DNA of 64,000 nucleotides from a virus: IMG/VR virus record IMGVR_UViG_3300046820_000495, positions 1 through 64,000 of that record. One strand, 5' to 3'. A program made the position numbers and the translations under genes. The notes beneath the pieces are model-generated. The model ran no database searches, had not been told where the DNA came from, and was given only the letters and a program-made list of their open reading frames with translations. Positions 1 to 64,000 of the stretch are shown here, in pieces. The first letter of the stretch is position 1. Each line of letters begins with the position of its first letter.

Positions 1-1216
1 TTGAGTAGGCACCCATAATCATTGTACCTGGACTATAGATGTCTACTCGAGGACCAGATTCACTAAAGTAAACTTTCTGTTCATTACTGGTATTATCAAT
101 AGCACCAACGCTAATAAACCCATCAGCGCGAGTTGGACTGCTTCCGCGATGATAAAACGATTGTCCATAAAAGCCAGTGTAGTAGTTGTCGTAGTCAATG
201 CCACCTGGCACATCAATCTTGTGATGATAGTTGCCAGCGGCACCCACTAGGATAACACCTGCGTTGGCACAGTTGGTGGCACTGACATCCAAGTAATTAA
301 CAACGGCTGGGTGATTACCATTTACCTGACCATAGTTAGAATTAGGACCTGATGTTGAGTATGTTTGGCCGCGCCAACGTGTTGAAGTCATACCATAATA
401 TGATGATCTATAACCCCAGCTGTTGGTACAAATAGTAGGGCGCATGTTTCCGGCCGCACGTTTTGCCAAATGAAAAGCTCTCACTAGGTCAAAAGCAATG
501 TCTGAACTAATTTCGCCTAGATAACCAGCACCTATAATACTGCCGCCTCCAAAAATTCTTATGCTATAAATTGCCGCAACTGGTGCCCAGCCTTGTGTAT
601 TGCCTGCCACTACACTGGTACAATGGCTTCCATGTCCGTCGCTGTCACCTAGATAACCGCCAATGCTTGAAGCACTAGGTGTGCCAGGAACTCCCAAACT
701 TGCCCAGTTAAAATTAACAACACGACTTCCACCGGTGCCATCGGGATTGACTGCAAACTCAGGATGCCCTGGTTCAACTCCGCTGTCAACAACAATAACG
801 TCAACTCCAGTGCCATCTAAATTATATTCAAAATTAGAACTTACTGAGGTTGAGGAGGCAAACGGATTTGCTGATCTAGTTGATCGAAGTAACCCCCAGT
901 TTTTCATTGTGTTGGCTGTTAAGTTACTTTTGTCATATGTTGCAGTAGCTCTGGTACCAAAGTGTTCTTTCTTTACACCTTCCTGCAAGTCTGCTTGTAA
1001 TTCAACAAACGCTATTCTGCTGTCTTGTCTAATTTCTGCGGCTTCTTCGTCAGTTAAGTTGAAGTGAGCAGAGAAGTCGTTAAAAGGACGTTCGTTTAAA
1101 ACTTCAATCTCTCGCTTAGGAATAAAGTTGTCACCCAAGCCATCAACTGTTAATTCGTTCCAAAGTCCAGAGTCCCATACTGCTGGATCTTTAACTGTAA
1201 TAATATATTCACGCAT
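1..1216 (-). CDS. Subtilisin-like S8 serine protease, 3' end truncated by window edge (absent from ORF track)
   Basis: Manual translation from ATG at 1216 (MREYIITVKDP...) gives catalytic Asp motif GVDVIVVDSG, His motif DGHGSHCTSVVAG, NSWG and oxyanion AAGN; frame stays open to position 1. Confidence 0.85.
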   Translation of the reverse strand, partial: MREYIITVKDPAVWDSGLWNELTVDGLGDNFIPKREIEVLNERPFNDFSAHFNLTDEEAAEIRQDSRIAFVELQADLQEGVKKEHFGTRATATYDKSNLTANTMKNWGLLRSTRSANPFASSTSVSSNFEYNLDGTGVDVIVVDSGVEPGHPEFAVNPDGTGGSRVVNFNWASLGVPGTPSASSIGGYLGDSDGHGSHCTSVVAGNTQGWAPVAAIYSIRIFGGGSIIGAGYLGEISSDIAFDLVRAFHLAKRAAGNMRPTICTNSWGYRSSYYGMTSTRWRGQTYSTSGPNSNYGQVNGNHPAVVNYLDVSATNCANAGVILVGAAGNYHHKIDVPGGIDYDNYYTGFYGQSFYHRGSSPTRADGFISVGAIDNTSNEQKVYFSESGPRVDIYSPGTMIMGAYS

Positions 1217-1226
1217 TTGTTATTCC

Positions 1227-1982
1227 TTATAAGGCAGCAATTCTTGCTTTGAAATCTGCAAAGTCAGTTGAAGCGGCAACTACAGTTTTCAATCTTGTTA
1301 GAGTAATTGTTCTTTGACCTTTGAAGAAAATATCGCCGGCTGCTACTAAGTTTAAGTCATTGCCGCTTGTTATTGTAACTGCACCAGTACCGGTAAAAGC
1401 AATGTTTTTAACATTTAAGTTTTCTGTTGTAAGTTGACTTGATAAAGCGTTTCTTACACGTTGTTCTGTATAATATAGGTTACTGCCTTCGGCCAAAGAT
1501 GTTGTTGTCTTGGCTGTAAATGCACTATCAAATCTTGCTTGTGTATAATATAGGTTACTGCCTTCGGCCAAAGATGTTGTTGTCTTGGCTGTAAATGCAC
1601 TATCAAATCTTGCTTGTGTATAATATAAATTTGTATCTTCGTCAATGTGATATGTTGATACACCTGCTAGGGCATTCCAAAATTCAAAACCAAAGTTAGC
1701 TGTTGGTAATTTGCTGTCAATTATTGTTTTAATGCTTGAACCAAAATTTGGATCATCACCAATGGCAGCCGCAAGTTCATTTAATGTATCTAATAATTCA
1801 GGAGCGCCTGCAACAATGGCGTCAACGTATGCTTTGTCTGCCAAGTTGGCAATAGCCTTAACGCCTTTAGCAACACTTTGTCCACTAACTTGTAATGTAG
1901 TGTCACCTTGAACAAGAACAAGAGCATCATTTGCTCCTAACACCGTCCCTAAATTTAAGTCTACAATTTTTATGTCTGCCAT
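1227..1982 (-). CDS. Tail-fibre-associated virion protein with EG-x-NLYYT repeats
   Basis: GAPELLDTLNELAAAIGDDPNF motif typical of phage fibre proteins; repeats shared with the 1375-aa fibre; located in structural cluster. Confidence 0.6.
   Translation of the reverse strand: MADIKIVDLNLGTVLGANDALVLVQGDTTLQVSGQSVAKGVKAIANLADKAYVDAIVAGAPELLDTLNELAAAIGDDPNFGSSIKTIIDSKLPTANFGFEFWNALAGVSTYHIDEDTNLYYTQARFDSAFTAKTTTSLAEGSNLYYTQARFDSAFTAKTTTSLAEGSNLYYTEQRVRNALSSQLTTENLNVKNIAFTGTGAVTITSGNDLNLVAAGDIFFKGQRTITLTRLKTVVAASTDFADFKARIAAL
1467..1627. repeat. Perfect 75-bp in-frame tandem repeat (about 2.1 copies)
   Basis: Unit starting tgtataatataggttactgcc at 1467 recurs identically at 1542 and partly at 1617; encodes YYTQARFDSAFTAKTTTSLAEGSNL. 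Confidence 0.95.
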
Positions 1983-1993
1983 GTCTTTTCCTA

Positions 1994-2389
1994 TTAACTT
2001 ACTCTTTGCAAGGTAGCATAAATGCTATATGTTGCAGTTGTTGATGAGCCTGCCAGGCATTGTACTTCTAATGTACCATTTGACAATGTAAGTACAACTC
2101 CGCCATCAAAGTCTTCTTCAAATGTATCTTCGATTTTGTTTACGGAACTGCCTGATGCAGATCCTCTAAATTGCTTTGTTAATCTGTTGCCAGCTTGGTC
2201 AACAGCTAGTATTTTAATATCGAAGAACTCTGTGCCTTCGATTGTTATTTCGTTACCTTCACGATCAACTGCAGATATGTTTGCACCCAAGCAAACTGCA
2301 CCCAGTACTATTTGTCGTAAACCTGTTGTACCTACACCAATTATAAATTCACTTGAGGTAGTTCCGGCTGTGTTGTTAAAAGTCTTCAT
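1994..2389 (-). CDS. Hypothetical protein, probably virion-associated
   Basis: 131 aa, beta-rich G/T/S composition, coupled to the upstream structural gene. Confidence 0.5.
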   Translation of the reverse strand: MKTFNNTAGTTSSEFIIGVGTTGLRQIVLGAVCLGANISAVDREGNEITIEGTEFFDIKILAVDQAGNRLTKQFRGSASGSSVNKIEDTFEEDFDGGVVLTLSNGTLEVQCLAGSSTTATYSIYATLQRVS

Positions 2390-4371
2390 ATGTAGGATAC
2401 CTCTACTCTAATGTTACCTGTTGCGGTATTACTAGGTATATTTACTACTACATCTTCTCTTGCTGTTGTAATCAAATCTGAATCAACTACATAAGTTCCA
2501 ACTGTACTTGCACCGTGTTGACTAAACTGCCAAACAGTATTGGCACCAACATCAATGGTAAAGTCTGGCGCATCTGTCAATGCCTGTAGTACTGTAACGC
2601 TTACATTTAGAATTCTACGGTCTTCGCTTACTGTACCAATTGTGGTTGTTGCACCTGGTAATGCTACAACTTCTTTGATTGTTCTAGCATCAACAGCTAC
2701 ACTTCGTTCACCACTGACCTTGGTCCAAGCTGAACCACTGTATGTGAATGTTGCCCATTCACCGTTGCCATCGTCAATGACATAACACTGATCGCCAACT
2801 AGAGCATTCAATGCATCACGCCCTGTCATGTTTGCAACTACAGTGATACCGCTAGATCTAATACCTTGTTCAATGTTCAAGCCCAAAGCATAGCGGCCGT
2901 TTTGTCCGCTCATTACTCCTGCCGTGTCTAGGAACTGACCAGCAAAGTCTCTAATAGTTAATGGGCCGCCATCTAGACGCATTAAACGTAGCGCACTTGT
3001 TGTTGTGTTGGCAGGCGTGCTTGCTGGCAAGCTAGACAAAGAATTTGCGCCAGCAAAGCTATTACTATTTTGATCTGCAGAGATGTTTACAATAACAATC
3101 TCACCACCGGCATTGTTTCTTAATTTGATATCACTGCCATTTACAACAGTAGCAACAATATCTGGAATCTTTGCCGCATTGATATCTGCTACCATGTCGT
3201 TTTGATCAGCAACTACAGGATCTCCGTATGCGGCACTACCACTGGTTGTTGTTGTAAAGTTAACAGTTTGACCATTGATACTTGCGCTAAAGGGAGTGTA
3301 ACCGGCAACAATACCATATGCACTACCTTGGCCAGCAACATCACTAAAAACTTCTGTGGCAGCACCAACTTTAACGGCTGTAACTTTATGACTAGGAGTT
3401 TCAGCATTGATTAGTGTTACAGCATCATCTACTGTGTATGTTCCGTTGCCACTGGCCAATGTAATTTGAGTTCTATTAATTTCAACAATGTCACCATCGT
3501 TACCTACAGGATCAATGCCAGTGCCTGTTGTAGATGTAACAATAGCATCAGAGACCTTCATGTAAATTGGTCTACGACTGTTGTCGTTGATTGTTAAGTC
3601 ACCGCTACCATCTAAGCTGGGATACAAGTAATCACCAACATTACCAGGAAGCCCTGGAACAAAGTCAATGATACCGTTGGCAGGGCGAAGAACAAATTGA
3701 TCAGGACCTGGACCAGGATATATCACAGTACCTAAGAATCTACCAATGTTATTAGCGTTGCTTAGTGAAAATGTTCCGCCCTCGATACAAACTGCATCGC
3801 CTTGTTCAAAACCATGTGCTGTCTTTTCCAACAAGTAATTTGTCAGCGGATTCATGTATTGGAAACGACTCATTACGTTGGTAAAGAAGTCAGCGGCCGC
3901 ATCGCCTGGAATAGGATCCAACATTGGGAATCCTAGTTCGTTGATCTGGAAGAAGATAACAGGACCCGGTGTACCAAACAAGCCAAAGCCTGTTGGGTCA
4001 CGGAATGTGTTGTAACGTAACCTATCTTCTACAATAGCTGTCAAAGAGTTGTTGCCCTTTTCGCTAATGCTCATAATTTGACAAACCTTGCCATCTAACG
4101 CACCAGCAACAAAGTCGCCTACTTCAATGTCTTGAGCATTAAACGCAAATGGTGTACGAGTTAAGTTACTACCATGGTTTCTATCTTGTACAGTAAAAGT
4201 TACTTCCCAACGATAGTATTGTGGGTTCTGGCCACCTGACCAGTAAGGGTCATCGCTTGCGTTGGCATGAGGCCAAAGAGCTACAGTACTGAACGAGTCA
4301 GCTGTACCCGAAAGTACTTTAGCTGGCTTGTTCAGTCCAATGAAGCTAGTTTTCCAAGCATTAATTGACAT
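2386..4371 (-). CDS. Putative virion structural (tail/baseplate-like) protein
   Basis: 661 aa, G/T/A/N-rich, downstream of fibre gene, SD AGGA upstream. Confidence 0.55.
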   Translation of the reverse strand: MSINAWKTSFIGLNKPAKVLSGTADSFSTVALWPHANASDDPYWSGGQNPQYYRWEVTFTVQDRNHGSNLTRTPFAFNAQDIEVGDFVAGALDGKVCQIMSISEKGNNSLTAIVEDRLRYNTFRDPTGFGLFGTPGPVIFFQINELGFPMLDPIPGDAAADFFTNVMSRFQYMNPLTNYLLEKTAHGFEQGDAVCIEGGTFSLSNANNIGRFLGTVIYPGPGPDQFVLRPANGIIDFVPGLPGNVGDYLYPSLDGSGDLTINDNSRRPIYMKVSDAIVTSTTGTGIDPVGNDGDIVEINRTQITLASGNGTYTVDDAVTLINAETPSHKVTAVKVGAATEVFSDVAGQGSAYGIVAGYTPFSASINGQTVNFTTTTSGSAAYGDPVVADQNDMVADINAAKIPDIVATVVNGSDIKLRNNAGGEIVIVNISADQNSNSFAGANSLSSLPASTPANTTTSALRLMRLDGGPLTIRDFAGQFLDTAGVMSGQNGRYALGLNIEQGIRSSGITVVANMTGRDALNALVGDQCYVIDDGNGEWATFTYSGSAWTKVSGERSVAVDARTIKEVVALPGATTTIGTVSEDRRILNVSVTVLQALTDAPDFTIDVGANTVWQFSQHGASTVGTYVVDSDLITTAREDVVVNIPSNTATGNIRVEVSYI

Positions 4372-4380
4372 TATTATCCT

Positions 4381-7300
4381 TTAAGAACTTAGTAAGAATT
4401 GAACTACGCAATGTGTGGTTTGTCCAACTGCGGCTGTTGCACCTGTTAACGCTTTTGTTAAACTTAGTGTCATAGTGTTAGCACTTGCATCAAATGCGCT
4501 GAACGCACTTGGTGAACCACTTGATCCACCACCAGCAAGTGTTCTTGCAGAGTAATCACTACCAATACCACGTGTTACAAAAAGGTTACTTGCACGTTGG
4601 TAACCATAAACTTGGATGTTTAATGGAGCACATACACTACCTGTGAATGTAAATGTAACTGTAGCTGTTGTACTTGTTGCTGTTGCAATTACAGCACTGA
4701 TACCACCATTTAGTACGTTAGCACTTGTTAGGTTACCACTTGCATCGTATTCAACTTGAACTGCGGCACGGAAGATACCAGAACTGCTTCCGCCACCGCC
4801 GCCACCAGAACTAATAGTTGTTGGTGTCCATGCACTACCATTCCAAGCCAGTGCTTGTCCTGTAGTAGGTGTTGTGCCAGTAACGTCTGCAAGTTGACTT
4901 AAATTGCTTTGACCCAAACGTGTGTCGAAACGTGTGCTTGTGTAGTATAAGTTTGAACTACCTTCAGTAACGTTGTCTGTACTTGTGTTTAAGCTAAATG
5001 TACCAGTTGAGCTGTTATAGCTTAAACCAGTACCAGCTGCCAAGGCATTACGAGCTAATGTATTGCTGAAGTACTTGTTTGTGGCGCCTTCGTTTAAGTT
5101 ATCTGTTGTTTTAGTAGCTAAACGTGTATCCCAACGTGAGTTTGTGTAGTATAGATTGCTTGTGCCTTCTGCTACATCGTCTGTGCTTAGTACAACTGTA
5201 CCAGTTTTGCTGTTAACACTTAATACAGCACCCGAGCCACCACTTACTGAGCTCGGTGTCCAAGCACTACCAGTCCATGTTAGTACCTGACCGTTTGTCG
5301 GGGCTGTTGTAACTGTGTCAACGTCTGCTAATGCGTTAATGCTTGAAGCACCAATACGTACATCTGCACGAGCATCTGCACGAGTGTTTGTAAAGTATAA
5401 GTTACTACCTTCAGTGATATAACTTGTGTTTGCACGATACTTGATCTGGCCAGTTGTATCATCATAGCTGATCAAGCTGGTGATATTGCTATCACTAATA
5501 GAGCTCAATGCTAATCTTGATCTAGCATCTGTATAATATAATCTAGTACCTTCAGTTATATCGCTAGTTGAAACATTATTTAATGCAGTAGTAATGCTTA
5601 CATTACCACTACCATCAAAGCTTGTTAAACCAGTTACTTTACCTGTTAAGCTAATTGTTCTTGCTGTTGTTAGTCTGTTAGCTTTATTAGATAAATCAAC
5701 TTCAAAGTTGAAGCCAGGCTGTGTTGCGCTAGATAAACCATAAATCTGTACGCTACCGCTAGATCCATTAACTGTGTAACTTGTTCCTGTTGCACCAGTG
5801 GCACCAGTGGCGCCTGTGTCGCCTTTTGGTCCCTGTGCGCCAGTGGCGCCAGTGGCACCTGTACTACCTTGTGGTCCAACTACATGGCCTGCGTTAATTG
5901 TAACGCCATCTGTTAGTGTGATTTGTAAATTGCCTGCGCTGTCTACAACTACGCCACTGCTTGCAATGCTACGTCCTGCAGGACCTTGTACACCCTGAGC
6001 ACCCTGTGGACCAATTACACTACCTGCATCAAGTTGACTAGCATCATCTAATGTGATCTGTAAGTTACCGTCACCGTCTACTACTGCTTGGAATACGCTG
6101 ACGCCACGATCACCTTTTGCACCAGTGGCGCCAGTGTTACCTGTAATACCTTGATCACCTTTTGGACCAACCACATTTCCGGCATCAATAGTCGAGTTAT
6201 CTGTTTTTGTAATAATTAAACGGCCGCTGCCACTGACAACGGCTGAACTTACGCCTACACCATTTGTTCCGTTAGCACCAGCTGGACCAACAGAACCAGT
6301 ATCGCCTTTTGCGCCTGTGGCACCAGTGTCGCCTTTTGGTCCAATAACTAAACCAGCATCAATAATTGAGCTGTCAGATCTAGTAATAATTAGTCTACCA
6401 CTACCGTTAACTGCGGCACCGCTTACAGATAAACCAGCTGGACCTTGACTACCTGTATCACCCTTGATACCTTGAGCACCGGTGGCACCTGTACTACCTT
6501 GTGGTCCAATTACACTACCAGCATTGATAGTTGAATTGTCTTGTTTTGTTAGTATTAATTCGCCACTGCCATTTACAGCGGCAGTTTTAATACCGGATAC
6601 GTTACCAGCATCAACAATGCTGTTATTGCTTAATGTTAACTGTAGTCGACCTGCTAATGTTACAGTTGCGGCACTGATTGATAAACCTTGTGGGCCTTGA
6701 GGACCTTGAGCACCAGTATCACCTTTGGCTCCGCTGTTGTTTACTGCTACCCAGCTTGTACCATTCCAACTTAAAACTTGTCCGGCTGTTGCACTTGATG
6801 TATCTACATCTATCAATTCATCTAGGCGTGATACAGAACTTGGTAAGCTAGATAAGCCTAGCGACACTTTCTGATCAACATATCCTTTTGTGGCAGCATC
6901 TAAATTACTTACAGGAGCACCTGACAATGTTAGCGCACCAGTCATCGTGCCGCCAGTCTTTAATAATACATCTGCGGCAAAGTTTGGATTATCAGCCAAT
7001 GCTGCCGCTAATTCGTTTAATGTGTTTAGTAGTGTTGGAGCACCATCAACGATGTTGCTGATTTGATTGTTTACATAAGTTTGTGTAGCATATCCATTGT
7101 TGTTTAAGTATGTTCCAACATCACTTAATGTTACGCCACCACCAGAGCCACCACCTACTGCGCTAATTACGCCATTGCTAATAGTAATTGTTGTACCATC
7201 AACTTTGACACCACCTAATAGGCTAGTAGTTGCCGTTGGCAATGTGTAACTTCCGCCACCGCCGCCGGAACTTACGCTACCTGGTTGCCATCTTAAATTA

Positions 7301-8508
7301 GCTTGACTCCATACAAGAGCCTGGCCATCTGTAACACCAGTTACATAGGTGTCTGTTAAATCTTCTAAGTTTAGTGAATTTAACTTTTGATTAACATAAG
7401 CTTCTGTTGCATATCCCGCAAGACTAGGAATAGTTGGCTTATTGGTTAAATCATTATAGCTACCGCTGAATAAAGCAGGCTTGTTAGTTAAGTCTGTGTA
7501 CGAACCGCTGAATAAAGCAGGCTTGTCAGTAATACTACTCCATGGTAAACTGGTAGTAGGTGTGAACGTAACATTCAATACACCTTGGCTGTTGATTGCC
7601 AAACCAGTACCAACTTTAACTCCGCCAAGTGTTGACACAGATGCAGTTGGCAATGAGTATGCTGGTATACCTGCTATTGCAGAATTTATGTAGTTTGTTA
7701 ACGTACTTGCAGTTGACGATGTGGCCGCTGTTAATTCGTACTGAGTAACTTTTGTTGCTAATTGAGTATCAACGTAACTTTGGCTTGCTTTTGTAGCAAC
7801 ACTTGCCGCAATAGAATCTGCAAAAGTAGCATTATTACCCAGTGCTGTTGCAATTTCTTTTAATGTGTTTAGAGCAGCCGGAGCACCATCTAATACACTA
7901 TTGATTTGTGTATTAACATAAGATGTTGTGGCATAGTTGCTTAAATTAACCGGAGGAATGTTAGCAATCTGTGTTGCAACATACGCAGTAGATGCCAATG
8001 GAGCAATTGCCGTAGAAATGGCATTTTGAATTTGCTCTGTGGTCATGTAACCTGTTGATGGATCAATTACAATATTTGCTGTACCATCAACAACGTTAAC
8101 AGTAGCACCACTTACAAAGTTAATGTTTGTAAAGTTGCCGCGATTTGAAGTATTTTCGTAAACTGTAATAGAATCCAAGCCGCCTGTAATAGTAGCAACG
8201 TTATCAACTACATCAACACCAGGGCCAACAAAGTTTAAAATTGTTGCTGTGCCACGTGCTGTCCCGTCTTCTTTAATGCCTATAGATCCTGCACCACCGC
8301 TACTGCCACTGCCTGCACCTGCAAGGCTGATCATTAGTTTACCGGTTGTGTCGTCATAACTTGTTTGTAGGCCAATACTGATATCAGTACCTACTTCGAT
8401 TTGACTGGCTACAATATCTTGGACATCTTCTTCTGTCAGGCCGCCGCCGCTGCCTGGACCGTTAGATCCACCTTGTAGTTGTCCTCCTGAAGATGCGTTA
8501 ATCGCCAT
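4381..8508 (-). CDS. Collagen-like long tail fibre / virion fibre protein
   Basis: 1375 aa; Gly-X-Y runs (GAKGDTGAQGPQGPQG), two DGAP-LNTL-E-A-AL modules, YTDLTNKP and EG-x-NLYYT repeats, GQ-L-WNG-W motifs. Confidence 0.78.
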   Translation of the reverse strand: MAINASSGGQLQGGSNGPGSGGGLTEEDVQDIVASQIEVGTDISIGLQTSYDDTTGKLMISLAGAGSGSSGGAGSIGIKEDGTARGTATILNFVGPGVDVVDNVATITGGLDSITVYENTSNRGNFTNINFVSGATVNVVDGTANIVIDPSTGYMTTEQIQNAISTAIAPLASTAYVATQIANIPPVNLSNYATTSYVNTQINSVLDGAPAALNTLKEIATALGNNATFADSIAASVATKASQSYVDTQLATKVTQYELTAATSSTASTLTNYINSAIAGIPAYSLPTASVSTLGGVKVGTGLAINSQGVLNVTFTPTTSLPWSSITDKPALFSGSYTDLTNKPALFSGSYNDLTNKPTIPSLAGYATEAYVNQKLNSLNLEDLTDTYVTGVTDGQALVWSQANLRWQPGSVSSGGGGGSYTLPTATTSLLGGVKVDGTTITISNGVISAVGGGSGGGVTLSDVGTYLNNNGYATQTYVNNQISNIVDGAPTLLNTLNELAAALADNPNFAADVLLKTGGTMTGALTLSGAPVSNLDAATKGYVDQKVSLGLSSLPSSVSRLDELIDVDTSSATAGQVLSWNGTSWVAVNNSGAKGDTGAQGPQGPQGLSISAATVTLAGRLQLTLSNNSIVDAGNVSGIKTAAVNGSGELILTKQDNSTINAGSVIGPQGSTGATGAQGIKGDTGSQGPAGLSVSGAAVNGSGRLIITRSDSSIIDAGLVIGPKGDTGATGAKGDTGSVGPAGANGTNGVGVSSAVVSGSGRLIITKTDNSTIDAGNVVGPKGDQGITGNTGATGAKGDRGVSVFQAVVDGDGNLQITLDDASQLDAGSVIGPQGAQGVQGPAGRSIASSGVVVDSAGNLQITLTDGVTINAGHVVGPQGSTGATGATGAQGPKGDTGATGATGATGTSYTVNGSSGSVQIYGLSSATQPGFNFEVDLSNKANRLTTARTISLTGKVTGLTSFDGSGNVSITTALNNVSTSDITEGTRLYYTDARSRLALSSISDSNITSLISYDDTTGQIKYRANTSYITEGSNLYFTNTRADARADVRIGASSINALADVDTVTTAPTNGQVLTWTGSAWTPSSVSGGSGAVLSVNSKTGTVVLSTDDVAEGTSNLYYTNSRWDTRLATKTTDNLNEGATNKYFSNTLARNALAAGTGLSYNSSTGTFSLNTSTDNVTEGSSNLYYTSTRFDTRLGQSNLSQLADVTGTTPTTGQALAWNGSAWTPTTISSGGGGGGSSSGIFRAAVQVEYDASGNLTSANVLNGGISAVIATATSTTATVTFTFTGSVCAPLNIQVYGYQRASNLFVTRGIGSDYSARTLAGGGSSGSPSAFSAFDASANTMTLSLTKALTGATAAVGQTTHCVVQFLLSS
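5785..6730 (-). repeat. Alternating collagen triplets and beta modules (about 6 copies) in the fibre gene
   Basis: Repeated A-V-GSG-L-(I/L)T-D-S-IDAG-V-GP-G module, mostly separated by Gly-X-Y stretches. Confidence 0.8.
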
Positions 8509-8530
8509 GTTGTGTTTCTCCTGTTATTCT

Positions 8531-8899
8531 TTATAGGCTTAGGACTACTCGTTCGCATGTACCTAAAGCAGATGCTAACTGACCTAAATGACTTCGTTGT
8601 ATTTTTGCTCTTACGTAAACAAAGTTTCCAACTACGTTAAATGTTTCTACTTTTGTTTCAGGTGTTTCAACTTGATAAAAAGTTGTATTAGCACCAATAC
8701 CAATTGGGAACCAATCTGATTCTCTTGGGTCATCGCTTAACGTTGCTTCTAGGATAAGATTACCCTTGAAACGATTAAGATAAAATGCTATTGTGTGAAA
8801 TCCATTGGAAAAGCCATAGTAGCCATCAGCACGAGTTGCTGGCCCTGTTTGGTCCAAATTTCCATTTGGAATAAACATGTTCTGTACTCTAATAGACAT
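8531..8899 (-). CDS. Hypothetical protein (structural cluster)
   Basis: 122-aa ORF with SD AAGGA. Confidence 0.6.
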   Translation of the reverse strand: MSIRVQNMFIPNGNLDQTGPATRADGYYGFSNGFHTIAFYLNRFKGNLILEATLSDDPRESDWFPIGIGANTTFYQVETPETKVETFNVVGNFVYVRAKIQRSHLGQLASALGTCERVVLSL

Positions 8900-8900
8900 G

Positions 8901-9065
8901 TTATTCCTTTATAATTTCAACTATTACATCGCCACCAACAAGCTCTTGTGCTACTTGCTCTAAGCCAGCAACAATATCTTCGCTTGCTAATGTAACTTGG
9001 TTGTCACTATCTTTGCGAAGTTTGCTTAGTTTGATTACGATGAGTTCTTCTTGTATTTTAGCCAT
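8901..9065 (-). CDS. Small hypothetical protein, 54 aa (MAKIQEELIVIKLSK...)
   Basis: Manual translation; GGAGG SD; fills the gap ahead of the structural operon. Confidence 0.7.
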   Translation of the reverse strand: MAKIQEELIVIKLSKLRKDSDNQVTLASEDIVAGLEQVAQELVGGDVIVEIIKE

Positions 9066-9070
9066 TAAAA

Positions 9071-9097
9071 AGCCTCCGACTGTATTTAGCGGAGGCT
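9071..9097 (-). promoter_or_regulatory. RBS-sequestering / terminator-like hairpin with putative late promoter TAAATA in its loop
   Basis: Stem AGCCTCCG/CGGAGGCT; minus-strand loop CTAAATACAGT; 3' arm holds GGAGG followed by a T-run and the ATG at 9065. Confidence 0.7.
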
Positions 9098-9119
9098 CAA
9101 GTTTTGGGGGCGGGCTAAA

Positions 9120-9752
9120 TCACTCCGGAGGCCTGATTCTTTCAAATCTTTCTATGTAATCACCACATTGTAAACGTAGCATAGCGGCATCGTCTGAGCT
9201 GGCTAGATACAAATGTAGAGGTTGTCCCCATCCATAGATTTTTGGTAGAGTGTCATTTTTAATAATGTTCATTAACAAGCCAGCACAATACCAATCGTCC
9301 GGATCTAAAGCATTCACTGCTGATTTAAAATTATCTACAGCTTTAACTCTAAAGTCGTTGTTGTATTTGATCCGTGCCCTGATAGGAAATTTACCATACC
9401 ATGGCTTGGTTCTAATAACATCATATTCATAGTTGAGCATTAAATCTTTAGCAGATGTGTTGACAGGACTCCATGTTTCGAGTACTCTGTCACCAAAATA
9501 TGCTACTAGCGCATTTAGTTCTTCTTCTGAAGACAAGAACACACTTAAATTGCTTTCGCTTCGCAATCCAACATCTTCAAACATTTTCAAGCACCAAGAC
9601 TTTGCTACATTAATGTTTACACTACGTTGCCTTAGTGTCTCTGTATTGTTAACCCTGCCCCAACCATTTGATCCACGGGCAGGGGTAATTTCAATAATAG
9701 CTTTGTAAGGCCATTTTTTCCAAAACAGCTTTTGAGTATTATGTGTTTTCAT
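9120..9752 (-). CDS. Hypothetical protein
   Basis: 210-aa ORF overlapping the end of clpA. Confidence 0.65.
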   Translation of the reverse strand: MKTHNTQKLFWKKWPYKAIIEITPARGSNGWGRVNNTETLRQRSVNINVAKSWCLKMFEDVGLRSESNLSVFLSSEEELNALVAYFGDRVLETWSPVNTSAKDLMLNYEYDVIRTKPWYGKFPIRARIKYNNDFRVKAVDNFKSAVNALDPDDWYCAGLLMNIIKNDTLPKIYGWGQPLHLYLASSDDAAMLRLQCGDYIERFERIRPPE

Positions 9753-11964
9753 CAGTAATTAAAAGTTCTGTTCCATCACTAGTGACGCGGTGTTTAGTAA
9801 TGCCATCGCGGATAATACGTTTAGCAATTGGTAGTCTAATTTGTTCGTTGATCAGGCGCTTCATTGGACGAGCACCCATTGTTTCGCTATAGCCGTGCTC
9901 TGCCAAGTAGTCCAGTGCTTTGTCATCATAGCTAACAGATTGATTCTGTCCATTAAGTTGTTCACGAATTTGATTCATAAACTTGTCAGCAATACGTCGA
10001 ATAACATCACGAGACAAGCGGTTAAACTTAACAGTAGCATCTAAACGATTGCGGAACTCTGGGCTAAAGAAACGCTTGACTGCTTCATCGCTGGCATCAT
10101 TGTTTAATCCGCCACCAAAGCCAATTACATTCTTTTCACTATCCACAGCACCCAAGTTAGACGTTAAGATAACAAACGCATTACGGGCACTTGCTTGCTT
10201 ATTGTCAGAACCTGTAACAATACCATTGTCCATTAAGCCAAGCAAGACTTGGATAACATCGGGGTGTGCTTTTTCAATTTCGTCAAATAGCAACACACAG
10301 TTTGGTACACGCTCTAGTTCGTTAATCAACTTACCTGAACCAGCTTTGCCCTCACCATAACCAACGTAACCTGGAGGGCTACCAATTAGGGAAGCAATCT
10401 TATGTGGCTCTTTGTATTCGCTCATATCAAAGCGAATCATTTCCATACCCAAGCCTTCGGCAAGTTGGTTAGCAAGTTCTGTTTTACCAGTACCAGTTGG
10501 ACCAACAAACAAAAAGTTAGCCATCGGGCGGTTTACTTCTTTTAAGCCTGACTTGGCAATATACACCATGTTCATTAGACGTTCAATTGCATTGTCTTGT
10601 CCAAATACGTTTGTACGCATACGGCTTTCAAGATCAGTAACTGCAACGTTTTTTTGCTCGCCTAACTGTTCAATTGGCACCCGAGTCAAATCGCTAATCT
10701 CTTGGCGAATATGATCCTTGGTAACGTCAGTGCCTGCAGGCGAGTTTGTAACACGCAAACGGGCCATGGCCGCATCAAGAATGTCAATTGCTTTGTCGGG
10801 CAATTTCTTGTCCAGCATGTACTTCATAGACAAGTCAATGGCCAAGTCGATTGATTCTTCACCAACTGCCAAGTTGTGATACTTGGCATACACAGGTATA
10901 ACTTGACGCAACATCTGCTTGGTTTCTTCAACTGAGGGCTCATTGATGTCAATCTTGGTAAAGCGGCGCAGTAAGGCACGATCTTTTTCAAAGTTCTCAC
11001 GGAACTCTTCATAAGTTGTGCTACCAATACAACGTAGCTTGCCTTTTTCTAAACTTGGCTTTAACAAGTTAGCAACGTCCATACTACCTTGTCCGCCTGC
11101 ACCTGCGCCCATGATCATGTGAATCTCGTCAATAAACAAGATAGCATCATCGCGTTCTTCTAGTGCTTCTAGAACATGTTGCATACGCTCTTCAAAGTCA
11201 CCGCGGTAACGTGTACCAGCAAGTAATTTGCCCATATCTAAACTGTAAACAGTTTTCTTCTTTAACACTTCTGGTACTTCATTGCGAATAATAGCTACAG
11301 CAAGTCCTTCTACAATAGCTGTTTTACCTACACCAGGTTCACCAACCATGATAGCATTGTTTTTCTTTTTACGAGTAAGTGTCTGTGCAAGTCGGAACAC
11401 TTCTTTCTCACGACCAATCAAGGGATCGATCAGTTGCTTTTCAGCACTCTTATTCAAGTTAGTAGTATACTTGCTGAGTACTTTTTCACTATCACGTTTC
11501 TTAGCGACCTTGCTTTCCTTGCTACGGCCATCTTTTAGTTTACCAACATAGGTAATGATAGCATCTTTGGTAACACCATTCTTGGCAAGGAAGAAGTTGG
11601 CATGGCTATTCTTTTCACTTGCAATACTGATCAGCAAGTCTAGTGGCTCCATGTGTCCACGGCCAGTAAAGATAGCCTGTGTGTATGCACGATTAAAGCA
11701 TCGTTCTAAGGTAGCTGTTTTGCGTGGTTTGGTTACACCCTCAACACGGATGTCTTCTTGGTCCCGTAACCACATATCAATTTCATCACGCAGGCCCATT
11801 ACATCTACTTGTAATTCACCAAGGATGTCTTTAATTTCTTCTTCTTCTAGCATGACACGTAGTATGTGCTCTAGTGTAACATACTCATGTTCACGGTTCA
11901 ATGCATCTTGGAATGCACGAGCAATAACTTCATTAATGCGTCCGTTGTTTTCTTCTTGATTCAT
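9739..11964 (-). CDS. clpA: ATP-dependent Clp protease ATP-binding subunit ClpA
   Basis: Clp N domain (HEYVTLEH), two AAA+ modules ([29 protein letters not shown]), IGF loop, no ClpB middle domain; start at 11964 chosen from SD and TAAATA at 11985-11990. Confidence 0.92.
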
Positions 11965-11995
11965 AACTACCTTTTCAATTTGAATATTTATTGTA

Positions 11996-12811
11996 CTACT
12001 TTTCCGCTTGTAGGTCAATGACCGTTTTGTCCTGATCCTCTGGATTTAGCTTAGGAATAGATACTTCCAATGTTATAAAAGCATTTCCCCTGGCACTTGT
12101 TCCCCTGACGTTAAATCCACGATTACGCAACCTAAGTTGTGATCCTGGTTGACTACCAGCAGGCACAGCAATTTGTATCACTGAGCCATCAATGTCTGTA
12201 ATTTCAACATCAGAGCCAAACATTGCTTGCCATACACTTATACGCATAGTGGCATGTAAATCGCGATGTACAAGGTTCCAGAATTTATGTGTTTCAACTT
12301 TTATTTTTGCATACAAATCGCCTGGCGGCTGATCCTTTATAAGCTGACCGCCATCTCCTGCAAAGCGTATTTTAATATCTTCTGTGCTTCCGGGCGGAAA
12401 TGTGATTTTCATTTCCTTTTCTGTACCGTCGGGCATGGTAAATGCTACATCTTTAGTAAATCCTGAATGCGCTTCTTCTAGTGTACAAGGTATTGAAATG
12501 TTTATATCTGGATTTTTAATTTCTGGTTCACGCCAGTCATCAAAGTTCCAATTACCGCCACGTTGTGTGCGTCTAATGATGTCATTTAAATCATTAAAGC
12601 CGCCAAATGGGCCACTGCCACGGAAGCCATTGAAGTTAGAAGTGTTGGCTCTACCCGAAGTGATAGCTTCGTATGCTTCTTTAATCTTTTTAAATTCTGC
12701 TTCACTACCACCGCGGTCGGGGTGGTGCTTCATTGCTAGCTTGCGGTAAGCCTGTTTGACTTCATCTGCGGTAGCATTTGATTCTAAGCCTAACGTTTTG
12801 TAATAGTTCAT
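11996..12811 (-). CDS. DnaJ-class co-chaperone (CbpA-like, no Zn finger)
   Basis: J domain with HPD, G/F-rich linker, DnaJ C-terminal domain (PGDLY, G-LRL-G). Confidence 0.9.
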   Translation of the reverse strand: MNYYKTLGLESNATADEVKQAYRKLAMKHHPDRGGSEAEFKKIKEAYEAITSGRANTSNFNGFRGSGPFGGFNDLNDIIRRTQRGGNWNFDDWREPEIKNPDINISIPCTLEEAHSGFTKDVAFTMPDGTEKEMKITFPPGSTEDIKIRFAGDGGQLIKDQPPGDLYAKIKVETHKFWNLVHRDLHATMRISVWQAMFGSDVEITDIDGSVIQIAVPAGSQPGSQLRLRNRGFNVRGTSARGNAFITLEVSIPKLNPEDQDKTVIDLQAEK

Positions 12812-12820
12812 AGCCTTAAC

Positions 12821-12849
12821 ATTATAACACTAAAAAGTTATAGTGTCAA
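12821..12849 (-). promoter_or_regulatory. sigma70-type promoter
   Basis: TTGACA-17 nt-TATAAT. Confidence 0.85.
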
Positions 12850-12852
12850 GGG

Positions 12853-13125
12853 TCACTTTACTTCTTCGAAAATTTTCTTTTGGTCTCTATACCAGGCCCT
12901 CCAAGCATCAACTTTAACAGAACACTCATAGTATGCTGTATAGTTTTCGCTAACGGTCCTGGCAATTTCACTCAAGGAAGATTTTTCGTTGTCTAATTTT
13001 CTTAGTGGAAGGCAACGTTCGTAAATGATTTCCGGTGCTTCTGGAAACTTTTGTCTAACTGGTACCGCTGTAGTAGAGCAACCAGTTAGTAGAGCCAATG
13101 CTACAATAGATAATGTGTATTTCAT
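12853..13125 (-). CDS. Putative o-spanin lipoprotein (Rz1-like)
   Basis: Lipobox LLTG-C, proline-containing short periplasmic domain, overlaps stop of i-spanin-like gene. Confidence 0.7.
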   Translation of the reverse strand: MKYTLSIVALALLTGCSTTAVPVRQKFPEAPEIIYERCLPLRKLDNEKSSLSEIARTVSENYTAYYECSVKVDAWRAWYRDQKKIFEEVK

Positions 13126-13601
13126 TTTTTAGCATCCTTTGACGTTGGTTTTTCGGCGGCCATGTTAACTGCTGTTATGAACTCTTTGGGGATTTCACAT
13201 TGTCCTCCAGCGGCAAACTTTGTATCATACTTGACAATTTCTCTGTCAACGTACTTGACAACTTCGTCGCCCTTTTCTTTGACTACTTTAACTTTGTCAA
13301 CGTACTTGGTAATAACTTTAACGTTTTGTGTTGCGGCTTTGGCTTCTGCTTGGGCAACTTTTTGCTCTGCTTCGGCAACCTTTGCTTTCCACTCTGTATC
13401 TTTGGCAATGCCGCCTTCGTACCATACACCTAGTACAGTAAGAACTACACCTACCATCTGCAATGGCACACGATATTGCATTGCCATGGGAATGAATCTA
13501 ACTGGCAATACCTTAATCATCCAGCTGGCCACAAGAGCAAGCAAACCTAGAATTAGCACTAGGTGAAAAACAACGTCAGGCAACCAGTTTAATATCCACA
13601 T
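13122..13601 (-). CDS. Putative i-spanin (Rz-like)
   Basis: N-terminal TM helices, coiled coil, C-terminal Cys motif (CEIPKEFI). Confidence 0.68.
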   Translation of the reverse strand: MWILNWLPDVVFHLVLILGLLALVASWMIKVLPVRFIPMAMQYRVPLQMVGVVLTVLGVWYEGGIAKDTEWKAKVAEAEQKVAQAEAKAATQNVKVITKYVDKVKVVKEKGDEVVKYVDREIVKYDTKFAAGGQCEIPKEFITAVNMAAEKPTSKDAKK

Positions 13602-13609
13602 GTTTATTT

Positions 13610-13831
13610 TTATCCTTTATGTCGGTATATGATCCTACCTTTTGAAGTGTCATATACACTCATTTCTACATCAACTGCATCTCCTGGTATGATTGTAATT
13701 CTATTCATACGCAGTTTTCCTGCTAAGTGTCCTAAAATACTTTGCCCTGTTTCTAAATCAATTTGGAACTGAGCATTGGGTAGGGCTTCTGTTACTCTGC
13801 CCCTTAGAGTAAAATTATCTTGTTTCGACAC
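13610..13831 (-). CDS. infA: Translation initiation factor IF-1
   Basis: G-VTEALPNA-F, GKLRMNRI-I-PGD-V-VEMS-YD-KGRIIYR; GTG start. Confidence 0.93.
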   Translation of the reverse strand: MSKQDNFTLRGRVTEALPNAQFQIDLETGQSILGHLAGKLRMNRITIIPGDAVDVEMSVYDTSKGRIIYRHKG

Positions 13832-13833
13832 GT

Positions 13834-14322
13834 TTAATACTTTGTTAAGTTTTTCATTCGGAGGTACCAGGCCCTGGATTCTGGGGGTAAGTCATAAAGT
13901 TTTGGGTCTTGTACTATTGAAGCGTTTAAGTTGCCAATATTTAATTCTAGTCGTTTGCCATCCATGCCTACAAATTTCCAATCTTGAGCTTCTGTTGCAT
14001 GTTCAATATCTTTTATAATGTCTATAATTTTCTGGTTTAGGCCTGGTAGCCTTTTTAATTCTATGTATACGTGAAACTTGCCGCTTTCATCACTGGCATC
14101 ACTGGCCTCAACATCCTCAATGCCGGCACTTGACCATTCTAAGTAGGCGCCTAAGTCAACAGCTACTTCGTTAGTTGAGCATTTGAATGCTATGACAACG
14201 GTTTCGCTTTCGGTGCCAAGCTTAGGCTTATAACGGTCAATCTCAATTAACTCGTCAACGGTATTGCGTAGATCGCCTTCGCGAAGGCTTTCATTAAGCT
14301 TGTACTTCTTGACCTTGTTCAT
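13834..14322 (-). CDS. Hypothetical protein
   Basis: 162-aa ORF, SD upstream. Confidence 0.65.
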   Translation of the reverse strand: MNKVKKYKLNESLREGDLRNTVDELIEIDRYKPKLGTESETVVIAFKCSTNEVAVDLGAYLEWSSAGIEDVEASDASDESGKFHVYIELKRLPGLNQKIIDIIKDIEHATEAQDWKFVGMDGKRLELNIGNLNASIVQDPKLYDLPPESRAWYLRMKNLTKY

Positions 14323-14854
14323 TCTGTGGGACTTCTTCTGGTGGTGCGTCTTGCTCGTTCTTTAAGCCATTTTCGCCATCTAACTCTTCATCGTATGCGG
14401 CTTCAATGCTGTCATAATCAACATCATCTAAGTCTTTGATATCTTCGCTTACGTTTAACAATGCCTTTGGCACTCTTAAATTAACTAGCCAAACTTTTTT
14501 CTTGACTGGCCTTGGTACTTTTTGTCCCTCTTCATTTGTAATGACATCTTCGGGACCGTTTACCTTGGCAAATGTAGTTAATGTATCTTCGCCAAACTTG
14601 ACCTTACATCCACTTTTAATCAAACGCATAGCGGCATCTGGATTTGGCATAAGCTTGCGAGGGTACATTAGTGTTAGTTCGACCCAGTGACGCTCAACAA
14701 ATGGACCATCTACAATCTCACCTTTAATCCAGTTTTCGTAGGCATAAACATCCATACGGTCTAATACACGGTCAATTTCAACTAACGTGTCAATAACGTT
14801 AGGACTACGGTGTATTGTGTCTAGGTTTTTGTAAATTAAATCTTGTGTTGGCAT
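14294..14854 (-). CDS. Hypothetical protein with acidic C-terminus
   Basis: 186-aa ORF, TAAATA 7 nt upstream of ATG. Confidence 0.65.
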   Translation of the reverse strand: MPTQDLIYKNLDTIHRSPNVIDTLVEIDRVLDRMDVYAYENWIKGEIVDGPFVERHWVELTLMYPRKLMPNPDAAMRLIKSGCKVKFGEDTLTTFAKVNGPEDVITNEEGQKVPRPVKKKVWLVNLRVPKALLNVSEDIKDLDDVDYDSIEAAYDEELDGENGLKNEQDAPPEEVPQNEQGQEVQA

Positions 14855-14861
14855 AGTCAGA

Positions 14862-14915
14862 TATTTAGCTCTTTATTGCCATTACCCTAGCCAAGATTGT
14901 GGTCTGGCTTAAATA
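14862..14915. promoter_or_regulatory. Divergent pair of putative late promoters (TAAATA)
   Basis: tattta at 14862-14867 (minus) and taaata at 14910-14915 (plus, ahead of phoH). Confidence 0.5.
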
Positions 14916-15023
14916 CTTTTGGTTCAGCGATGAATCAACCCTGACGTAGTTGGGTTGACATTTGAAGAAATCTATTATTTTTAACATAAATCAGCCCTTT
15001 GCGTTAGTTTGTAAAGGAGCAAG

Positions 15024-15782
15024 ATGAGAAATAAGCAAAAACGTGTCCCACAGCAGGACCGTAAAGCGGCGTTTGATGGCAACGCAGTTATAGATTTGAA
15101 TCATTTTCGAGACACCGACACAAAACCATCCAAGTATAAACGAGTGGAAATTACGCCACGTAATTTGCGCCAGGAAGACTATCTGGCTCACTTAGAAAAC
15201 TCCCGCAAAGACATGGTATTTGCCCTAGGACCAGCTGGTACGGGTAAAACGCTCATCGCCACGTTATGGGCAGTAAAGCAATTAAAAGCAGGTGCAATTG
15301 ATCGCATAGTAATCACTAGACCAGCAGTCAGTGTTGATGAACAACACGGCTTCTTACCAGGTGATCTAATGAGTAAAATGGCTCCATGGACTCGTCCTGT
15401 TTTTGATGTGTTCCGAGAATACTGGAATGCCAAGCAGATTGAAGGCATGATTGCCGAAGGTATAATAGAAGTTGCTCCTCTAGCATACATGCGCGGCCGC
15501 ACTTTTAAAGATAGTGTTGTCATTGCAGACGAAATGCAAAATGCCACAGCCAGTCAAATGAAGATGTTACTTACACGCATAGGTGACGGTAGCAAGTTTG
15601 TTATTACTGGTGACCTTGGACAACACGATCGAGGATACGAGCACAATGGCCTTAAAGACTTTATGGAAAAACTTATCAACAACGATAGATCCAGTAGACT
15701 TGCTGTTGTAAAGTTTGAAGTGGCTCATGTAGAACGTCATCCTGCTGTAGCTCAGGTGTTAGGAGTTTATAACGAAGACTGA
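15024..15782 (+). CDS. phoH: PhoH-family ATPase
   Basis: GPAGTGKT, RIVITRPAV, GFLPG, YMRGRT, DEMQN, TGD, RHP motifs. Confidence 0.93.
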   Translation: MRNKQKRVPQQDRKAAFDGNAVIDLNHFRDTDTKPSKYKRVEITPRNLRQEDYLAHLENSRKDMVFALGPAGTGKTLIATLWAVKQLKAGAIDRIVITRPAVSVDEQHGFLPGDLMSKMAPWTRPVFDVFREYWNAKQIEGMIAEGIIEVAPLAYMRGRTFKDSVVIADEMQNATASQMKMLLTRIGDGSKFVITGDLGQHDRGYEHNGLKDFMEKLINNDRSSRLAVVKFEVAHVERHPAVAQVLGVYNED

Positions 15783-16351
15783 ACTAACTTGTAAATTTCA
15801 GCCCAGTCATTAACCACTGGGACTGCACCTTTGTAATCTGCGTTATGGGGGACGGACATTAAAAGTGGTCGTAACCCATAACCTAATCCAAGTTCTGCGT
15901 TTGACGGTTTGTCTTCAATCCAAAACAATTTACTGTCTTGATAGTTCTTAAGTACCACGCCTTTGTCGCTATGTAAAGGCAAAATGTGTATTTCATTAAA
16001 AATACCTTCGCCAAAGATTTTATCTAAATTGCTTTTGCGAAGGCCCGGCGTCCACGGATGGGTTCCTGCTGTTGTAATGATTATAAAGTTCCATCCTTCA
16101 GTATGCAGGCGCTGTACAAACTTAACGCTGTCTTTCCATGCGGGTAATGATTCAAAGTCACTGCTAGAATTAAACTTAGCAATCAGTTCTACACTTTGTT
16201 CATAGGAGATTCCATACTGCTCTCTAATGCCGTATACGTTAAGGCAATGTGGGTTAAGCCTATAACCAAGCCGTTCCATCCAAGGACGAAACTTAATTTC
16301 CCAATCTAGTAATACCCCATCGCAATCAGTTAAAATAGTTTTATTAACCAC
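15767..16351 (-). CDS. HAD-superfamily phosphatase / 5'-nucleotidase-like
   Basis: DCDGVLLD motif I and WIEDK motif IV. Confidence 0.75.
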   Translation of the reverse strand: MVNKTILTDCDGVLLDWEIKFRPWMERLGYRLNPHCLNVYGIREQYGISYEQSVELIAKFNSSSDFESLPAWKDSVKFVQRLHTEGWNFIIITTAGTHPWTPGLRKSNLDKIFGEGIFNEIHILPLHSDKGVVLKNYQDSKLFWIEDKPSNAELGLGYGLRPLLMSVPHNADYKGAVPVVNDWAEIYKLVQSSL

Positions 16352-17267
16352 GTACCAACCTCTCTAGTTCAACAAACGTTGCACTTAAATTAATCTCTGC
16401 ATCTGCTACCAAGCCGTGGTTAACTAAACCTTTGCGAACAATTAACAATGCTTGATCTTGTGTATCTACATCCGCACCCCATAGATCCAAATTGCGATAC
16501 ATGAAGCGATACATATCCTCATATTCTTCTAAGCTAATCTGTTTGATGATCAAGTTACGTGCTTCACGCAACCTACCTTGCCTAAACAAATCTACCATGG
16601 CAAGTTTATAATCACTTTCGGCATCTTCTTCTTTGGGTGCTTCTAGGTTACCAGTTACACTACGCATTTGGATAGTGTTAATGCCCTTACGCAAATCTGG
16701 GAAACAGGCTTTGACATAAAGCTCTAAAGTTTCCTTGTCTGTTGTGATGCCTTCCTTGTACAGGATCAAGGCCAGCTGTCTAAGATAGCCTTCCTCATCC
16801 AATGTCTTAAAGCTGATGGTCTGACAACGACTATGTAATGCAGGGATAATCTTGTTGGGATAGTTGCAAGTTAAAATAAATCTAACGTTCTCGCTGTACT
16901 GTTCAATCATACCACGCAAGATGCCCTGCGCTGGCTGTGAAATGTAGTCAGCTTCATCTAGTAGCACAATCTTAAAAGGACCCATACTCATGGTGCTACA
17001 AAAGTTGGCAATCTTACCACGCAGGTCATCTACGCTGTTGTCACGACTTGCATTAATGTGCAAGAATTCACTGGGCTCAATGCCAAGAGCATTTACAAGA
17101 ACCTTAGCAAGAGTTGTTTTGCCTGCACCAGCTTTACCTGCTAGCAACAGGTGTGGAATGTAGTTGTCTTTAATCCAACTCTTGACCATGTTCTCTTGGT
17201 CGCTGTCAATCCAAACATAATCATCAACAGTAGTTGGGCGATACTTCTCTACCCATAGTTCTTTCAT
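16344..17267 (-). CDS. Sliding-clamp loader AAA+ subunit (RFC small / T4 gp44-like)
   Basis: LWVEKYRP, GKAGAGKTT, INAS, LDEAD, SRC motifs. Confidence 0.92.
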   Translation of the reverse strand: MKELWVEKYRPTTVDDYVWIDSDQENMVKSWIKDNYIPHLLLAGKAGAGKTTLAKVLVNALGIEPSEFLHINASRDNSVDDLRGKIANFCSTMSMGPFKIVLLDEADYISQPAQGILRGMIEQYSENVRFILTCNYPNKIIPALHSRCQTISFKTLDEEGYLRQLALILYKEGITTDKETLELYVKACFPDLRKGINTIQMRSVTGNLEAPKEEDAESDYKLAMVDLFRQGRLREARNLIIKQISLEEYEDMYRFMYRNLDLWGADVDTQDQALLIVRKGLVNHGLVADAEINLSATFVELERLVRG

Positions 17268-17431
17268 TTGTATTCCTTTGCCTTTAGTGGTTTAATTAGT
17301 GTGTTTAATTGGTCTGCACATTTTCTCAAATCTGCGGCAAGAGTGCCTCGCCCAATCTCATGCTCCACAAGTCGAGCAATATCATGAAGCTTAATAACGG
17401 CCTCAGTCAGTTCATAATCAGATTCAATCAT
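17264..17431 (-). CDS. Hypothetical protein
   Basis: Small ORF tiling the operon; start trimmed to ATG at 17431. Confidence 0.5.
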   Translation of the reverse strand: MIESDYELTEAVIKLHDIARLVEHEIGRGTLAADLRKCADQLNTLIKPLKAKEYK

Positions 17432-17681
17432 AGCTTTTAAGTGTTTGTTTAATGTCTTTGTGTTTAACAATTATAAACGATTTGTAGTCTTTGTCAACCT
17501 TCATTGGAAGATCCAAGTGGATGGTTACCTCTGGGCCGTCAATGTTGTTAATAAGCCTGTCGTTACCTACTGTGCCAACGAATGGAATCTTCTTATAGTG
17601 ACCAAACACACGGTCGCCAATTTGATACTTGCCGCGATAGCCTATGCGTTCAAAGTAATCAGTTTGGCTTCCCATCACCAA
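17424..17681 (-). CDS. Hypothetical protein (SH3-like?)
   Basis: 85-aa ORF, YQIGDRVFG motif, tiles with neighbours. Confidence 0.55.
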   Translation of the reverse strand: MVMGSQTDYFERIGYRGKYQIGDRVFGHYKKIPFVGTVGNDRLINNIDGPEVTIHLDLPMKVDKDYKSFIIVKHKDIKQTLKSYD

Positions 17682-17872
17682 GATTCCACATCAGTGATAT
17701 CGATAGTGGTATCTTCTGGTTCAAATGTTTGATACTTTACTACAATGCCTAAACCAATACCAGACTGCTCATGTTCCCAGCTAAGTGTAAAGCTATCAAC
17801 GTCATTTACCTTGTTAGCAAGCTCTCCTAGTTGCTGTATTTGTTTTCTAGATAATCTAATTGAACTTCTCAT
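17675..17872 (-). CDS. Hypothetical protein
   Basis: 65-aa ORF with overlapping start/stop. Confidence 0.55.
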   Translation of the reverse strand: MRSSIRLSRKQIQQLGELANKVNDVDSFTLSWEHEQSGIGLGIVVKYQTFEPEDTTIDITDVESW

Positions 17873-18036
17873 ACTAGTTCCTCAACAATGCCTAACACTT
17901 CTGCCATAATAAGACAGACGCCTGCCATTAGCAAGTTGCCTGTAATCAAACAGCCGCCTGCTACGATACGAATAGCACTCTTTGCAAGGCTAACATAAAA
18001 ATGCCCACGACTTATGTCTTTAGGTTGTACTTCCAT
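17869..18036 (-). CDS. Small membrane protein, 55 aa (MEVQPKDISRGHF...)
   Basis: Manual translation; hydrophobic; fills gap with overlapping start/stop. Confidence 0.6.
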   Translation of the reverse strand: MEVQPKDISRGHFYVSLAKSAIRIVAGGCLITGNLLMAGVCLIMAEVLGIVEELV

Positions 18037-18257
18037 TATTCTTTTCCTTCTAATTTTTCTAAGAACACATCTTGATCATGTTCTCTCAACCATTCATCTT
18101 CGTCTACAAATGTTGAACATCTATTGAGTTGCTTTTTAACAGCCCAATAGATTTTATAAAGTTCTTGTTTATGCGGCCAGTTATAGTATCCGGTCATATT
18201 CGGATCTGTAGCTTTGTTGCCTAGCTTTTGGATTTCCCAAATGATATCATTTGTCAT
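18036..18257 (-). CDS. Hypothetical protein
   Basis: 73-aa ORF. Confidence 0.55.
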   Translation of the reverse strand: MTNDIIWEIQKLGNKATDPNMTGYYNWPHKQELYKIYWAVKKQLNRCSTFVDEDEWLREHDQDVFLEKLEGKE

Positions 18258-18421
18258 TTTCCAAACAACTTTCTTATACTTGTAAACAAATTAAGAAACC
18301 TAGCCTTGTAAGGATCAGACAAGATCTGTTCTGCTAGGCTAGGATGGTGTGGGCAACGGCCCTGGTTGTAATCACACGATGGTGAATATGTCTTATGGCA
18401 AGTTGTGCATTTAGTATTCAT
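18254..18421 (-). CDS. Small Cys/His-rich protein
   Basis: CTTC...C...CPHH; ATG 6 nt after the -10 box. Confidence 0.55.
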   Translation of the reverse strand: MNTKCTTCHKTYSPSCDYNQGRCPHHPSLAEQILSDPYKARFLNLFTSIRKLFGK

Positions 18422-18427
18422 GTCACT

Positions 18428-18456
18428 ATTATAGCGTACACAAATACTAAAGTCAA
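18428..18456 (-). promoter_or_regulatory. sigma70-type promoter
   Basis: TTGACT-17-TATAAT. Confidence 0.75.
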
Positions 18457-18458
18457 TG

Positions 18459-18833
18459 TTATCGTGCGCCGAAATCTTCCGCTTTGGCGCCGTCGGGCTT
18501 GGTGTCAATGCCAACACCTACAAAGTCATCGTCTGGTAACTCATCTGTTACAATAAGACATTCCTTGTTATCCAGGTGGACCAACTTCATTTTTTCGCCG
18601 GCGTGTTCGCATTCAAACTGGCGGCTCCATCTGCCGTGTGCCACTAACACATATTGGCCTGGTCGCACCCAATCAATGCCCTCACCTACTAAACGGACTC
18701 GGGCCCAACGTGGGCGAATGCCACGGTCCTTGCCGTTTTCACTTTGAATAATAATACCGCTTGATGTGACTCGTTGTTCAAGCCCCATAAGTTCTGCTAA
18801 TACACGCTCTTGTAAAGGTCTAATGATTGGCAT
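18459..18833 (-). CDS. GroES-like co-chaperonin
   Basis: IRPLQERVL, TSSGIII mobile loop, VGEG, V-PGQYVL. Confidence 0.82.
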   Translation of the reverse strand: MPIIRPLQERVLAELMGLEQRVTSSGIIIQSENGKDRGIRPRWARVRLVGEGIDWVRPGQYVLVAHGRWSRQFECEHAGEKMKLVHLDNKECLIVTDELPDDDFVGVGIDTKPDGAKAEDFGAR

Positions 18834-19225
18834 TATAGGCTCGTTGGGGTTGGTGTAGATTTTGGAACAACTTGAATACTGCCATCGCTGTATTCAATCT
18901 CCGTAGACGTACCGCTTTCTGTTACAATATCACGAGTACCAACAATAGTAGGCCCTGTAGAACTTGGTGTACCGGTTGGTGCTGTGTTCTTAATTTCAGC
19001 ATCAGCTTTTAAACTAACCGATGATGTTTCATTGTTTTTAAGATTAGCACTTGCTCGTGAAATAACTTGGTTAGGAATCTTAACGTTTCCTCTAGAATCA
19101 ATGATGTCACCTCTGGCATTCATTGAAGCATTTCCAACAGCACGTACATCGCCATTTTTTTCTGCAAAGGCGGTCATGTTGAATTCTTTGCCCCTGTGCG
19201 TTTTGTATCTTGGTGTTACACTCAT
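18833..19225 (-). CDS. Hypothetical protein
   Basis: 130-aa ORF (AVGNASMNARGD). Confidence 0.6.
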   Translation of the reverse strand: MSVTPRYKTHRGKEFNMTAFAEKNGDVRAVGNASMNARGDIIDSRGNVKIPNQVISRASANLKNNETSSVSLKADAEIKNTAPTGTPSSTGPTIVGTRDIVTESGTSTEIEYSDGSIQVVPKSTPTPTSL

Positions 19226-19698
19226 CTAATAAACTCCTCTATTCCTAAGTTATACTTAATCGGATTGATCTGGTGGAGTCCAACCAAGTAAAGTAAAAAC
19301 GAGCTAACTGAGCTACCTCGTCCAACTCCCCAAACAATCTTATGTTCTTCCATTAATTTTACTAAAAATATCATGAACCTTAGCATTGTTTCTAATCCAC
19401 GTTCGCGGAACAATGCCAATTCCTCTGCTACTCTTATAGCTTCTTCTACAGTAGAAACCTTATTAGCAAAGTATATATCTAAGTCCATGGTCTTGTATTC
19501 TTCTGGCATATCCCATTTTGAACTTGCTTCCTCCAATGATTCTGGAAGTTCTTTAACGCTAAAGATAGGATCTTGCCCAAGCTTGTTGCAACCATCAAAG
19601 TACAAACCAAGTATATCTGGCGTAACTGTTAACGGGCCTGCTTTGTCTTGGTAAAGTAACTCTACCAAATCTGATTCTTTTATCATTGTAGCTGGCAT
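19222..19698 (-). CDS. DNA polymerase III alpha (DnaE)-like fragment
   Basis: R-EEL-LF, IVWGVGRGSSVSS-LLY-G-INPIKYNL-F resembles the DnaE GRGS region; only 158 aa. Confidence 0.75.
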   Translation of the reverse strand: MPATMIKESDLVELLYQDKAGPLTVTPDILGLYFDGCNKLGQDPIFSVKELPESLEEASSKWDMPEEYKTMDLDIYFANKVSTVEEAIRVAEELALFRERGLETMLRFMIFLVKLMEEHKIVWGVGRGSSVSSFLLYLVGLHQINPIKYNLGIEEFIR

Positions 19699-19699
19699 G

Positions 19700-19927
19700 T
19701 TAGGCAATGCTGTCGTTGAATTGGTCACCGTCTTTGTTGCTTGCTTCAAAGCTTTGTTTGTATCCAATTTCCCACATGGCGTGTTTAATTGCTTCCATGT
19801 GTGCTAACATTTGATTCATTACTTCATGACTAGCACCGCCTTGGAAAGCGGCGTTGTATTTTTTAGTAATAAATCTTTGACGCTCCATCAGTTGCTCAAA
19901 GTTCATTGCGCTGTAGTTTGGATCCAT
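19700..19927 (-). CDS. Hypothetical protein
   Basis: Helical ORF; start trimmed to ATG at 19927. Confidence 0.5.
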   Translation of the reverse strand: MDPNYSAMNFEQLMERQRFITKKYNAAFQGGASHEVMNQMLAHMEAIKHAMWEIGYKQSFEASNKDGDQFNDSIA

Positions 19928-19931
19928 ATTA

Positions 19932-20264
19932 TTATATACCTGGGCTAAAGCTACTTCCGCATCCACACGTGGTCTGCGCCATTGGATTTTCAATTACAAA
20001 TCTAGATCCATTTATGTCATCTTTAAAATCAATAACAGCACCAGTTAGATACTGCATACTCATGGAATCAACTAATACTTTAACATCGTTTTGTTCAAAT
20101 GTAAAGTCATCTTCATTTACTTCTTCGTCAAAAGTAAAACCATATTCCATACCCGAGCAGCCGCCGCCTTGCACAAACACTCTTAAGGCTGTGCCTGTTG
20201 GGATAGAGTCTTCTAGCTTAATAGCTTTAACTCTACCAAATGCGCTATCTGTAATGTTAACCAT
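19932..20264 (-). CDS. erpA: A-type Fe-S cluster carrier (ErpA/IscA family)
   Basis: [17 protein letters not shown] and [12 protein letters not shown]. Confidence 0.9.
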
Positions 20265-20265
20265 A

Positions 20266-20469
20266 TTATGACCTTATAATAATCTCAATAAGCTCTTCTC
20301 GCTTTTTACGAGTATTAATTGCTATGCCACGCTCTTTTGCATAAACAATCAATTGCTTTTTGGTAAATGTATTTAACTTATCTATGTCGTGCCGGACTTT
20401 TACCACAAGAGGCGGCTTTTCTGTTTCACTTGTGATTTGTTGGTCCAGCCATGATTTAATGTTAGACAT
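20266..20469 (-). CDS. Small protein with Rho-N/HeH-like motif
   Basis: L-FTKKQL-YAKERGI-KKREELI. Confidence 0.5.
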
Positions 20470-20728
20470 GATTCTCCCCAAAAAATAACTTGGCAAATAA
20501 AGCATCTTCTTTGTTTTCAAACAAAAGCCAGGCTTGACTGTCATTGAATCCCCAGCCTGTCCATTCCTTTGTTAGTTCCATTGCTTTTTCTAAGATCTGT
20601 TGTGGAATGCCTTGTATACTTTCCATGCCTGTTTGATCTACAACTGAAACAGCCCAAGCTTGGTCAGGCTTAGACCCTTCCAAGAAGCTGTATGTTTGAT
20701 ACAAATCTTTAACAAAAATAAATTTCAT
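20462..20728 (-). CDS. Hypothetical protein
   Basis: 88-aa ORF. Confidence 0.55.
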   Translation of the reverse strand: MKFIFVKDLYQTYSFLEGSKPDQAWAVSVVDQTGMESIQGIPQQILEKAMELTKEWTGWGFNDSQAWLLFENKEDALFAKLFFGENHV

Positions 20729-21256
20729 TTAGCCTTCATATGTAGCAGAGTTAGCACCATGTTCAAACACTTCTACACTTTTAACTCTTACAGTTGGATT
20801 AATTGGATATCGCATGTCGCCACTTGCAATTAGCTCTGCCATTTTATCAAACGCCATTTTAGCAAACATTTCGCAACCTACACCTGGTACAATGCGTAGA
20901 TCACAAATACCTTGTCGGCGATATGGTTCTACTTGTACACGTTCTGCGTTATCATCATGCTCTGGATTTGAGCTCCAGCCTGACATTAGTTTAAAACGAT
21001 CTAACATTGGATCATCTTCGGCAACAACCAAAGTGTGATCAAACATGTGATCTGCCCATGCTTTGAACTCTTTGAGACCACCAAAATCCATACACCAGTT
21101 CTTGTCATCTAGTGTGTCGCATTCAAAAATTAGTTTGATGCCAATTGAATAACCATGTAGCGTGGAACAGTGGCTGTGTGTGGCTCTCCACTGCCTGAAA
21201 CAGCAACTCAGACCTCTGTCGTTGCCGTATGTTTTTGTTGAATAAAATTTTGCCAT
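20729..21256 (-). CDS. queD: 6-carboxy-tetrahydropterin synthase / PTPS family (QueD)
   Basis: C-LHGYS, MDFGGLK, FDHT, GCE-FA, V-VFEH-NSA T-fold motifs. Confidence 0.85.
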   Translation of the reverse strand: MAKFYSTKTYGNDRGLSCCFRQWRATHSHCSTLHGYSIGIKLIFECDTLDDKNWCMDFGGLKEFKAWADHMFDHTLVVAEDDPMLDRFKLMSGWSSNPEHDDNAERVQVEPYRRQGICDLRIVPGVGCEMFAKMAFDKMAELIASGDMRYPINPTVRVKSVEVFEHGANSATYEG

Positions 21257-21280
21257 TGTTGTTTTTCCTTTGTTAACAAT

Positions 21281-21325
21281 GGCATGCAGAATTTGTATAG
21301 CGGGATGAATGCCGAAGAGACCGCT
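21281..21325 (-). ncRNA. Candidate preQ1-I-like riboswitch (H-type pseudoknot) in queD leader
   Basis: P1 AGCGG/CCGCU, loop UCUCUUCGGCAUUCAUC, A-rich AUACAAA, then AUGCC able to pair with loop GGCAU; TAAATA at 21331-21336 just upstream. Confidence 0.55.
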
Positions 21326-21344
21326 GTTGATATTTATTAAGTGT

Positions 21345-21929
21345 TTAACGTGTCTGTAACTCGTTAATGCCTAATGCTTTGAAAGAACGTTGGACACCAA
21401 CCAGTTGGCTCCAACAGTCCCATAAGGCATGATGCGCGGCACCTTGTGGACGTTGCAGTCCGGGTACTAATGCATACAATGTGCGAGCATCACGTGCCTG
21501 CCAATAACTCCAAGCTACACCACGCTTGAGTTCTCTGCTAAAGTGTTCGAGGATGTTTAAGTCAAAGCCTGTGCCGTTGGCCCAAATGGCATCAACACCG
21601 CCACACCAACGATGGAAGTCTTGTAGTACATTACGTATGTCATGGCGGTCATCTTCTGCAAATGCTTCTCCACGAACTTCTTCGCTTTGCCGGCCCCACC
21701 ATGCTAGTGTGTCATCATCAATGACATGATCGAGGCCTTCAAAGCTTTCAAAACTTACACGACGATAAAACGTATCCATCTTTTCCATTGGATTGTTTGT
21801 ATCTTCTGCCCAGGGATTGAAACGAATAGCACCAATAGTAAGCATTAAACTGTTTGGTTTAGTGCCAAGTGTTTCCAAGTCAACCATGATATGATTGCCT
21901 GGTTTATAAAAGTTCATTTCATTTGCCAT
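21345..21929 (-). CDS. DEDDh 3'-5' exonuclease (Rv2179c-like)
   Basis: MVDLETLG, WANG-FD, RDART, HHALWD. Confidence 0.85.
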   Translation of the reverse strand: MANEMNFYKPGNHIMVDLETLGTKPNSLMLTIGAIRFNPWAEDTNNPMEKMDTFYRRVSFESFEGLDHVIDDDTLAWWGRQSEEVRGEAFAEDDRHDIRNVLQDFHRWCGGVDAIWANGTGFDLNILEHFSRELKRGVAWSYWQARDARTLYALVPGLQRPQGAAHHALWDCWSQLVGVQRSFKALGINELQTR

Positions 21930-22098
21930 CGGTAACTTCTGCTTTCCTTAAAGACCATGTACCATTGTTATTGTCAGTCCAGCTTAGTGTATCGCCCTCT
22001 GCCCAACCTGCTTCTTTAAGCAAATCTTCTGGCAAAGGCAAAATCAACTCTTCTGGATTGTCGGGATTTTCTTCAACTGTGATAGTCCAAGATTTCAT
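21919..22098 (-). CDS. AbrB/MazE/SpoVT-like DNA-binding protein, 59 aa
   Basis: Manual translation: ELILPLPEDLLKEAGWAEGDTLSW. Confidence 0.7.
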   Translation of the reverse strand: MKSWTITVEENPDNPEELILPLPEDLLKEAGWAEGDTLSWTDNNNGTWSLRKAEVTDGK

Positions 22099-22316
22099 TT
22101 TATTACATTTCCGTTAAAGTCTTTGGTCGCTAGCATATCGGGAACCTTTGCTGCCAAGCGTGTTAATTCGTTTTGACTGGGATGATGTCGCATGATCCAG
22201 CGAGCCCGTTCTCTTACATCACCAGGCACTCTGGGTGTAACTTGCGGAATCAACAAGTCTTCAATTAGTTTTAAACCTTCTACCATGGCGCGGTAGCGTT
22301 CATCAGGCATAGTCAT
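22095..22316 (-). CDS. Hypothetical protein (BPSL0761-like)
   Basis: MTMPDERYRA...TPRVP-VRERA-RHHP pattern. Confidence 0.55.
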   Translation of the reverse strand: MTMPDERYRAMVEGLKLIEDLLIPQVTPRVPGDVRERARWIMRHHPSQNELTRLAAKVPDMLATKDFNGNVIK

Positions 22317-22497
22317 CATTGTCTCCGATCGTTGTAAATTCCGGCACGTCAATCCAGGCAGTCCATATCGTTGTTTTTATAAACGAGTTTGTCTTAGGAT
22401 CAATGCCACTATAGTCAGTGCCATTTTGCATGTTTCTATATTGTAACACACGATTGCTACCTTTTACAAGCCAGCGTAATTCCGTTTTCAAGTCCAT
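22303..22497 (-). CDS. Hypothetical protein
   Basis: LRW...VLQYR...W-DVP small-protein pattern. Confidence 0.55.
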   Translation of the reverse strand: MDLKTELRWLVKGSNRVLQYRNMQNGTDYSGIDPKTNSFIKTTIWTAWIDVPEFTTIGDNDDYA

Positions 22498-23321
22498 AGT
22501 GCATCTTTGATCTTAATAAGACGAATCATCATTGCTTCATCTTCTTTGGCATAGGCCTTTTCGATTCGTTGAAGTTCTTTATGAGCCTTGTTACTTGCTT
22601 TTTTAACAGCAGGGTCTTTTTCAACACCCCAGTTTAACTTGCCACCGTTGGCAACACGACTTGCTTCACAGGCCGCAGTCCAACCACTGGCTTCATATGG
22701 GTCAGGACGATTACGGTATGTAGTGGTCCACCACAAGTACAATTCTTTGATTTCTTTTGCGGCAAGTGCCTGGCTAGTTGGCACTGCTTCGCCTTTCTTA
22801 CCTTCTTCTAGCCATTCTTCGTTGGTCAGCGTCATTGCCCAATCAAGATGGTCGAGCCCAGCGGCCGGACTGCGCCAGGTTCTCCAGCGGAACCATCCTG
22901 TTGCCCAGAATGGGGGGTTGTACTTTGCACGGTCTTCTGAAGATCCCCAAGCGACATGGGACCAAGCGGTTTCAATCTCAACGAAATCAACAAGCTCATT
23001 GAAGAGGCAAGGTAAAAAGCGATTACCAACGTCACACCAGTTTCCGGGCTTAATATCCCGGGCATGAGCAGTAAGAGCATGGCTACGAGTAACATAGCGA
23101 TTATTAATATAGTACTTAAGATCATAAAGCTTATCTGTAGGGTAGTAGACAATTGTCTGAAGGATGTCTAAGCCTTCTTCTGCCAACCAGTAGCGAAAGT
23201 TGTGTTTCATTTGGGCTTGAGTAGTCCACTCATCCCATTCTTCAGCTGTACCGGCACTGAGTTTTTCAGTGCCGCGAATCCAATCAGCAAATTTGCTACA
23301 TGTCCAGTAATGACTTCTCAT
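22488..23321 (-). CDS. Trp-rich hypothetical protein
   Basis: 277-aa ORF. Confidence 0.7.
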   Translation of the reverse strand: MRSHYWTCSKFADWIRGTEKLSAGTAEEWDEWTTQAQMKHNFRYWLAEEGLDILQTIVYYPTDKLYDLKYYINNRYVTRSHALTAHARDIKPGNWCDVGNRFLPCLFNELVDFVEIETAWSHVAWGSSEDRAKYNPPFWATGWFRWRTWRSPAAGLDHLDWAMTLTNEEWLEEGKKGEAVPTSQALAAKEIKELYLWWTTTYRNRPDPYEASGWTAACEASRVANGGKLNWGVEKDPAVKKASNKAHKELQRIEKAYAKEDEAMMIRLIKIKDALWT

Positions 23322-23464
23322 TCTTTAACTCCAGTTAATGGTTTGTCGGGTCTGTTAATACAGTACTCGCAGGCAGGATCATTGCACTTGTCTTCTACCC
23401 ACTCGTTAGTTTTGGCATTGTAATAAGTGTCATACTCTTCAGAATACACAATGTCTTCGTTCAT
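23318..23464 (-). CDS. Small Cys-rich protein, 48 aa
   Basis: Manual translation ...EWVEDKCNDPACEYCINRP; overlapping start/stop at both ends. Confidence 0.55.
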   Translation of the reverse strand: MNEDIVYSEEYDTYYNAKTNEWVEDKCNDPACEYCINRPDKPLTGVKE

Positions 23465-23916
23465 TCTTCTACCTTGTTAATTGTAACACCTGCTTGCTTT
23501 AAAAAAGCAATGCCTGCTTCGCTTCTGTAATTATCACGATAAAACACTTGTTTAATACCACTTTGGTATATCAACTTAGCGCACTCGATACATGGTGCAT
23601 GGGTAACAAAGATTACTGCATTTTCAGATGACTCTGGGCTACGTGCTACCTTCGCAATAGCATTTGCCTCTGCATGAATAACTTCGGGTTTGGTTTTGAG
23701 TTCTTTTATCTCTCGCTGTGGTACTCCGTCAACTATGGCAACAACAACTTCTTCTTCACAGTTGTTGTCCCAACCTGCAGGCATACCATTGTAACCAATG
23801 CTGATAATTCTGTCATCTTTGACCACAATAGCACCTACTTGAAGTCGTCGTGCTGTACTAAGACGGGCATACGTGCCAGCTACTTCCATATGTGCTTTGA
23901 TATATTTTGGTTTCAT
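23461..23916 (-). CDS. dCMP deaminase
   Basis: VGA-IV, GYNG, HAEANA, PCIECAK. Confidence 0.9.
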   Translation of the reverse strand: MKPKYIKAHMEVAGTYARLSTARRLQVGAIVVKDDRIISIGYNGMPAGWDNNCEEEVVVAIVDGVPQREIKELKTKPEVIHAEANAIAKVARSPESSENAVIFVTHAPCIECAKLIYQSGIKQVFYRDNYRSEAGIAFLKQAGVTINKVEE

Positions 23917-23922
23917 ACCATA

Positions 23923-23951
23923 AGTATAACACTATTGTAAAGGAAAGTCAA
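23923..23951 (-). promoter_or_regulatory. sigma70-type promoter
   Basis: TTGACT-17-TATACT, 6 nt from ATG. Confidence 0.7.
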
Positions 23952-24541
23952 TGGAAATAGTTTTTATTCACGGAGCCAATGCATCCAATGTGTCCTGGAA
24001 CTGGGCCGGTTCTCAGATTAAAAATCATACCAGACTCCCCTGGGGTATGATGACTGATCCAGACGATAACTTAACAGATATGGAACTTGCCTTGCCTGAA
24101 AGGTGCATTGTAGTTGGTCATAGTATGGGTGGTCTTTATGCTTGGCATTTGGCAAACCGAAACCCAGGTAAAGTAGTAGCAGGTATTAGTATTGCTACTC
24201 CATGGGGAGGTTCAATGCAAGCTAGCCTTTGGAAGATGGTCAATGTAAACATACCCTGGCTTAGAATGATAAGCAGAATGGAACCATGGACTGCTGAAAC
24301 AAGATTGCTAGAAGCACCTGTGCCCTGGACTAATGTTGTATGTACACACGGATTTGACTTATTTGGAGTTGGTCCAAACGATGGTGTTGTCACTGTACAA
24401 AGCCAACGTGAATTATTTGGACCTGCAAAAGAAATAACTCTGGACTATGGGCACAATACTGTGCTTCAAAGTACAGAGTTAGTGGACATCGTACAGACTG
24501 TTAGTCGTCGTTCTTCGCGCCAAACAGTTGCAGTAAGTTAA
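23951..24541 (+). CDS. Alpha/beta hydrolase (lipase/esterase-like)
   Basis: FIHG, GHSMGG, TPWGG, NDGVV, H. Confidence 0.85.
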   Translation: MEIVFIHGANASNVSWNWAGSQIKNHTRLPWGMMTDPDDNLTDMELALPERCIVVGHSMGGLYAWHLANRNPGKVVAGISIATPWGGSMQASLWKMVNVNIPWLRMISRMEPWTAETRLLEAPVPWTNVVCTHGFDLFGVGPNDGVVTVQSQRELFGPAKEITLDYGHNTVLQSTELVDIVQTVSRRSSRQTVAVS

Positions 24542-25199
24542 TAAAAATATTGATAAAGTCCATGTAGAGTGTTAGTGCTCCGCGGATTTCTGCAATACCA
24601 TCTGTTTCTAAGCTAACCTCTTCTCGGATTTGTTGCGTATCATAAGCAGTCAATCCAAGGAAGATGATAATGGCCAAGGCACTGATAACCATTTGCAATA
24701 CGCTACTGCCAATAAAGAGGTTAACAATACTGGCAATAATGATAGCAATTAACCCAACAAACATAAACTTGCCAACGCTGTCTAAACTACGTTTGGTAAA
24801 GTAGCCATAACCACTCATAACACCAAACAAAATTGCCGCACCCATAAAGGCACTAACAATACTACCCATGGTAAAGATAGCAAAGATTGTGGCAAAGCTC
24901 AATCCCATAAGTGCCGCGAATCCATGTAAGCATAACTGAGCAGTACTCTTAGTAGGACTTGCATTTAACACAAAGGTGACACCAAAGATGGCAACCAAGG
25001 GTGCAAAAATTACAATCCATTTCATTACACCTGTAAAAAAGAATTGTAGCAACTCTGGGCTAGTGCCAACAAAGTAACTGACAATCATTGATACAACGAC
25101 TGCAAGGCTCATGTGTCCGTAAACACGACCCATAGCAGAGTTAATTTCCTCTGCTGAACGATAAGGCAATTCGTTGCCTGTATAAGTTGTTCCAAACAT
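24501..25199 (-). CDS. Bax inhibitor-1 / YccA-family membrane protein
   Basis: Seven hydrophobic helices, AYDTQ-I, ALTLYMDFINIF. Confidence 0.9.
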   Translation of the reverse strand: MFGTTYTGNELPYRSAEEINSAMGRVYGHMSLAVVVSMIVSYFVGTSPELLQFFFTGVMKWIVIFAPLVAIFGVTFVLNASPTKSTAQLCLHGFAALMGLSFATIFAIFTMGSIVSAFMGAAILFGVMSGYGYFTKRSLDSVGKFMFVGLIAIIIASIVNLFIGSSVLQMVISALAIIIFLGLTAYDTQQIREEVSLETDGIAEIRGALTLYMDFINIFINLLQLFGAKNDD

Positions 25200-25202
25200 A
25201 AT

Positions 25203-25406
25203 TTACTCCTTAAAATATTTTTCAATCACTTCCAACTTGTCCATATATTCAGCAATCTGAGCTACTTCTTTTTCAATAGCTTCCATAATGTCCGAATGTT
25301 CAGGAATAGCAGTAGGATTTGCCAACATGACTTCTACATTGATACGATGTTTTTCAATATGCGCCTGATAGTGCAGTTTACTAGCTGTGATCAATTTTTG
25401 TCTCAT
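25203..25406 (-). CDS. Hypothetical protein
   Basis: 67 aa, NP-I-EH-DI motif, SD GGAG. Confidence 0.6.
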   Translation of the reverse strand: MRQKLITASKLHYQAHIEKHRINVEVMLANPTAIPEHSDIMEAIEKEVAQIAEYMDKLEVIEKYFKE

Positions 25407-25416
25407 TATTCACTCC

Positions 25417-25749
25417 TTAAATAATAACCGATTTCTCTCTTGTATATTTAAACAAATTACTGCCTTTCTCTCGCACCAAATCTGCTACTACTTGTGGTGA
25501 GCTTTCCCACATACTACGCATTTCTTCGTAGTCATAGTCCTCTGCTGTATCATACGCCCACACTTCGGGAAAACGTTGATGATTGACCCTGGCTCGCATA
25601 ATCATCATGTTAACACGTTGGCCGCCATGGTCTCTTGGTTTCTTGCCCGACAGTACAGCCAGCATGTCATCGCCTTTAAGGTCATCCCACGGAATGAGTG
25701 TATCAACACCAAGTGTGTCAAATAGTACTATCCATTGTTTAGCCATCAT
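25417..25749 (-). CDS. Hypothetical protein
   Basis: ORF with SD GGAG; start trimmed. Confidence 0.55.
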   Translation of the reverse strand: MMAKQWIVLFDTLGVDTLIPWDDLKGDDMLAVLSGKKPRDHGGQRVNMMIMRARVNHQRFPEVWAYDTAEDYDYEEMRSMWESSPQVVADLVREKGSNLFKYTREKSVII

Positions 25750-25933
25750 TCTCTCCTGTTTCAAGAACCCAAAGTGCATGTTTCATGTTGTCAAAGTTTG
25801 ATACACACGCTCTAAGAAGTGTTTGGCCGCTGTGTTCATCATACACACTGACCATTGGAATGTCATCTGCTCCTTTGATCAACAGCAACTGACGTGAATC
25901 ATAACTGGCAATTTGAGCAACATTATAAAACAT
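25739..25933 (-). CDS. Hypothetical protein
   Basis: SD GAGGAG before ATG at 25933. Confidence 0.5.
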   Translation of the reverse strand: MFYNVAQIASYDSRQLLLIKGADDIPMVSVYDEHSGQTLLRACVSNFDNMKHALWVLETGENDG

Positions 25934-26228
25934 TTGCAGTCTCCTCTTTAGGTTCAACAATAACACCACGACGGTCCGGATAGCGTTTGCCAAAGTTGGC
26001 ATTTAAATCATCCATGTCTGTGCCTTGGCAAATAAACTCTTCGCTCATTGCATTGTAAGCAAAGACCTTATTGTCATGTTTTTCTATTCGCATAAACATA
26101 ATCTTGTCCATGACCAAGCGAATATCTTTTTCCATCTCTTTAATTTCACGATGCAGTCTTCGAGAATACAACCATACTCCCACAACAAGAACCATACAAA
26201 GTAAAAACCAAACTTCAAGACTTTCCAT
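25923..26228 (-). CDS. Membrane-anchored hypothetical protein
   Basis: N-terminal TM helix. Confidence 0.55.
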   Translation of the reverse strand: MESLEVWFLLCMVLVVGVWLYSRRLHREIKEMEKDIRLVMDKIMFMRIEKHDNKVFAYNAMSEEFICQGTDMDDLNANFGKRYPDRRGVIVEPKEETANVL

Positions 26229-26527
26229 TATACAGCCCGTACACTGATAACATTGTCAACACGGAAGCTACGCCACTCTTGTTTGTCTGTGCAGAACACA
26301 CTCATGACTTCCGGCTTGGGTTCCTTCTTTTTCTTGCCGTCGGTAACTACTGCCTGTGGCAACAAATCGGGGTGTAGGGTGCAAGGCATTGTACGAACAG
26401 AGCCATCTACCTTGGTGAACTCCACAACCAACTCCTTATGATGCTTGAAGAAGTCGCTGAGAATGTTTCGGCGTTCTGTAAGATCAAAGATCTCTGTACT
26501 AAACACCACTTCAATTTCGTCTGTCAT
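26228..26527 (-). CDS. WYL_2 / SH3-like beta-barrel protein
   Basis: VEFTKVDGSVRTM-CTL...WRSFR-D-V. Confidence 0.75.
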   Translation of the reverse strand: MTDEIEVVFSTEIFDLTERRNILSDFFKHHKELVVEFTKVDGSVRTMPCTLHPDLLPQAVVTDGKKKKEPKPEVMSVFCTDKQEWRSFRVDNVISVRAV

Positions 26528-26847
26528 TTCTGTTCCTTTACAATATTATATAACACATCAAATTCTTTTTTGGCTTCGGCTAGGTTTGGGTATTGTTTGC
26601 AAAGCTCTTTGATGGCTTCTTCCTCTGCCCTCATCTTTTCAAACCAAACAATCATCTCTCTTAGCTTGGGACCAACATTGATATTGGCCGTGCCTTGTGG
26701 CATTGATTGTGCATTGCCATTTATATCAACAACCTTGTACTGCCTGGTGTCGGCGTACCAATAAACTGCTCCACTGGTGTAAGCACCATTGTTAAAGGAG
26801 GATACTTCAAGTACGCCTGGATCAGAGCTTATAATGTAATCAATCAT
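26524..26847 (-). CDS. Hypothetical protein
   Basis: 107-aa ORF directly after a promoter. Confidence 0.6.
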   Translation of the reverse strand: MIDYIISSDPGVLEVSSFNNGAYTSGAVYWYADTRQYKVVDINGNAQSMPQGTANINVGPKLREMIVWFEKMRAEEEAIKELCKQYPNLAEAKKEFDVLYNIVKEQK

Positions 26848-26852
26848 AGCTT

Positions 26853-26881
26853 ATTATACACTAGTTTGTTTAGATTTTCAA
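26853..26881 (-). promoter_or_regulatory. sigma70-type promoter
   Basis: TTGAAA-17-TATAAT, 5 nt from ATG. Confidence 0.65.
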
Positions 26882-27427
26882 GTGTTTAAAATACTCAAAA
26901 TGCTTTTCAAGTGTCCATGTTTCAGGATCAACTGGCGTACCATCGTGAGTTTGGTAACTTGCTGTAAACACATTCGAGTACCGTTTGAATGGCAACCACA
27001 TGTCTGGGGTATGGCTAGCCCAACCTGCATCTTTGAGGGCCATGTGTTTGGCTCGGCTCAACTTTACTGTAGGAACATTCAGTGCTTGTTCTACTGTAAT
27101 GGCACCGGCCAACAACAAGTCTCGAACTCGTGCGGCCGGAATCAAATGCTCAAAGTCTGTGTCGGCATCAGCGCCAATCTCAATATAGTGTGCATCCATG
27201 CCATCACGTTCTTCAATGCAGTACTTGTGATACCTACGCAGATAGTAATCCATGTCGTTACGTATTTCACGAAGCTTCTGTTGGTCATTGCGAGTTGTAA
27301 TGTATTCGTCCTTGAGCTTGGCCAAATGCTGTTCACAATGCTCTGCTACTGTTTTATAGGTAGCAGGGCTTCGCTTGGTCTTGCCATACACAGGCGCTGT
27401 AAAGTTTTCTAGTAGTTCTTTTAACAT
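26870..27427 (-). CDS. Putative His-Me (HNH-like) nuclease
   Basis: DFEHLIP...N-P-V-L...H motif resembling EH-x-P HNH domains. Confidence 0.45.
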   Translation of the reverse strand: MLKELLENFTAPVYGKTKRSPATYKTVAEHCEQHLAKLKDEYITTRNDQQKLREIRNDMDYYLRRYHKYCIEERDGMDAHYIEIGADADTDFEHLIPAARVRDLLLAGAITVEQALNVPTVKLSRAKHMALKDAGWASHTPDMWLPFKRYSNVFTASYQTHDGTPVDPETWTLEKHFEYFKHLKI

Positions 27428-27927
27428 TATTCAAACAACTCATTTATAATAGCAGAATTTTGTTTGGCCTGGACTTTACGTTTGGTTGACTTTTCGTTGT
27501 TGCCAACTGGAGCATGACCAGATAGTTCAATGTGATTGCCAATAAGTTGCGATTCTATGCGTTCACACTTTGCTCGCATCTCAGACTGAGAAAGACTATT
27601 GTCAGTTTGGTCCCAAGCCAAAACAGAAACATTCATGCGAGTCAACGGCACACCGTATAACTTTTCATAGTCCTCGGCAACTTTTTGCATTGTCATACCA
27701 CTAGAACTGTAAGGCATTGGTTTACCCCATCCATTTAGATTTGCCGCTTGTCTGTAAACTCTTTCGCCGGGTAGATGACCAGGAGACCATTGGATTCCAT
27801 ATTTGATTACACGACCGTAATTATCAACAAACGCATAATTGTAAGTTTGTATGTTGCTTACCTTAAAACTTTTAAGAAGCTGTGCTGGGTCATATAACTC
27901 CCAAAGATCAATTTTAATATATTTCAT
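27427..27927 (-). CDS. Putative GIY-YIG-like nuclease
   Basis: YNY-F...IKYG...GER-R...IES-LI...PVGN pattern. Confidence 0.45.
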   Translation of the reverse strand: MKYIKIDLWELYDPAQLLKSFKVSNIQTYNYAFVDNYGRVIKYGIQWSPGHLPGERVYRQAANLNGWGKPMPYSSSGMTMQKVAEDYEKLYGVPLTRMNVSVLAWDQTDNSLSQSEMRAKCERIESQLIGNHIELSGHAPVGNNEKSTKRKVQAKQNSAIINELFE

Positions 27928-28970
27928 TTTGTTTCCTCCGGAATCAATCCATCAGCAATATTGCCTTCTTCGATACCAATTTTAGAACCTGCGCCATGAT
28001 ACGGCAAGTTAAGTTTACCACCATTGCAAATGTGCATCTCCCTTAGGAAGTTGCTCATTGCTTCTGGGGCACTCCAACTAGCACCCGGACGAACATGTGC
28101 CCATTGTACCTTGGCTTTAGAATGTACAAGGCCAGCACTCTTAAAAGTTTTCTTAACACTTTCAAGTAATGTCCTCATCCAACCGTTTGGTAAACTTGCA
28201 GCCTCTGCTTTAGAAAGCTTGTGCAATTCCAGTAGCCCAATGTAAACACCTTGGTCGATTTCTTCACCAATGGGAAATACTTCTTTAATTGTAGTGAGTA
28301 TCTCTAACAGTACTTTGCCCTTCTCGTCCACCTCAATGCCTTTTTGTGCATATTTAAAGTGACTAAAGAAATAATCATTTTCACCACGTAGATTGTCGCT
28401 ATTGCGACTACCTTTGTCTTGCAAGTCAACACCTGCTGTGTCAAACTGGTCTTGCATGGTCTTTGCGGCAACAACCTTTTTGTCACGGCTACCATTCTTA
28501 TAACGCACCAATGCATTACGATGCAAGTCCCCGGGAGTCAGACGCTTAACACCTGTATCGTTTAACAATTCAAACGCATAGCTGGCAAAGTTTGGATCTG
28601 TAGTGTCAACAATAGCACAAGGCACTTGCGTATAGCCAAGCAATGCGGCTGAAAGTGTGCGGTGTTGTGCATCATACAAATAAATCTTGCCGTTAATGCG
28701 GCAAGCAGAGCCTGGGCTACAAACTCGTGGGTCCCATTTCTTCATAATGTTCATAACGTGCTTGTGAATAACATCACGTTGTACCTCATAGTCAATCCAT
28801 AGATCTTCAATTTCGACCATGGTGCTATGTGGGAATGAATGGACTAGAGCTTTAGCACGGGCTCGCCATGCTTCCAAGTCCTTATCGGTAACTTCGTAGT
28901 GCGCTTTAAGTTGACGTTCAACTTCGGATACGACGTCGGTGAACTTACGGGTGAGTCGTTTGACTGCCAT
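27924..28970 (-). CDS. ParB/Srx-fold protein with DGQHR-like motif
   Basis: IDYEVQRD and LYDAQHRT motifs; SD AAGGAG before ATG at 28970. Confidence 0.65.
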   Translation of the reverse strand: MAVKRLTRKFTDVVSEVERQLKAHYEVTDKDLEAWRARAKALVHSFPHSTMVEIEDLWIDYEVQRDVIHKHVMNIMKKWDPRVCSPGSACRINGKIYLYDAQHRTLSAALLGYTQVPCAIVDTTDPNFASYAFELLNDTGVKRLTPGDLHRNALVRYKNGSRDKKVVAAKTMQDQFDTAGVDLQDKGSRNSDNLRGENDYFFSHFKYAQKGIEVDEKGKVLLEILTTIKEVFPIGEEIDQGVYIGLLELHKLSKAEAASLPNGWMRTLLESVKKTFKSAGLVHSKAKVQWAHVRPGASWSAPEAMSNFLREMHICNGGKLNLPYHGAGSKIGIEEGNIADGLIPEETK

Positions 28971-29020
28971 TTCTTTCTCTCCTTCTTTACCCGACACAAT
29001 GCGGGATTGGTAAAGTATAT

Positions 29021-29049
29021 ATTTTACAAGTTTATAAGGTACCTGTCAA
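29021..29049 (-). promoter_or_regulatory. sigma70-type promoter of the three-gene nuclease-like cassette
   Basis: TTGACA-17-TAAAAT. Confidence 0.75.
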
Positions 29050-29057
29050 CCTTAGAA

Positions 29058-29501
29058 TTACCAACTTGCGCGGTAGTAAAAGTCCCATCCTGTCCATTCT
29101 TTAGACAAGATGTCCTCCAAGCGTCTTTTGGTCCGAACTAAGTCTTCCCAATACCATTCATCTACATCTTTGCTACCAAAAAAGAAACCCGACTGTGGCG
29201 GAAGCAGTTCCATAGCCTTCTTACGGTCCACAAGAACTTCATTGATGACTGCCAACAAGGCTTCGATGTGTTTACGTTCAACCCACGACTCTTGACATTC
29301 GTCCATACCATCTTGCACGTTATCCACAAACCATTTATGGATTGCATTTGACTTGCGCCAGTACATGAGTTCTGCTGTGATTTCTTTAACACGAGCATCG
29401 CCAAGTTCAGGGAATACTTCACCTACCTTGCCTGCAAGTTCATCTTCGCTGTGCCAAAGAAAACGTTTGGCATTCAAGTACATGTCTAAGCCCACGGCCA
29501 T
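29058..29501 (-). CDS. Conserved phage early hypothetical protein
   Basis: GLDMYL...YWRKSNAIHKWF...GFFFG...YYRASW pattern; start may be GTG at 29495. Confidence 0.7.
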   Translation of the reverse strand: MAVGLDMYLNAKRFLWHSEDELAGKVGEVFPELGDARVKEITAELMYWRKSNAIHKWFVDNVQDGMDECQESWVERKHIEALLAVINEVLVDRKKAMELLPPQSGFFFGSKDVDEWYWEDLVRTKRRLEDILSKEWTGWDFYYRASW

Positions 29502-29505
29502 CTCC

Positions 29506-29598
29506 TTAGGATTGTAATACAATTAGAATAAAGAATATCAATGCCATCCATGGATGCCCAGTCAAGAGCAAACATGTAAAAGCAAATATGCCTGCCAT
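29506..29598 (-). CDS. Possible 30-aa hydrophobic peptide
   Basis: MAGIFAFTCLLLTGHPWMALIFFILIVLQS; fills the gap between two ORFs. Confidence 0.4.
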   Translation of the reverse strand: MAGIFAFTCLLLTGHPWMALIFFILIVLQS

Positions 29599-29599
29599 A

Positions 29600-29764
29600 T
29601 TATGAATTGCAAGTAGCAAAAGGGCTCAGGTCTTCTGCACGTGGTGCAACCCAGGCTCGAACCACTGCTTCAAGATCAGCAAAGTTATAGTTCACTGGCG
29701 CAGGGCGAACACGTGAACGCTGATCGTGTGCTGTGTTTTTTTCGCGGTTGGTAAGAGTTGACAT
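29600..29764 (-). CDS. Small hypothetical protein, 54 aa
   Basis: Manual translation, SD AAGGA. Confidence 0.5.
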   Translation of the reverse strand: MSTLTNREKNTAHDQRSRVRPAPVNYNFADLEAVVRAWVAPRAEDLSPFATCNS

Positions 29765-29773
29765 GATGTTTCC

Positions 29774-29968
29774 TTAGAGTGATTTAATATGATTAATAAC
29801 TTGGTTTGCTTCTGCGTAACCAGAGTCTTCTAGCATTTGATCTTCATTCATTTCTGCTAGCATCTTCCTGGCTATCATTTCTAGGTCTTTTGTAGTTAAC
29901 GGGCCACTCAGTTTGTATGCCTGCACCCAACGAACCTTGTAGCCTTTGAATGGATCATTGTCTTCCAT
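29774..29968 (-). CDS. Hypothetical protein
   Basis: 64-aa ORF with SD. Confidence 0.55.
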   Translation of the reverse strand: MEDNDPFKGYKVRWVQAYKLSGPLTTKDLEMIARKMLAEMNEDQMLEDSGYAEANQVINHIKSL

Positions 29969-29969
29969 A

Positions 29970-30194
29970 TTAGTCCTTGGATGAAACTGACAGCTTGAAG
30001 AAGATGTTTACAAGAATCATCAAGCCCCAGGCCTGCAACCAAGAGATTTCGTTGATGCCTGTGACTGCAGGAACTAAACAACCGTTCCACAGCAACATCA
30101 CAGGGAAGCTAAAAACTGCACCAACGATTGCACCAAACAGGATGACACCTGCAATAATGCCAACGGCACTGGGGCGACCATTAAGAGTAAGCAT
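29970..30194 (-). CDS. Small membrane protein
   Basis: MLLWN-L-P...EISWLQAWGL, hydrophobic. Confidence 0.65.
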   Translation of the reverse strand: MLTLNGRPSAVGIIAGVILFGAIVGAVFSFPVMLLWNGCLVPAVTGINEISWLQAWGLMILVNIFFKLSVSSKD

Positions 30195-30466
30195 TATGCC
30201 ATCTCCAACATGTTAGCAGGAACGTTATAACGACCTTGCGGTGTGTTCACTAGTACAAACTTGACCTTGATCTTGTCAACGGTGCCGTTGTAGGTCATGC
30301 CATTTCGGTTGCTGGTGAATTTGACCTTGGCACCAATTGTGAGTTGACGCTTGGTTGACTTGACCAATGAGGCCTTTGCAAAGCGAACTGCATCAAGGAT
30401 GCTAGAAAGTTCAGTGTCAGTAAACTGACCAAACATGATTGCAGAATTGACTTGTTTGATATCCAT
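30194..30466 (-). CDS. Hypothetical protein (SH3/KOW-like C-terminus)
   Basis: L-IG-KV-F...G-V-KI...Y-VP-ML. Confidence 0.65.
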   Translation of the reverse strand: MDIKQVNSAIMFGQFTDTELSSILDAVRFAKASLVKSTKRQLTIGAKVKFTSNRNGMTYNGTVDKIKVKFVLVNTPQGRYNVPANMLEMA

Positions 30467-30497
30467 CTCGGACTCCTTGAGTTAATAAGTTAAATGA

Positions 30498-30851
30498 TTA
30501 ATCTAAACGTGAACCAGCATAAACACGATCTAGTCCCAACTTGTCTTTCAACACCTGGGCGTAGGCTTCTGCACCTGCTTCCAAAATACTAATGCTCTGA
30601 GTAGGGAAACCACTGGGGTTCCACAAACACAATGAACCGGTGTAGTCCTTACGGAAGCCTGTGGCCGCTAGCCACTTGCCCAGCTTGGAGTTTGAGCGAA
30701 CGCCGTAGACGTTAACCCAGGCAAAGCCACAAGCATCACGATCGCCATGCTTGGCGTGGAATGCCTTGGCGGCAGAGCGGGCTTGAATGCCTGCTTCGTT
30801 GCAAGTGTCTTGAACCAACTGCTCTGTGATGTGTGTTGCGATTGCTGTCAT
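30498..30851 (-). CDS. Conserved phage early hypothetical protein
   Basis: CGFAWV...QS-EA-A-AYA-L...SRLD pattern; SD GGAG. Confidence 0.7.
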   Translation of the reverse strand: MTAIATHITEQLVQDTCNEAGIQARSAAKAFHAKHGDRDACGFAWVNVYGVRSNSKLGKWLAATGFRKDYTGSLCLWNPSGFPTQSISILEAGAEAYAQVLKDKLGLDRVYAGSRLD

Positions 30852-30883
30852 TTTAAACTCCTGTTTTGTTTGCGTATGTATGT

Positions 30884-30912
30884 ATTATAGCACCGAACCA
30901 ATAACCCGTCAA
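30884..30912 (-). promoter_or_regulatory. Early sigma70-type promoter
   Basis: TTGACG-17-TATAAT. Confidence 0.8.
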
Positions 30913-30929
30913 CCTGATGGGCTATTGTA

Positions 30930-30947
30930 TGTTGTTTTTAAGCAACA
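30930..30947. promoter_or_regulatory. 18-bp palindromic operator-like site
   Basis: TGTTGTTTTTAAGCAACA just upstream of a -35 box. Confidence 0.55.
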
Positions 30948-31141
30948 AAGTCAAAAGCAAACTCCACTGGAGTTCGGCTGACGCGGACCTTGCCAAATCC
31001 AAAGGCCTTGGACAATTTGTGAAACACTTGACGGGCTTCGTCTTCAGTACAGTCAATAAAGAGTGTACCGTATTCAAAAGCGGCTTTGTTGTCGCCGAGA
31101 ACGCTTGAAACTTTGGTAAGAACAACTGTTTCGAAACCCAT
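30938..31141 (-). CDS. Hypothetical protein
   Basis: 67 aa, SD AAGGAG. Confidence 0.6.
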   Translation of the reverse strand: MGFETVVLTKVSSVLGDNKAAFEYGTLFIDCTEDEARQVFHKLSKAFGFGKVRVSRTPVEFAFDFVA

Positions 31142-31170
31142 TTAAACTCCTTTTTGCTTGCTATGTGTAT

Positions 31171-31199
31171 ATTATAGCGCAAATTGAGCCTAAGGTCAA
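31171..31199 (-). promoter_or_regulatory. Early sigma70-type promoter
   Basis: TTGACC-17-TATAAT. Confidence 0.8.
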
Positions 31200-31498
31200 C
31201 CGTTTTTCACAACTTTTTGTGTTATATTTTTGCGACTCTTTAAGGGTACTACCTTAGTATTACTTTTACTTTTTTGCTTTTTTACAACACGCTTAGAAAA
31301 CTCTTGACTTAGATAATAAGTGGTAATTTTTTTGCTAATGTAATAAACAACATCCGATGAATCGTCTTCAATGACCCACTGGTACGGGCAATGAATCCAA
31401 CTTGAAGTGCTAAGGAACTTATGGTACAGTTCTCGATGAGCTTTGTTGTTAGGATCAAATAGTGTAGGAGGCCTTTGATGTATGAATGATTTTAACAT
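31196..31498 (-). CDS. Hypothetical protein with basic C-terminus
   Basis: FDP-NK-HR...W-CP pattern. Confidence 0.6.
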   Translation of the reverse strand: MLKSFIHQRPPTLFDPNNKAHRELYHKFLSTSSWIHCPYQWVIEDDSSDVVYYISKKITTYYLSQEFSKRVVKKQKSKSNTKVVPLKSRKNITQKVVKNG

Positions 31499-31534
31499 GT
31501 GTGTAAATTACTACTAAAAGTTGGTAACAACGTA

Positions 31535-31564
31535 ATTATACACGAAGTGTTGTAAACAAGTCAA
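31535..31564 (-). promoter_or_regulatory. sigma70-type promoter
   Basis: TTGACT-18-TATAAT. Confidence 0.6.
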
Positions 31565-31631
31565 CCATGCTTTGGTTAGTTGGACCGTTATGTGCTATGA
31601 TAACTATATGAACACAACAAGGAACTTTTGA

Positions 31632-32393
31632 ATGGCTTGGGAAAAAACATACGACTTTTTTATACACTCGTTCTATGGCAACAACTTTGGTAAGAGAGTC
31701 AACGCCAACATCATCTACTCACCGGGTATTGACAGGATTATTGCAGTCGACAGTTATGATCCTTTCACTGCTGTAGAGTCTGCACAAATTTTATCATCCA
31801 AGCTTCCTTTGTTGGTAGGTATCCTAACAAAGAATGATGACATGGATATCAACAACTACAATTGCCTTGAGTACACGCTCAAAGAAAAGAACGCACAGGC
31901 CGGCTCCAGTTCAATCCTTGTTAGCAGACAAACGCCTTTACTCAAACGTCTAACAGGTGGTGTTGTTAAAGTTGGTCCAACTGTGGAGTATGGGGATGGT
32001 GACCGCAAAGAAGTATTGACACAGTTACATGAGTATGCTAAATTTGTTATCCAAGCTTGGCATGCTGTAAAGGTATTGGATTTGATTTTTAACATCTATC
32101 CATTGGGTGTGTATGCAGATGATTATTTCAACGACACCATACCTGCAGAGTTTAAAACACCATATGACAATACAAACATTGCCACTGGAACAGGTGTCAA
32201 ACAAGAAATGAAGAAAATACTTTATCGTGCCGATACACCAGCACAGGCATTACAACAAATAGAAGACCTGTGGGCGTCGGTTCCTGATGCTGTTCTGTTT
32301 CGTAATGCATGGTATCAAGTTTTAGAATTACCGCTTCCCGAGAGGCTGAAGAACATATCATACTCAGGCAACTTAACTGCCTTTGCTGTCTAA
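31632..32393 (+). CDS. Hypothetical protein, first gene of the PP-loop operon
   Basis: 253 aa, SD AAGGA, TAACTA at 31601-31606. Confidence 0.7.
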   Translation: MAWEKTYDFFIHSFYGNNFGKRVNANIIYSPGIDRIIAVDSYDPFTAVESAQILSSKLPLLVGILTKNDDMDINNYNCLEYTLKEKNAQAGSSSILVSRQTPLLKRLTGGVVKVGPTVEYGDGDRKEVLTQLHEYAKFVIQAWHAVKVLDLIFNIYPLGVYADDYFNDTIPAEFKTPYDNTNIATGTGVKQEMKKILYRADTPAQALQQIEDLWASVPDAVLFRNAWYQVLELPLPERLKNISYSGNLTAFAV

Positions 32394-33688
32394 TGCTAAA
32401 ACCCAACGATCCAATTTACTTCAGTAGCGTTATCTTCAACGGCTACCAAAATAAGTTTTGGCAGAACCTATATGATGAAGCACCTCCCAACAGTGGTGGC
32501 CGTTTTGCTATTAACTTGGCAAGACGTATCAACCCCAACAGATTTGTAAGTCGCGACAAGAGTTCATGGAGCCTGCCATGGAACCAACCTGTTTGGCCTG
32601 GCTTTGAGCTTCCAACATACAATCCCAACTTCTCAATGAGTTTTGAAGAAGCAACAGATTTACGAGCATTAGAAATTAAAGACCGTATCAACAATCATGG
32701 TGAGAAGTTTGCCATGATGTGGTCAGGTGGTATTGACAGTACACTAGCATTATCTGCTCTTATTAAGAACTTGACCAAAAGCGAATTAGCAAACATTGTT
32801 ATTTGTACAGGCACTATTGCACTTATTGAAAACCCAGAGTTTTGGCACAAGTTTGTACACGGCAAGTTCCAGTTGTTTGACAGTTTAAAAGTCAAGTATC
32901 ATGACTTGATTGGCATGGGCTATAGGCCTATTACCTGTGACGAAGGCGACTGTATCTTTGGTACTGCATTTGGTCTCAGCTTGTATTACAATTGGGAATC
33001 ATACGGAGATAAGATGAGTGCTGAAAGCCGTGCTCACATTGCCAGTATCATTGACAAAGCAACTGATCCGGAAGTACACTTTAGTCAGTTCAAAGACTTG
33101 CTGATTGCTTACTTCCAAATTCCACGCAAGCAAGGATTTCCTTGGCCCAGTATCGACGAACCAGATCCAGACTTTGGTCGCTTGCTGTATGAGAAGTATG
33201 CAAAGAACGCAATGACTACAGATGTTCCTATCCGTAGCTTGCATGATTTCTTTTGGTGGTTAATCTTTAACGTAAAATATTTGAACTGTGCTGTACGTGG
33301 TAGCTTATACTTTAACGATCACATTCCTGTGCAACAATGCGTAGACACTATTGTTAACTGGTTTAATGCTGACAACTACCAATTGTGGAGCATGGCCAAT
33401 AACAACAATGGTCAGAAGATTAGACACAATGCCGCTAGCTACAAGTGGGCGGCACGCGAGTACATTTATAGTGTAGACAAGAACATTTACTACAAGAACT
33501 TTAAACTTAAACTTGAGTCCATGGGCGTGGCCACATATAAACAAGATGTAAGCAGGTTACCGTTGGCAACTAGACCCAACGCACGTTTTGGTATAGACTC
33601 TAACTACAACTTGCTTTACATTGATCAACCTGATGTGCAGGAATATATCCGCCATCATATTATGAATTTTGAAATTGACTGGGGTTAA
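32393..33688 (+). CDS. Asparagine-synthetase-like N-type ATP pyrophosphatase
   Basis: MWSGGIDST PP-loop and TCDEGDCIFG (cf. AsnB G-G-D-LFG); start overlaps upstream TAA; no glutaminase domain evident. Confidence 0.7.
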   Translation: MLKPNDPIYFSSVIFNGYQNKFWQNLYDEAPPNSGGRFAINLARRINPNRFVSRDKSSWSLPWNQPVWPGFELPTYNPNFSMSFEEATDLRALEIKDRINNHGEKFAMMWSGGIDSTLALSALIKNLTKSELANIVICTGTIALIENPEFWHKFVHGKFQLFDSLKVKYHDLIGMGYRPITCDEGDCIFGTAFGLSLYYNWESYGDKMSAESRAHIASIIDKATDPEVHFSQFKDLLIAYFQIPRKQGFPWPSIDEPDPDFGRLLYEKYAKNAMTTDVPIRSLHDFFWWLIFNVKYLNCAVRGSLYFNDHIPVQQCVDTIVNWFNADNYQLWSMANNNNGQKIRHNAASYKWAAREYIYSVDKNIYYKNFKLKLESMGVATYKQDVSRLPLATRPNARFGIDSNYNLLYIDQPDVQEYIRHHIMNFEIDWG

Positions 33689-34642
33689 ATGAAACACTAT
33701 CCAAGTAAAGAAGAACTTGACAGCTTGCCAGGCTTTGGCAAGGACGGTTGGATTAAGTATCGCTTCAACAGAAGCTTTGAAAATCCATATCCAGAATCCG
33801 AAATGGATGCATACTTGTGTCCAAGCGGCCCATCTACTATTTTAAGCGTGGAGCAGGCATCAGATAACAATGCCATGGACATTTATGAAACATATGGAAA
33901 GCAAGGTCCATTGTTTGTGGCAATGAGCGGAGGTATTGACAGCGAATGGGTTGCCAAGACACTACATCGTAATAAGATTCCGTTTACTCCTATTATCTAT
34001 CAGTGCCAAGACTTACATAGTTTAGATACCTGGTGGGCATACAAATGGTGCAGAGAAAACGGATATGAGCCGGTAAAGTATACTGACCTTATTGGTGAGT
34101 TTGCTGATAGACTTATTCGTGTTGCTCGTGAAAACTGTACACGCCTAACAGGTGGCCCGGCAGCTATTTTACCATGTCGCGAATATGCAGAAAGTCGCGG
34201 TGGCTTCTTGTTAACAGGAGCAGGCTTCTTTGAATTCTTCCCAGATGACAACTCCGATTATATGTGGAGTCGTTACAAAGATACCAAACTGGTCGACGAT
34301 GAAGGTATTGCTCACGAGCATTGCTGGATCATCAGCGAGTGTGAATTTACACACGCACGTTGGACAGCGCCAGGACACCCTTGGAACTTTATGAGTTGGA
34401 CACCCGAGTCCTTCCTTGCTTATGTCAATGCCAGACAGGTTGGTCGTAACAGTGAATGGAACAAGGCAAAGATCTTTGGTTGCAGTCCACGTCCTAAGAT
34501 TGCTGGCGCACATGACTTCTTCTGGAGAACCAATCCACTAGTAGCCAAGTACATTATGCTTAAAAATAATCTTGGTTGTAGCGAAGTTGATAACTTGGGC
34601 ACAACTGAAGAAATTATTGCACGTTTAACAGGAACGATATGA
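33689..34642 (+). CDS. PP-loop (N-type ATP pyrophosphatase) family protein
   Basis: VAMSGGIDSE motif. Confidence 0.65.
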   Translation: MKHYPSKEELDSLPGFGKDGWIKYRFNRSFENPYPESEMDAYLCPSGPSTILSVEQASDNNAMDIYETYGKQGPLFVAMSGGIDSEWVAKTLHRNKIPFTPIIYQCQDLHSLDTWWAYKWCRENGYEPVKYTDLIGEFADRLIRVARENCTRLTGGPAAILPCREYAESRGGFLLTGAGFFEFFPDDNSDYMWSRYKDTKLVDDEGIAHEHCWIISECEFTHARWTAPGHPWNFMSWTPESFLAYVNARQVGRNSEWNKAKIFGCSPRPKIAGAHDFFWRTNPLVAKYIMLKNNLGCSEVDNLGTTEEIIARLTGTI

Positions 34643-35241
34643 GTACTAGAACACAAGAAGACCTTTATTTTCAAATCGCCGTAACTGCATTATCTTATAA
34701 CGATAGGAAACCAAACTTCACAGTTGACATCGACGGGAGAGATTCTGTTACATATCACTTTGATAAACGAAACAAGCAGACCATGGAATTTACATTCCCT
34801 GCCAAGTCTTTAGATTTTACATCGGACCATAGTCTTAACATTACATTACTCAATCATCCTGTGTTAACCAGTTTGTACAGTGGAGAAACACTAATAGAAT
34901 CTGCAGGACTTGAAATTATCAACATTGCAGCCATCTTCCTTCCTAGCAAACGTCAATACTCTATCCCAACAGGATTTGGACAAGAAGATACCACTGGAAG
35001 AAATGTTACAGTACCTCCACTGGCCCCACACATTGTAAAGTTTGGCGATCAGGTTGGATTTAAGTTTTGGTTAAATGGCGATATTCTAAGCAAAGAAGCC
35101 AAGTTCCATAAAGCAGATGGCTCTGTACAACAAAGCACTGGCAAGAACTTTAGAATGACACAAAACGGCACATTTAAACTTTCATTCCGTAGTCCCATAC
35201 CTTACTGGATACTGCAAAGATTTTATGTAGTTGACAAATGA
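34639..35241 (+). CDS. Hypothetical protein
   Basis: 200 aa, ATGA overlap with upstream gene. Confidence 0.65.
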   Translation: MSTRTQEDLYFQIAVTALSYNDRKPNFTVDIDGRDSVTYHFDKRNKQTMEFTFPAKSLDFTSDHSLNITLLNHPVLTSLYSGETLIESAGLEIINIAAIFLPSKRQYSIPTGFGQEDTTGRNVTVPPLAPHIVKFGDQVGFKFWLNGDILSKEAKFHKADGSVQQSTGKNFRMTQNGTFKLSFRSPIPYWILQRFYVVDK

Positions 35242-35267
35242 AAAAAGCCCTCGAAAGAGGGCTTTTT
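35242..35267. terminator. Bidirectional intrinsic terminator
   Basis: AAAAAGCCCTC-GAAA-GAGGGCTTTTT between convergent operons. Confidence 0.9.
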
Positions 35268-35284
35268 GTTGAGTCAAGCTTAAA

Positions 35285-35578
35285 TTAAGCTTCTGTCATT
35301 GTAATGCCGTTAGCCGCATTATATGCATCTAAGGCAGTACGATTGCTGGCGTTGACTGAGTCAGCCGCCCATTCAGTGTAGGCTGCTTCGTTAACGTATG
35401 TGTTTTTAACAACAAGTGTTAAACGATCAGGACTGATTTCAGAAGAAATGCCTAATATTTTAGCAACTGCACCGTTTGTATAAACAGTACGGTTGTGAAT
35501 AATTGTAGCATCATCAGGCTTGTAGAAAGCAGTAGAAGTGTTGCTTCTAACCATTGTTAATGTTTTAGTGAAAGCCAT
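35285..35578 (-). CDS. Small paralog-family protein 3
   Basis: R-N...SPDRLTL...TY...AD...YN-ANGI motifs shared with the two upstream ORFs. Confidence 0.7.
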   Translation of the reverse strand: MAFTKTLTMVRSNTSTAFYKPDDATIIHNRTVYTNGAVAKILGISSEISPDRLTLVVKNTYVNEAAYTEWAADSVNASNRTALDAYNAANGITMTEA

Positions 35579-35588
35579 GATTGTTTCC

Positions 35589-35888
35589 TTATAGTGTACC
35601 TAAAATAACTGTAATGTTATTTTCAGTGTTGTACGTGTCCATTACAGTCATGTTAGCGGCTACAATTGGGTCTGCCATAAAAGCGGCATGTGTTTCTACG
35701 CTAGACCATGTACTGGCCATAGTTAACGATAGTCTATCTTCTGATAGCATGAACTCTGATTTACGTAAGTCACCAGATCCAAATCTGTATGTGGCGTTGA
35801 TATAATCCAAGACTGTGCTTGGAGTTTGAAACCAGGCTACACTAGCGTTTGGGCGAATAGTGGTTCTTGTTAATGTAATGTCTGACAT
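35589..35888 (-). CDS. Small paralog-family protein 2
   Basis: RPN-V-WF...SEDRLSL...TW...ADP...YN-ENNI; TAAATA at 35925-35930. Confidence 0.7.
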   Translation of the reverse strand: MSDITLTRTTIRPNASVAWFQTPSTVLDYINATYRFGSGDLRKSEFMLSEDRLSLTMASTWSSVETHAAFMADPIVAANMTVMDTYNTENNITVILGTL

Positions 35889-35971
35889 TTTTTAAAATCC
35901 TTTTAGCAATAAATGCATCAAATTTATTTATGATTTAACAGGAAACCATCGTGGCCTGTTGCTTCTTTTAT

Positions 35972-36286
35972 TTAGTCCGTTTGGGACATATCCGAGATAT
36001 CTTGTGCAATAATGCCATTTTCGACATTATATGCATTGCTTTCTATGATAGAAATTAGTACAATTGGATCGCGTCTGAACTTTAAGTACTCATCATATGA
36101 AATCCATGTTCTAGTAATCAAGAAAGTTGTTCCGGTGTTTTCGTACATTTCTGCTATCAGTGTTGGGTTTTCGGCGTTTCTGCCATAAGTTTTCCACATG
36201 TACTCAACTGAGGCCAAATCAAAGTGAAAATCTACATCTGCGTTTGGGCGGACCGTTATTAGTTTCTGAATAAATTGCTTTTGCAT
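35972..36286 (-). CDS. Small paralog-family protein 1 (start trimmed to 36286)
   Basis: RPN-V-F...TW...DPIV...YN-ENGI; SD GGAG and TAAATA at 36303-36308. Confidence 0.7.
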   Translation of the reverse strand: MQKQFIQKLITVRPNADVDFHFDLASVEYMWKTYGRNAENPTLIAEMYENTGTTFLITRTWISYDEYLKFRRDPIVLISIIESNAYNVENGIIAQDISDMSQTD

Positions 36287-36336
36287 TATTGCTCCTGTAC
36301 TATATTTAGCATGTGGGTATCGAGTGTGCTTGCCGC

Positions 36337-36365
36337 TTGCGTTTGACAAACAAAGAGCGTATAAT
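36337..36365 (+). promoter_or_regulatory. sigma70-type promoter for the HNH gene
   Basis: TTGCGT-17-TATAAT, with TTGACA also present at 36343. Confidence 0.55.
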
Positions 36366-36404
36366 AAAATGCTAAGTAATTCGACAGCCAAACTTTCAAT
36401 TTTT

Positions 36405-36962
36405 ATGATTGCAGAAAACCAATACCCAGCATTACTACTAAATGCTGACTTCCAACCGGTGCACATGCATCCACTCAGTACAATTACATGGCAGGATGCT
36501 ATCAAGTCTGTATTTGCGGACCGTGTAACTGTGGTCGAAGAATACGACGTAGAAGTACACAGTGGACATCAATCTTGGAGACTTCCAAGTGTTGTGGCTC
36601 TAAAGGATTATGTACGTAGAGATCAGACGCCTACATTTAGCCGTTACAATGTATACCTGCGTGATTCCTTTGCTTGCCAATACTGTGGCGGGGAATTTGA
36701 AGCCAAGCATTTGACATTTGACCATGTTATTCCAAGAGCACATGGTGGTATCAGTTCATGGCAAAACGTTGTTGCGGCTTGCAGTCCTTGCAATCATCGC
36801 AAGGGTTCTAAGTTACCAGCCGAAGCTAAAATGTTCCCAATAAACAAGCCAGTGGCACCTAGTGCTTGGGACTTGTATGCTCGCGGCAAGAAGCGGCCAT
36901 ATAAGAATCTCCACGAAACGTGGAGAGACTACTTGTACTGGGATAGTGAGCTAGAGTCTTAA
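36405..36962 (+). CDS. HNH endonuclease
   Basis: LLLNAD-P, RD-CQYCG, LTFDHVIP-GG, W-NVVAAC-CN-KG. Confidence 0.9.
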   Translation: MIAENQYPALLLNADFQPVHMHPLSTITWQDAIKSVFADRVTVVEEYDVEVHSGHQSWRLPSVVALKDYVRRDQTPTFSRYNVYLRDSFACQYCGGEFEAKHLTFDHVIPRAHGGISSWQNVVAACSPCNHRKGSKLPAEAKMFPINKPVAPSAWDLYARGKKRPYKNLHETWRDYLYWDSELES

Positions 36963-37573
36963 GGCGCGGTATAATAATCCCCTGGCCCATCAACAAGGGC
37001 TATGGGGTTTAGTTTATCAATCTTAATGGCCACAAGCCATTTTTCTTCTGGCATAATGTCTAAGATCAAATGAGTGCGCGGAGTATCTCCGCGATTGGTA
37101 GCACTATGTATAACACGATTGTTCAACTCATATAGATTACCCAGATCCATGTGGTATTCTTCTCCTTCCCATAACTGAACACAATTTTCATTTGTGTATA
37201 TAGGAACATGTAGTCTAACACAATTGTCGTGGAACCAACATGGATCTTTGTGCCAACCAAGTGTAACGCCTGGCACAAGTGTAGCAACCTCTCCACGTAT
37301 CCATTTGTAACCTTTGTACTGCGGCAGACTCATTATCCAGTCTAGTAAAGGTCTACTGGCTTTTAAAATTGCACTTTGCTCGGGTGTATACTCTTTGTTT
37401 GGCTTTGCAATAGGAAAAGGATATTCAACTAGCTTACCCGATGCAAGGACTTTTTCAAATCTGTCATACTTTCCGTTTGACCAATCTGCTACTGCTTTAC
37501 ATGCTTCAGTAACAGGGTCTATTAGCTCGGAAGCCACTGTTGAAATTATCCTGTGGTTTGATTCGAATAACAT
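36959..37573 (-). CDS. 2OG-Fe(II) oxygenase, Asp/Asn beta-hydroxylase-like
   Basis: WHKD, RLHVPI-TN, HSATN-G-R-HLILD. Confidence 0.8.
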   Translation of the reverse strand: MLFESNHRIISTVASELIDPVTEACKAVADWSNGKYDRFEKVLASGKLVEYPFPIAKPNKEYTPEQSAILKASRPLLDWIMSLPQYKGYKWIRGEVATLVPGVTLGWHKDPCWFHDNCVRLHVPIYTNENCVQLWEGEEYHMDLGNLYELNNRVIHSATNRGDTPRTHLILDIMPEEKWLVAIKIDKLNPIALVDGPGDYYTAP

Positions 37574-38301
37574 TACCAGTCCTTAATTTTTATAATTTTT
37601 CTAATTTCTCTTGGCCTGTATGTTCTGCAATTCCAGTTCTTGGCAAAAGGTTTTACTGCACTTTTTAAAATGTCAACAAGCATGATAATCCTGAAGTCTT
37701 TACCTTCATGCTTTGTGCCATGGAACACATTACAGTCATCAAATGCAAATAGCTCTCCATCGACCCATTCGTGTCTTTCGTTTTCAATATCAAACACACA
37801 ACCTTTTGCACCCTTTAACACCAAGTGGAATCTAACATAGTTGTCATCAAGACCCCAGTGGTGATTTAGTCTACTACCGGGTAAGCAAGTGTTGAATGTG
37901 ATTCCACCGATTACATCAATATTGTCCATCATCCATTTTTCAGTGAAAGGAAAGCTTGCAATTGTATCTTCAAAGAACATTACATGATTGCCACCTGGCT
38001 CTCTCCACTTGTTCCACTTTAATGTAAATGCTTCGTTAATGTCAACTAGAGTGTCTCTAAGTAAAAGTGATGTAGCTTTAAAATTACCATAGTACAACTG
38101 ATCCTTAAAGAAGTCAGTGGTGTAGTTTAGCTTTGCACCAGTTTCTCTTTCCATTAGACCTTCTGTAGTAATGGATTCTAAGTTTAATTTTTTCTTCAGA
38201 TGCTCTAATATTTCATCACGTATGATTGTCCAATTTTCAGTTAAAGGATCTAAAAGTGGGCAATCATTAAAATACATGTAGTGAGATTTTTTACTGTCCA
38301 C
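37573..38301 (-). CDS. 2OG-Fe(II) oxygenase, Asp/Asn beta-hydroxylase-like
   Basis: PG-L-HHWG, RFHL, W-DG-FDD-H, R-LVD. Confidence 0.8.
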   Translation of the reverse strand: MDSKKSHYMYFNDCPLLDPLTENWTIIRDEILEHLKKKLNLESITTEGLMERETGAKLNYTTDFFKDQLYYGNFKATSLLLRDTLVDINEAFTLKWNKWREPGGNHVMFFEDTIASFPFTEKWMMDNIDVIGGITFNTCLPGSRLNHHWGLDDNYVRFHLVLKGAKGCVFDIENERHEWVDGELFAFDDCNVFHGTKHEGKDFRIIMLVDILKSAVKPFAKNWNCRTYRPREIRKIIKIKDW

Positions 38302-39151
38302 TTACCTCTCCTGTTAACGATATATCATGTTCAATGTTACAACGCCACATTAGGCGTTCATCTTCACCTTTAAGGTCCAAGAATGTACGACGGTGAACAA
38401 ACGGCCAGTTATCATACAATACCATATCATTAGGAGCCCATGTATGTGTGTAAACACATTCTGGAACTTCTGCCATTGCTTCCATTAGTTCTTCTACAAT
38501 GCCTGTGCCCATGCTCTTACCATCTAGCTTTGTATCAACGATCCACGAGTCAGTTGTGCCATGATAATTGCAACGTGGGCTCCAACGTCCTGTAATTGGT
38601 TCTTGTTTCATTGCAGGCCATTCAATAATGTCTTTGCCTAAGTGGTGCCAGTTCTGCTGAACAACTGTTCGCTTTTCCCAACGCTCTCTAAGTTTAGGAT
38701 GTACTTCTGGGTAAGCCTTTTCCATATCGAGCCAAACAGTTAGGCCAGCTTTGGGATTAGGTACAGTTTTCATATAGATAATACGATGCGGGAATTGAAT
38801 GCCGCCATCAACACGATTGGCGATGTCAGCATGCCAAGGCATTTCTTTGTCTGCTAGTCGGATACTAATCTTATTACTCATCGACGTAATGTACTTTGGC
38901 TTTAATGGCTCAGTTGGATCTTTAACTATTTCCCATTTCTCAGTACTACGGTGGTAATCGATTGCGTCCCAAGGTTTCCCCCATAACGCACAAAATTTCC
39001 AATAGGTTGCTTTATCCCATTCAGGAGCATGAAATACCAGCATCTTTCGATCGTATAATAGTTTTCGCAATTCTCGTGTATCTTGTTCAAAGATATCGCT
39101 CATGTCGGTAAACTCTGTACCCCAGTCGTTGAATATGTTTTTTATCTGCAT
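38291..39151 (-). CDS. TauD/TfdA-family dioxygenase
   Basis: WHAD, HTW-D-YDN-HRR, R-MWR. Confidence 0.85.
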   Translation of the reverse strand: MQIKNIFNDWGTEFTDMSDIFEQDTRELRKLLYDRKMLVFHAPEWDKATYWKFCALWGKPWDAIDYHRSTEKWEIVKDPTEPLKPKYITSMSNKISIRLADKEMPWHADIANRVDGGIQFPHRIIYMKTVPNPKAGLTVWLDMEKAYPEVHPKLRERWEKRTVVQQNWHHLGKDIIEWPAMKQEPITGRWSPRCNYHGTTDSWIVDTKLDGKSMGTGIVEELMEAMAEVPECVYTHTWAPNDMVLYDNWPFVHRRTFLDLKGEDERLMWRCNIEHDISLTGEVSGQ

Positions 39152-39169
39152 GAATGTATTTAAGCAAAT

Positions 39170-39412
39170 TTACTTGCTAAGTTTTTCTAACATAAGTTTT
39201 TCTGCTTCTTCTTTGATCTGCAAGTCACGTGCTTTGGCTAACATAGGAAGAACTGATTCTACTAAATTAACAGCCATTTCCTTGCCAGGCCCTTCCAAGT
39301 GTGAAAATTTGTAATCTGACATGTTGCTTATATAAGCATACTTCCTGTGAGTAATTAGTTCTCGTAATGTGCCTAATACAATCATGGCCGCTTGTTCATC
39401 TAATTCTGTCAT
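39170..39412 (-). CDS. Hypothetical protein (start trimmed to 39412)
   Basis: SD AAGGA before MTELDEQ. Confidence 0.55.
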   Translation of the reverse strand: MTELDEQAAMIVLGTLRELITHRKYAYISNMSDYKFSHLEGPGKEMAVNLVESVLPMLAKARDLQIKEEAEKLMLEKLSK

Positions 39413-39423
39413 TTTACGTTTCC

Positions 39424-40005
39424 TTATCGGACCAACCACTCTGCGACAGGCTGTCCACCAAGCTCGCCTTCCAAAAGTTTTAATCTTTTCCACAGTGGAT
39501 TGCATACTGATCCTTCTCTAATTACTGCTCTACCTACTAAAACTACTATGCCCCATTCACGCCTTTCCCAGCGAGGCTCATATCTAGGAACGGTGCCATG
39601 TTTCTGTTTATACTCTTCAGATAATATTTCTCTTTGTAACTTATATCCGTTTAGTTCATGATAATATACTGCATCATCTGGTATGATAATTCCATCTGGT
39701 ATGCGATCTGTTTCATACCAATGCCTGTATCCATTTCGAACCCATTCTACCATTACTTGGTTTTCCCATAGCAGTCTGCCAGCAACATCACGTAGGTGTT
39801 TGCCATGCCACTCCTGGGGGCTGGCATTGCTAACAGCCGCTACACTTGTATTGTCGCCACCAATGACACCAATGGGCATGTCATTGCCTTGTGCTATCTT
39901 AATCTTATCACCGACCAAAGCCACTGTTAGGCCTGTGCGGTCTTCTTCATTTGGGTTACCATCTTCCCATTCAAACATTTCAGCGTAGCCGCTTGCTATT
40001 TTCAT
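39424..40005 (-). CDS. Stand-alone peptidase G2 / intramolecular-chaperone-like domain
   Basis: YAEMFEW, IGVI, Y-PR-R-EW-V-L-G motifs of tailspike C-terminal autocleaving chaperones. Confidence 0.7.
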   Translation of the reverse strand: MKIASGYAEMFEWEDGNPNEEDRTGLTVALVGDKIKIAQGNDMPIGVIGGDNTSVAAVSNASPQEWHGKHLRDVAGRLLWENQVMVEWVRNGYRHWYETDRIPDGIIIPDDAVYYHELNGYKLQREILSEEYKQKHGTVPRYEPRWERREWGIVVLVGRAVIREGSVCNPLWKRLKLLEGELGGQPVAEWLVR

Positions 40006-40559
40006 TTAGGTTCCAATCTAATATCTAATTCTTTGAGTACTTCTCTGTAGAGTGGTTCGCCTGCGGCCACTTGTTCTTTCCAAGTCTTTCCTGCGCTGGC
40101 ATCTGCTGGGTCACTGATATACTTCCATATCTCAATGTCAATGCCTAGCTTATTTGCTACCTTGGCCACACTATATGCTTCCATGTCAACTACATCGCAC
40201 TCTACTCGAAGCTTGTCGGGTTCAGTAATAAAAATATCGCCCGATGCACATGTCTTTCCTGTGCCAGGCATGATAATCATGCTTTCTGGATCATTGAAGT
40301 GTATGCCCGGTTTCATACCTAAAGCCATCAAGTTTACATCATGTTGCCATACTGTATTAATACGATGTACTCCTGTACCTAACCTAATCCCGCCTGCTGT
40401 ACCCATATTAATAATACGACTGGGGCGATAGTAGTTACATAACCTTGTGGTGTTGATTGCGGCATTTACTTTGCCTACGCCTATACAATGAACATTAGAG
40501 TACTGTTTAAAAAGGCCTGGGGCTTCGTCTTCTAATGCAAATAAAATTAAATCATTCAT
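40002..40559 (-). CDS. MTA/SAH nucleosidase-like (PNP/UDP family)
   Basis: ALEDEA, GVGKVNAA, IN-GTAG, SGDIF, VDMEAY, KYISD-AD. Confidence 0.85.
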   Translation of the reverse strand: MNDLILFALEDEAPGLFKQYSNVHCIGVGKVNAAINTTRLCNYYRPSRIINMGTAGGIRLGTGVHRINTVWQHDVNLMALGMKPGIHFNDPESMIIMPGTGKTCASGDIFITEPDKLRVECDVVDMEAYSVAKVANKLGIDIEIWKYISDPADASAGKTWKEQVAAGEPLYREVLKELDIRLEPK

Positions 40560-40603
40560 GTATATAATTACCAACTCCAAAGTAGAGTTGTTTAGTCAAA
40601 AGA

Positions 40604-40623
40604 AAACCCGCCGAAGCGGGTTT
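40604..40623 (-). terminator. Intrinsic terminator
   Basis: AAACCCGC-TTCG-GCGGGTTT followed by a T-tract on minus strand. Confidence 0.85.
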
Positions 40624-40625
40624 AA

Positions 40626-41324
40626 TTATATTGCTATTTTGACTCTGGTTAGCCTAGTCTCCTGGGCACCATCCCTATCTTGTCCGTGTGCTTTAACAAC
40701 ACCAACAATTGGGAATTGCTCAGGGGCATCGGGCCACATATCAACAGTCTTACTACTGGTCCAAAAATACAAGTTGACACCATCTGTAGCACGAATAACA
40801 CTACCAGCAAACACTCTGCCTTCAAACTTGTTGATTACAGTAACGTCAAGCCTAATGTGTTGACCCACGGAACCCTGATGTATACTGGTGCCAACAATCT
40901 TGTTCATTACTTCTTGGTGAGCTTCCTTTTGAATTTCTTTGTGATAACGGGCGCCAAGGCAAGCCATGTATGCCATGCCCATGTTAGCATCAACTTCTTC
41001 TTGTGTGATAAGGTTCATGATCTTTTGATCAAAGTCATTTGACTTACCACCAAGCATGTTAAATGCAAGTCCTTGGAAATGCTCTGCCATCTTGGCACCA
41101 AATTCCCTGTCAACATCAGTAACATTAGGAAAGTTTAGTGTAACCTGAGTCTTAATAAGCTCGCGGTTAGGATGCTGTTTAACATTGCCAGTTTCTTGAT
41201 CCAACTCAGGGAACTTAACATAACGGCCTTCGTTAATGCGATCAGCAAAGGCCACTAAGGCCCAAGCATCAGCAATAGGCAACTTCTGTTCTTTAAGAAA
41301 ACGCTTTTTCTGTGCTTGATCCAT
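40626..41324 (-). CDS. Hypothetical protein with possible C-terminal OB fold
   Basis: G-VG...G-VKAH...ET-LTRVK; SD GAGG before ATG at 41324. Confidence 0.6.
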   Translation of the reverse strand: MDQAQKKRFLKEQKLPIADAWALVAFADRINEGRYVKFPELDQETGNVKQHPNRELIKTQVTLNFPNVTDVDREFGAKMAEHFQGLAFNMLGGKSNDFDQKIMNLITQEEVDANMGMAYMACLGARYHKEIQKEAHQEVMNKIVGTSIHQGSVGQHIRLDVTVINKFEGRVFAGSVIRATDGVNLYFWTSSKTVDMWPDAPEQFPIVGVVKAHGQDRDGAQETRLTRVKIAI

Positions 41325-41331
41325 AGTGTCC

Positions 41332-41526
41332 TCAAAAGGCAAATGTTCTAACCCAATCAAAGCGAGTACTGGCAGGCACCCACTTAAATTGTTCCTTCTT
41401 GCGTTCGGGCTTTTCAAAGTCCATGCACACCATTACCCAGCCACGCTCTGTGGAGAACGCAACTGTGTCAGCAACACGAACGACTTGAACTAACCTATCC
41501 CTCATCCTTGCTACAGTAACGGTCAT
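41332..41526 (-). CDS. Hypothetical protein
   Basis: 64 aa, SD GGAGG. Confidence 0.6.
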   Translation of the reverse strand: MTVTVARMRDRLVQVVRVADTVAFSTERGWVMVCMDFEKPERKKEQFKWVPASTRFDWVRTFAF

Positions 41527-41535
41527 AATGACCTC

Positions 41536-41925
41536 CTATGCTAACTTTTCATATTCCAAACTAACACCCTCTGAGTAGTAGCCGTTTGACTCACCTAACC
41601 AGCGAATGTCAACCCAACCTTTAAAGGTTGCAAATTTGTAAAAGGTCCAGGTGTATGACTCACTGCCTTCAAAGCCATCCACTTCACCGCCAACTGCTTC
41701 TTCTGCTACCAAGATAGGAGTGCCTACCAAGTCTTGCAAGTCGCCAACAATGTCGTTTACTTCTACAGATTCACAACAATCTTGGAAGTGCATAAATGTA
41801 AAAGTTTCTTTGTCGGTTGCAAAGACAATTTCACGTGAGCCTACTTCACCAGTAACACTGGTAAAGACTTTGCCAATCATGTCTTTCAATCCAACTGTCA
41901 TGTTCAATGTTTTTTCGTAAGTCAT
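41536..41925 (-). CDS. Conserved phage hypothetical protein
   Basis: H-QDCCESV...TWTFYK...RWLGESNGYYSE pattern. Confidence 0.7.
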   Translation of the reverse strand: MTYEKTLNMTVGLKDMIGKVFTSVTGEVGSREIVFATDKETFTFMHFQDCCESVEVNDIVGDLQDLVGTPILVAEEAVGGEVDGFEGSESYTWTFYKFATFKGWVDIRWLGESNGYYSEGVSLEYEKLA

Positions 41926-41950
41926 TTTTATTCCTTTCATTTATAATAGG

Positions 41951-42133
41951 AGGGAACCATGTGGATCTCATTCTGCTGGGTTTGCGAAGCCCAGTCACCA
42001 CGGTCATTACTGCCAGATACTTCCGTCAACCATTTGGATCTATTGCTAGTCCTCAGTCTTCATGCGTTGTAAGATTGCGCCAAACGCCTTGGTGCTCCTC
42101 TCTTACGGTCCGCCTAACGGATCTGGTAACCCT
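41951..42133 (-). ncRNA. Candidate structured non-coding RNA (about 185 nt)
   Basis: No credible ORF; nested stems AGGG/CCCU, CCAGAU/AUCUGG, CCGUUA/UGACGG, GUAAGA/UCUUAC, CUA-GCAA-UAG, ACCGUG/CAUGGU, CUGGG/CCCAG; own promoter. Confidence 0.6.
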
Positions 42134-42154
42134 TTTATTTCTTGCTATGTATCT

Positions 42155-42183
42155 ATTATAGTACTTCTAGGGCCACTTGTCAA
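42155..42183 (-). promoter_or_regulatory. Early sigma70-type promoter
   Basis: TTGACA-17-TATAAT. Confidence 0.85.
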
Positions 42184-42192
42184 CCATTTTGT

Positions 42193-42210
42193 TGTTGTAT
42201 TTTTACAACA
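42193..42210. promoter_or_regulatory. 18-bp palindromic operator-like site
   Basis: TGTTGTATTTTTACAACA. Confidence 0.6.
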
Positions 42211-42217
42211 ACTTTGC

Positions 42218-42502
42218 TTACTTTTTAGGCAGATCTTTTGCTAGCTCAAACCACCGTGTAGCTTGTTTATAGTTAAAATTTGGGTGCCTAAACATATAAT
42301 CCCGTTTGCGCTCTGCTATCTCTAAAGCATCTAGCATACGCATTTTATCATTAAATGGCAATGACATTAACACTTTATTCATATCTGTAATGTCTAACAT
42401 ATACTCCACCCATTTTTCTGTGGCTTTTATTTTGTAGAAACTTACTTGTCCTTTTTTATTATTGGCGCTTGTATATTTGCTTATAAAGTTTTTAGCTTGC
42501 AT
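42218..42502 (-). CDS. Hypothetical protein
   Basis: 94 aa, SD AAGGAG. Confidence 0.65.
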   Translation of the reverse strand: MQAKNFISKYTSANNKKGQVSFYKIKATEKWVEYMLDITDMNKVLMSLPFNDKMRMLDALEIAERKRDYMFRHPNFNYKQATRWFELAKDLPKK

Positions 42503-42522
42503 ACGTTCTCCTTTAATTAAAC

Positions 42523-42551
42523 ATTATAACAGAGATTGGACCGCTTGTCAA
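42523..42551 (-). promoter_or_regulatory. Early sigma70-type promoter
   Basis: TTGACA-17-TATAAT. Confidence 0.85.
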
Positions 42552-42559
42552 GTATGCTG

Positions 42560-42577
42560 TGTTGCAAAAATACAACA
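42560..42577. promoter_or_regulatory. 18-bp palindromic operator-like site
   Basis: TGTTGCAAAAATACAACA. Confidence 0.6.
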
Positions 42578-42620
42578 CCGGTGGATTAGCAGAACGTTAT
42601 AGTAGCACATAAATATCAAT

Positions 42621-43439
42621 ATGAGCAACCACTTTAATACACAAATTGGCTTTGGAACTTCAGGGCTTGGAGATAGTTTAGAACCAGAAAAATGGAAAAG
42701 ACATTTAGCGGCTATGCAACATGCTATCGAAGTAGGATACAAAGTTTTTGATACTGCTGAAATGTATGGTGACGGCAAGACAGAGCTACTGCTTGGACAA
42801 GCCTTAAAGGCAACAGGCAAAAGAGATAGCTTACATATTGTTTCTAAAGTTCTGCCAAAGAATGCTACTACAGTAGACGACGTTATAAAAGCTTGCCAAG
42901 CAAGTATTCGTAGAATGGGGTGTGACTATATTGATACATACCTGCTTCATTGGCGCGAAGGTCCTATGTCGATTAATCCAGCCATTGAAGCCATGCTAGA
43001 GCTGAAACAAAAAGGTCTTATTAAAAGTTATGGTGTAAGCAATTTTAGAAAGTTTTCTCTTGAAGAGTGGCAGATGATAGAACGTCAATTAGGCGTAGAT
43101 AGTACTATATCTACTCACCAGCTCAGGTATGCTGTAACTTACAGAGAGCACGAAAAAGAAGTTGTTCCGTGGAACAACAATCATAATATCACGACAATGG
43201 CATGGGGTCCGCTAGGCAAAGGTGCAATATTTAAAGACCGACTGTTTGTTGATATTGCACAACGTTACGGGTACCTACCTGCACAACTTGCTATAGCATG
43301 GACTATTAAGAATCCAAACTTTATTTCAATCCCCAAGGCAACAGATCTAAATAGAATCGAAAAGAATCTTGCTTCACAAAAATTAACACTGAACGATGAG
43401 ATACTCAGTGAACTAGAAAAGAAATTTCCAATACAATGA
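42621..43439 (+). CDS. Aldo/keto reductase
   Basis: GFGT, FDTAEMYG, SKV, DYID-YLLHW, GVSNF, IPK. Confidence 0.9.
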   Translation: MSNHFNTQIGFGTSGLGDSLEPEKWKRHLAAMQHAIEVGYKVFDTAEMYGDGKTELLLGQALKATGKRDSLHIVSKVLPKNATTVDDVIKACQASIRRMGCDYIDTYLLHWREGPMSINPAIEAMLELKQKGLIKSYGVSNFRKFSLEEWQMIERQLGVDSTISTHQLRYAVTYREHEKEVVPWNNNHNITTMAWGPLGKGAIFKDRLFVDIAQRYGYLPAQLAIAWTIKNPNFISIPKATDLNRIEKNLASQKLTLNDEILSELEKKFPIQ

Positions 43440-44098
43440 TAGGTCCAAAAGAACTTGCCCCTTTAACAGATGATCAACTGTTAGGGCTAATAGAATGCTT
43501 TACAAACAATAAGCAAATGCAAAGCTACCCTGGTAGGGCGTTTGCATTAGACTTAGATCCAGCAATGGAAATCGTTAAGCCTATTATAGATAACGAACTT
43601 GGAGAAGGTACATGGGAAAGAGACGGCGGAAACTTCTTCCTTACTAACACAGGGTATCGTGTTCATGCTGATACAGGTAAGCAAGGTCCAGAAAAAGTCT
43701 GGCAGACATTCTTGTTCCCATTGGCAATGACATTCAAAGAAGACACTACACCGCGTCTAGACAAGAATAAGTTTATTGTGCTTAACCAAACGTGGGATGG
43801 TAATGCGGCCTTCTTCTTACGTGGGAGTGATGACGAACCAAACGAATACAACATTGTAGTCAAAGACTATGCGGCAGTTGGCAACATCGAACATCATACT
43901 ATGGATGGATGGTTACTAGAAAACTGCCCTCACTTAAATCCAAGCAACTTCTATGGTTTAACAGTTGACAAGATGTTTACTTGGACTCCAGGAGTACCAA
44001 TTACATTTCCACGTAATCGTTTACATGTAAACACACCTTTCCCAAGGTATGGAATTGCTACCAAGCTTGGCTTGAGTGTGTTTATATCGAGAAAATAA
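43436..44098 (+). CDS. Putative 2OG-Fe(II)-type oxygenase
   Basis: VHAD...W-PG-F-R-LH...K pattern. Confidence 0.55.
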   Translation: MIGPKELAPLTDDQLLGLIECFTNNKQMQSYPGRAFALDLDPAMEIVKPIIDNELGEGTWERDGGNFFLTNTGYRVHADTGKQGPEKVWQTFLFPLAMTFKEDTTPRLDKNKFIVLNQTWDGNAAFFLRGSDDEPNEYNIVVKDYAAVGNIEHHTMDGWLLENCPHLNPSNFYGLTVDKMFTWTPGVPITFPRNRLHVNTPFPRYGIATKLGLSVFISRK

Positions 44099-45069
44099 TG
44101 TCTAAAATAATTGAAATAAAAAGAAATTACGATGTACTGTATGTATATTGGACACTAACGGATTTTTGCAACTTTAGATGTAACTATTGTCCAAGTAGCT
44201 TACATGCCGGAGACTACAAGAATGGTAGAAAGCCAGGCTACCCATCAAATGACGAGATACGAACTTTTCTTGATAAGCTAATAAATGTTCACGCCAAGGA
44301 TAGAGTATTGCTTGTTTCGATTGGTGGGGGTGAACCTACTCTACATCCAATGTATGAAGAAATAGTAGACACAATTTATCCACATGGTATAGTTGAAACC
44401 ATTACAAATGGTTCGCGAGATTTCAAGTGGTGGCAAGGACTCAATCACCTGCCAGATAAACTTACTATTAGCCTACATGCTGAATGGACTAAAATGGATC
44501 GTGTCAATGAGTTAGGCGAATTCCTACTAGACAATAAAGTACAGGTTGCGTACAATATGATGTGCGACCCAGGAAACTGGAATCGTGTACAAGAACTGTA
44601 CAATCAAATGTCTCCGCGACTACGGCCATATGTTGCTGGTAAAATTATAACAGACCATGATGACGGCCCCGACAATGGCAAACCATGGGACTATACCCCC
44701 GAGCAAATGGAATACATTAAAAGCATCTATGCAACAGGTGAACGGCCTGCAAGAAGAAAAATATACGAAGGTGTGAACATTACGCCTGTGATATACTACG
44801 AAGATGGTTCAACGTCAAAGATGGAAAATCCGTTTGAAGTAGTCAATAACTGGCAGCATAGTTTTACAGGATGGGAATGTAGTGCTGGTAGAAACGGAAT
44901 AGCCATTGACTTTGATGGCTATGCTTACGCTGGCAATTGCAGGACACAAAAGCTTGGAAGAATTGATAAGTTTGATTTATTGTCTGAACCAATTATCTGC
45001 CCCAACAAGTGGTGTAAGACAGCCGCAGATATTCAGACCAATAAGCGTTACATAGAACCAGGGTCTTGA
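44098..45069 (+). CDS. Radical SAM protein with C-terminal auxiliary cluster domain
   Basis: CNFRCNYC, GGEPT, TNGS; C-terminal C...C...C-C. Confidence 0.88.
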   Translation: MSKIIEIKRNYDVLYVYWTLTDFCNFRCNYCPSSLHAGDYKNGRKPGYPSNDEIRTFLDKLINVHAKDRVLLVSIGGGEPTLHPMYEEIVDTIYPHGIVETITNGSRDFKWWQGLNHLPDKLTISLHAEWTKMDRVNELGEFLLDNKVQVAYNMMCDPGNWNRVQELYNQMSPRLRPYVAGKIITDHDDGPDNGKPWDYTPEQMEYIKSIYATGERPARRKIYEGVNITPVIYYEDGSTSKMENPFEVVNNWQHSFTGWECSAGRNGIAIDFDGYAYAGNCRTQKLGRIDKFDLLSEPIICPNKWCKTAADIQTNKRYIEPGS

Positions 45070-45677
45070 AATCCTAGCTCATTGAACGCCCATGCACGTT
45101 CTGTGCAGTTATAACACTCGCCACATCGACCTTCTGTTTGTGCTGTACAACTATGAGTAAGTTCTATTAGAGGCCATATATCAAAGACATTGAACAAGTC
45201 TAATGTGTGCCTTTTGTCAACTAGTGCAAAAGGAATAGTTGTCCCGGGCAAATTGACCTTGTCCGGTCTTGCTGGATATTCTCCTGGCATTTGAACAGGA
45301 GGGTGTGCCTGACTACCGTAAAAGCAATGTTCAATGTTGTATGTTGCTCTTGCTTCTCTTTCACCACTACGTCCTTGCTGACTATGATGTAGTGTTGGGT
45401 CTCCTACTTGTATAGGAGCTGGCAATTCTATGCCAAGTATTTCGTTAACTTTATCAACGATTGGCTTGACATAGTTCCAAGCACCATCGGGCCTAGCAAC
45501 TGTAAACGGAATCAACTCGTGGTCGCTGCCTGACATTTTCTTTTCTAGTGCCAAGATATAAAGTAGTATAGCACTATCTGCTCCACCACTAAGCATTACC
45601 CCGATGCGTTTTTTATCTGTTGGCAATGCTATTTCAACTTGCCGCTTGTTGCCTTCTGGCCCAACTATTACAATCAT
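45048..45677 (-). CDS. QueC-like PP-loop ATPase
   Basis: MLSGGADS and C-terminal Zn motif THSC-x7-CGECYNCTER. Confidence 0.7.
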   Translation of the reverse strand: MIVIVGPEGNKRQVEIALPTDKKRIGVMLSGGADSAILLYILALEKKMSGSDHELIPFTVARPDGAWNYVKPIVDKVNEILGIELPAPIQVGDPTLHHSQQGRSGEREARATYNIEHCFYGSQAHPPVQMPGEYPARPDKVNLPGTTIPFALVDKRHTLDLFNVFDIWPLIELTHSCTAQTEGRCGECYNCTERAWAFNELGFQDPGSM

Positions 45678-46538
45678 TTAGTGCCTGTGCTGTAGGTTCT
45701 TTAATACCTTATCAACGTTGGCCAATGTCATTGGCACATTTAAGATTAAATGCCAACTATCGTCTACCCAAGATATTGTTCTGTGTGTCATACGAGTATT
45801 AACATAATACACACGGCCTACTTCAATATTGGCTTTGCGATCATCCATTAACCAATCGTAATCAAAAGGACCACAGTTCTTTAAAAAGCACACAAGTCTA
45901 AAGCAAGGACGCGGCATGCCGGGATGGTCGCGATGCGGGACAAAGTAGCCACCTGTACCCGAGTTAACAATAAAAGACCTGCCCAGTGGTTGCCACTCGT
46001 CTAAAAATCCTTTAAGACTTTTCTTGCTCGGGTCGCCTGTCTTATCACAATCATTATATAAATCAGTTGGTACACAGAACTCTGCTTCGCGAACAGGCCT
46101 GCCAAGTTTTTTAGTTGCTTCCGGTAAGCTAGGTGGGCTTTGATGATTCCAACCTGGAATAGTTGTTAGTGATAAACTTTTTCTGTTGTTTGGACGATCA
46201 GTTCTTGGAAGATAGTCTACCCAGTCCTTGCTGTACTTTTCATTGATAACTTCTTCTATTTTCCAGTGGTCAAGTCTAATATCCAATGGTTCAAAATTAC
46301 CAATGGTAGAAAGTGCAAGTTCTGATGCCATAATGTCATTGCTTACAAAATCCATGCCTGCTCTTGTTCCGCTGGCTCCTACACCAATTACTGCATCTGG
46401 ATTGCCACTGAGATTTTCTACAGGCTTGCTTTCTTCTGCCTTGACTTCTGGCTTCTTCTTAGTAAGAGGTGTTTTAATTTTCTTTGGTTCCGGCGTTTTT
46501 TCTACTGCCGGTGATTTGATATCAAATAAAGTTCCCAT
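45678..46538 (-). CDS. Putative 2OG-Fe(II) oxygenase
   Basis: GG-F-PHRD, G-YY-NT-HRT, HLILN; TAACTA at 46562-46567. Confidence 0.65.
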   Translation of the reverse strand: MGTLFDIKSPAVEKTPEPKKIKTPLTKKKPEVKAEESKPVENLSGNPDAVIGVGASGTRAGMDFVSNDIMASELALSTIGNFEPLDIRLDHWKIEEVINEKYSKDWVDYLPRTDRPNNRKSLSLTTIPGWNHQSPPSLPEATKKLGRPVREAEFCVPTDLYNDCDKTGDPSKKSLKGFLDEWQPLGRSFIVNSGTGGYFVPHRDHPGMPRPCFRLVCFLKNCGPFDYDWLMDDRKANIEVGRVYYVNTRMTHRTISWVDDSWHLILNVPMTLANVDKVLKNLQHRH

Positions 46539-46593
46539 GTTTTACCTTGTAATGTTCAAGATAGTTATCAGGGCTAGGACTGTACTGTGTAGC

Positions 46594-47052
46594 CTATTTT
46601 ACTGTGGGTTTATCTAGTCTATAGTGTTTCATTCTATAGCATCTGCTGAGTGTGATATTGTAGTTTGTCAATTGTTCGCGCCACAAAAAGAATTGAGGAC
46701 CGTGTGTCATATTCTCATTGGTTAACCATTCCCATTGGTGAACCATTTCATGTGCCATGGTGTTGATGAATAATCGTTTGCTGAGAAAACTCTTATTGAT
46801 CTTCATCTTAACTCGAGTAGTATCTCCTTCAACTCCTTGGCACTCTCCCCAAAATGCCTTAGTGTACACCAACCTAAAACTTGGCATTTTAAGTTCATTG
46901 TTAAAAACATTGCGGTTGATGTTTCTAAATGCTTCCCTGCAATCTGCTATTGTGGGCCTAAACTTAGCATCATGTTCGTCAAACGATTGAACCATTCTAA
47001 ACAGTTTAGTCCTACTAATGTCCTTCTTATTGGCCATTGTATTAAGTTCCAT
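46594..47052 (-). CDS. SprT-like zinc metalloprotease
   Basis: N-VFNNEL-P, HEMVH, HG-F. Confidence 0.8.
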   Translation of the reverse strand: MELNTMANKKDISRTKLFRMVQSFDEHDAKFRPTIADCREAFRNINRNVFNNELKMPSFRLVYTKAFWGECQGVEGDTTRVKMKINKSFLSKRLFINTMAHEMVHQWEWLTNENMTHGPQFFLWREQLTNYNITLSRCYRMKHYRLDKPTVK

Positions 47053-47132
47053 GTAATGCTCTTAGCGAGTAAGTTATTTATAACATACTATGAAAACTTA
47101 AACTATCGTTTAGATGTGCCAAAAGTACCTAC

Positions 47133-48308
47133 TTAATACTCCAAGAAGTTAATACCTTCGATGACATCGCCATCAAATAACATATCCATAGGATGTTTTT
47201 TGTTTGCAAATTTATTTGATGTCCAACTATTCTTTTTCTCGTTGAAATCCCACCAGCAACTAAAGCCTAGCATAATATGAATGCGCGGCGGCGCAGTTCT
47301 AGATAGCGCATAGGCACGGTGGCTTGTGTTGGTGTCCCAACTATATCCGTATCCTGCTTCTAAATGCTTTGGTTCAAATCCCTCTTGCTCAAGAACATAA
47401 TCAGGATGTGTAACAATTGGAATATTGATACGTAGGTTGCATGTCATAGCTTCGTCTTTATGCCATGTTACGCCAGCATATCTGTCTTGGCCCACTGGGC
47501 CTTCGTGTTCAGAATAAATGATACGAATAGCAGTTCTAACCATGGTCCGCTTAAAACTGTTTAGGAAAGTTCCCAATGACTTATATTGACTTGCAGGTGT
47601 TCTATAAACAAGCCCCATTGTATCAAAGTGACTATTCTTTTTATTCAATGGCATTGAATCGACGCTATGGTTTGAGTAAGGGTTTGATACACCTACTGTT
47701 CCGGGTCTATGATTACCTTGTGTGTGCTCGTGTATGTTTGCAGTATCGCCGTCTAGGTGTTTAGGATTATAAGTTAAACCAAGACCGCCGTAGCTCAAAT
47801 CCTTTCTAACTCTATTAGCATCAGGAAGCCTATAATTCCACTCACCAAACTCTTTTAAAGCTTCTAGGGTGTCTGTTGTTAGTTGTTGAACATCAATGGA
47901 CTTAGGAAGTTCAAATTTGATTAAAGGTGCATAATTTCTTTTTGGAGGGACGCTACAAACGGGCTCTGAAATTTTAAAAGGAGCAATCAGATCTAGATAC
48001 CTGGCTGTTATCATGGAATCTGGGATGGCATCTAAATCGTCAACAATAATATTCTTTCTCTTGTCGTTGTTTTTAAATTGTGCCATTTTCTTAACAGCGT
48101 ATTCGTCAATTGTAACTTTCTTAAGAACTTCTTCTTTTTCTCGTTCCATTCTTTGAAAATTAGCAATATCTCGAAGACGCTTTTCTTCAGCACGTTCTTC
48201 TTCTAGTTTCTTAGACATTGCAAGAACAGCTTCGGCAGCTCTATTTGCACGTTCTTGAGCTGATTCAACTGCCGCTACTTCTGCTTCAACTTTATCAAAA
48301 ATGTTCAT
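47133..48308 (-). CDS. 2OG-Fe(II) oxygenase with N-terminal coiled coil
   Basis: WHKDE, RINIPI-T, WDT-HRA, RIH. Confidence 0.7.
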   Translation of the reverse strand: MNIFDKVEAEVAAVESAQERANRAAEAVLAMSKKLEEERAEEKRLRDIANFQRMEREKEEVLKKVTIDEYAVKKMAQFKNNDKRKNIIVDDLDAIPDSMITARYLDLIAPFKISEPVCSVPPKRNYAPLIKFELPKSIDVQQLTTDTLEALKEFGEWNYRLPDANRVRKDLSYGGLGLTYNPKHLDGDTANIHEHTQGNHRPGTVGVSNPYSNHSVDSMPLNKKNSHFDTMGLVYRTPASQYKSLGTFLNSFKRTMVRTAIRIIYSEHEGPVGQDRYAGVTWHKDEAMTCNLRINIPIVTHPDYVLEQEGFEPKHLEAGYGYSWDTNTSHRAYALSRTAPPRIHIMLGFSCWWDFNEKKNSWTSNKFANKKHPMDMLFDGDVIEGINFLEY

Positions 48309-49291
48309 TTGTTAATCCAACCTTTGTACTTTTCATAATGTGGTTCAAGTGCCTTTAGCCACTCGTTAATCTTTGGACGGCCTTTAACAGCCATAATAAT
48401 CTTGGGCTTGGCCAAGTCTGCTCCGTGCATAAATGCTCCGTTGTTAAACACAAATGTATTTGTATCAGGTGGCAAATCTACGTATGTTCTTTTTTCGTGT
48501 GGGATACGATTTGCACTAACACCATATGCCGCACCTGTTCTAACGCTGATAGGTTTTGGATCATACTCTGCTGTGCGCTCTGGCCACTTGCTGATCCAGA
48601 ATGTAGGACCATCGTTTGTGTCCCAAATCATGATACGTAAGCTATCTGGCCACGGATAGATAACTGCGTCTGGATCAATGTGTGGAGTTACTTCGTTGAT
48701 GTTAGACCATAATACAACCTTCTCAACACTATGGAAAGGCAAGCAACTGAAGATCTGCTCAAACATCTTTGGAAAGTGGCTGGTCCAATCATCTACCACT
48801 GTATTCTTATAGTTAAATTTGGTATGGTCTACGTCTGGGTGTAGATAGCAACATAAGCCTTTCCAAAACTGTGTTTCATTTAGGCCACGTGTGATGTCAG
48901 CTTGCTTTTCATTCCACAGCTTCCAGAACAGGTCCCAGTCATCTGGTTCAATCTTAGGCACATCCAATGGTACCCATGCAATAGGTGACCACTTAGGATC
49001 TACCAATGCCATTTCTGGCCAGGCTGCAGGGCTAATGTAGCTTAAGAAACCTACATCAACATTGGGCATATGAAAGACCTTGCCTCCTAGTCTGACCCAC
49101 TCTTCAAACGGATTGCGCCCGTTTAATAACCAAAATGCAGAATGATGATCTAGTACTACCCATTCCCCTGGATGTAAGTCTGCAGGGAGTGTTTGTCCTG
49201 GACCTAGTGTTATTGTTTTGCCTGTTAGCCTACTGGTACGCCAATTTACATGGGCCAGTATCGTTTCTTTAGGTGGGATGAGCAGTGACAT
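48305..49291 (-). CDS. Putative 2OG-Fe(II) oxygenase
   Basis: PHID, NTFVFNN-MHGA, K. Confidence 0.6.
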   Translation of the reverse strand: MSLLIPPKETILAHVNWRTSRLTGKTITLGPGQTLPADLHPGEWVVLDHHSAFWLLNGRNPFEEWVRLGGKVFHMPNVDVGFLSYISPAAWPEMALVDPKWSPIAWVPLDVPKIEPDDWDLFWKLWNEKQADITRGLNETQFWKGLCCYLHPDVDHTKFNYKNTVVDDWTSHFPKMFEQIFSCLPFHSVEKVVLWSNINEVTPHIDPDAVIYPWPDSLRIMIWDTNDGPTFWISKWPERTAEYDPKPISVRTGAAYGVSANRIPHEKRTYVDLPPDTNTFVFNNGAFMHGADLAKPKIIMAVKGRPKINEWLKALEPHYEKYKGWINK

Positions 49292-49321
49292 AACAATAGT
49301 TATGCTTGTGTAGAAGGGGTG

Positions 49322-49918
49322 TTAGGTCAATAATTCTTTTCCTATATCATGCCAGTTATTAAACTTGCGTACAGATATATCAGAAAAGTTAACGTTCCAG
49401 GGTTGATTGATCATGTAGGTTGCGTGTCCTGCTTGAGCACTTGCCCTTGCTACGCTTTCAATTGAAGTCACACATACTGCATCATCATGTTCTATTAACA
49501 TAGGATACAAATTAGCATTACGTGGCACAACATATAGTTCTTTTATTATGCCAGGGAATAATAACTCTAGGTTAGCACGTCTTAGAATTGCACGATGCAT
49601 ATCTTTGCTGGCTCTGCTGTAGCCTACCACTGTCCAGCCATTCATCGGAAAATGTTTTAGTACGTGCTCTGCGCCTAGCAATGGAAACAAGGCGCCCCAT
49701 TGCCACGAGTGTTCACAAAACTCCCTCATCCAAAGATCAGCCAAGTCATCTGGTATGTTTAACCAGTGTCCCAAATGTTCTCTGTTGGAAATTTTGTTGC
49801 CTTCGACCCCTTTAAGTCTATCAAGTGTGCTTAGCCACTTGACAAAACCTGTAAGTGTATCTATGCAAGTATCATCTAAATCAATGATTAACTTGCGGGT
49901 GTCATCCGGCAAGCTCAA
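49322..49918 (-). CDS. Degenerate HAD / 5'-nucleotidase-like protein
   Basis: IIDLDDTCID motif I, QPWN; motif IV acidic residues not evident; TTG start. Confidence 0.6.
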   Translation of the reverse strand: MSLPDDTRKLIIDLDDTCIDTLTGFVKWLSTLDRLKGVEGNKISNREHLGHWLNIPDDLADLWMREFCEHSWQWGALFPLLGAEHVLKHFPMNGWTVVGYSRASKDMHRAILRRANLELLFPGIIKELYVVPRNANLYPMLIEHDDAVCVTSIESVARASAQAGHATYMINQPWNVNFSDISVRKFNNWHDIGKELLT

Positions 49919-50213
49919 CGCTTACCCCCAATGGGTGCCCATTAGTGCGAGCAATTTGTGTAGACTCCATTGCTTTTTGTTCAGCAACTTCATATGTGTA
50001 AATGCCGGCTGTACCTTTACCATTTTCATGTACTTGTAACATGACCTGTACTGCGGCTTCTTGAGTGTGATGGAAAATAACTTTTAACAATTCAATAACA
50101 AATTCCATCGGTGTGCTATTGTCGTTTAAGATAACCACACGGTAACGCTCGGGCTCTTTTACGCCTGTAATATTTTCTGTTATAGTAGCTGTATCAACTG
50201 ATGATTGTGACAT
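49902..50213 (-). CDS. clpS: ClpS adaptor protein
   Basis: YRVVILNDNSTPMEFV, ML-VH-G-G-Y-YEVAE-K, HPL. Confidence 0.92.
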   Translation of the reverse strand: MSQSSVDTATITENITGVKEPERYRVVILNDNSTPMEFVIELLKVIFHHTQEAAVQVMLQVHENGKGTAGIYTYEVAEQKAMESTQIARTNGHPLGVSVELAG

Positions 50214-50242
50214 AATGTTTCCGTGTTAACTTTGATATTTAG

Positions 50243-50270
50243 CTTGGGTAAGCTTTTACACTTACCCAAG
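50243..50270 (-). terminator. Hairpin after hsp20, probable terminator or processing site
   Basis: cttgggtaag...cttacccaag inverted repeat, no clear U-tract; TAAATA at 50236-50241 follows. Confidence 0.5.
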
Positions 50271-50281
50271 GACTAGGTTTA

Positions 50282-50707
50282 TTATTCCTTAATTAGAGGA
50301 ATCTTTTTAGGTTTGTTTTCCTCTGGAACAATTTGCTCCAAATCAATTACTAGCATACCATCTTTGAGGCTTGCTGTTTTAATCTCAACATGTTCGCCAA
50401 GCACAAATTCGCGCTTGAAACTGCGAGTAGCAATACCACGATGTAGATAGTTTGTAGTATCTTCTTCTTTCTTTTCCCCTACGACAACAAGAGCATTTTC
50501 TTGATGTGTAACTTCAATATCCTTTTCTGTAAAGCCAGCCACCGCCATGGTAATGCGGTAATGGTTTTCAGAGGGCTTCTCTAAGTTAAATGGGGGATAG
50601 CCACCGTTGCTAGGACTGCTGACATTCATTAAACGATCCAAGTCGTTAAACAAACGATCAAAGCCAACACCAAATCGATGGTATGGTAAAGTTAGATTAT
50701 TAGACAT
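50282..50707 (-). CDS. Small heat-shock protein (IbpA-like Hsp20)
   Basis: GFDRLF, YPPFN, AVAGF, YLHRGIA-R-F-R-F-L, GML-I-L, P-KIPL. Confidence 0.92.
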   Translation of the reverse strand: MSNNLTLPYHRFGVGFDRLFNDLDRLMNVSSPSNGGYPPFNLEKPSENHYRITMAVAGFTEKDIEVTHQENALVVVGEKKEEDTTNYLHRGIATRSFKREFVLGEHVEIKTASLKDGMLVIDLEQIVPEENKPKKIPLIKE

Positions 50708-50711
50708 AATA

Positions 50712-50787
50712 TAGTCTCCTTAAAGCGAGTCTAAATTGTGATCTCATCTCGAGCATCACATTGTGAACTAGTCCTATTGGCACTAGT
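50712..50787 (-). ncRNA. ROSE-like RNA thermometer / structured hsp20 leader
   Basis: Three bulged-G hairpins; last one CUC-G-CU pairs with the AGGAG SD. Confidence 0.7.
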
Positions 50788-50794
50788 ATACACA

Positions 50795-50823
50795 ATTATA
50801 TTTATATTCAATCAGAATGTCAA
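50795..50823 (-). promoter_or_regulatory. Composite promoter: sigma70 with nested TATAAATA late-type box
   Basis: TTGACA-17-TATAAT, overlapped by TATAAATA (50799-50806). Confidence 0.75.
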
Positions 50824-50825
50824 TT

Positions 50826-51092
50826 TTAATATAACCGTTTACGCTGACCTTCGCGACTGGGTCTTCGACCGGCAACTTCATCTTCTTCTACTTTTTTGAG
50901 CCAACGTCTACGGGCTTTGTTTTCTTTGACCAAACGCTCAACGCAGGGTTTTACATATTCCATACGTTCACGTACTTCTTCTAACTTGCCACTGTCTTGT
51001 ATCTTATTTTTAAACTTTCTTAGGGCTTTTTCTACATTGCCGTCTTTAACGGAAACGGCGGTGCCCTTAAGTTTCTTTTGGGTTTCTCTCAT
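50826..51092 (-). CDS. rpsU: Ribosomal protein bS21
   Basis: [25 protein letters not shown]. Confidence 0.85.
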
Positions 51093-52312
51093 GCGACTAT
51101 TTCTAAATTTTTGTAAATTGTGACGGGCTTATGGTCTTCCACGGCCTGTTCAGTAATTATAACTTTACTTAATCCTTCACGGGCCAATTCAGGTAGATTA
51201 AACTGTATATCTAACAAAATATGCTCAATAATGCTTCTAAGTCCGCGAGCACCCGTCTTCTTAGTTATGCTCAGGTTTGCAATAGCAATTCGTGCTTCCG
51301 TTGTAAATTCCAACTCAACACCATCCATTGCAAAAACGGCACAATACTCTTTTTCAATGCTGTCTTCTGGTTCAGTTAGGATTCTAACCAGGCTATCTGC
51401 GTCCAGCGTTTCTAGTGCAGAGATAACTGGAATACGTCCCATGAACTCAGGAATCATACCAAACTTGACAAAGTCTTCTGGTTCTACTTCTGCTAACCAA
51501 CGATCAGTACTGATTTCAGCTGTGCCTACTTCGGCACCAAAGCCAATCCGAGTACCGCCGGTCATGCGCTTCTTAACTTGTTCATCTAAGCCAACAAAGG
51601 CACCGCCCAAAATAAACAAGATGTTCTTGGTGTTTACTGTGTTTGCATCTTGCCCTGGATGCTTACGCCCACCATTGACAGGCACACGACACTCAGTGCC
51701 TTCAATTAGTTTGAGCAGGGCCTGTTGTACACCTTCTCCTGACACGTCACGAGTGATACTTGCGCTTTCACTCTTGCGACCTTTCTTATCGATCTCATCA
51801 ATGTAGATGATACCAGTCTCTGCACGTTTGATATCACCATCAGCACTTTGTACCAGTCGGTGTATAACGCTTTCAACGTCATCACCTACATAGCCTGACT
51901 CAGTTAATGTAGTAGCATCAGCAACTGCAAAAGGCACGTTGAGTTTTTCTGCCAGCTTCTTGGCCAACAAAGTTTTACCACTTCCAGTAGGACCAATCAA
52001 TAGCACGTTGCTTTTCTTAATAAGGTCTGCTGTACTTTGCCCCAGACGTTTGTAGTGATTGCGAACAGCAACACTTAGACTACGCTTGGCCAAGTCTTGT
52101 CCAATGACAAATCTATCCAAGTAAGATTTGATTTCACTTGGTGTACTAGACCCAGTAAACGTGGTAGGTGCTTTTTCTTCTGATAGTGCTTCCAGGCACA
52201 AATGAATACACTCGTTGCAGATATATGCTTTGTCTCCAGCAATGAGTGCTGTGACTTCATCTCTGTGTTTATTGCAGAAGCTACACTTTAAATTTTGTAC
52301 TTTATCCACCAA
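51089..52312 (-). CDS. clpX: ATP-dependent Clp protease ATP-binding subunit ClpX
   Basis: C4 Zn finger, [40 protein letters not shown]. Confidence 0.95.
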
Positions 52313-52727
52313 GTGCTAACTCCAGAATTCTCAATAGCTCATCTGTATCTTCGTAGCTTGGAATGCCAACAGCATTAAGCAAGGATACAAACTCATCGCT
52401 ACCAGGGCGTGTATTAAAAATAACTGGTTGGTCAACTTTGGTCATTGCCATGGCCATTCTTATTTCATGTTCACTACAGCTGGCCATGTCACAAATAACA
52501 ATGTCACAGTTATCAACTACATGCCAATACCATACCCATGCTTTTGGATCTTTAACTCCGCTTTCGTTTGTATAGAAAGTAAGTTGATTCTGCTGTATAT
52601 TCTTTTCAACAGTTGATATAATTGTGTCTTGCCAGTCTTTGTTATTACTGATTAAACAAAATGCCAGGCCACCTCCGGGCATATAAAGTGTAGGTGGACT
52701 AACAACATAAACATTGGAATCGGTCAA
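52302..52727 (-). CDS. Hypothetical protein
   Basis: 141-aa ORF, TTG start, SD AAGGA. Confidence 0.6.
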
Positions 52728-52736
52728 AATAATCCT

Positions 52737-54056
52737 TTAGACATCGTCACGTTTTGGAAATACAGACTGGAACCAACCACGACTGCGCTTCTGTTTAAGC
52801 AGATCATCTTTGTTTGCTTTAACTATTTTATCAGTAACAACTTCTGGTTGTTGCTCAGAAACTGCCCATGCCTCACCGGGTGTGCCAGGTGGTGCAAAGT
52901 CTAATTTTTTACCAGCTTCTAGTTGTGCTATATCTGCTTCACTTAGTTCATTGAACGTTGGTGTAATTAGTGTGCCATTGGGATTGTAAACACCTGCATC
53001 GACAGCTTCTTTAAATGCTGGCTCGGTGGTAATGTCAGCCAATTCTTTGCCAATGACTTTTTCTTTGGCCAGGCGTTTAGCCTCAGCTAGTTCATCAACT
53101 TCTACATCTGTTTTAGGATAAACTGGATCTAGATTGCTTGCAATGCTTTCATTGTGGGAATTAAGTTCTTCATACTCAGCTAGGAATTTAAAGTCTTCAA
53201 CTGGTGGTGTTTGTGTGACAGTGGGTTGCTCAGTTTCCTGAATCCTTACTGGGCTGTCACCCTCCGCTTCTTCATCTTGTTTACGGAACCATTGGAAGCT
53301 GTATTGGCTTGCCAACAGCAAGATAACTGCCAAGGGGTCAAATACACTAACAATAATAATGATTACCCATGTAACTGCTTTTTCTAATACATTGGCATCT
53401 GGGTTGTCACCATAGATAAATGCCGCAATGTATTTGACAGGGCCTACTTCAGCTTCTACTTTACGTACTTCTGCGGCAATGGGCGCCCGTGCCTCATTGA
53501 GTACTGCGATTTTCTTTTGAGCTTCTGCAATGTCTGTAAGGAGGCGAGCACGTTCTTTCTGCTGGGCTCGGCGTATGGCAACTGCTTTGTCCGCCCCCTT
53601 TTCATCTTGACTGCGACCCATAACTTGATCCACAGCCTCATCCATTTGTTTGAGAGCCTTGCGACTAGCATCTATATTTTCCCGTTCAGTTTTAATTTTT
53701 TCATCGTAGACAGCAATCTTTGCTAGTACATCACCTGACACCAAGCCAGCATCACTGTGTGCTTTGCTTAAGAAGCCAAAGATACCCATACTGGTGATTA
53801 TCATTAAGATAGCCACTGCAATAGTCATATATGTTTTTATAAAGAAAGGAGCACGACTCCAGTTCTGCTTTAGCCATACTGTGGCTATCAGTTTACTGAC
53901 TTCAAGTGCCACACCCATAACAATAATGGGTACAACTGCGGCGGCGAAAATGCTTACTAGGCCTGCTACCGAATAGTATACGGCCACAGCTGATATGCTT
54001 AGGCCGCTGATTAGTGCCAAGTAGGCAACTATTTTGTCTGTGCGTGTGATTTTCAT
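52737..54056 (-). CDS. Membrane protein with coiled coil and acidic tail
   Basis: Three N-terminal TM helices, coiled coil, EVGPVKYIA, FDPLA TM. Confidence 0.75.
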   Translation of the reverse strand: MKITRTDKIVAYLALISGLSISAVAVYYSVAGLVSIFAAAVVPIIVMGVALEVSKLIATVWLKQNWSRAPFFIKTYMTIAVAILMIITSMGIFGFLSKAHSDAGLVSGDVLAKIAVYDEKIKTERENIDASRKALKQMDEAVDQVMGRSQDEKGADKAVAIRRAQQKERARLLTDIAEAQKKIAVLNEARAPIAAEVRKVEAEVGPVKYIAAFIYGDNPDANVLEKAVTWVIIIIVSVFDPLAVILLLASQYSFQWFRKQDEEAEGDSPVRIQETEQPTVTQTPPVEDFKFLAEYEELNSHNESIASNLDPVYPKTDVEVDELAEAKRLAKEKVIGKELADITTEPAFKEAVDAGVYNPNGTLITPTFNELSEADIAQLEAGKKLDFAPPGTPGEAWAVSEQQPEVVTDKIVKANKDDLLKQKRSRGWFQSVFPKRDDV

Positions 54057-54057
54057 T

Positions 54058-54780
54058 TTATACGTGTGTCCTTGCTGGGAAGCAATGTGGTAGATCGTTA
54101 AACAAAGTCCAATACTTTACCATATTGCCATCTTTGTCAAGATCAAATGTGTCGTTCTTGGCTTGTACGTTGGGTACCTTGCCAAATGCATTTGGGAATT
54201 TTTCCCACATGCGTTCATAGTAGTTGCGTGGCATAACATCAATGATCAAGTGTGTTCTCCATGTTGTGCCGTAGTTAACTGCTGTGTGTGGAATCTTGTT
54301 ATTAAGTTCCCACAACTCACCGGGTTCGATATGATCACGAACTCCGCCGTTTTCTAAGTCATAGCTGACATGATACAAATAGCAATCTGGATTGGTTTCT
54401 AGTGCTATGTTGTAACGTCTACTGTAACGCTGTGTAAAACGTGTATCAGTGTGCATAATGGTATCGCCACCTGGTTGCATGTATGCAATGTCAGCTTGAC
54501 ATAACACTGGATCAGCAATGCCAGTTATCTTCATAAGATAATTAATAGGCTGGCGGAACGCACACATGATATCAATTTGCGATTTGGTAATAGGTCCAGT
54601 GATATCATAAAAGCCTGCAATACGCTCTGGGCTATTAGGCAAATACATCAGGTAAGTGTCATCACCTTTACGCTTGTCAGAGTCAGACCATTTATATGCC
54701 TTAAGCAAGGCATTTGCTTTGTCAAAAATTTTAGGGTCAAATACAGCCACCTTACGTGCTGTCATTCCTGGTTCGTACAT
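54058..54780 (-). CDS. 2OG-Fe(II) oxygenase, Asp/Asn beta-hydroxylase-like
   Basis: PGG-MHTD, TNP, ELNN-PHTAVN-G-RTHLIID. Confidence 0.8.
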   Translation of the reverse strand: MYEPGMTARKVAVFDPKIFDKANALLKAYKWSDSDKRKGDDTYLMYLPNSPERIAGFYDITGPITKSQIDIMCAFRQPINYLMKITGIADPVLCQADIAYMQPGGDTIMHTDTRFTQRYSRRYNIALETNPDCYLYHVSYDLENGGVRDHIEPGELWELNNKIPHTAVNYGTTWRTHLIIDVMPRNYYERMWEKFPNAFGKVPNVQAKNDTFDLDKDGNMVKYWTLFNDLPHCFPARTHV

Positions 54781-55125
54781 TTAATCATCCTCATCATCAT
54801 CAGGTACTTGGAAGCTGGTTGCTAATCCTTGCTCCACTAATGCTTCATTTATATTTAATGTTGGCTCACCGGATTCGTTTGCAATGTATGCCCAGCCAAG
54901 AACGCGACCCAACTTAGAACGCTTGGTTATAATGGGTTCTACAATTAGACCATCCTTGCATAGCTCTGAAAGCACAATACGGACATCACTGTCTTTACCG
55001 CACGAAGCTACTCCAAACAATCTAATCTTCTGGCGTGTGTACACATTAAAGCCAAGATCTAGTTCTACTTCTAAGGTATCAGTACCACGCACTTCTAGTA
55101 TTTTGGCTGGGTATAATCTTCTCAT
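54781..55125 (-). CDS. Thermonuclease (SNase)-like protein, possibly inactive
   Basis: DT-LDLGF, IRL-GV, GRVL, NE-LV-GLA. Confidence 0.7.
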   Translation of the reverse strand: MRRLYPAKILEVRGTDTLEVELDLGFNVYTRQKIRLFGVASCGKDSDVRIVLSELCKDGLIVEPIITKRSKLGRVLGWAYIANESGEPTLNINEALVEQGLATSFQVPDDDEDD

Positions 55126-55796
55126 TTTTCTTCTTTTGGTTTTACTCTATAAAAAACATGGTTACCAATTTGCTGTACGGAATCTTTGACTCGCTTCCAA
55201 GTTGGTTTCCAGTCTATGTATGTAGCATGAAAGTGTGTGGCTCCGCGAGTCGGATCCTCTACCTTGTCTGATTCGTTGATTGTTACAAGTGCAACGCCTA
55301 CTGCTTGATACCAATGGAATCCAGCAGGCTGTGTGCCGGGATGATTGCAGGTCCAAGAAAATTGGCAACCTTGTTTAACTACACCGCAAACAGTCTTGGC
55401 ATAACCTTCTTCAAGGCGATTAAGTGTTACTTTGGCCACTGCTACCTGACCTTGTAGGCTTTCGCCACGACTTTCGTAGTAAACATTTTCTGCTAGACAA
55501 CGAACTTGCTTGTCTACAACTGCTTGACGGATACCACCGGCATTTTCTACGCTACTACGCATAAGCCTACGAACACGCTGTTCCCATGTTTCATTTTCAT
55601 AAGAATGTATTTGGTTATCAAACCATTCCTGAAACGTGGTTAGGCTGTTGTTTTTTGCCTTAGGATCTGGGCTGTACTGACCAGCTACTGCTGTGACAAC
55701 CACTAATAATGTTAAAGCCAATAAGATGACTTTAGATAGCAAACGTTCTACCGCTTGCTTTGACATGCCCGAGAAAAACTTAGGGGTCATGTGCAT
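55122..55796 (-). CDS. Cell-wall hydrolase (SleB / Hydrolase_2)
   Basis: CLAENVYYESRGE-GQ-AVA-V-NR, CQFSW, GATHFH, IGNHVFY; N-terminal hydrophobic segment. Confidence 0.9.
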   Translation of the reverse strand: MHMTPKFFSGMSKQAVERLLSKVILLALTLLVVVTAVAGQYSPDPKAKNNSLTTFQEWFDNQIHSYENETWEQRVRRLMRSSVENAGGIRQAVVDKQVRCLAENVYYESRGESLQGQVAVAKVTLNRLEEGYAKTVCGVVKQGCQFSWTCNHPGTQPAGFHWYQAVGVALVTINESDKVEDPTRGATHFHATYIDWKPTWKRVKDSVQQIGNHVFYRVKPKEEK

Positions 55797-55828
55797 GTTA
55801 CACCTCCTTTCATTAGGATTACCTCCAG

Positions 55829-56350
55829 TCAGGTCTTTGACGATAAGATATCATCTAAAACTTCACCTGGGCTCTGATATCCATGATCAACCTGGGTGTA
55901 GGTTATATCATGCTTGGCCAAGAGCACCGCAATCCGCCGATCGACCTCAATGCTAGCATCAAGGTTATGCACACGGCCGCGATCATCGAACCACGGGCCG
56001 CGCCCTAGAAATGCCACAACATTGTCGTAACGCTTCCAGAGTTCTACTACTACCTGTTCCCACTCTGCAGGATAATCCTCCGGAGCATAGATAGCACTCA
56101 ATAAAAAGGGACTGTCAGTTATAATATAATCAACTTGTCCTACTAACCTATGTATTCGTTGTACTTGACGACCAAATACATAAGCCTGATTTTCCAGCGC
56201 ACAATGTCTACCTTCCCAGACTAGGTCTTTGGCAACTTCCGTTACCAACTCTACATTCCACCCTCGGCGTTTTGCTTCGTGATATAAGCCTGACGCTAGA
56301 GTGCTTTTACCTGCTCCTGGGCCAGCAATGACATTAATTACTTTCATCAT
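55829..56350 (-). CDS. P-loop kinase/ATPase (NadR/AAA_28-like)
   Basis: GPGAGKST, E-AK, ITDSP. Confidence 0.8.
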   Translation of the reverse strand: MMKVINVIAGPGAGKSTLASGLYHEAKRRGWNVELVTEVAKDLVWEGRHCALENQAYVFGRQVQRIHRLVGQVDYIITDSPFLLSAIYAPEDYPAEWEQVVVELWKRYDNVVAFLGRGPWFDDRGRVHNLDASIEVDRRIAVLLAKHDITYTQVDHGYQSPGEVLDDILSSKT

Positions 56351-56353
56351 GTT

Positions 56354-56382
56354 ATTGTAGCATTTTACTTATTATTAGTCAA
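56354..56382 (-). promoter_or_regulatory. sigma70-type promoter
   Basis: TTGACT-17-TACAAT. Confidence 0.7.
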
Positions 56383-56386
56383 GAAA

Positions 56387-56409
56387 ACAGGGCAACCAAT
56401 GTGCCCTGT
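56387..56409 (-). terminator. Intrinsic terminator
   Basis: acagggca...tgccctgt stem with T-tract on minus strand. Confidence 0.65.
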
Positions 56410-56480
56410 CTAGCGATACCGTATGAGGCGATTTTTATTTTTAGTACGAAATAATGTCTGTTAAAGCTAGTGTTATTGGA

Positions 56481-57197
56481 CTAACTGGGTAGGTTCTGTA
56501 CCCAGTTAATGACATCAGTGTATGCATTGAGGCAAACACTTCCGTGGTCATCATTGGTCACAATCCACGAGCTGTAAGCAGTCTTTGGTACTGGATCGTA
56601 GATAAATTCTTTGGTAATGGCCTGTGTGGTATCATTGGATCCACTGACCATTATCACATTCAATTGTCTAGTGATTCGTCTTACATTGGTTGCCATGTTG
56701 GCATTGCCTTCTGGATCAAAGTAACTAAGGTAGCAACTGGGACGGGCCTGGAGTGCCAGGATATCAATGGCACTCCAGTCTACAAACTCAGTGACATCAT
56801 CATTGCCTTCTGCTGTCAGACGTTTGGCCTTGGCCACTGACCATTTGACCACGTACTGCATTCTGGGATGGTGAATGTTATGTGCGCCAGCTAGGCCAAT
56901 GATACTGTCAAAGTCGCTGTTGCGTATAGCATAGTAAAAGGAAATACTAACGCCCATACTATGGCCAACCAAGTGTATTTTTGTTGCACCACCGGCACGT
57001 AGACGTTGAATACCTGCACGTAATTCAGCTTCAGTTTCTTCAAATTTACTATGGTATAATGAGTTGATGCCCCAAGAATATGCTTGGTAATCTACCAGCA
57101 ACCCATCTTCAATCATTTTGTTTGCCAATGGGGTAATTGAGCAACTGGGGTTGTTAGGGCCAGAACCCTTGCCGTGTAGTATTAAAAAGCCATCCAT
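56481..57197 (-). CDS. Alpha/beta hydrolase
   Basis: LHGKG, GHSMG, G-ND, H. Confidence 0.8.
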   Translation of the reverse strand: MDGFLILHGKGSGPNNPSCSITPLANKMIEDGLLVDYQAYSWGINSLYHSKFEETEAELRAGIQRLRAGGATKIHLVGHSMGVSISFYYAIRNSDFDSIIGLAGAHNIHHPRMQYVVKWSVAKAKRLTAEGNDDVTEFVDWSAIDILALQARPSCYLSYFDPEGNANMATNVRRITRQLNVIMVSGSNDTTQAITKEFIYDPVPKTAYSSWIVTNDDHGSVCLNAYTDVINWVQNLPS

Positions 57198-57305
57198 GCA
57201 GTATATAACTCATTTAGATCATGGGCTTTTGCCAAATATACTTGTGTACTAATTCAAAATCATCACTGACGTCTGGAAAATATACTTGCTCAAACTTATG
57301 AGAAA

Positions 57306-57384
57306 TGGTGGGCCGTCTTGGAGTCGAACCAAGCACCAATGGATTATGAGTCCACTGCTCTAACCAAGCATGAGCTAACGGCCC
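57306..57384 (-). tRNA. tRNA with CAU anticodon, probably tRNA-Ile2 (lysidine type), CCA encoded
   Basis: Cloverleaf: GGGCCGT/ACGGCCC acceptor, GCTC/GAGC D stem, GTGGA-CTCATAA-TCCAT, CTTGG-TTCGACT-CCAAG, ACCA; paired G1-C72 excludes initiator. Confidence 0.9.
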
Positions 57385-57393
57385 TATACACGT

Positions 57394-57422
57394 ATTGTAC
57401 TGTAGTAAAGCCGCGCTGTCAA
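57394..57422 (-). promoter_or_regulatory. sigma70-type promoter for the tRNA
   Basis: TTGACA-17-TACAAT. Confidence 0.8.
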
Positions 57423-57425
57423 TGA

Positions 57426-58247
57426 TTATTCTGCGTTCTTACCACACTTGGCACGTTTGGCATTGGTTAGGGCACCAAAGTCCACTGGCCATTCTGAACC
57501 TACAGCTACTTCTTTAGCGCCAGCTGGGTATTCATAACTGACACCAGCTTCCTTTTGTATCTGTGCTATGTTTACACGGAACTTGGTCAAGTCATTGCCC
57601 AGGTTAACATAAGGCCTGGTATGCGGGAATCTCCAACCTGCTATTTCTTTTGTAGCATTATTGATTACAATTTTATAATACCCATGTGGTACAATAACTC
57701 GACCTGCACCAATTGTCTCATTACCAGCACCATACATAGCGCCAACGTATATGGTAAAAGCCTGGTTGCGTTGGACTGTCCAACCTCTTATAGATGTCTC
57801 TAACAACTTCCATATTCCCCGATTTAAAGAGCCGTGTTGAGGATACATGTTTGTCATTAAAAAACTTTCGTACTCCACAATGGCTGACCATGATAAATCA
57901 CCGTCTGGGGCCGCATGTCCTTTGTCATAGCCTGTGCCAGCGTAGTCATCTGGCTTGGCACCTGTGCCGCCCAAACTTTGATCAGCAACAAAGGCATTGG
58001 TGCGTGGGAAGCATCCTAATGCGTTGGGCGGTGTTAGTGTATAACTTACATACGCAGGAATCTTAACAGGAGCGTCATACGCTACTAGATAAGCTTCACG
58101 GCAAATTGGTTTGACGTCGCGCTTGGTATCGGCGAAGCCGTAGGGTGCATGAACTTTACAAGCGGCCAAGGGCAATGGCGGTCGTTGTTCCCATGCATGT
58201 GATAGGTTAGCAAAAAGTGCAAATGCTAATACTACTAGGTGTTTCAT
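57426..58247 (-). CDS. Secreted DNA/RNA non-specific endonuclease (NucA/EndoG family)
   Basis: Signal peptide, YDKGH-AP, F-MTNM-PQ-LNRG-W-LE, VP-YK. Confidence 0.9.
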   Translation of the reverse strand: MKHLVVLAFALFANLSHAWEQRPPLPLAACKVHAPYGFADTKRDVKPICREAYLVAYDAPVKIPAYVSYTLTPPNALGCFPRTNAFVADQSLGGTGAKPDDYAGTGYDKGHAAPDGDLSWSAIVEYESFLMTNMYPQHGSLNRGIWKLLETSIRGWTVQRNQAFTIYVGAMYGAGNETIGAGRVIVPHGYYKIVINNATKEIAGWRFPHTRPYVNLGNDLTKFRVNIAQIQKEAGVSYEYPAGAKEVAVGSEWPVDFGALTNAKRAKCGKNAE

Positions 58248-58273
58248 TTGAGTATCCTTTAAAACAATACTTA

Positions 58274-59731
58274 TCAGTGAACGGGTATATTATGTAATGT
58301 TTGGAATCTTACAGCGTCTGCCCAGGAGTTGACCAAGGGTTCGCCTTTGATATTTAGGCTGGTGTTCATTAGGATAGGGCAACCTGTACGACGATTCCAT
58401 TCTTCCAGGATACTACGGAACACAGGATTATCTTGACGTGTTACTGTTTGAACTCTACTGGAATTGTCCACATGGCACACACCCGGCAACATGTCTGGTA
58501 GTCTGCAACGTGCCACAAACTGCATATAAGGACTAGACTTAACAGGCATATCAAAGTATGTGTCTGCAGATTCTGCTAATACAGCAGGCGCAAATGGCCT
58601 AAACTGTTCACGCCGCTTAATAGAGTTCATTCTAGGTTTTGCATCCGACCCTCTAGGATCGCAAAGTAAACTTCGGTTGCCAAGTGCCCTTGGACCAAAC
58701 TCGGCTCTGCCGTTAGCCAATGCCACAACACGGCCTGCTTCAAGGTCATCCACAATTGCATTAACATCTACGTCCCTTTCAATATTTGTGCCCAAGTAAG
58801 GGCCTTCCCACGTTAAATGGCGTTGGGTGTGTGCGGCCACTGCTCCTAAAGCACTTCCAGCATCGCCTGGATTGGGCATAATCCATACTTCTTTAAATAA
58901 ACCGCTACGAGCAATAACGCTGTTGGCTACACAATTAAGCGCAACGCCTCCCATGAATACCAAGTTGTCACTGACAGTATTAGAGCGCATCACTAATATT
59001 GTTTCTAGTAGGTATTCTTCAATTAATTTCTGTACACTAGCGGCAATGTCAAATTTACTAGCAGTGGGATCCTTAGGTTCCCACCATAAGCAACCACGAT
59101 GTAAATTATGACGTAATTTAAAGTCAGGTGGCGCCCATTTAGTAAAGAATGTTTCGCGTAATTCTTCTAAGTATTTGGGTGTGCCGTGTGCGGCCATGCC
59201 CATTAAAATATATTCTTCTTCGTTGGGCTTTAGGCCCAACCACTGTGTCATTGCTGTGTAAAATAATCCCATGCTGTCTGGGTATTTTTTAGCCCAGCGG
59301 CGTGTCATTTGATCTTTACGAGCTTCCCATATGCTTACACTATCCCATTCGCCAATTGCATCTACTACTAATATTGACGCATCTTCAAATGGACTTGTAT
59401 AATATCCTGCTGCCGCATGGCTTTCATGATGCCCTACATAATCAACAGGCAGGGAATTTAATCCTACTAAACGTAATTGATCACGCGGACTTACAATCCA
59501 AGGACGCTGTCCGGAAAATAGTCTGCGTAAATTCTTTTGAAAAGGCTTTTCAAACCAAACAATTTGTGTAGGTTCACCATATTGTCGCATTTCTTTAACC
59601 ATGTCAGCATCTAACATAGTATCATTCTTTACTCTACTGTAGCGTTCACTGTGTGCCGCCCAAACAATTCGATCCCCATCGATCAGTGCCATGCTGGCAT
59701 CGTGGTTCTGCGATGTAATACCTAGTATCAT
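58274..59731 (-). CDS. Carbamoyltransferase (NodU/CmcH/TobZ family)
   Basis: HD-S, ER-SR-K, HH-SHA, DAIGE, MGMA, GGVALN, GDAG, EFGPRALG-RS, RPFAP, NTSLN. Confidence 0.93.
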   Translation of the reverse strand: MILGITSQNHDASMALIDGDRIVWAAHSERYSRVKNDTMLDADMVKEMRQYGEPTQIVWFEKPFQKNLRRLFSGQRPWIVSPRDQLRLVGLNSLPVDYVGHHESHAAAGYYTSPFEDASILVVDAIGEWDSVSIWEARKDQMTRRWAKKYPDSMGLFYTAMTQWLGLKPNEEEYILMGMAAHGTPKYLEELRETFFTKWAPPDFKLRHNLHRGCLWWEPKDPTASKFDIAASVQKLIEEYLLETILVMRSNTVSDNLVFMGGVALNCVANSVIARSGLFKEVWIMPNPGDAGSALGAVAAHTQRHLTWEGPYLGTNIERDVDVNAIVDDLEAGRVVALANGRAEFGPRALGNRSLLCDPRGSDAKPRMNSIKRREQFRPFAPAVLAESADTYFDMPVKSSPYMQFVARCRLPDMLPGVCHVDNSSRVQTVTRQDNPVFRSILEEWNRRTGCPILMNTSLNIKGEPLVNSWADAVRFQTLHNIPVH

Positions 59732-59732
59732 A

Positions 59733-59846
59733 TCAATAGATAAATGGATCTCGTTTGCGTAATTCTTCCATACGCTTTTTAATTCTGCGTTTTTCTTTAT
59801 AATTGCGGTACGGGGCTAATAGTAAATCAAGTAATTTCTTAAACAT
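59733..59846 (-). CDS. 37-aa basic peptide ending RDPFIY
   Basis: Manual translation MFKKLLDLLLAPYRNYKKKRRIKKRMEELRKRDPFIY; SD GGAG; TAAGTA at 59864-59869. Confidence 0.7.
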   Translation of the reverse strand: MFKKLLDLLLAPYRNYKEKRRIKKRMEELRKRDPFIY

Positions 59847-59866
59847 GGCTGTCTCCTGTCAATTAC

Positions 59867-61936
59867 TTATTGCCACGTACCAGTATCGTTGTATCTGTGA
59901 GTAAAAGAAAAGTCCCAAGTCTTACGTTCTTCTAATAATGCTATTTCTTCTGAATATTCTTCATTGGTAAACTGGCTTTCTCCACCACTGCCAGGCAATG
60001 CTAGCTTACGAGCACGTCGAGCCGCCACAGAGTCAGCACGACTAAACTCACTGTAGTGCCAAGCATCGTCACGTTGAACAAAATCGTAGTAGAAATCCGC
60101 TATCCAATGTCCATTTGTGTCAATGTCAAACTTGAATACACCTGTAAAGTTACAGCCCATCCTATCACCAAACTCTCTATTACTGAATTCTGGGGTAATA
60201 GTCATGTCTAGTGTATAAGCACCGCGACTGCGCCACATTAGTCGTAGCAATGGCCATATTTCATTTACAAGACTATCAGCAAAATCACTGATTCCAGGCT
60301 TGATAATGTTGTAGTCAAACACTTCGTACTCTACTTCACGTACCACGCTGTTATCAAAGTTTAATTGGCATATATCATTGACACCACTGCGATTGGTAAA
60401 GTCAATATTTTCCTCTGTTACAATATTATTAAGGAATATATTAAATGTAGTCAGGCGAATTAGTCTATGCACCTTGCTGTTAGCCGAGTCCTTGGTAATC
60501 CAATTACCTTCAAAATAGCTTTTAGCAATATTATACTTGTCAGTGTTCTGCGCTAAGATAGTGTCAGGCGGAATAGTAAAACCGTGTCCGGCGCTTACGT
60601 TGGTTAAATTGTTGTTGCGGTTACGCCAAATAAAGGTCATTGACTCATAAAAGTCCTGTGGAGTTTCTGTAGGGAAACCAATAATCCAATTTGAAAACGC
60701 TTCTACCCCTACCTCCTTACCGTGACGCAGATTCTGTTCCATTTCCTCTACAGTGACACCCTTGTCCATGTCGGCCAAGACCCGGGTACTACCCGATTCA
60801 ATTCCGTAGCTTAGGCTAATACAGCCTGATTCCGCCAGGTCTTTGTAGTATTCCAAGTCCATACGTCCGTCACAGCGAGCATAACCTGTCCATGCAATTT
60901 TCATTTCACGGGCAATTACGCCTTTACAGAACGCACGTAGCTCATTTAAGTTCCCATTTACCAAGCTGTCCAAGAACCAAATAACATTGACGCCACGATT
61001 AAAATACAAGTCTGCTACTTCTTCTAAGATGTTACGTGCCATGCGTCCGCGATACTTCCAAAAGTGTGTTTCGCTACAGAATACACATTTAGCTGTACAG
61101 CCGCGGCTTAGTTCTGCGTTAACACCGTTAGGAAATCCATAGTCTAGTGGGTCAAAATAGCTATAATCCGGACTAGGCAGTTGATCTAAGTCTAGTCGCT
61201 GACCATCTGTTTGACGTAACCAGCGTTGCTTACCATCAAACTGGCCTGTTTCTATTTCTTCTAATGCTTCTAGTAGTAGCTGTTCGCCTTCCCCTGTGAT
61301 AATATAATCATATTCAGATTCAGGTTGCCAGTAACTTTGATGACATTGTGGGCCACCTACCATTACTAATATATGCGGATAGCGGCGCTTTAATTCTTTT
61401 ACCATCCACTTGGTAGGTTCTTGATTACAGTAGTAAAGACTAAAGCCCACCACAGTGGGATTCATTTCCCCAATTTTATCTAAATATTGATTTAAAAAAG
61501 GCTCTACGTATTTGTGCAAATATTCGTAATAATGATTGTCCATCCAACGCCATTCGCGTGAACCATCCCAAGGGTTAAAGTCCAAGCCTGGCCAGTTACC
61601 GTGGTCTTTGTGTGCTTTGGCGTTTAAATCAAATGCGTGTGTAGCGTAACCAGCGTCACGAGTAATAGCGGCTAATCGTGCTATGTTGTAAGGAGGAAAG
61701 TTATGTGCCCACTCTGGCAGCAACATAAACACAATGCTGGTAGCTCGTGTAGCAGGTGTTATCGCCACTTGCGTTAAATTACTCTGTGGTTTAGCACGAG
61801 CAAAGGGTTGCAGGGCTTCTAGAACCTTACGGTGTTTGGCATCATAGTCTTCTTCTGTTTTAGCTACAGGCTTGGTTTCTTTTAAGGCGTAAATCTTTTG
61901 CCAGCCGTATACACTATTTTCTTTGGGTTTAGTCAT
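59867..61936 (-). CDS. B12-binding radical SAM enzyme
   Basis: VGFS, GGP, GEGE B12-domain motifs; SRGCTAKCVFC; GIESGS; IGFPTET. Confidence 0.9.
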   Translation of the reverse strand: MTKPKENSVYGWQKIYALKETKPVAKTEEDYDAKHRKVLEALQPFARAKPQSNLTQVAITPATRATSIVFMLLPEWAHNFPPYNIARLAAITRDAGYATHAFDLNAKAHKDHGNWPGLDFNPWDGSREWRWMDNHYYEYLHKYVEPFLNQYLDKIGEMNPTVVGFSLYYCNQEPTKWMVKELKRRYPHILVMVGGPQCHQSYWQPESEYDYIITGEGEQLLLEALEEIETGQFDGKQRWLRQTDGQRLDLDQLPSPDYSYFDPLDYGFPNGVNAELSRGCTAKCVFCSETHFWKYRGRMARNILEEVADLYFNRGVNVIWFLDSLVNGNLNELRAFCKGVIAREMKIAWTGYARCDGRMDLEYYKDLAESGCISLSYGIESGSTRVLADMDKGVTVEEMEQNLRHGKEVGVEAFSNWIIGFPTETPQDFYESMTFIWRNRNNNLTNVSAGHGFTIPPDTILAQNTDKYNIAKSYFEGNWITKDSANSKVHRLIRLTTFNIFLNNIVTEENIDFTNRSGVNDICQLNFDNSVVREVEYEVFDYNIIKPGISDFADSLVNEIWPLLRLMWRSRGAYTLDMTITPEFSNREFGDRMGCNFTGVFKFDIDTNGHWIADFYYDFVQRDDAWHYSEFSRADSVAARRARKLALPGSGGESQFTNEEYSEEIALLEERKTWDFSFTHRYNDTGTWQ

Positions 61937-63092
61937 CTTGCCATTCTGCTAAAAAATCAGGCCATAATTCATTAAATGAATACTTTTTATCATTTAAGTA
62001 TTTTACTTCTGTCGCGTGTGTCCAGTCAGTGAATTCTAGTTTCTTTATTAACCATTCATCACCTGTGCGACCAATGGTTGGGATAAGCTGGCTTCTAATG
62101 TTTTCTAGTGCTGACATATCATAGCCGCTTGAGCTGTATTTGGCTATACATAGATCCAACTCTGCTAAAGCTTTGCGCTTAAAGTTGTCTGGCAATTTGA
62201 ATACGTTTAAGCTACGAATGTTTTGTATAGCGCACCAGTATACTTCATTGAAATAACCTTCTCCGATAACGAAGTCATAGTACTCGCATAAGTTAAATGC
62301 TGAGTATGTACAGTATAAGGGATGTGCGTTAATAGTTTTGACACCTTGTGCATTAAGATATCGCAAGTTAGACACAAAGGTTGTCCATTCTGCACCGTGA
62401 CGTACATATTCAAATCTCTTGTCCACTGTGTCAAAGCTGATGCCCCACTGTGCGTTTGGGTTGGCTATCAACTTGGGTGCTATTGTGTTATTGGGCAGGT
62501 CAATGCTTAGATTGCTTAGTATGTAATAGTTCTTTGTAGGCAGTAAATCAATTAGCCGATGATTTTGCTTTTGTAGCAAAGGCTCGCCGCCTAGTAGATT
62601 AATTGTTTCAATGCTGTCAACAGAGTTGATATTTTCAGCTATTAGCGTAAACAAGCTGTCTTCTGCTTCGGCCTTGTTGGCATTGATCTTAATACCTTTG
62701 AGTACACTCCATTTACTGCTGAAATATTCATAGCAGTAATTGCAGGCCAGATTACACAAGTTGCTCCAGCGTAGATCCAGCTTTTGAAGTTCAAATGTTT
62801 CTTTTGTTGCTGATTCAAACTCTTCAAATTTTTGAACACTATTGGTATCAACTCGTTCACTTCTGGCCCCCATTGCTTCTAGCTTTTGGCATTGGGCACA
62901 TTGTGGATGCCAGCGTTCTTCTACAATGGCCTGACGTATGCCTTGTGCTGTAGGACCTTGTAGTATTTCTTGTATGCTTTGCTTGTTGATATCGCCTATG
63001 TCCATTTCAGCACTACAGCAGGTTTTAACCCCGCCGTCTGCGCCTAAGAAAATAGTATTAAATGGGTAAGCGCAAAAGGTTTCTTTATTCAT
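61929..63092 (-). CDS. Radical SAM protein with N-terminal twitch/SPASM-like domain
   Basis: C-PF, G-V-CC, C-C then NLCNLACNYC, SS-W, GGEPL. Confidence 0.88.
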   Translation of the reverse strand: MNKETFCAYPFNTIFLGADGGVKTCCSAEMDIGDINKQSIQEILQGPTAQGIRQAIVEERWHPQCAQCQKLEAMGARSERVDTNSVQKFEEFESATKETFELQKLDLRWSNLCNLACNYCYEYFSSKWSVLKGIKINANKAEAEDSLFTLIAENINSVDSIETINLLGGEPLLQKQNHRLIDLLPTKNYYILSNLSIDLPNNTIAPKLIANPNAQWGISFDTVDKRFEYVRHGAEWTTFVSNLRYLNAQGVKTINAHPLYCTYSAFNLCEYYDFVIGEGYFNEVYWCAIQNIRSLNVFKLPDNFKRKALAELDLCIAKYSSSGYDMSALENIRSQLIPTIGRTGDEWLIKKLEFTDWTHATEVKYLNDKKYSFNELWPDFLAEWQDD

Positions 63093-63996
63093 TGTTTAAT
63101 AATTTATTCATTAATGCATCAGCAAGTTGCTCGTGGTATTCCACGTGTGCATGATAAAATCCATGAACTTGTGAATCGTTTCGCCAGTCAATGAGTTTGC
63201 TCAAGCACATGTCATGATCAACAATGCTTCTTAACTTGTGAGTATTGGTTGCCATACACATAAAACGTGGATTCAGCTTTTTATCCTGGACAAAACTGGC
63301 ATAGTCATCCATGGTGCAATGTAGATACTGTACTAATAATCTGCCGCCAAGTTCCTGACTCAGCAGGTCCAGATAGCGCAAAGAAGCATAGTAGTTAAAA
63401 AATAAAAAGTATTCGTCCCCAATATGTTCAACAAATTCATTGTGGAAACGCTCGCTAGGCCAGTATTTAGGATGACCAATGATTGGGGTAGCAGGCCATG
63501 GCCATCCAAATCGTTCTTTTTTGTCAAAGTACATCCAGCGTTCCATGCTAGTTGCGCCAACTAGTATTAGATCATATTCAGTTAGTACACCTGAGGACAA
63601 ATCTTGTTCAATCATGTAAATCATTCCTTGCATACCGCTGCCAGGTATGCCACGATTTAAAATAGGAACATCAAGTCGTTTGGCAAGTTGTCCGGCCCAA
63701 CTGAGTTTGGACTGAGTATCTAATACTGTTTTATCGCCCAAGAATGGATAATCAGTGTAAAAGTCATTGGCGCCAGTGGCTGAATATTTTCGTTTTATCT
63801 TATCAACTTCTCCACGTGACGCGGGCGTTGGCCAAAACAAATGATCAGCCAATTCACTGCCTGCTGTGTGACTGCATCCGTACGCTACAACTCTATTAAA
63901 TTTAATAGTTTGACCGTTCCGAGTGATAGACTTTAACGGAAGCATTTCCCAGTCTGAATGAAGTATTTCAATAACCTCAGGTCGCAATTGATACAA
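63085..63996 (-). CDS. SGNH/GDSL-like protein (start uncertain at window edge)
   Basis: YGCSHTAG block I, W-LA-L, N-G-PG-G, C-terminal H. Confidence 0.6.
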   Translation of the reverse strand: MYQLRPEVIEILHSDWEMLPLKSITRNGQTIKFNRVVAYGCSHTAGSELADHLFWPTPASRGEVDKIKRKYSATGANDFYTDYPFLGDKTVLDTQSKLSWAGQLAKRLDVPILNRGIPGSGMQGMIYMIEQDLSSGVLTEYDLILVGATSMERWMYFDKKERFGWPWPATPIIGHPKYWPSERFHNEFVEHIGDEYFLFFNYYASLRYLDLLSQELGGRLLVQYLHCTMDDYASFVQDKKLNPRFMCMATNTHKLRSIVDHDMCLSKLIDWRNDSQVHGFYHAHVEYHEQLADALMNKLLNNE

Positions 63997-64000
63997 TGAA

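Follow-up and report, generated by a model that had tools for sequence, protein, structure and literature searches.

The RNA elements closest to the one analyzed here are the preQ1 riboswitches, and all known preQ1 riboswitches are OFF switches (PMC11625349). In preQ1-I, the specificity cytosine is located directly 5' of the 3' strand of helix P1 and is preceded by U in type 1, and by A in types 2 and 3 (PMC11625349). THF-I and THF-II (the folE motif) respond to a pterin whose face resembles that of guanine, and regulate GTP cyclohydrolase I-fed genes (PMC6800512). Phage riboswitches are rare (PMC9004378).

Here, we analyzed the leader of a PTPS/QueD-family gene in a 64,000-nt stretch of viral DNA (IMG/VR record IMGVR_UViG_3300046820_000495, positions 1 to 64,000; hereafter, the window), for which a preQ1-I-like riboswitch exerting feedback control had been proposed from the letters of the window (the original prediction). 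We know of no riboswitch for phage 7-deazaguanine genes, and in all H-type pseudoknot riboswitches known to us, the ligand stabilizes the knot. The add adenine riboswitch is a translational ON switch, in which the bound aptamer captures a strand that is otherwise paired with the initiation region. No description of a queD-associated phage pseudoknot was found in the accessible full-text literature, including large structured-RNA catalogues (subscription journals were outside the scope of this search), and the element is probably new to the literature.

Results

Architecture of the leader

The original prediction named a TAAATA box, a 5-bp P1, a P2 formed between the loop and the tail, an A-rich strand, a Shine-Dalgarno sequence and the queD ATG, and we found every one of these parts on the minus strand of the window, in the place where it had been put. 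The TAAATA box (21331-21336), a putative promoter, lies 5 nt upstream of P1, whose 5' strand AGCGG (21321-21325) pairs with CCGCU (21299-21303) to form 5 bp. The 17-nt P1 loop (21304-21320) contains L1 (21314-21320), the 5' strand of P2, GGCAU (21309-21313), and L2, UCAUC (21304-21308), the final C of which occupies the position of the preQ1-I specificity cytosine. It is followed, after the 3' strand of P1, by the 13-nt L3 (21286-21298), consisting of an A-rich part and UCUGC (21286-21290), and by the 3' strand of P2, AUGCC (21281-21285), which pairs with the loop strand. The A's of L3 are predicted to dock in the minor groove of P1, as they do in preQ1-I (PMC11625349).

A feature absent from the original prediction is a 10-bp hairpin in the minimum free energy (MFE) fold (z = -2.1), in which positions 21275-21284 pair with positions 21251-21260, i.e., with a segment that includes the queD start codon (21254-21256); the Shine-Dalgarno-like AAGGA (21266-21270) is in the loop of this hairpin. 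Both arms of this sequestering hairpin, which is likewise on the minus strand, are also recovered by covariation and by RNAalifold, and the 5' arm overlaps the 3' strand of P2 by 4 nt. The switching sequence has the 3' strand of P2 as its 5' part, and the same alignment columns pair with the start-codon region.

The gene that is the presumed target of regulation (20729-21256, minus strand) encodes a 175-aa protein of the PTPS/QueD family (Pfam PTPS, 1.4e-15; phrog_2389 QueD-like, 4e-35). The match of this protein to TIGR03367 QueD (35 bits) is under the cut-off of that model, and the match to PDB 7v0f (CPH4 synthase) is weak. The other border of the leader gap is a gene for an Rv2179c-like 3'-5' exoribonuclease (21345-21929; Pfam, 8e-34). 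Directly downstream of queD, there is an 88-aa ORF with no match, followed by a 92-aa ORF (20266-20544) with weak matches to endonuclease VII-like PHROGs (1e-6). An intrinsic terminator at P1 was considered and rejected: the terminator scan found none, and no U-run follows P1. Elsewhere, the window encodes a ClpA/ClpB-like AAA+ protein (759 aa; 9739-12018), a ClpX-like AAA+ protein (407 aa; 51089-52312), one tRNA (57309-57384, minus strand; Rfam tRNA, 58.9 bits), and a 181-aa ORF (19222-19767) whose sole match is to 70 residues of the DNA polymerase III alpha NTPase domain (3e-10), and which may be a split or fragmentary polymerase gene.

Comparative evidence for the pseudoknot

A single sequence proves little because 4.7% of the shuffles of the 89-nt leader contain some H-type pseudoknot with 5 + 5 Watson-Crick pairs. 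A search of viral contigs with back-translated QueD yielded 374 relatives, and the best 80 of these 374 (78-95% identical) were fetched. All 80 loci carry the element just ahead of queD (42-71 bits); the upstream neighbor gene and the promoter are entirely different among these loci, whereas the element is common to all of them. Among pattern matches from viral contigs, 115 of 120 have a perfect P1.

In an alignment of 48 distinct aptamers from relatives (A1), pairing reaches 99.6% in P1 and 86% in P2, and double changes occur at three of the five P1 pairs and at three P2 pairs. None of 500 shuffles attained the covariation score of A1, although the shuffles keep no account of kinship and many of the leaders are closely related, and the pairing dropped from 92% to 32-52% when the 3' partner was shifted by 1-3 columns. 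A covariance model (R1) was built with P1 alone, i.e., P2 was not encoded, and aligned 101 further instances found with a degenerate DNA pattern; in the 95 distinct sequences that these instances represent, double changes are present at six of the seven P2 pairs. These comparative data are decisive, and the pseudoknot reading is therefore confirmed: by comparison of sequences, P1 and P2 form a conserved, covarying H-type pseudoknot in approximately 200 related leaders from viral contigs. The check that had been suggested along with the original prediction, i.e., conservation and covariation of both helices across related queD leaders, thus came out in its favor (48 + 95 distinct sequences).

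Approximately 15 positions outside the helices never vary in A1, namely, the C-U of loop positions 2-3, the C that ends the loop, three A's at every other position after P1, and UCUGC. These positions cluster around the P1/P2 junction, and such invariant unpaired bases in L1, L2 and L3 are as expected of a ligand pocket. The C before the 3' strand of P1 is invariant in 48/48 aptamers, and the preceding base is mostly U, with a minority of A or C. L1 is variable in length, and its first base is A, U or C; a starting U, which had been read as a feature of the loop, is present in the window but is not conserved. Similarly, UUCUGC had been taken for a spacer, and UCUGC proved to be invariant in all sequences. 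An extension of P2 by two invariant pairs beside UCUGC is possible, and no covariation can be read there because these bases never vary.

The competing helix

The expression platform was surveyed in 156 distinct leaders. A contiguous helix of 6-11 bp is present in 150 of these leaders, and the remaining six have only 4-5 bp. The 5' arm of the helix is within the 13 nt after UCUGC, and the helix targets the start-codon region in 107 leaders and the Shine-Dalgarno sequence in the other 49; at least nine different arm sequences are found. In 92% of the leaders, 2-6 nt of the 5' arm also belong to the 3' strand of P2; in the Shine-Dalgarno-pairing class, the overlap is often just 2-3 nt, and the P2 register assigned there is uncertain. 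In an alignment of 94 leaders of the start-codon class (A3), columns 46-51 pair with the loop as P2, with double changes at four pairs, and the same columns pair with the start region, where the core pairs are 95-100% paired, with double changes at two. RNAalifold, which is blind to pseudoknots, predicts P1 and a 7-bp sequestering helix unaided. The comparative data establish P2 and the sequestering helix as mutually exclusive states of one switching sequence.

The sequestering helix differs between phages in target (start codon or Shine-Dalgarno), length and distance, a variability characteristic of expression platforms rather than aptamers. The leaders combine a conserved 5' structure, a consistent gene association and variable platforms, which is the general pattern by which riboswitches would be recognized from comparative data. 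When the 3' bases of P2 were kept unpaired, the computed probability of an unpaired AUG increased from 0.05 to 0.46, and once P2 was engaged, the computed fold contained no other occluding structure. The ribosome-binding site is located 15-45 nt downstream of the 3' strand of P2 and, in no variant, inside P2. Given that P2 excludes the sequestering helix, a ligand-stabilized knot should turn translation ON; thus, activation is predicted, instead of the feedback repression that had been proposed. The idea that the 5' strand of P2 copies the start region (1.35 mismatches vs. 1.55 in permuted data) was set aside as an argument.

Similarity to preQ1-I

A check with the Rfam preQ1 models gave no match at the leader, even at E<=10; Rfam searches at the gathering threshold, and at E<=10 on 201 nt, found nothing relevant there, and neither RF00522 nor another relevant family was detected in eight variant loci, even at E<=10. 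Across the whole 75-kb record, RF00522 (curated gathering score, 39 bits) is not found at the leader, and its best matches elsewhere have 10.8 and 9.9 bits. A cmscan at E<=10 for preQ1-II, preQ1-III, THF-I and THF-II found no match in the leader and the eight variant loci, and curated small ribozymes and other pseudoknot riboswitches were excluded because Rfam searches at the gathering threshold and at E<=10 were empty.

In a reciprocal test, four genuine preQ1-I aptamers (35-53 bits) in two Bacillota genomes were searched with R1. The model matches three of the four, in the correct place and on the correct strand, but weakly (6.7-7.8 bits, E 0.16-0.44), and the match spans P1, the loop end, the 3' strand of P1 and the first A-rich bases. 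R1 gave 16 matches in 23 kb, and the chance of three such coincidences is, by a rough estimate, 1 in 1000; therefore, the similarity to preQ1-I is real but is limited to the core.

Promoters, regulated genes and distribution

Among distinct upstream regions, 45 have a sigma70-like -35/-10 pair whose end is 6-10 nt ahead of P1, and 41 have a TAAATA-type box, as in the window, whose end is 4-16 nt ahead of P1. Since these promoter-like boxes are just ahead of P1, the RNA would usually begin at the element. A third recurrent box, ATAAGTA, is found approximately 9-12 nt before P1 where both other boxes are absent (L100, L121, L142, L154, L160, L166, L185 and others) and may be another phage promoter type.

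The first downstream gene belongs to the PTPS/QueD family in 190 of 197 instances; these genes comprise at least four subfamilies, one canonical QueD, and one 306-aa PTPS-like protein. In the exceptions, the first gene encodes a cupin, one of two methyltransferase-like proteins or a radical SAM protein, and queD is then in the same operon (in the cupin and methyltransferase-like cases, as the next gene), i.e., the element is always ahead of an operon that contains a PTPS/QueD-family gene. Downstream of queD, 29 loci have a QueE-like gene, and upstream of the element, 22 loci have a phosphoribosyltransferase gene. No consistently adjacent protein gene was found around the element among the loci of the relatives.

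Nearly all instances of the element belong to a group of uncultured large phages (up to about 360 kb). The window, where no second copy was found, has one copy, as does each of five larger relatives, among them a 364-kb record with a completeness rating of 100%. L013/L017 have an additional copy ahead of a radical SAM gene, upstream of a second copy and queD; in L096 (positions 2-50), a degenerate second copy (24 bits) with P1 mismatches and no UCUGC is located approximately 1 kb upstream of the intact copy. Among the cultured phages in the collection, the element was not found and there was no DNA match, and the closest QueD homologues in cultured phages (Acinetobacter phage HD01 and Burkholderia phage BCSR5) lack the leader. 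Bacterial and archaeal species genomes contain 110 pattern matches, only about five of which have full P1 and P2; these bacterial-genome instances are all on short MAG contigs resembling phage fragments.

Pathway and candidate ligand

The original prediction assumed a 7-deazaguanine/pterin pathway. FolE is encoded in all five larger relatives (G001-G005; records of L044, L064, L019, L003 and L074), but no TGT/DpdA homologue was found in these five relatives, including the 100%- and 91%-complete genomes, and their QueC matches are weak and partial. With FolE present, TGT/DpdA absent and QueC not clear, the pathway is therefore less clear than had been assumed, and the gene content hints at a DpdA-independent deazapurine or pterin route in these phages. 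The element-bearing phages (G001-G005; L013:776-4382) encode a QueD-like protein, often with a QueE-like radical SAM protein downstream and a phosphoribosyltransferase upstream. In the window, a radical SAM gene (323 aa, plus strand) adjoins a 209-aa frame (together, 44098-45236), in which just the C-terminal 55 residues match QueC (22 bits). The 75-kb record has seven radical SAM domain matches, six of them clustered at 60.6-69.5 kb (window 59867-63996 onward), and a carbamoyltransferase is encoded at 58274-59731 of the window.

The invariant C points to a ligand whose Watson-Crick face resembles that of guanine, which 7-deazaguanines (preQ1, preQ0, CDG), guanine and pterins would fit equally, and our best guess for the putative ligand is a 7-deazaguanine or a pterin. 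Considered one at a time, a 7-deazaguanine is a tentative candidate, a pterin would be a rather unlikely one, as would some other ligand or none, and another purine is unlikelier still.

Discussion

A proposed ON switch

We propose that the transcript starts a few bases before P1, and that P1, the loop and the tail would fold into an H-type pseudoknot with a preQ1-I-like core of P1, L2 and L3. Without P2, the switching sequence would pair with the queD start codon (with the Shine-Dalgarno sequence in other phages), and initiation would be blocked. A small ligand with a guanine-like face (preQ1, preQ0, CDG or a pterin, e.g., the QueD substrate) would stabilize the knot, which would hold the switching sequence in P2 and leave the start site free for synthesis of QueD. 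We infer that a small molecule of this kind is bound, and that it stabilizes the knot rather than the hairpin. Based on the comparative data, the element is very likely a ligand-sensing riboswitch, and it is probably, with less assurance, a translational ON riboswitch with aptamer and expression platform ahead of queD. As a still more tentative proposal, it could represent a phage-only class, derived from or convergent with preQ1-I, that turns the first committed deazapurine/pterin enzyme ON upon binding of a 7-deazaguanine or pterin. The ON logic would fit substrate induction by 7,8-dihydroneopterin triphosphate; alternatively, it would fit a switch that detects preQ1/preQ0 from the host and thereby the ability of the host to complete the pathway. 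It should be noted that ON control of the first committed enzyme of a branch would be unusual, if the ligand is the end product.

Two covarying, exclusive structures are also possible without a metabolite, and protein-bound translational operators are used by phages. In a ligand-free translational operator, the choice between the conformers might depend on a protein of the phage or host, on temperature, or on the kinetics of co-transcriptional folding; for example, a timing device would let just freshly made RNA be translated. We consider such an operator unlikely, however, given the approximately 15 invariant unpaired bases grouped at the P1/P2 junction, the resemblance of the element to the core of a known metabolite aptamer, the strict link to one enzyme family while the flanking genes and promoters differ, and the lack of a consistently adjacent protein gene.

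The classical preQ1-I-type feedback of the original prediction, in which the knot, folded with bound preQ1 or preQ0, would repress queD, draws on the core common with preQ1-I, on an enzyme that is on the route to preQ0, and on end-product repression being the usual logic. Conversely, the ribosome-binding site always falls outside P2, 15-30 nt further downstream, the 3' strand of P2 competes, in every class, with the helix masking the start codon or Shine-Dalgarno sequence, engagement of P2 leaves no other occluding structure and increases accessibility, and the site has no RF00522 score; we regard this feedback as improbable. Finally, a ligand that stabilizes the hairpin conformer (P1 and the sequestering helix, with the conserved linker), such that P2 is the ligand-free state of an OFF switch with an unprecedented pocket, is highly improbable: both conformers covary and the sequence alone cannot tell the bound one, but the sequestering helix changes target, length and distance as platforms do and aptamers do not, and the invariant bases flank P2, as in preQ1-I.

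If the ON riboswitch that we favor is real, it would be the first activating member of a preQ1-like family, with a possible use in sensing whether the host supplies missing pathway steps or substrate. Compact, with hundreds of natural variants and a clear switching model, the element could extend a much-studied family of model aptamers by an activating class of altered specificity, and could yield a natural ON switch of approximately 80 nt for synthetic biology. It also points to a regulated, possibly DpdA-independent, deazapurine/pterin metabolism in uncultured jumbo phages, and the identity of the ligand would reveal what the divergent phage QueD-like enzymes make.

Comparison with known riboswitches

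The add riboswitch, which provides a precedent for the proposed logic, is a purine three-way-junction aptamer and has no sequence or fold relation to the element. THF-I and THF-II differ from the element in their hairpin or three-way junction folds, their OFF logic and their presence in bacteria. PreQ1-II and preQ1-III are pseudoknotted aptamers, as the element would be, for the same pathway, but they are larger HLout-type folds with extra hairpins, and are OFF switches. In preQ1-III (PMC11625349), as in the element, the expression platform is apart from the pocket.

The element shares with preQ1-I, especially with type 1, the H-type pseudoknot in which the loop pairs with the 3' tail, the 5-bp P1 with a G-C pair next to the pocket, the invariant C before the 3' strand of P1, mostly preceded by U (the type 1 signature), and the A-rich L3 that starts right after P1; the loop end of the element is seen in a genuine type 1 preQ1-I aptamer matched by R1. 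An apparent link to the 7-deazaguanine pathway and predicted translational control are also common to both. The differences are in size, i.e., approximately 45 nt from P1 to the 3' end of P2 compared to approximately 34 nt in preQ1-I, in a longer L1, and in a longer, canonical P2 of 4-7 bp. In the 13-nt L3 of the element, the invariant UCUGC is interposed after the A-rich start with its three invariant A's, whereas in preQ1-I, L3 is followed by P2 at once. In preQ1-I, the 5' strand of P1 is followed by a conserved U (UU in types 1 and 3), whereas the first L1 base of the element is not conserved. Furthermore, the 3' strand of P2 in preQ1-I shares bases with the Shine-Dalgarno sequence or with a terminator (OFF), whereas in the element it is an anti-sequestor (predicted ON), and the element, unlike preQ1-I, is restricted to phages. 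Thus, what holds of the designation "preQ1-I-like riboswitch" is the similarity of the P1/L2/L3 core, and what does not hold is membership in RF00522 and the repressing logic; the accompanying description as a variant, perhaps with altered specificity, is fair. Given this similarity limited to the core, the structural differences and the inverted logic, the element is therefore best classified, on comparative grounds, as a preQ1-I-like variant or a sister class of preQ1-I, and not as a member of RF00522.
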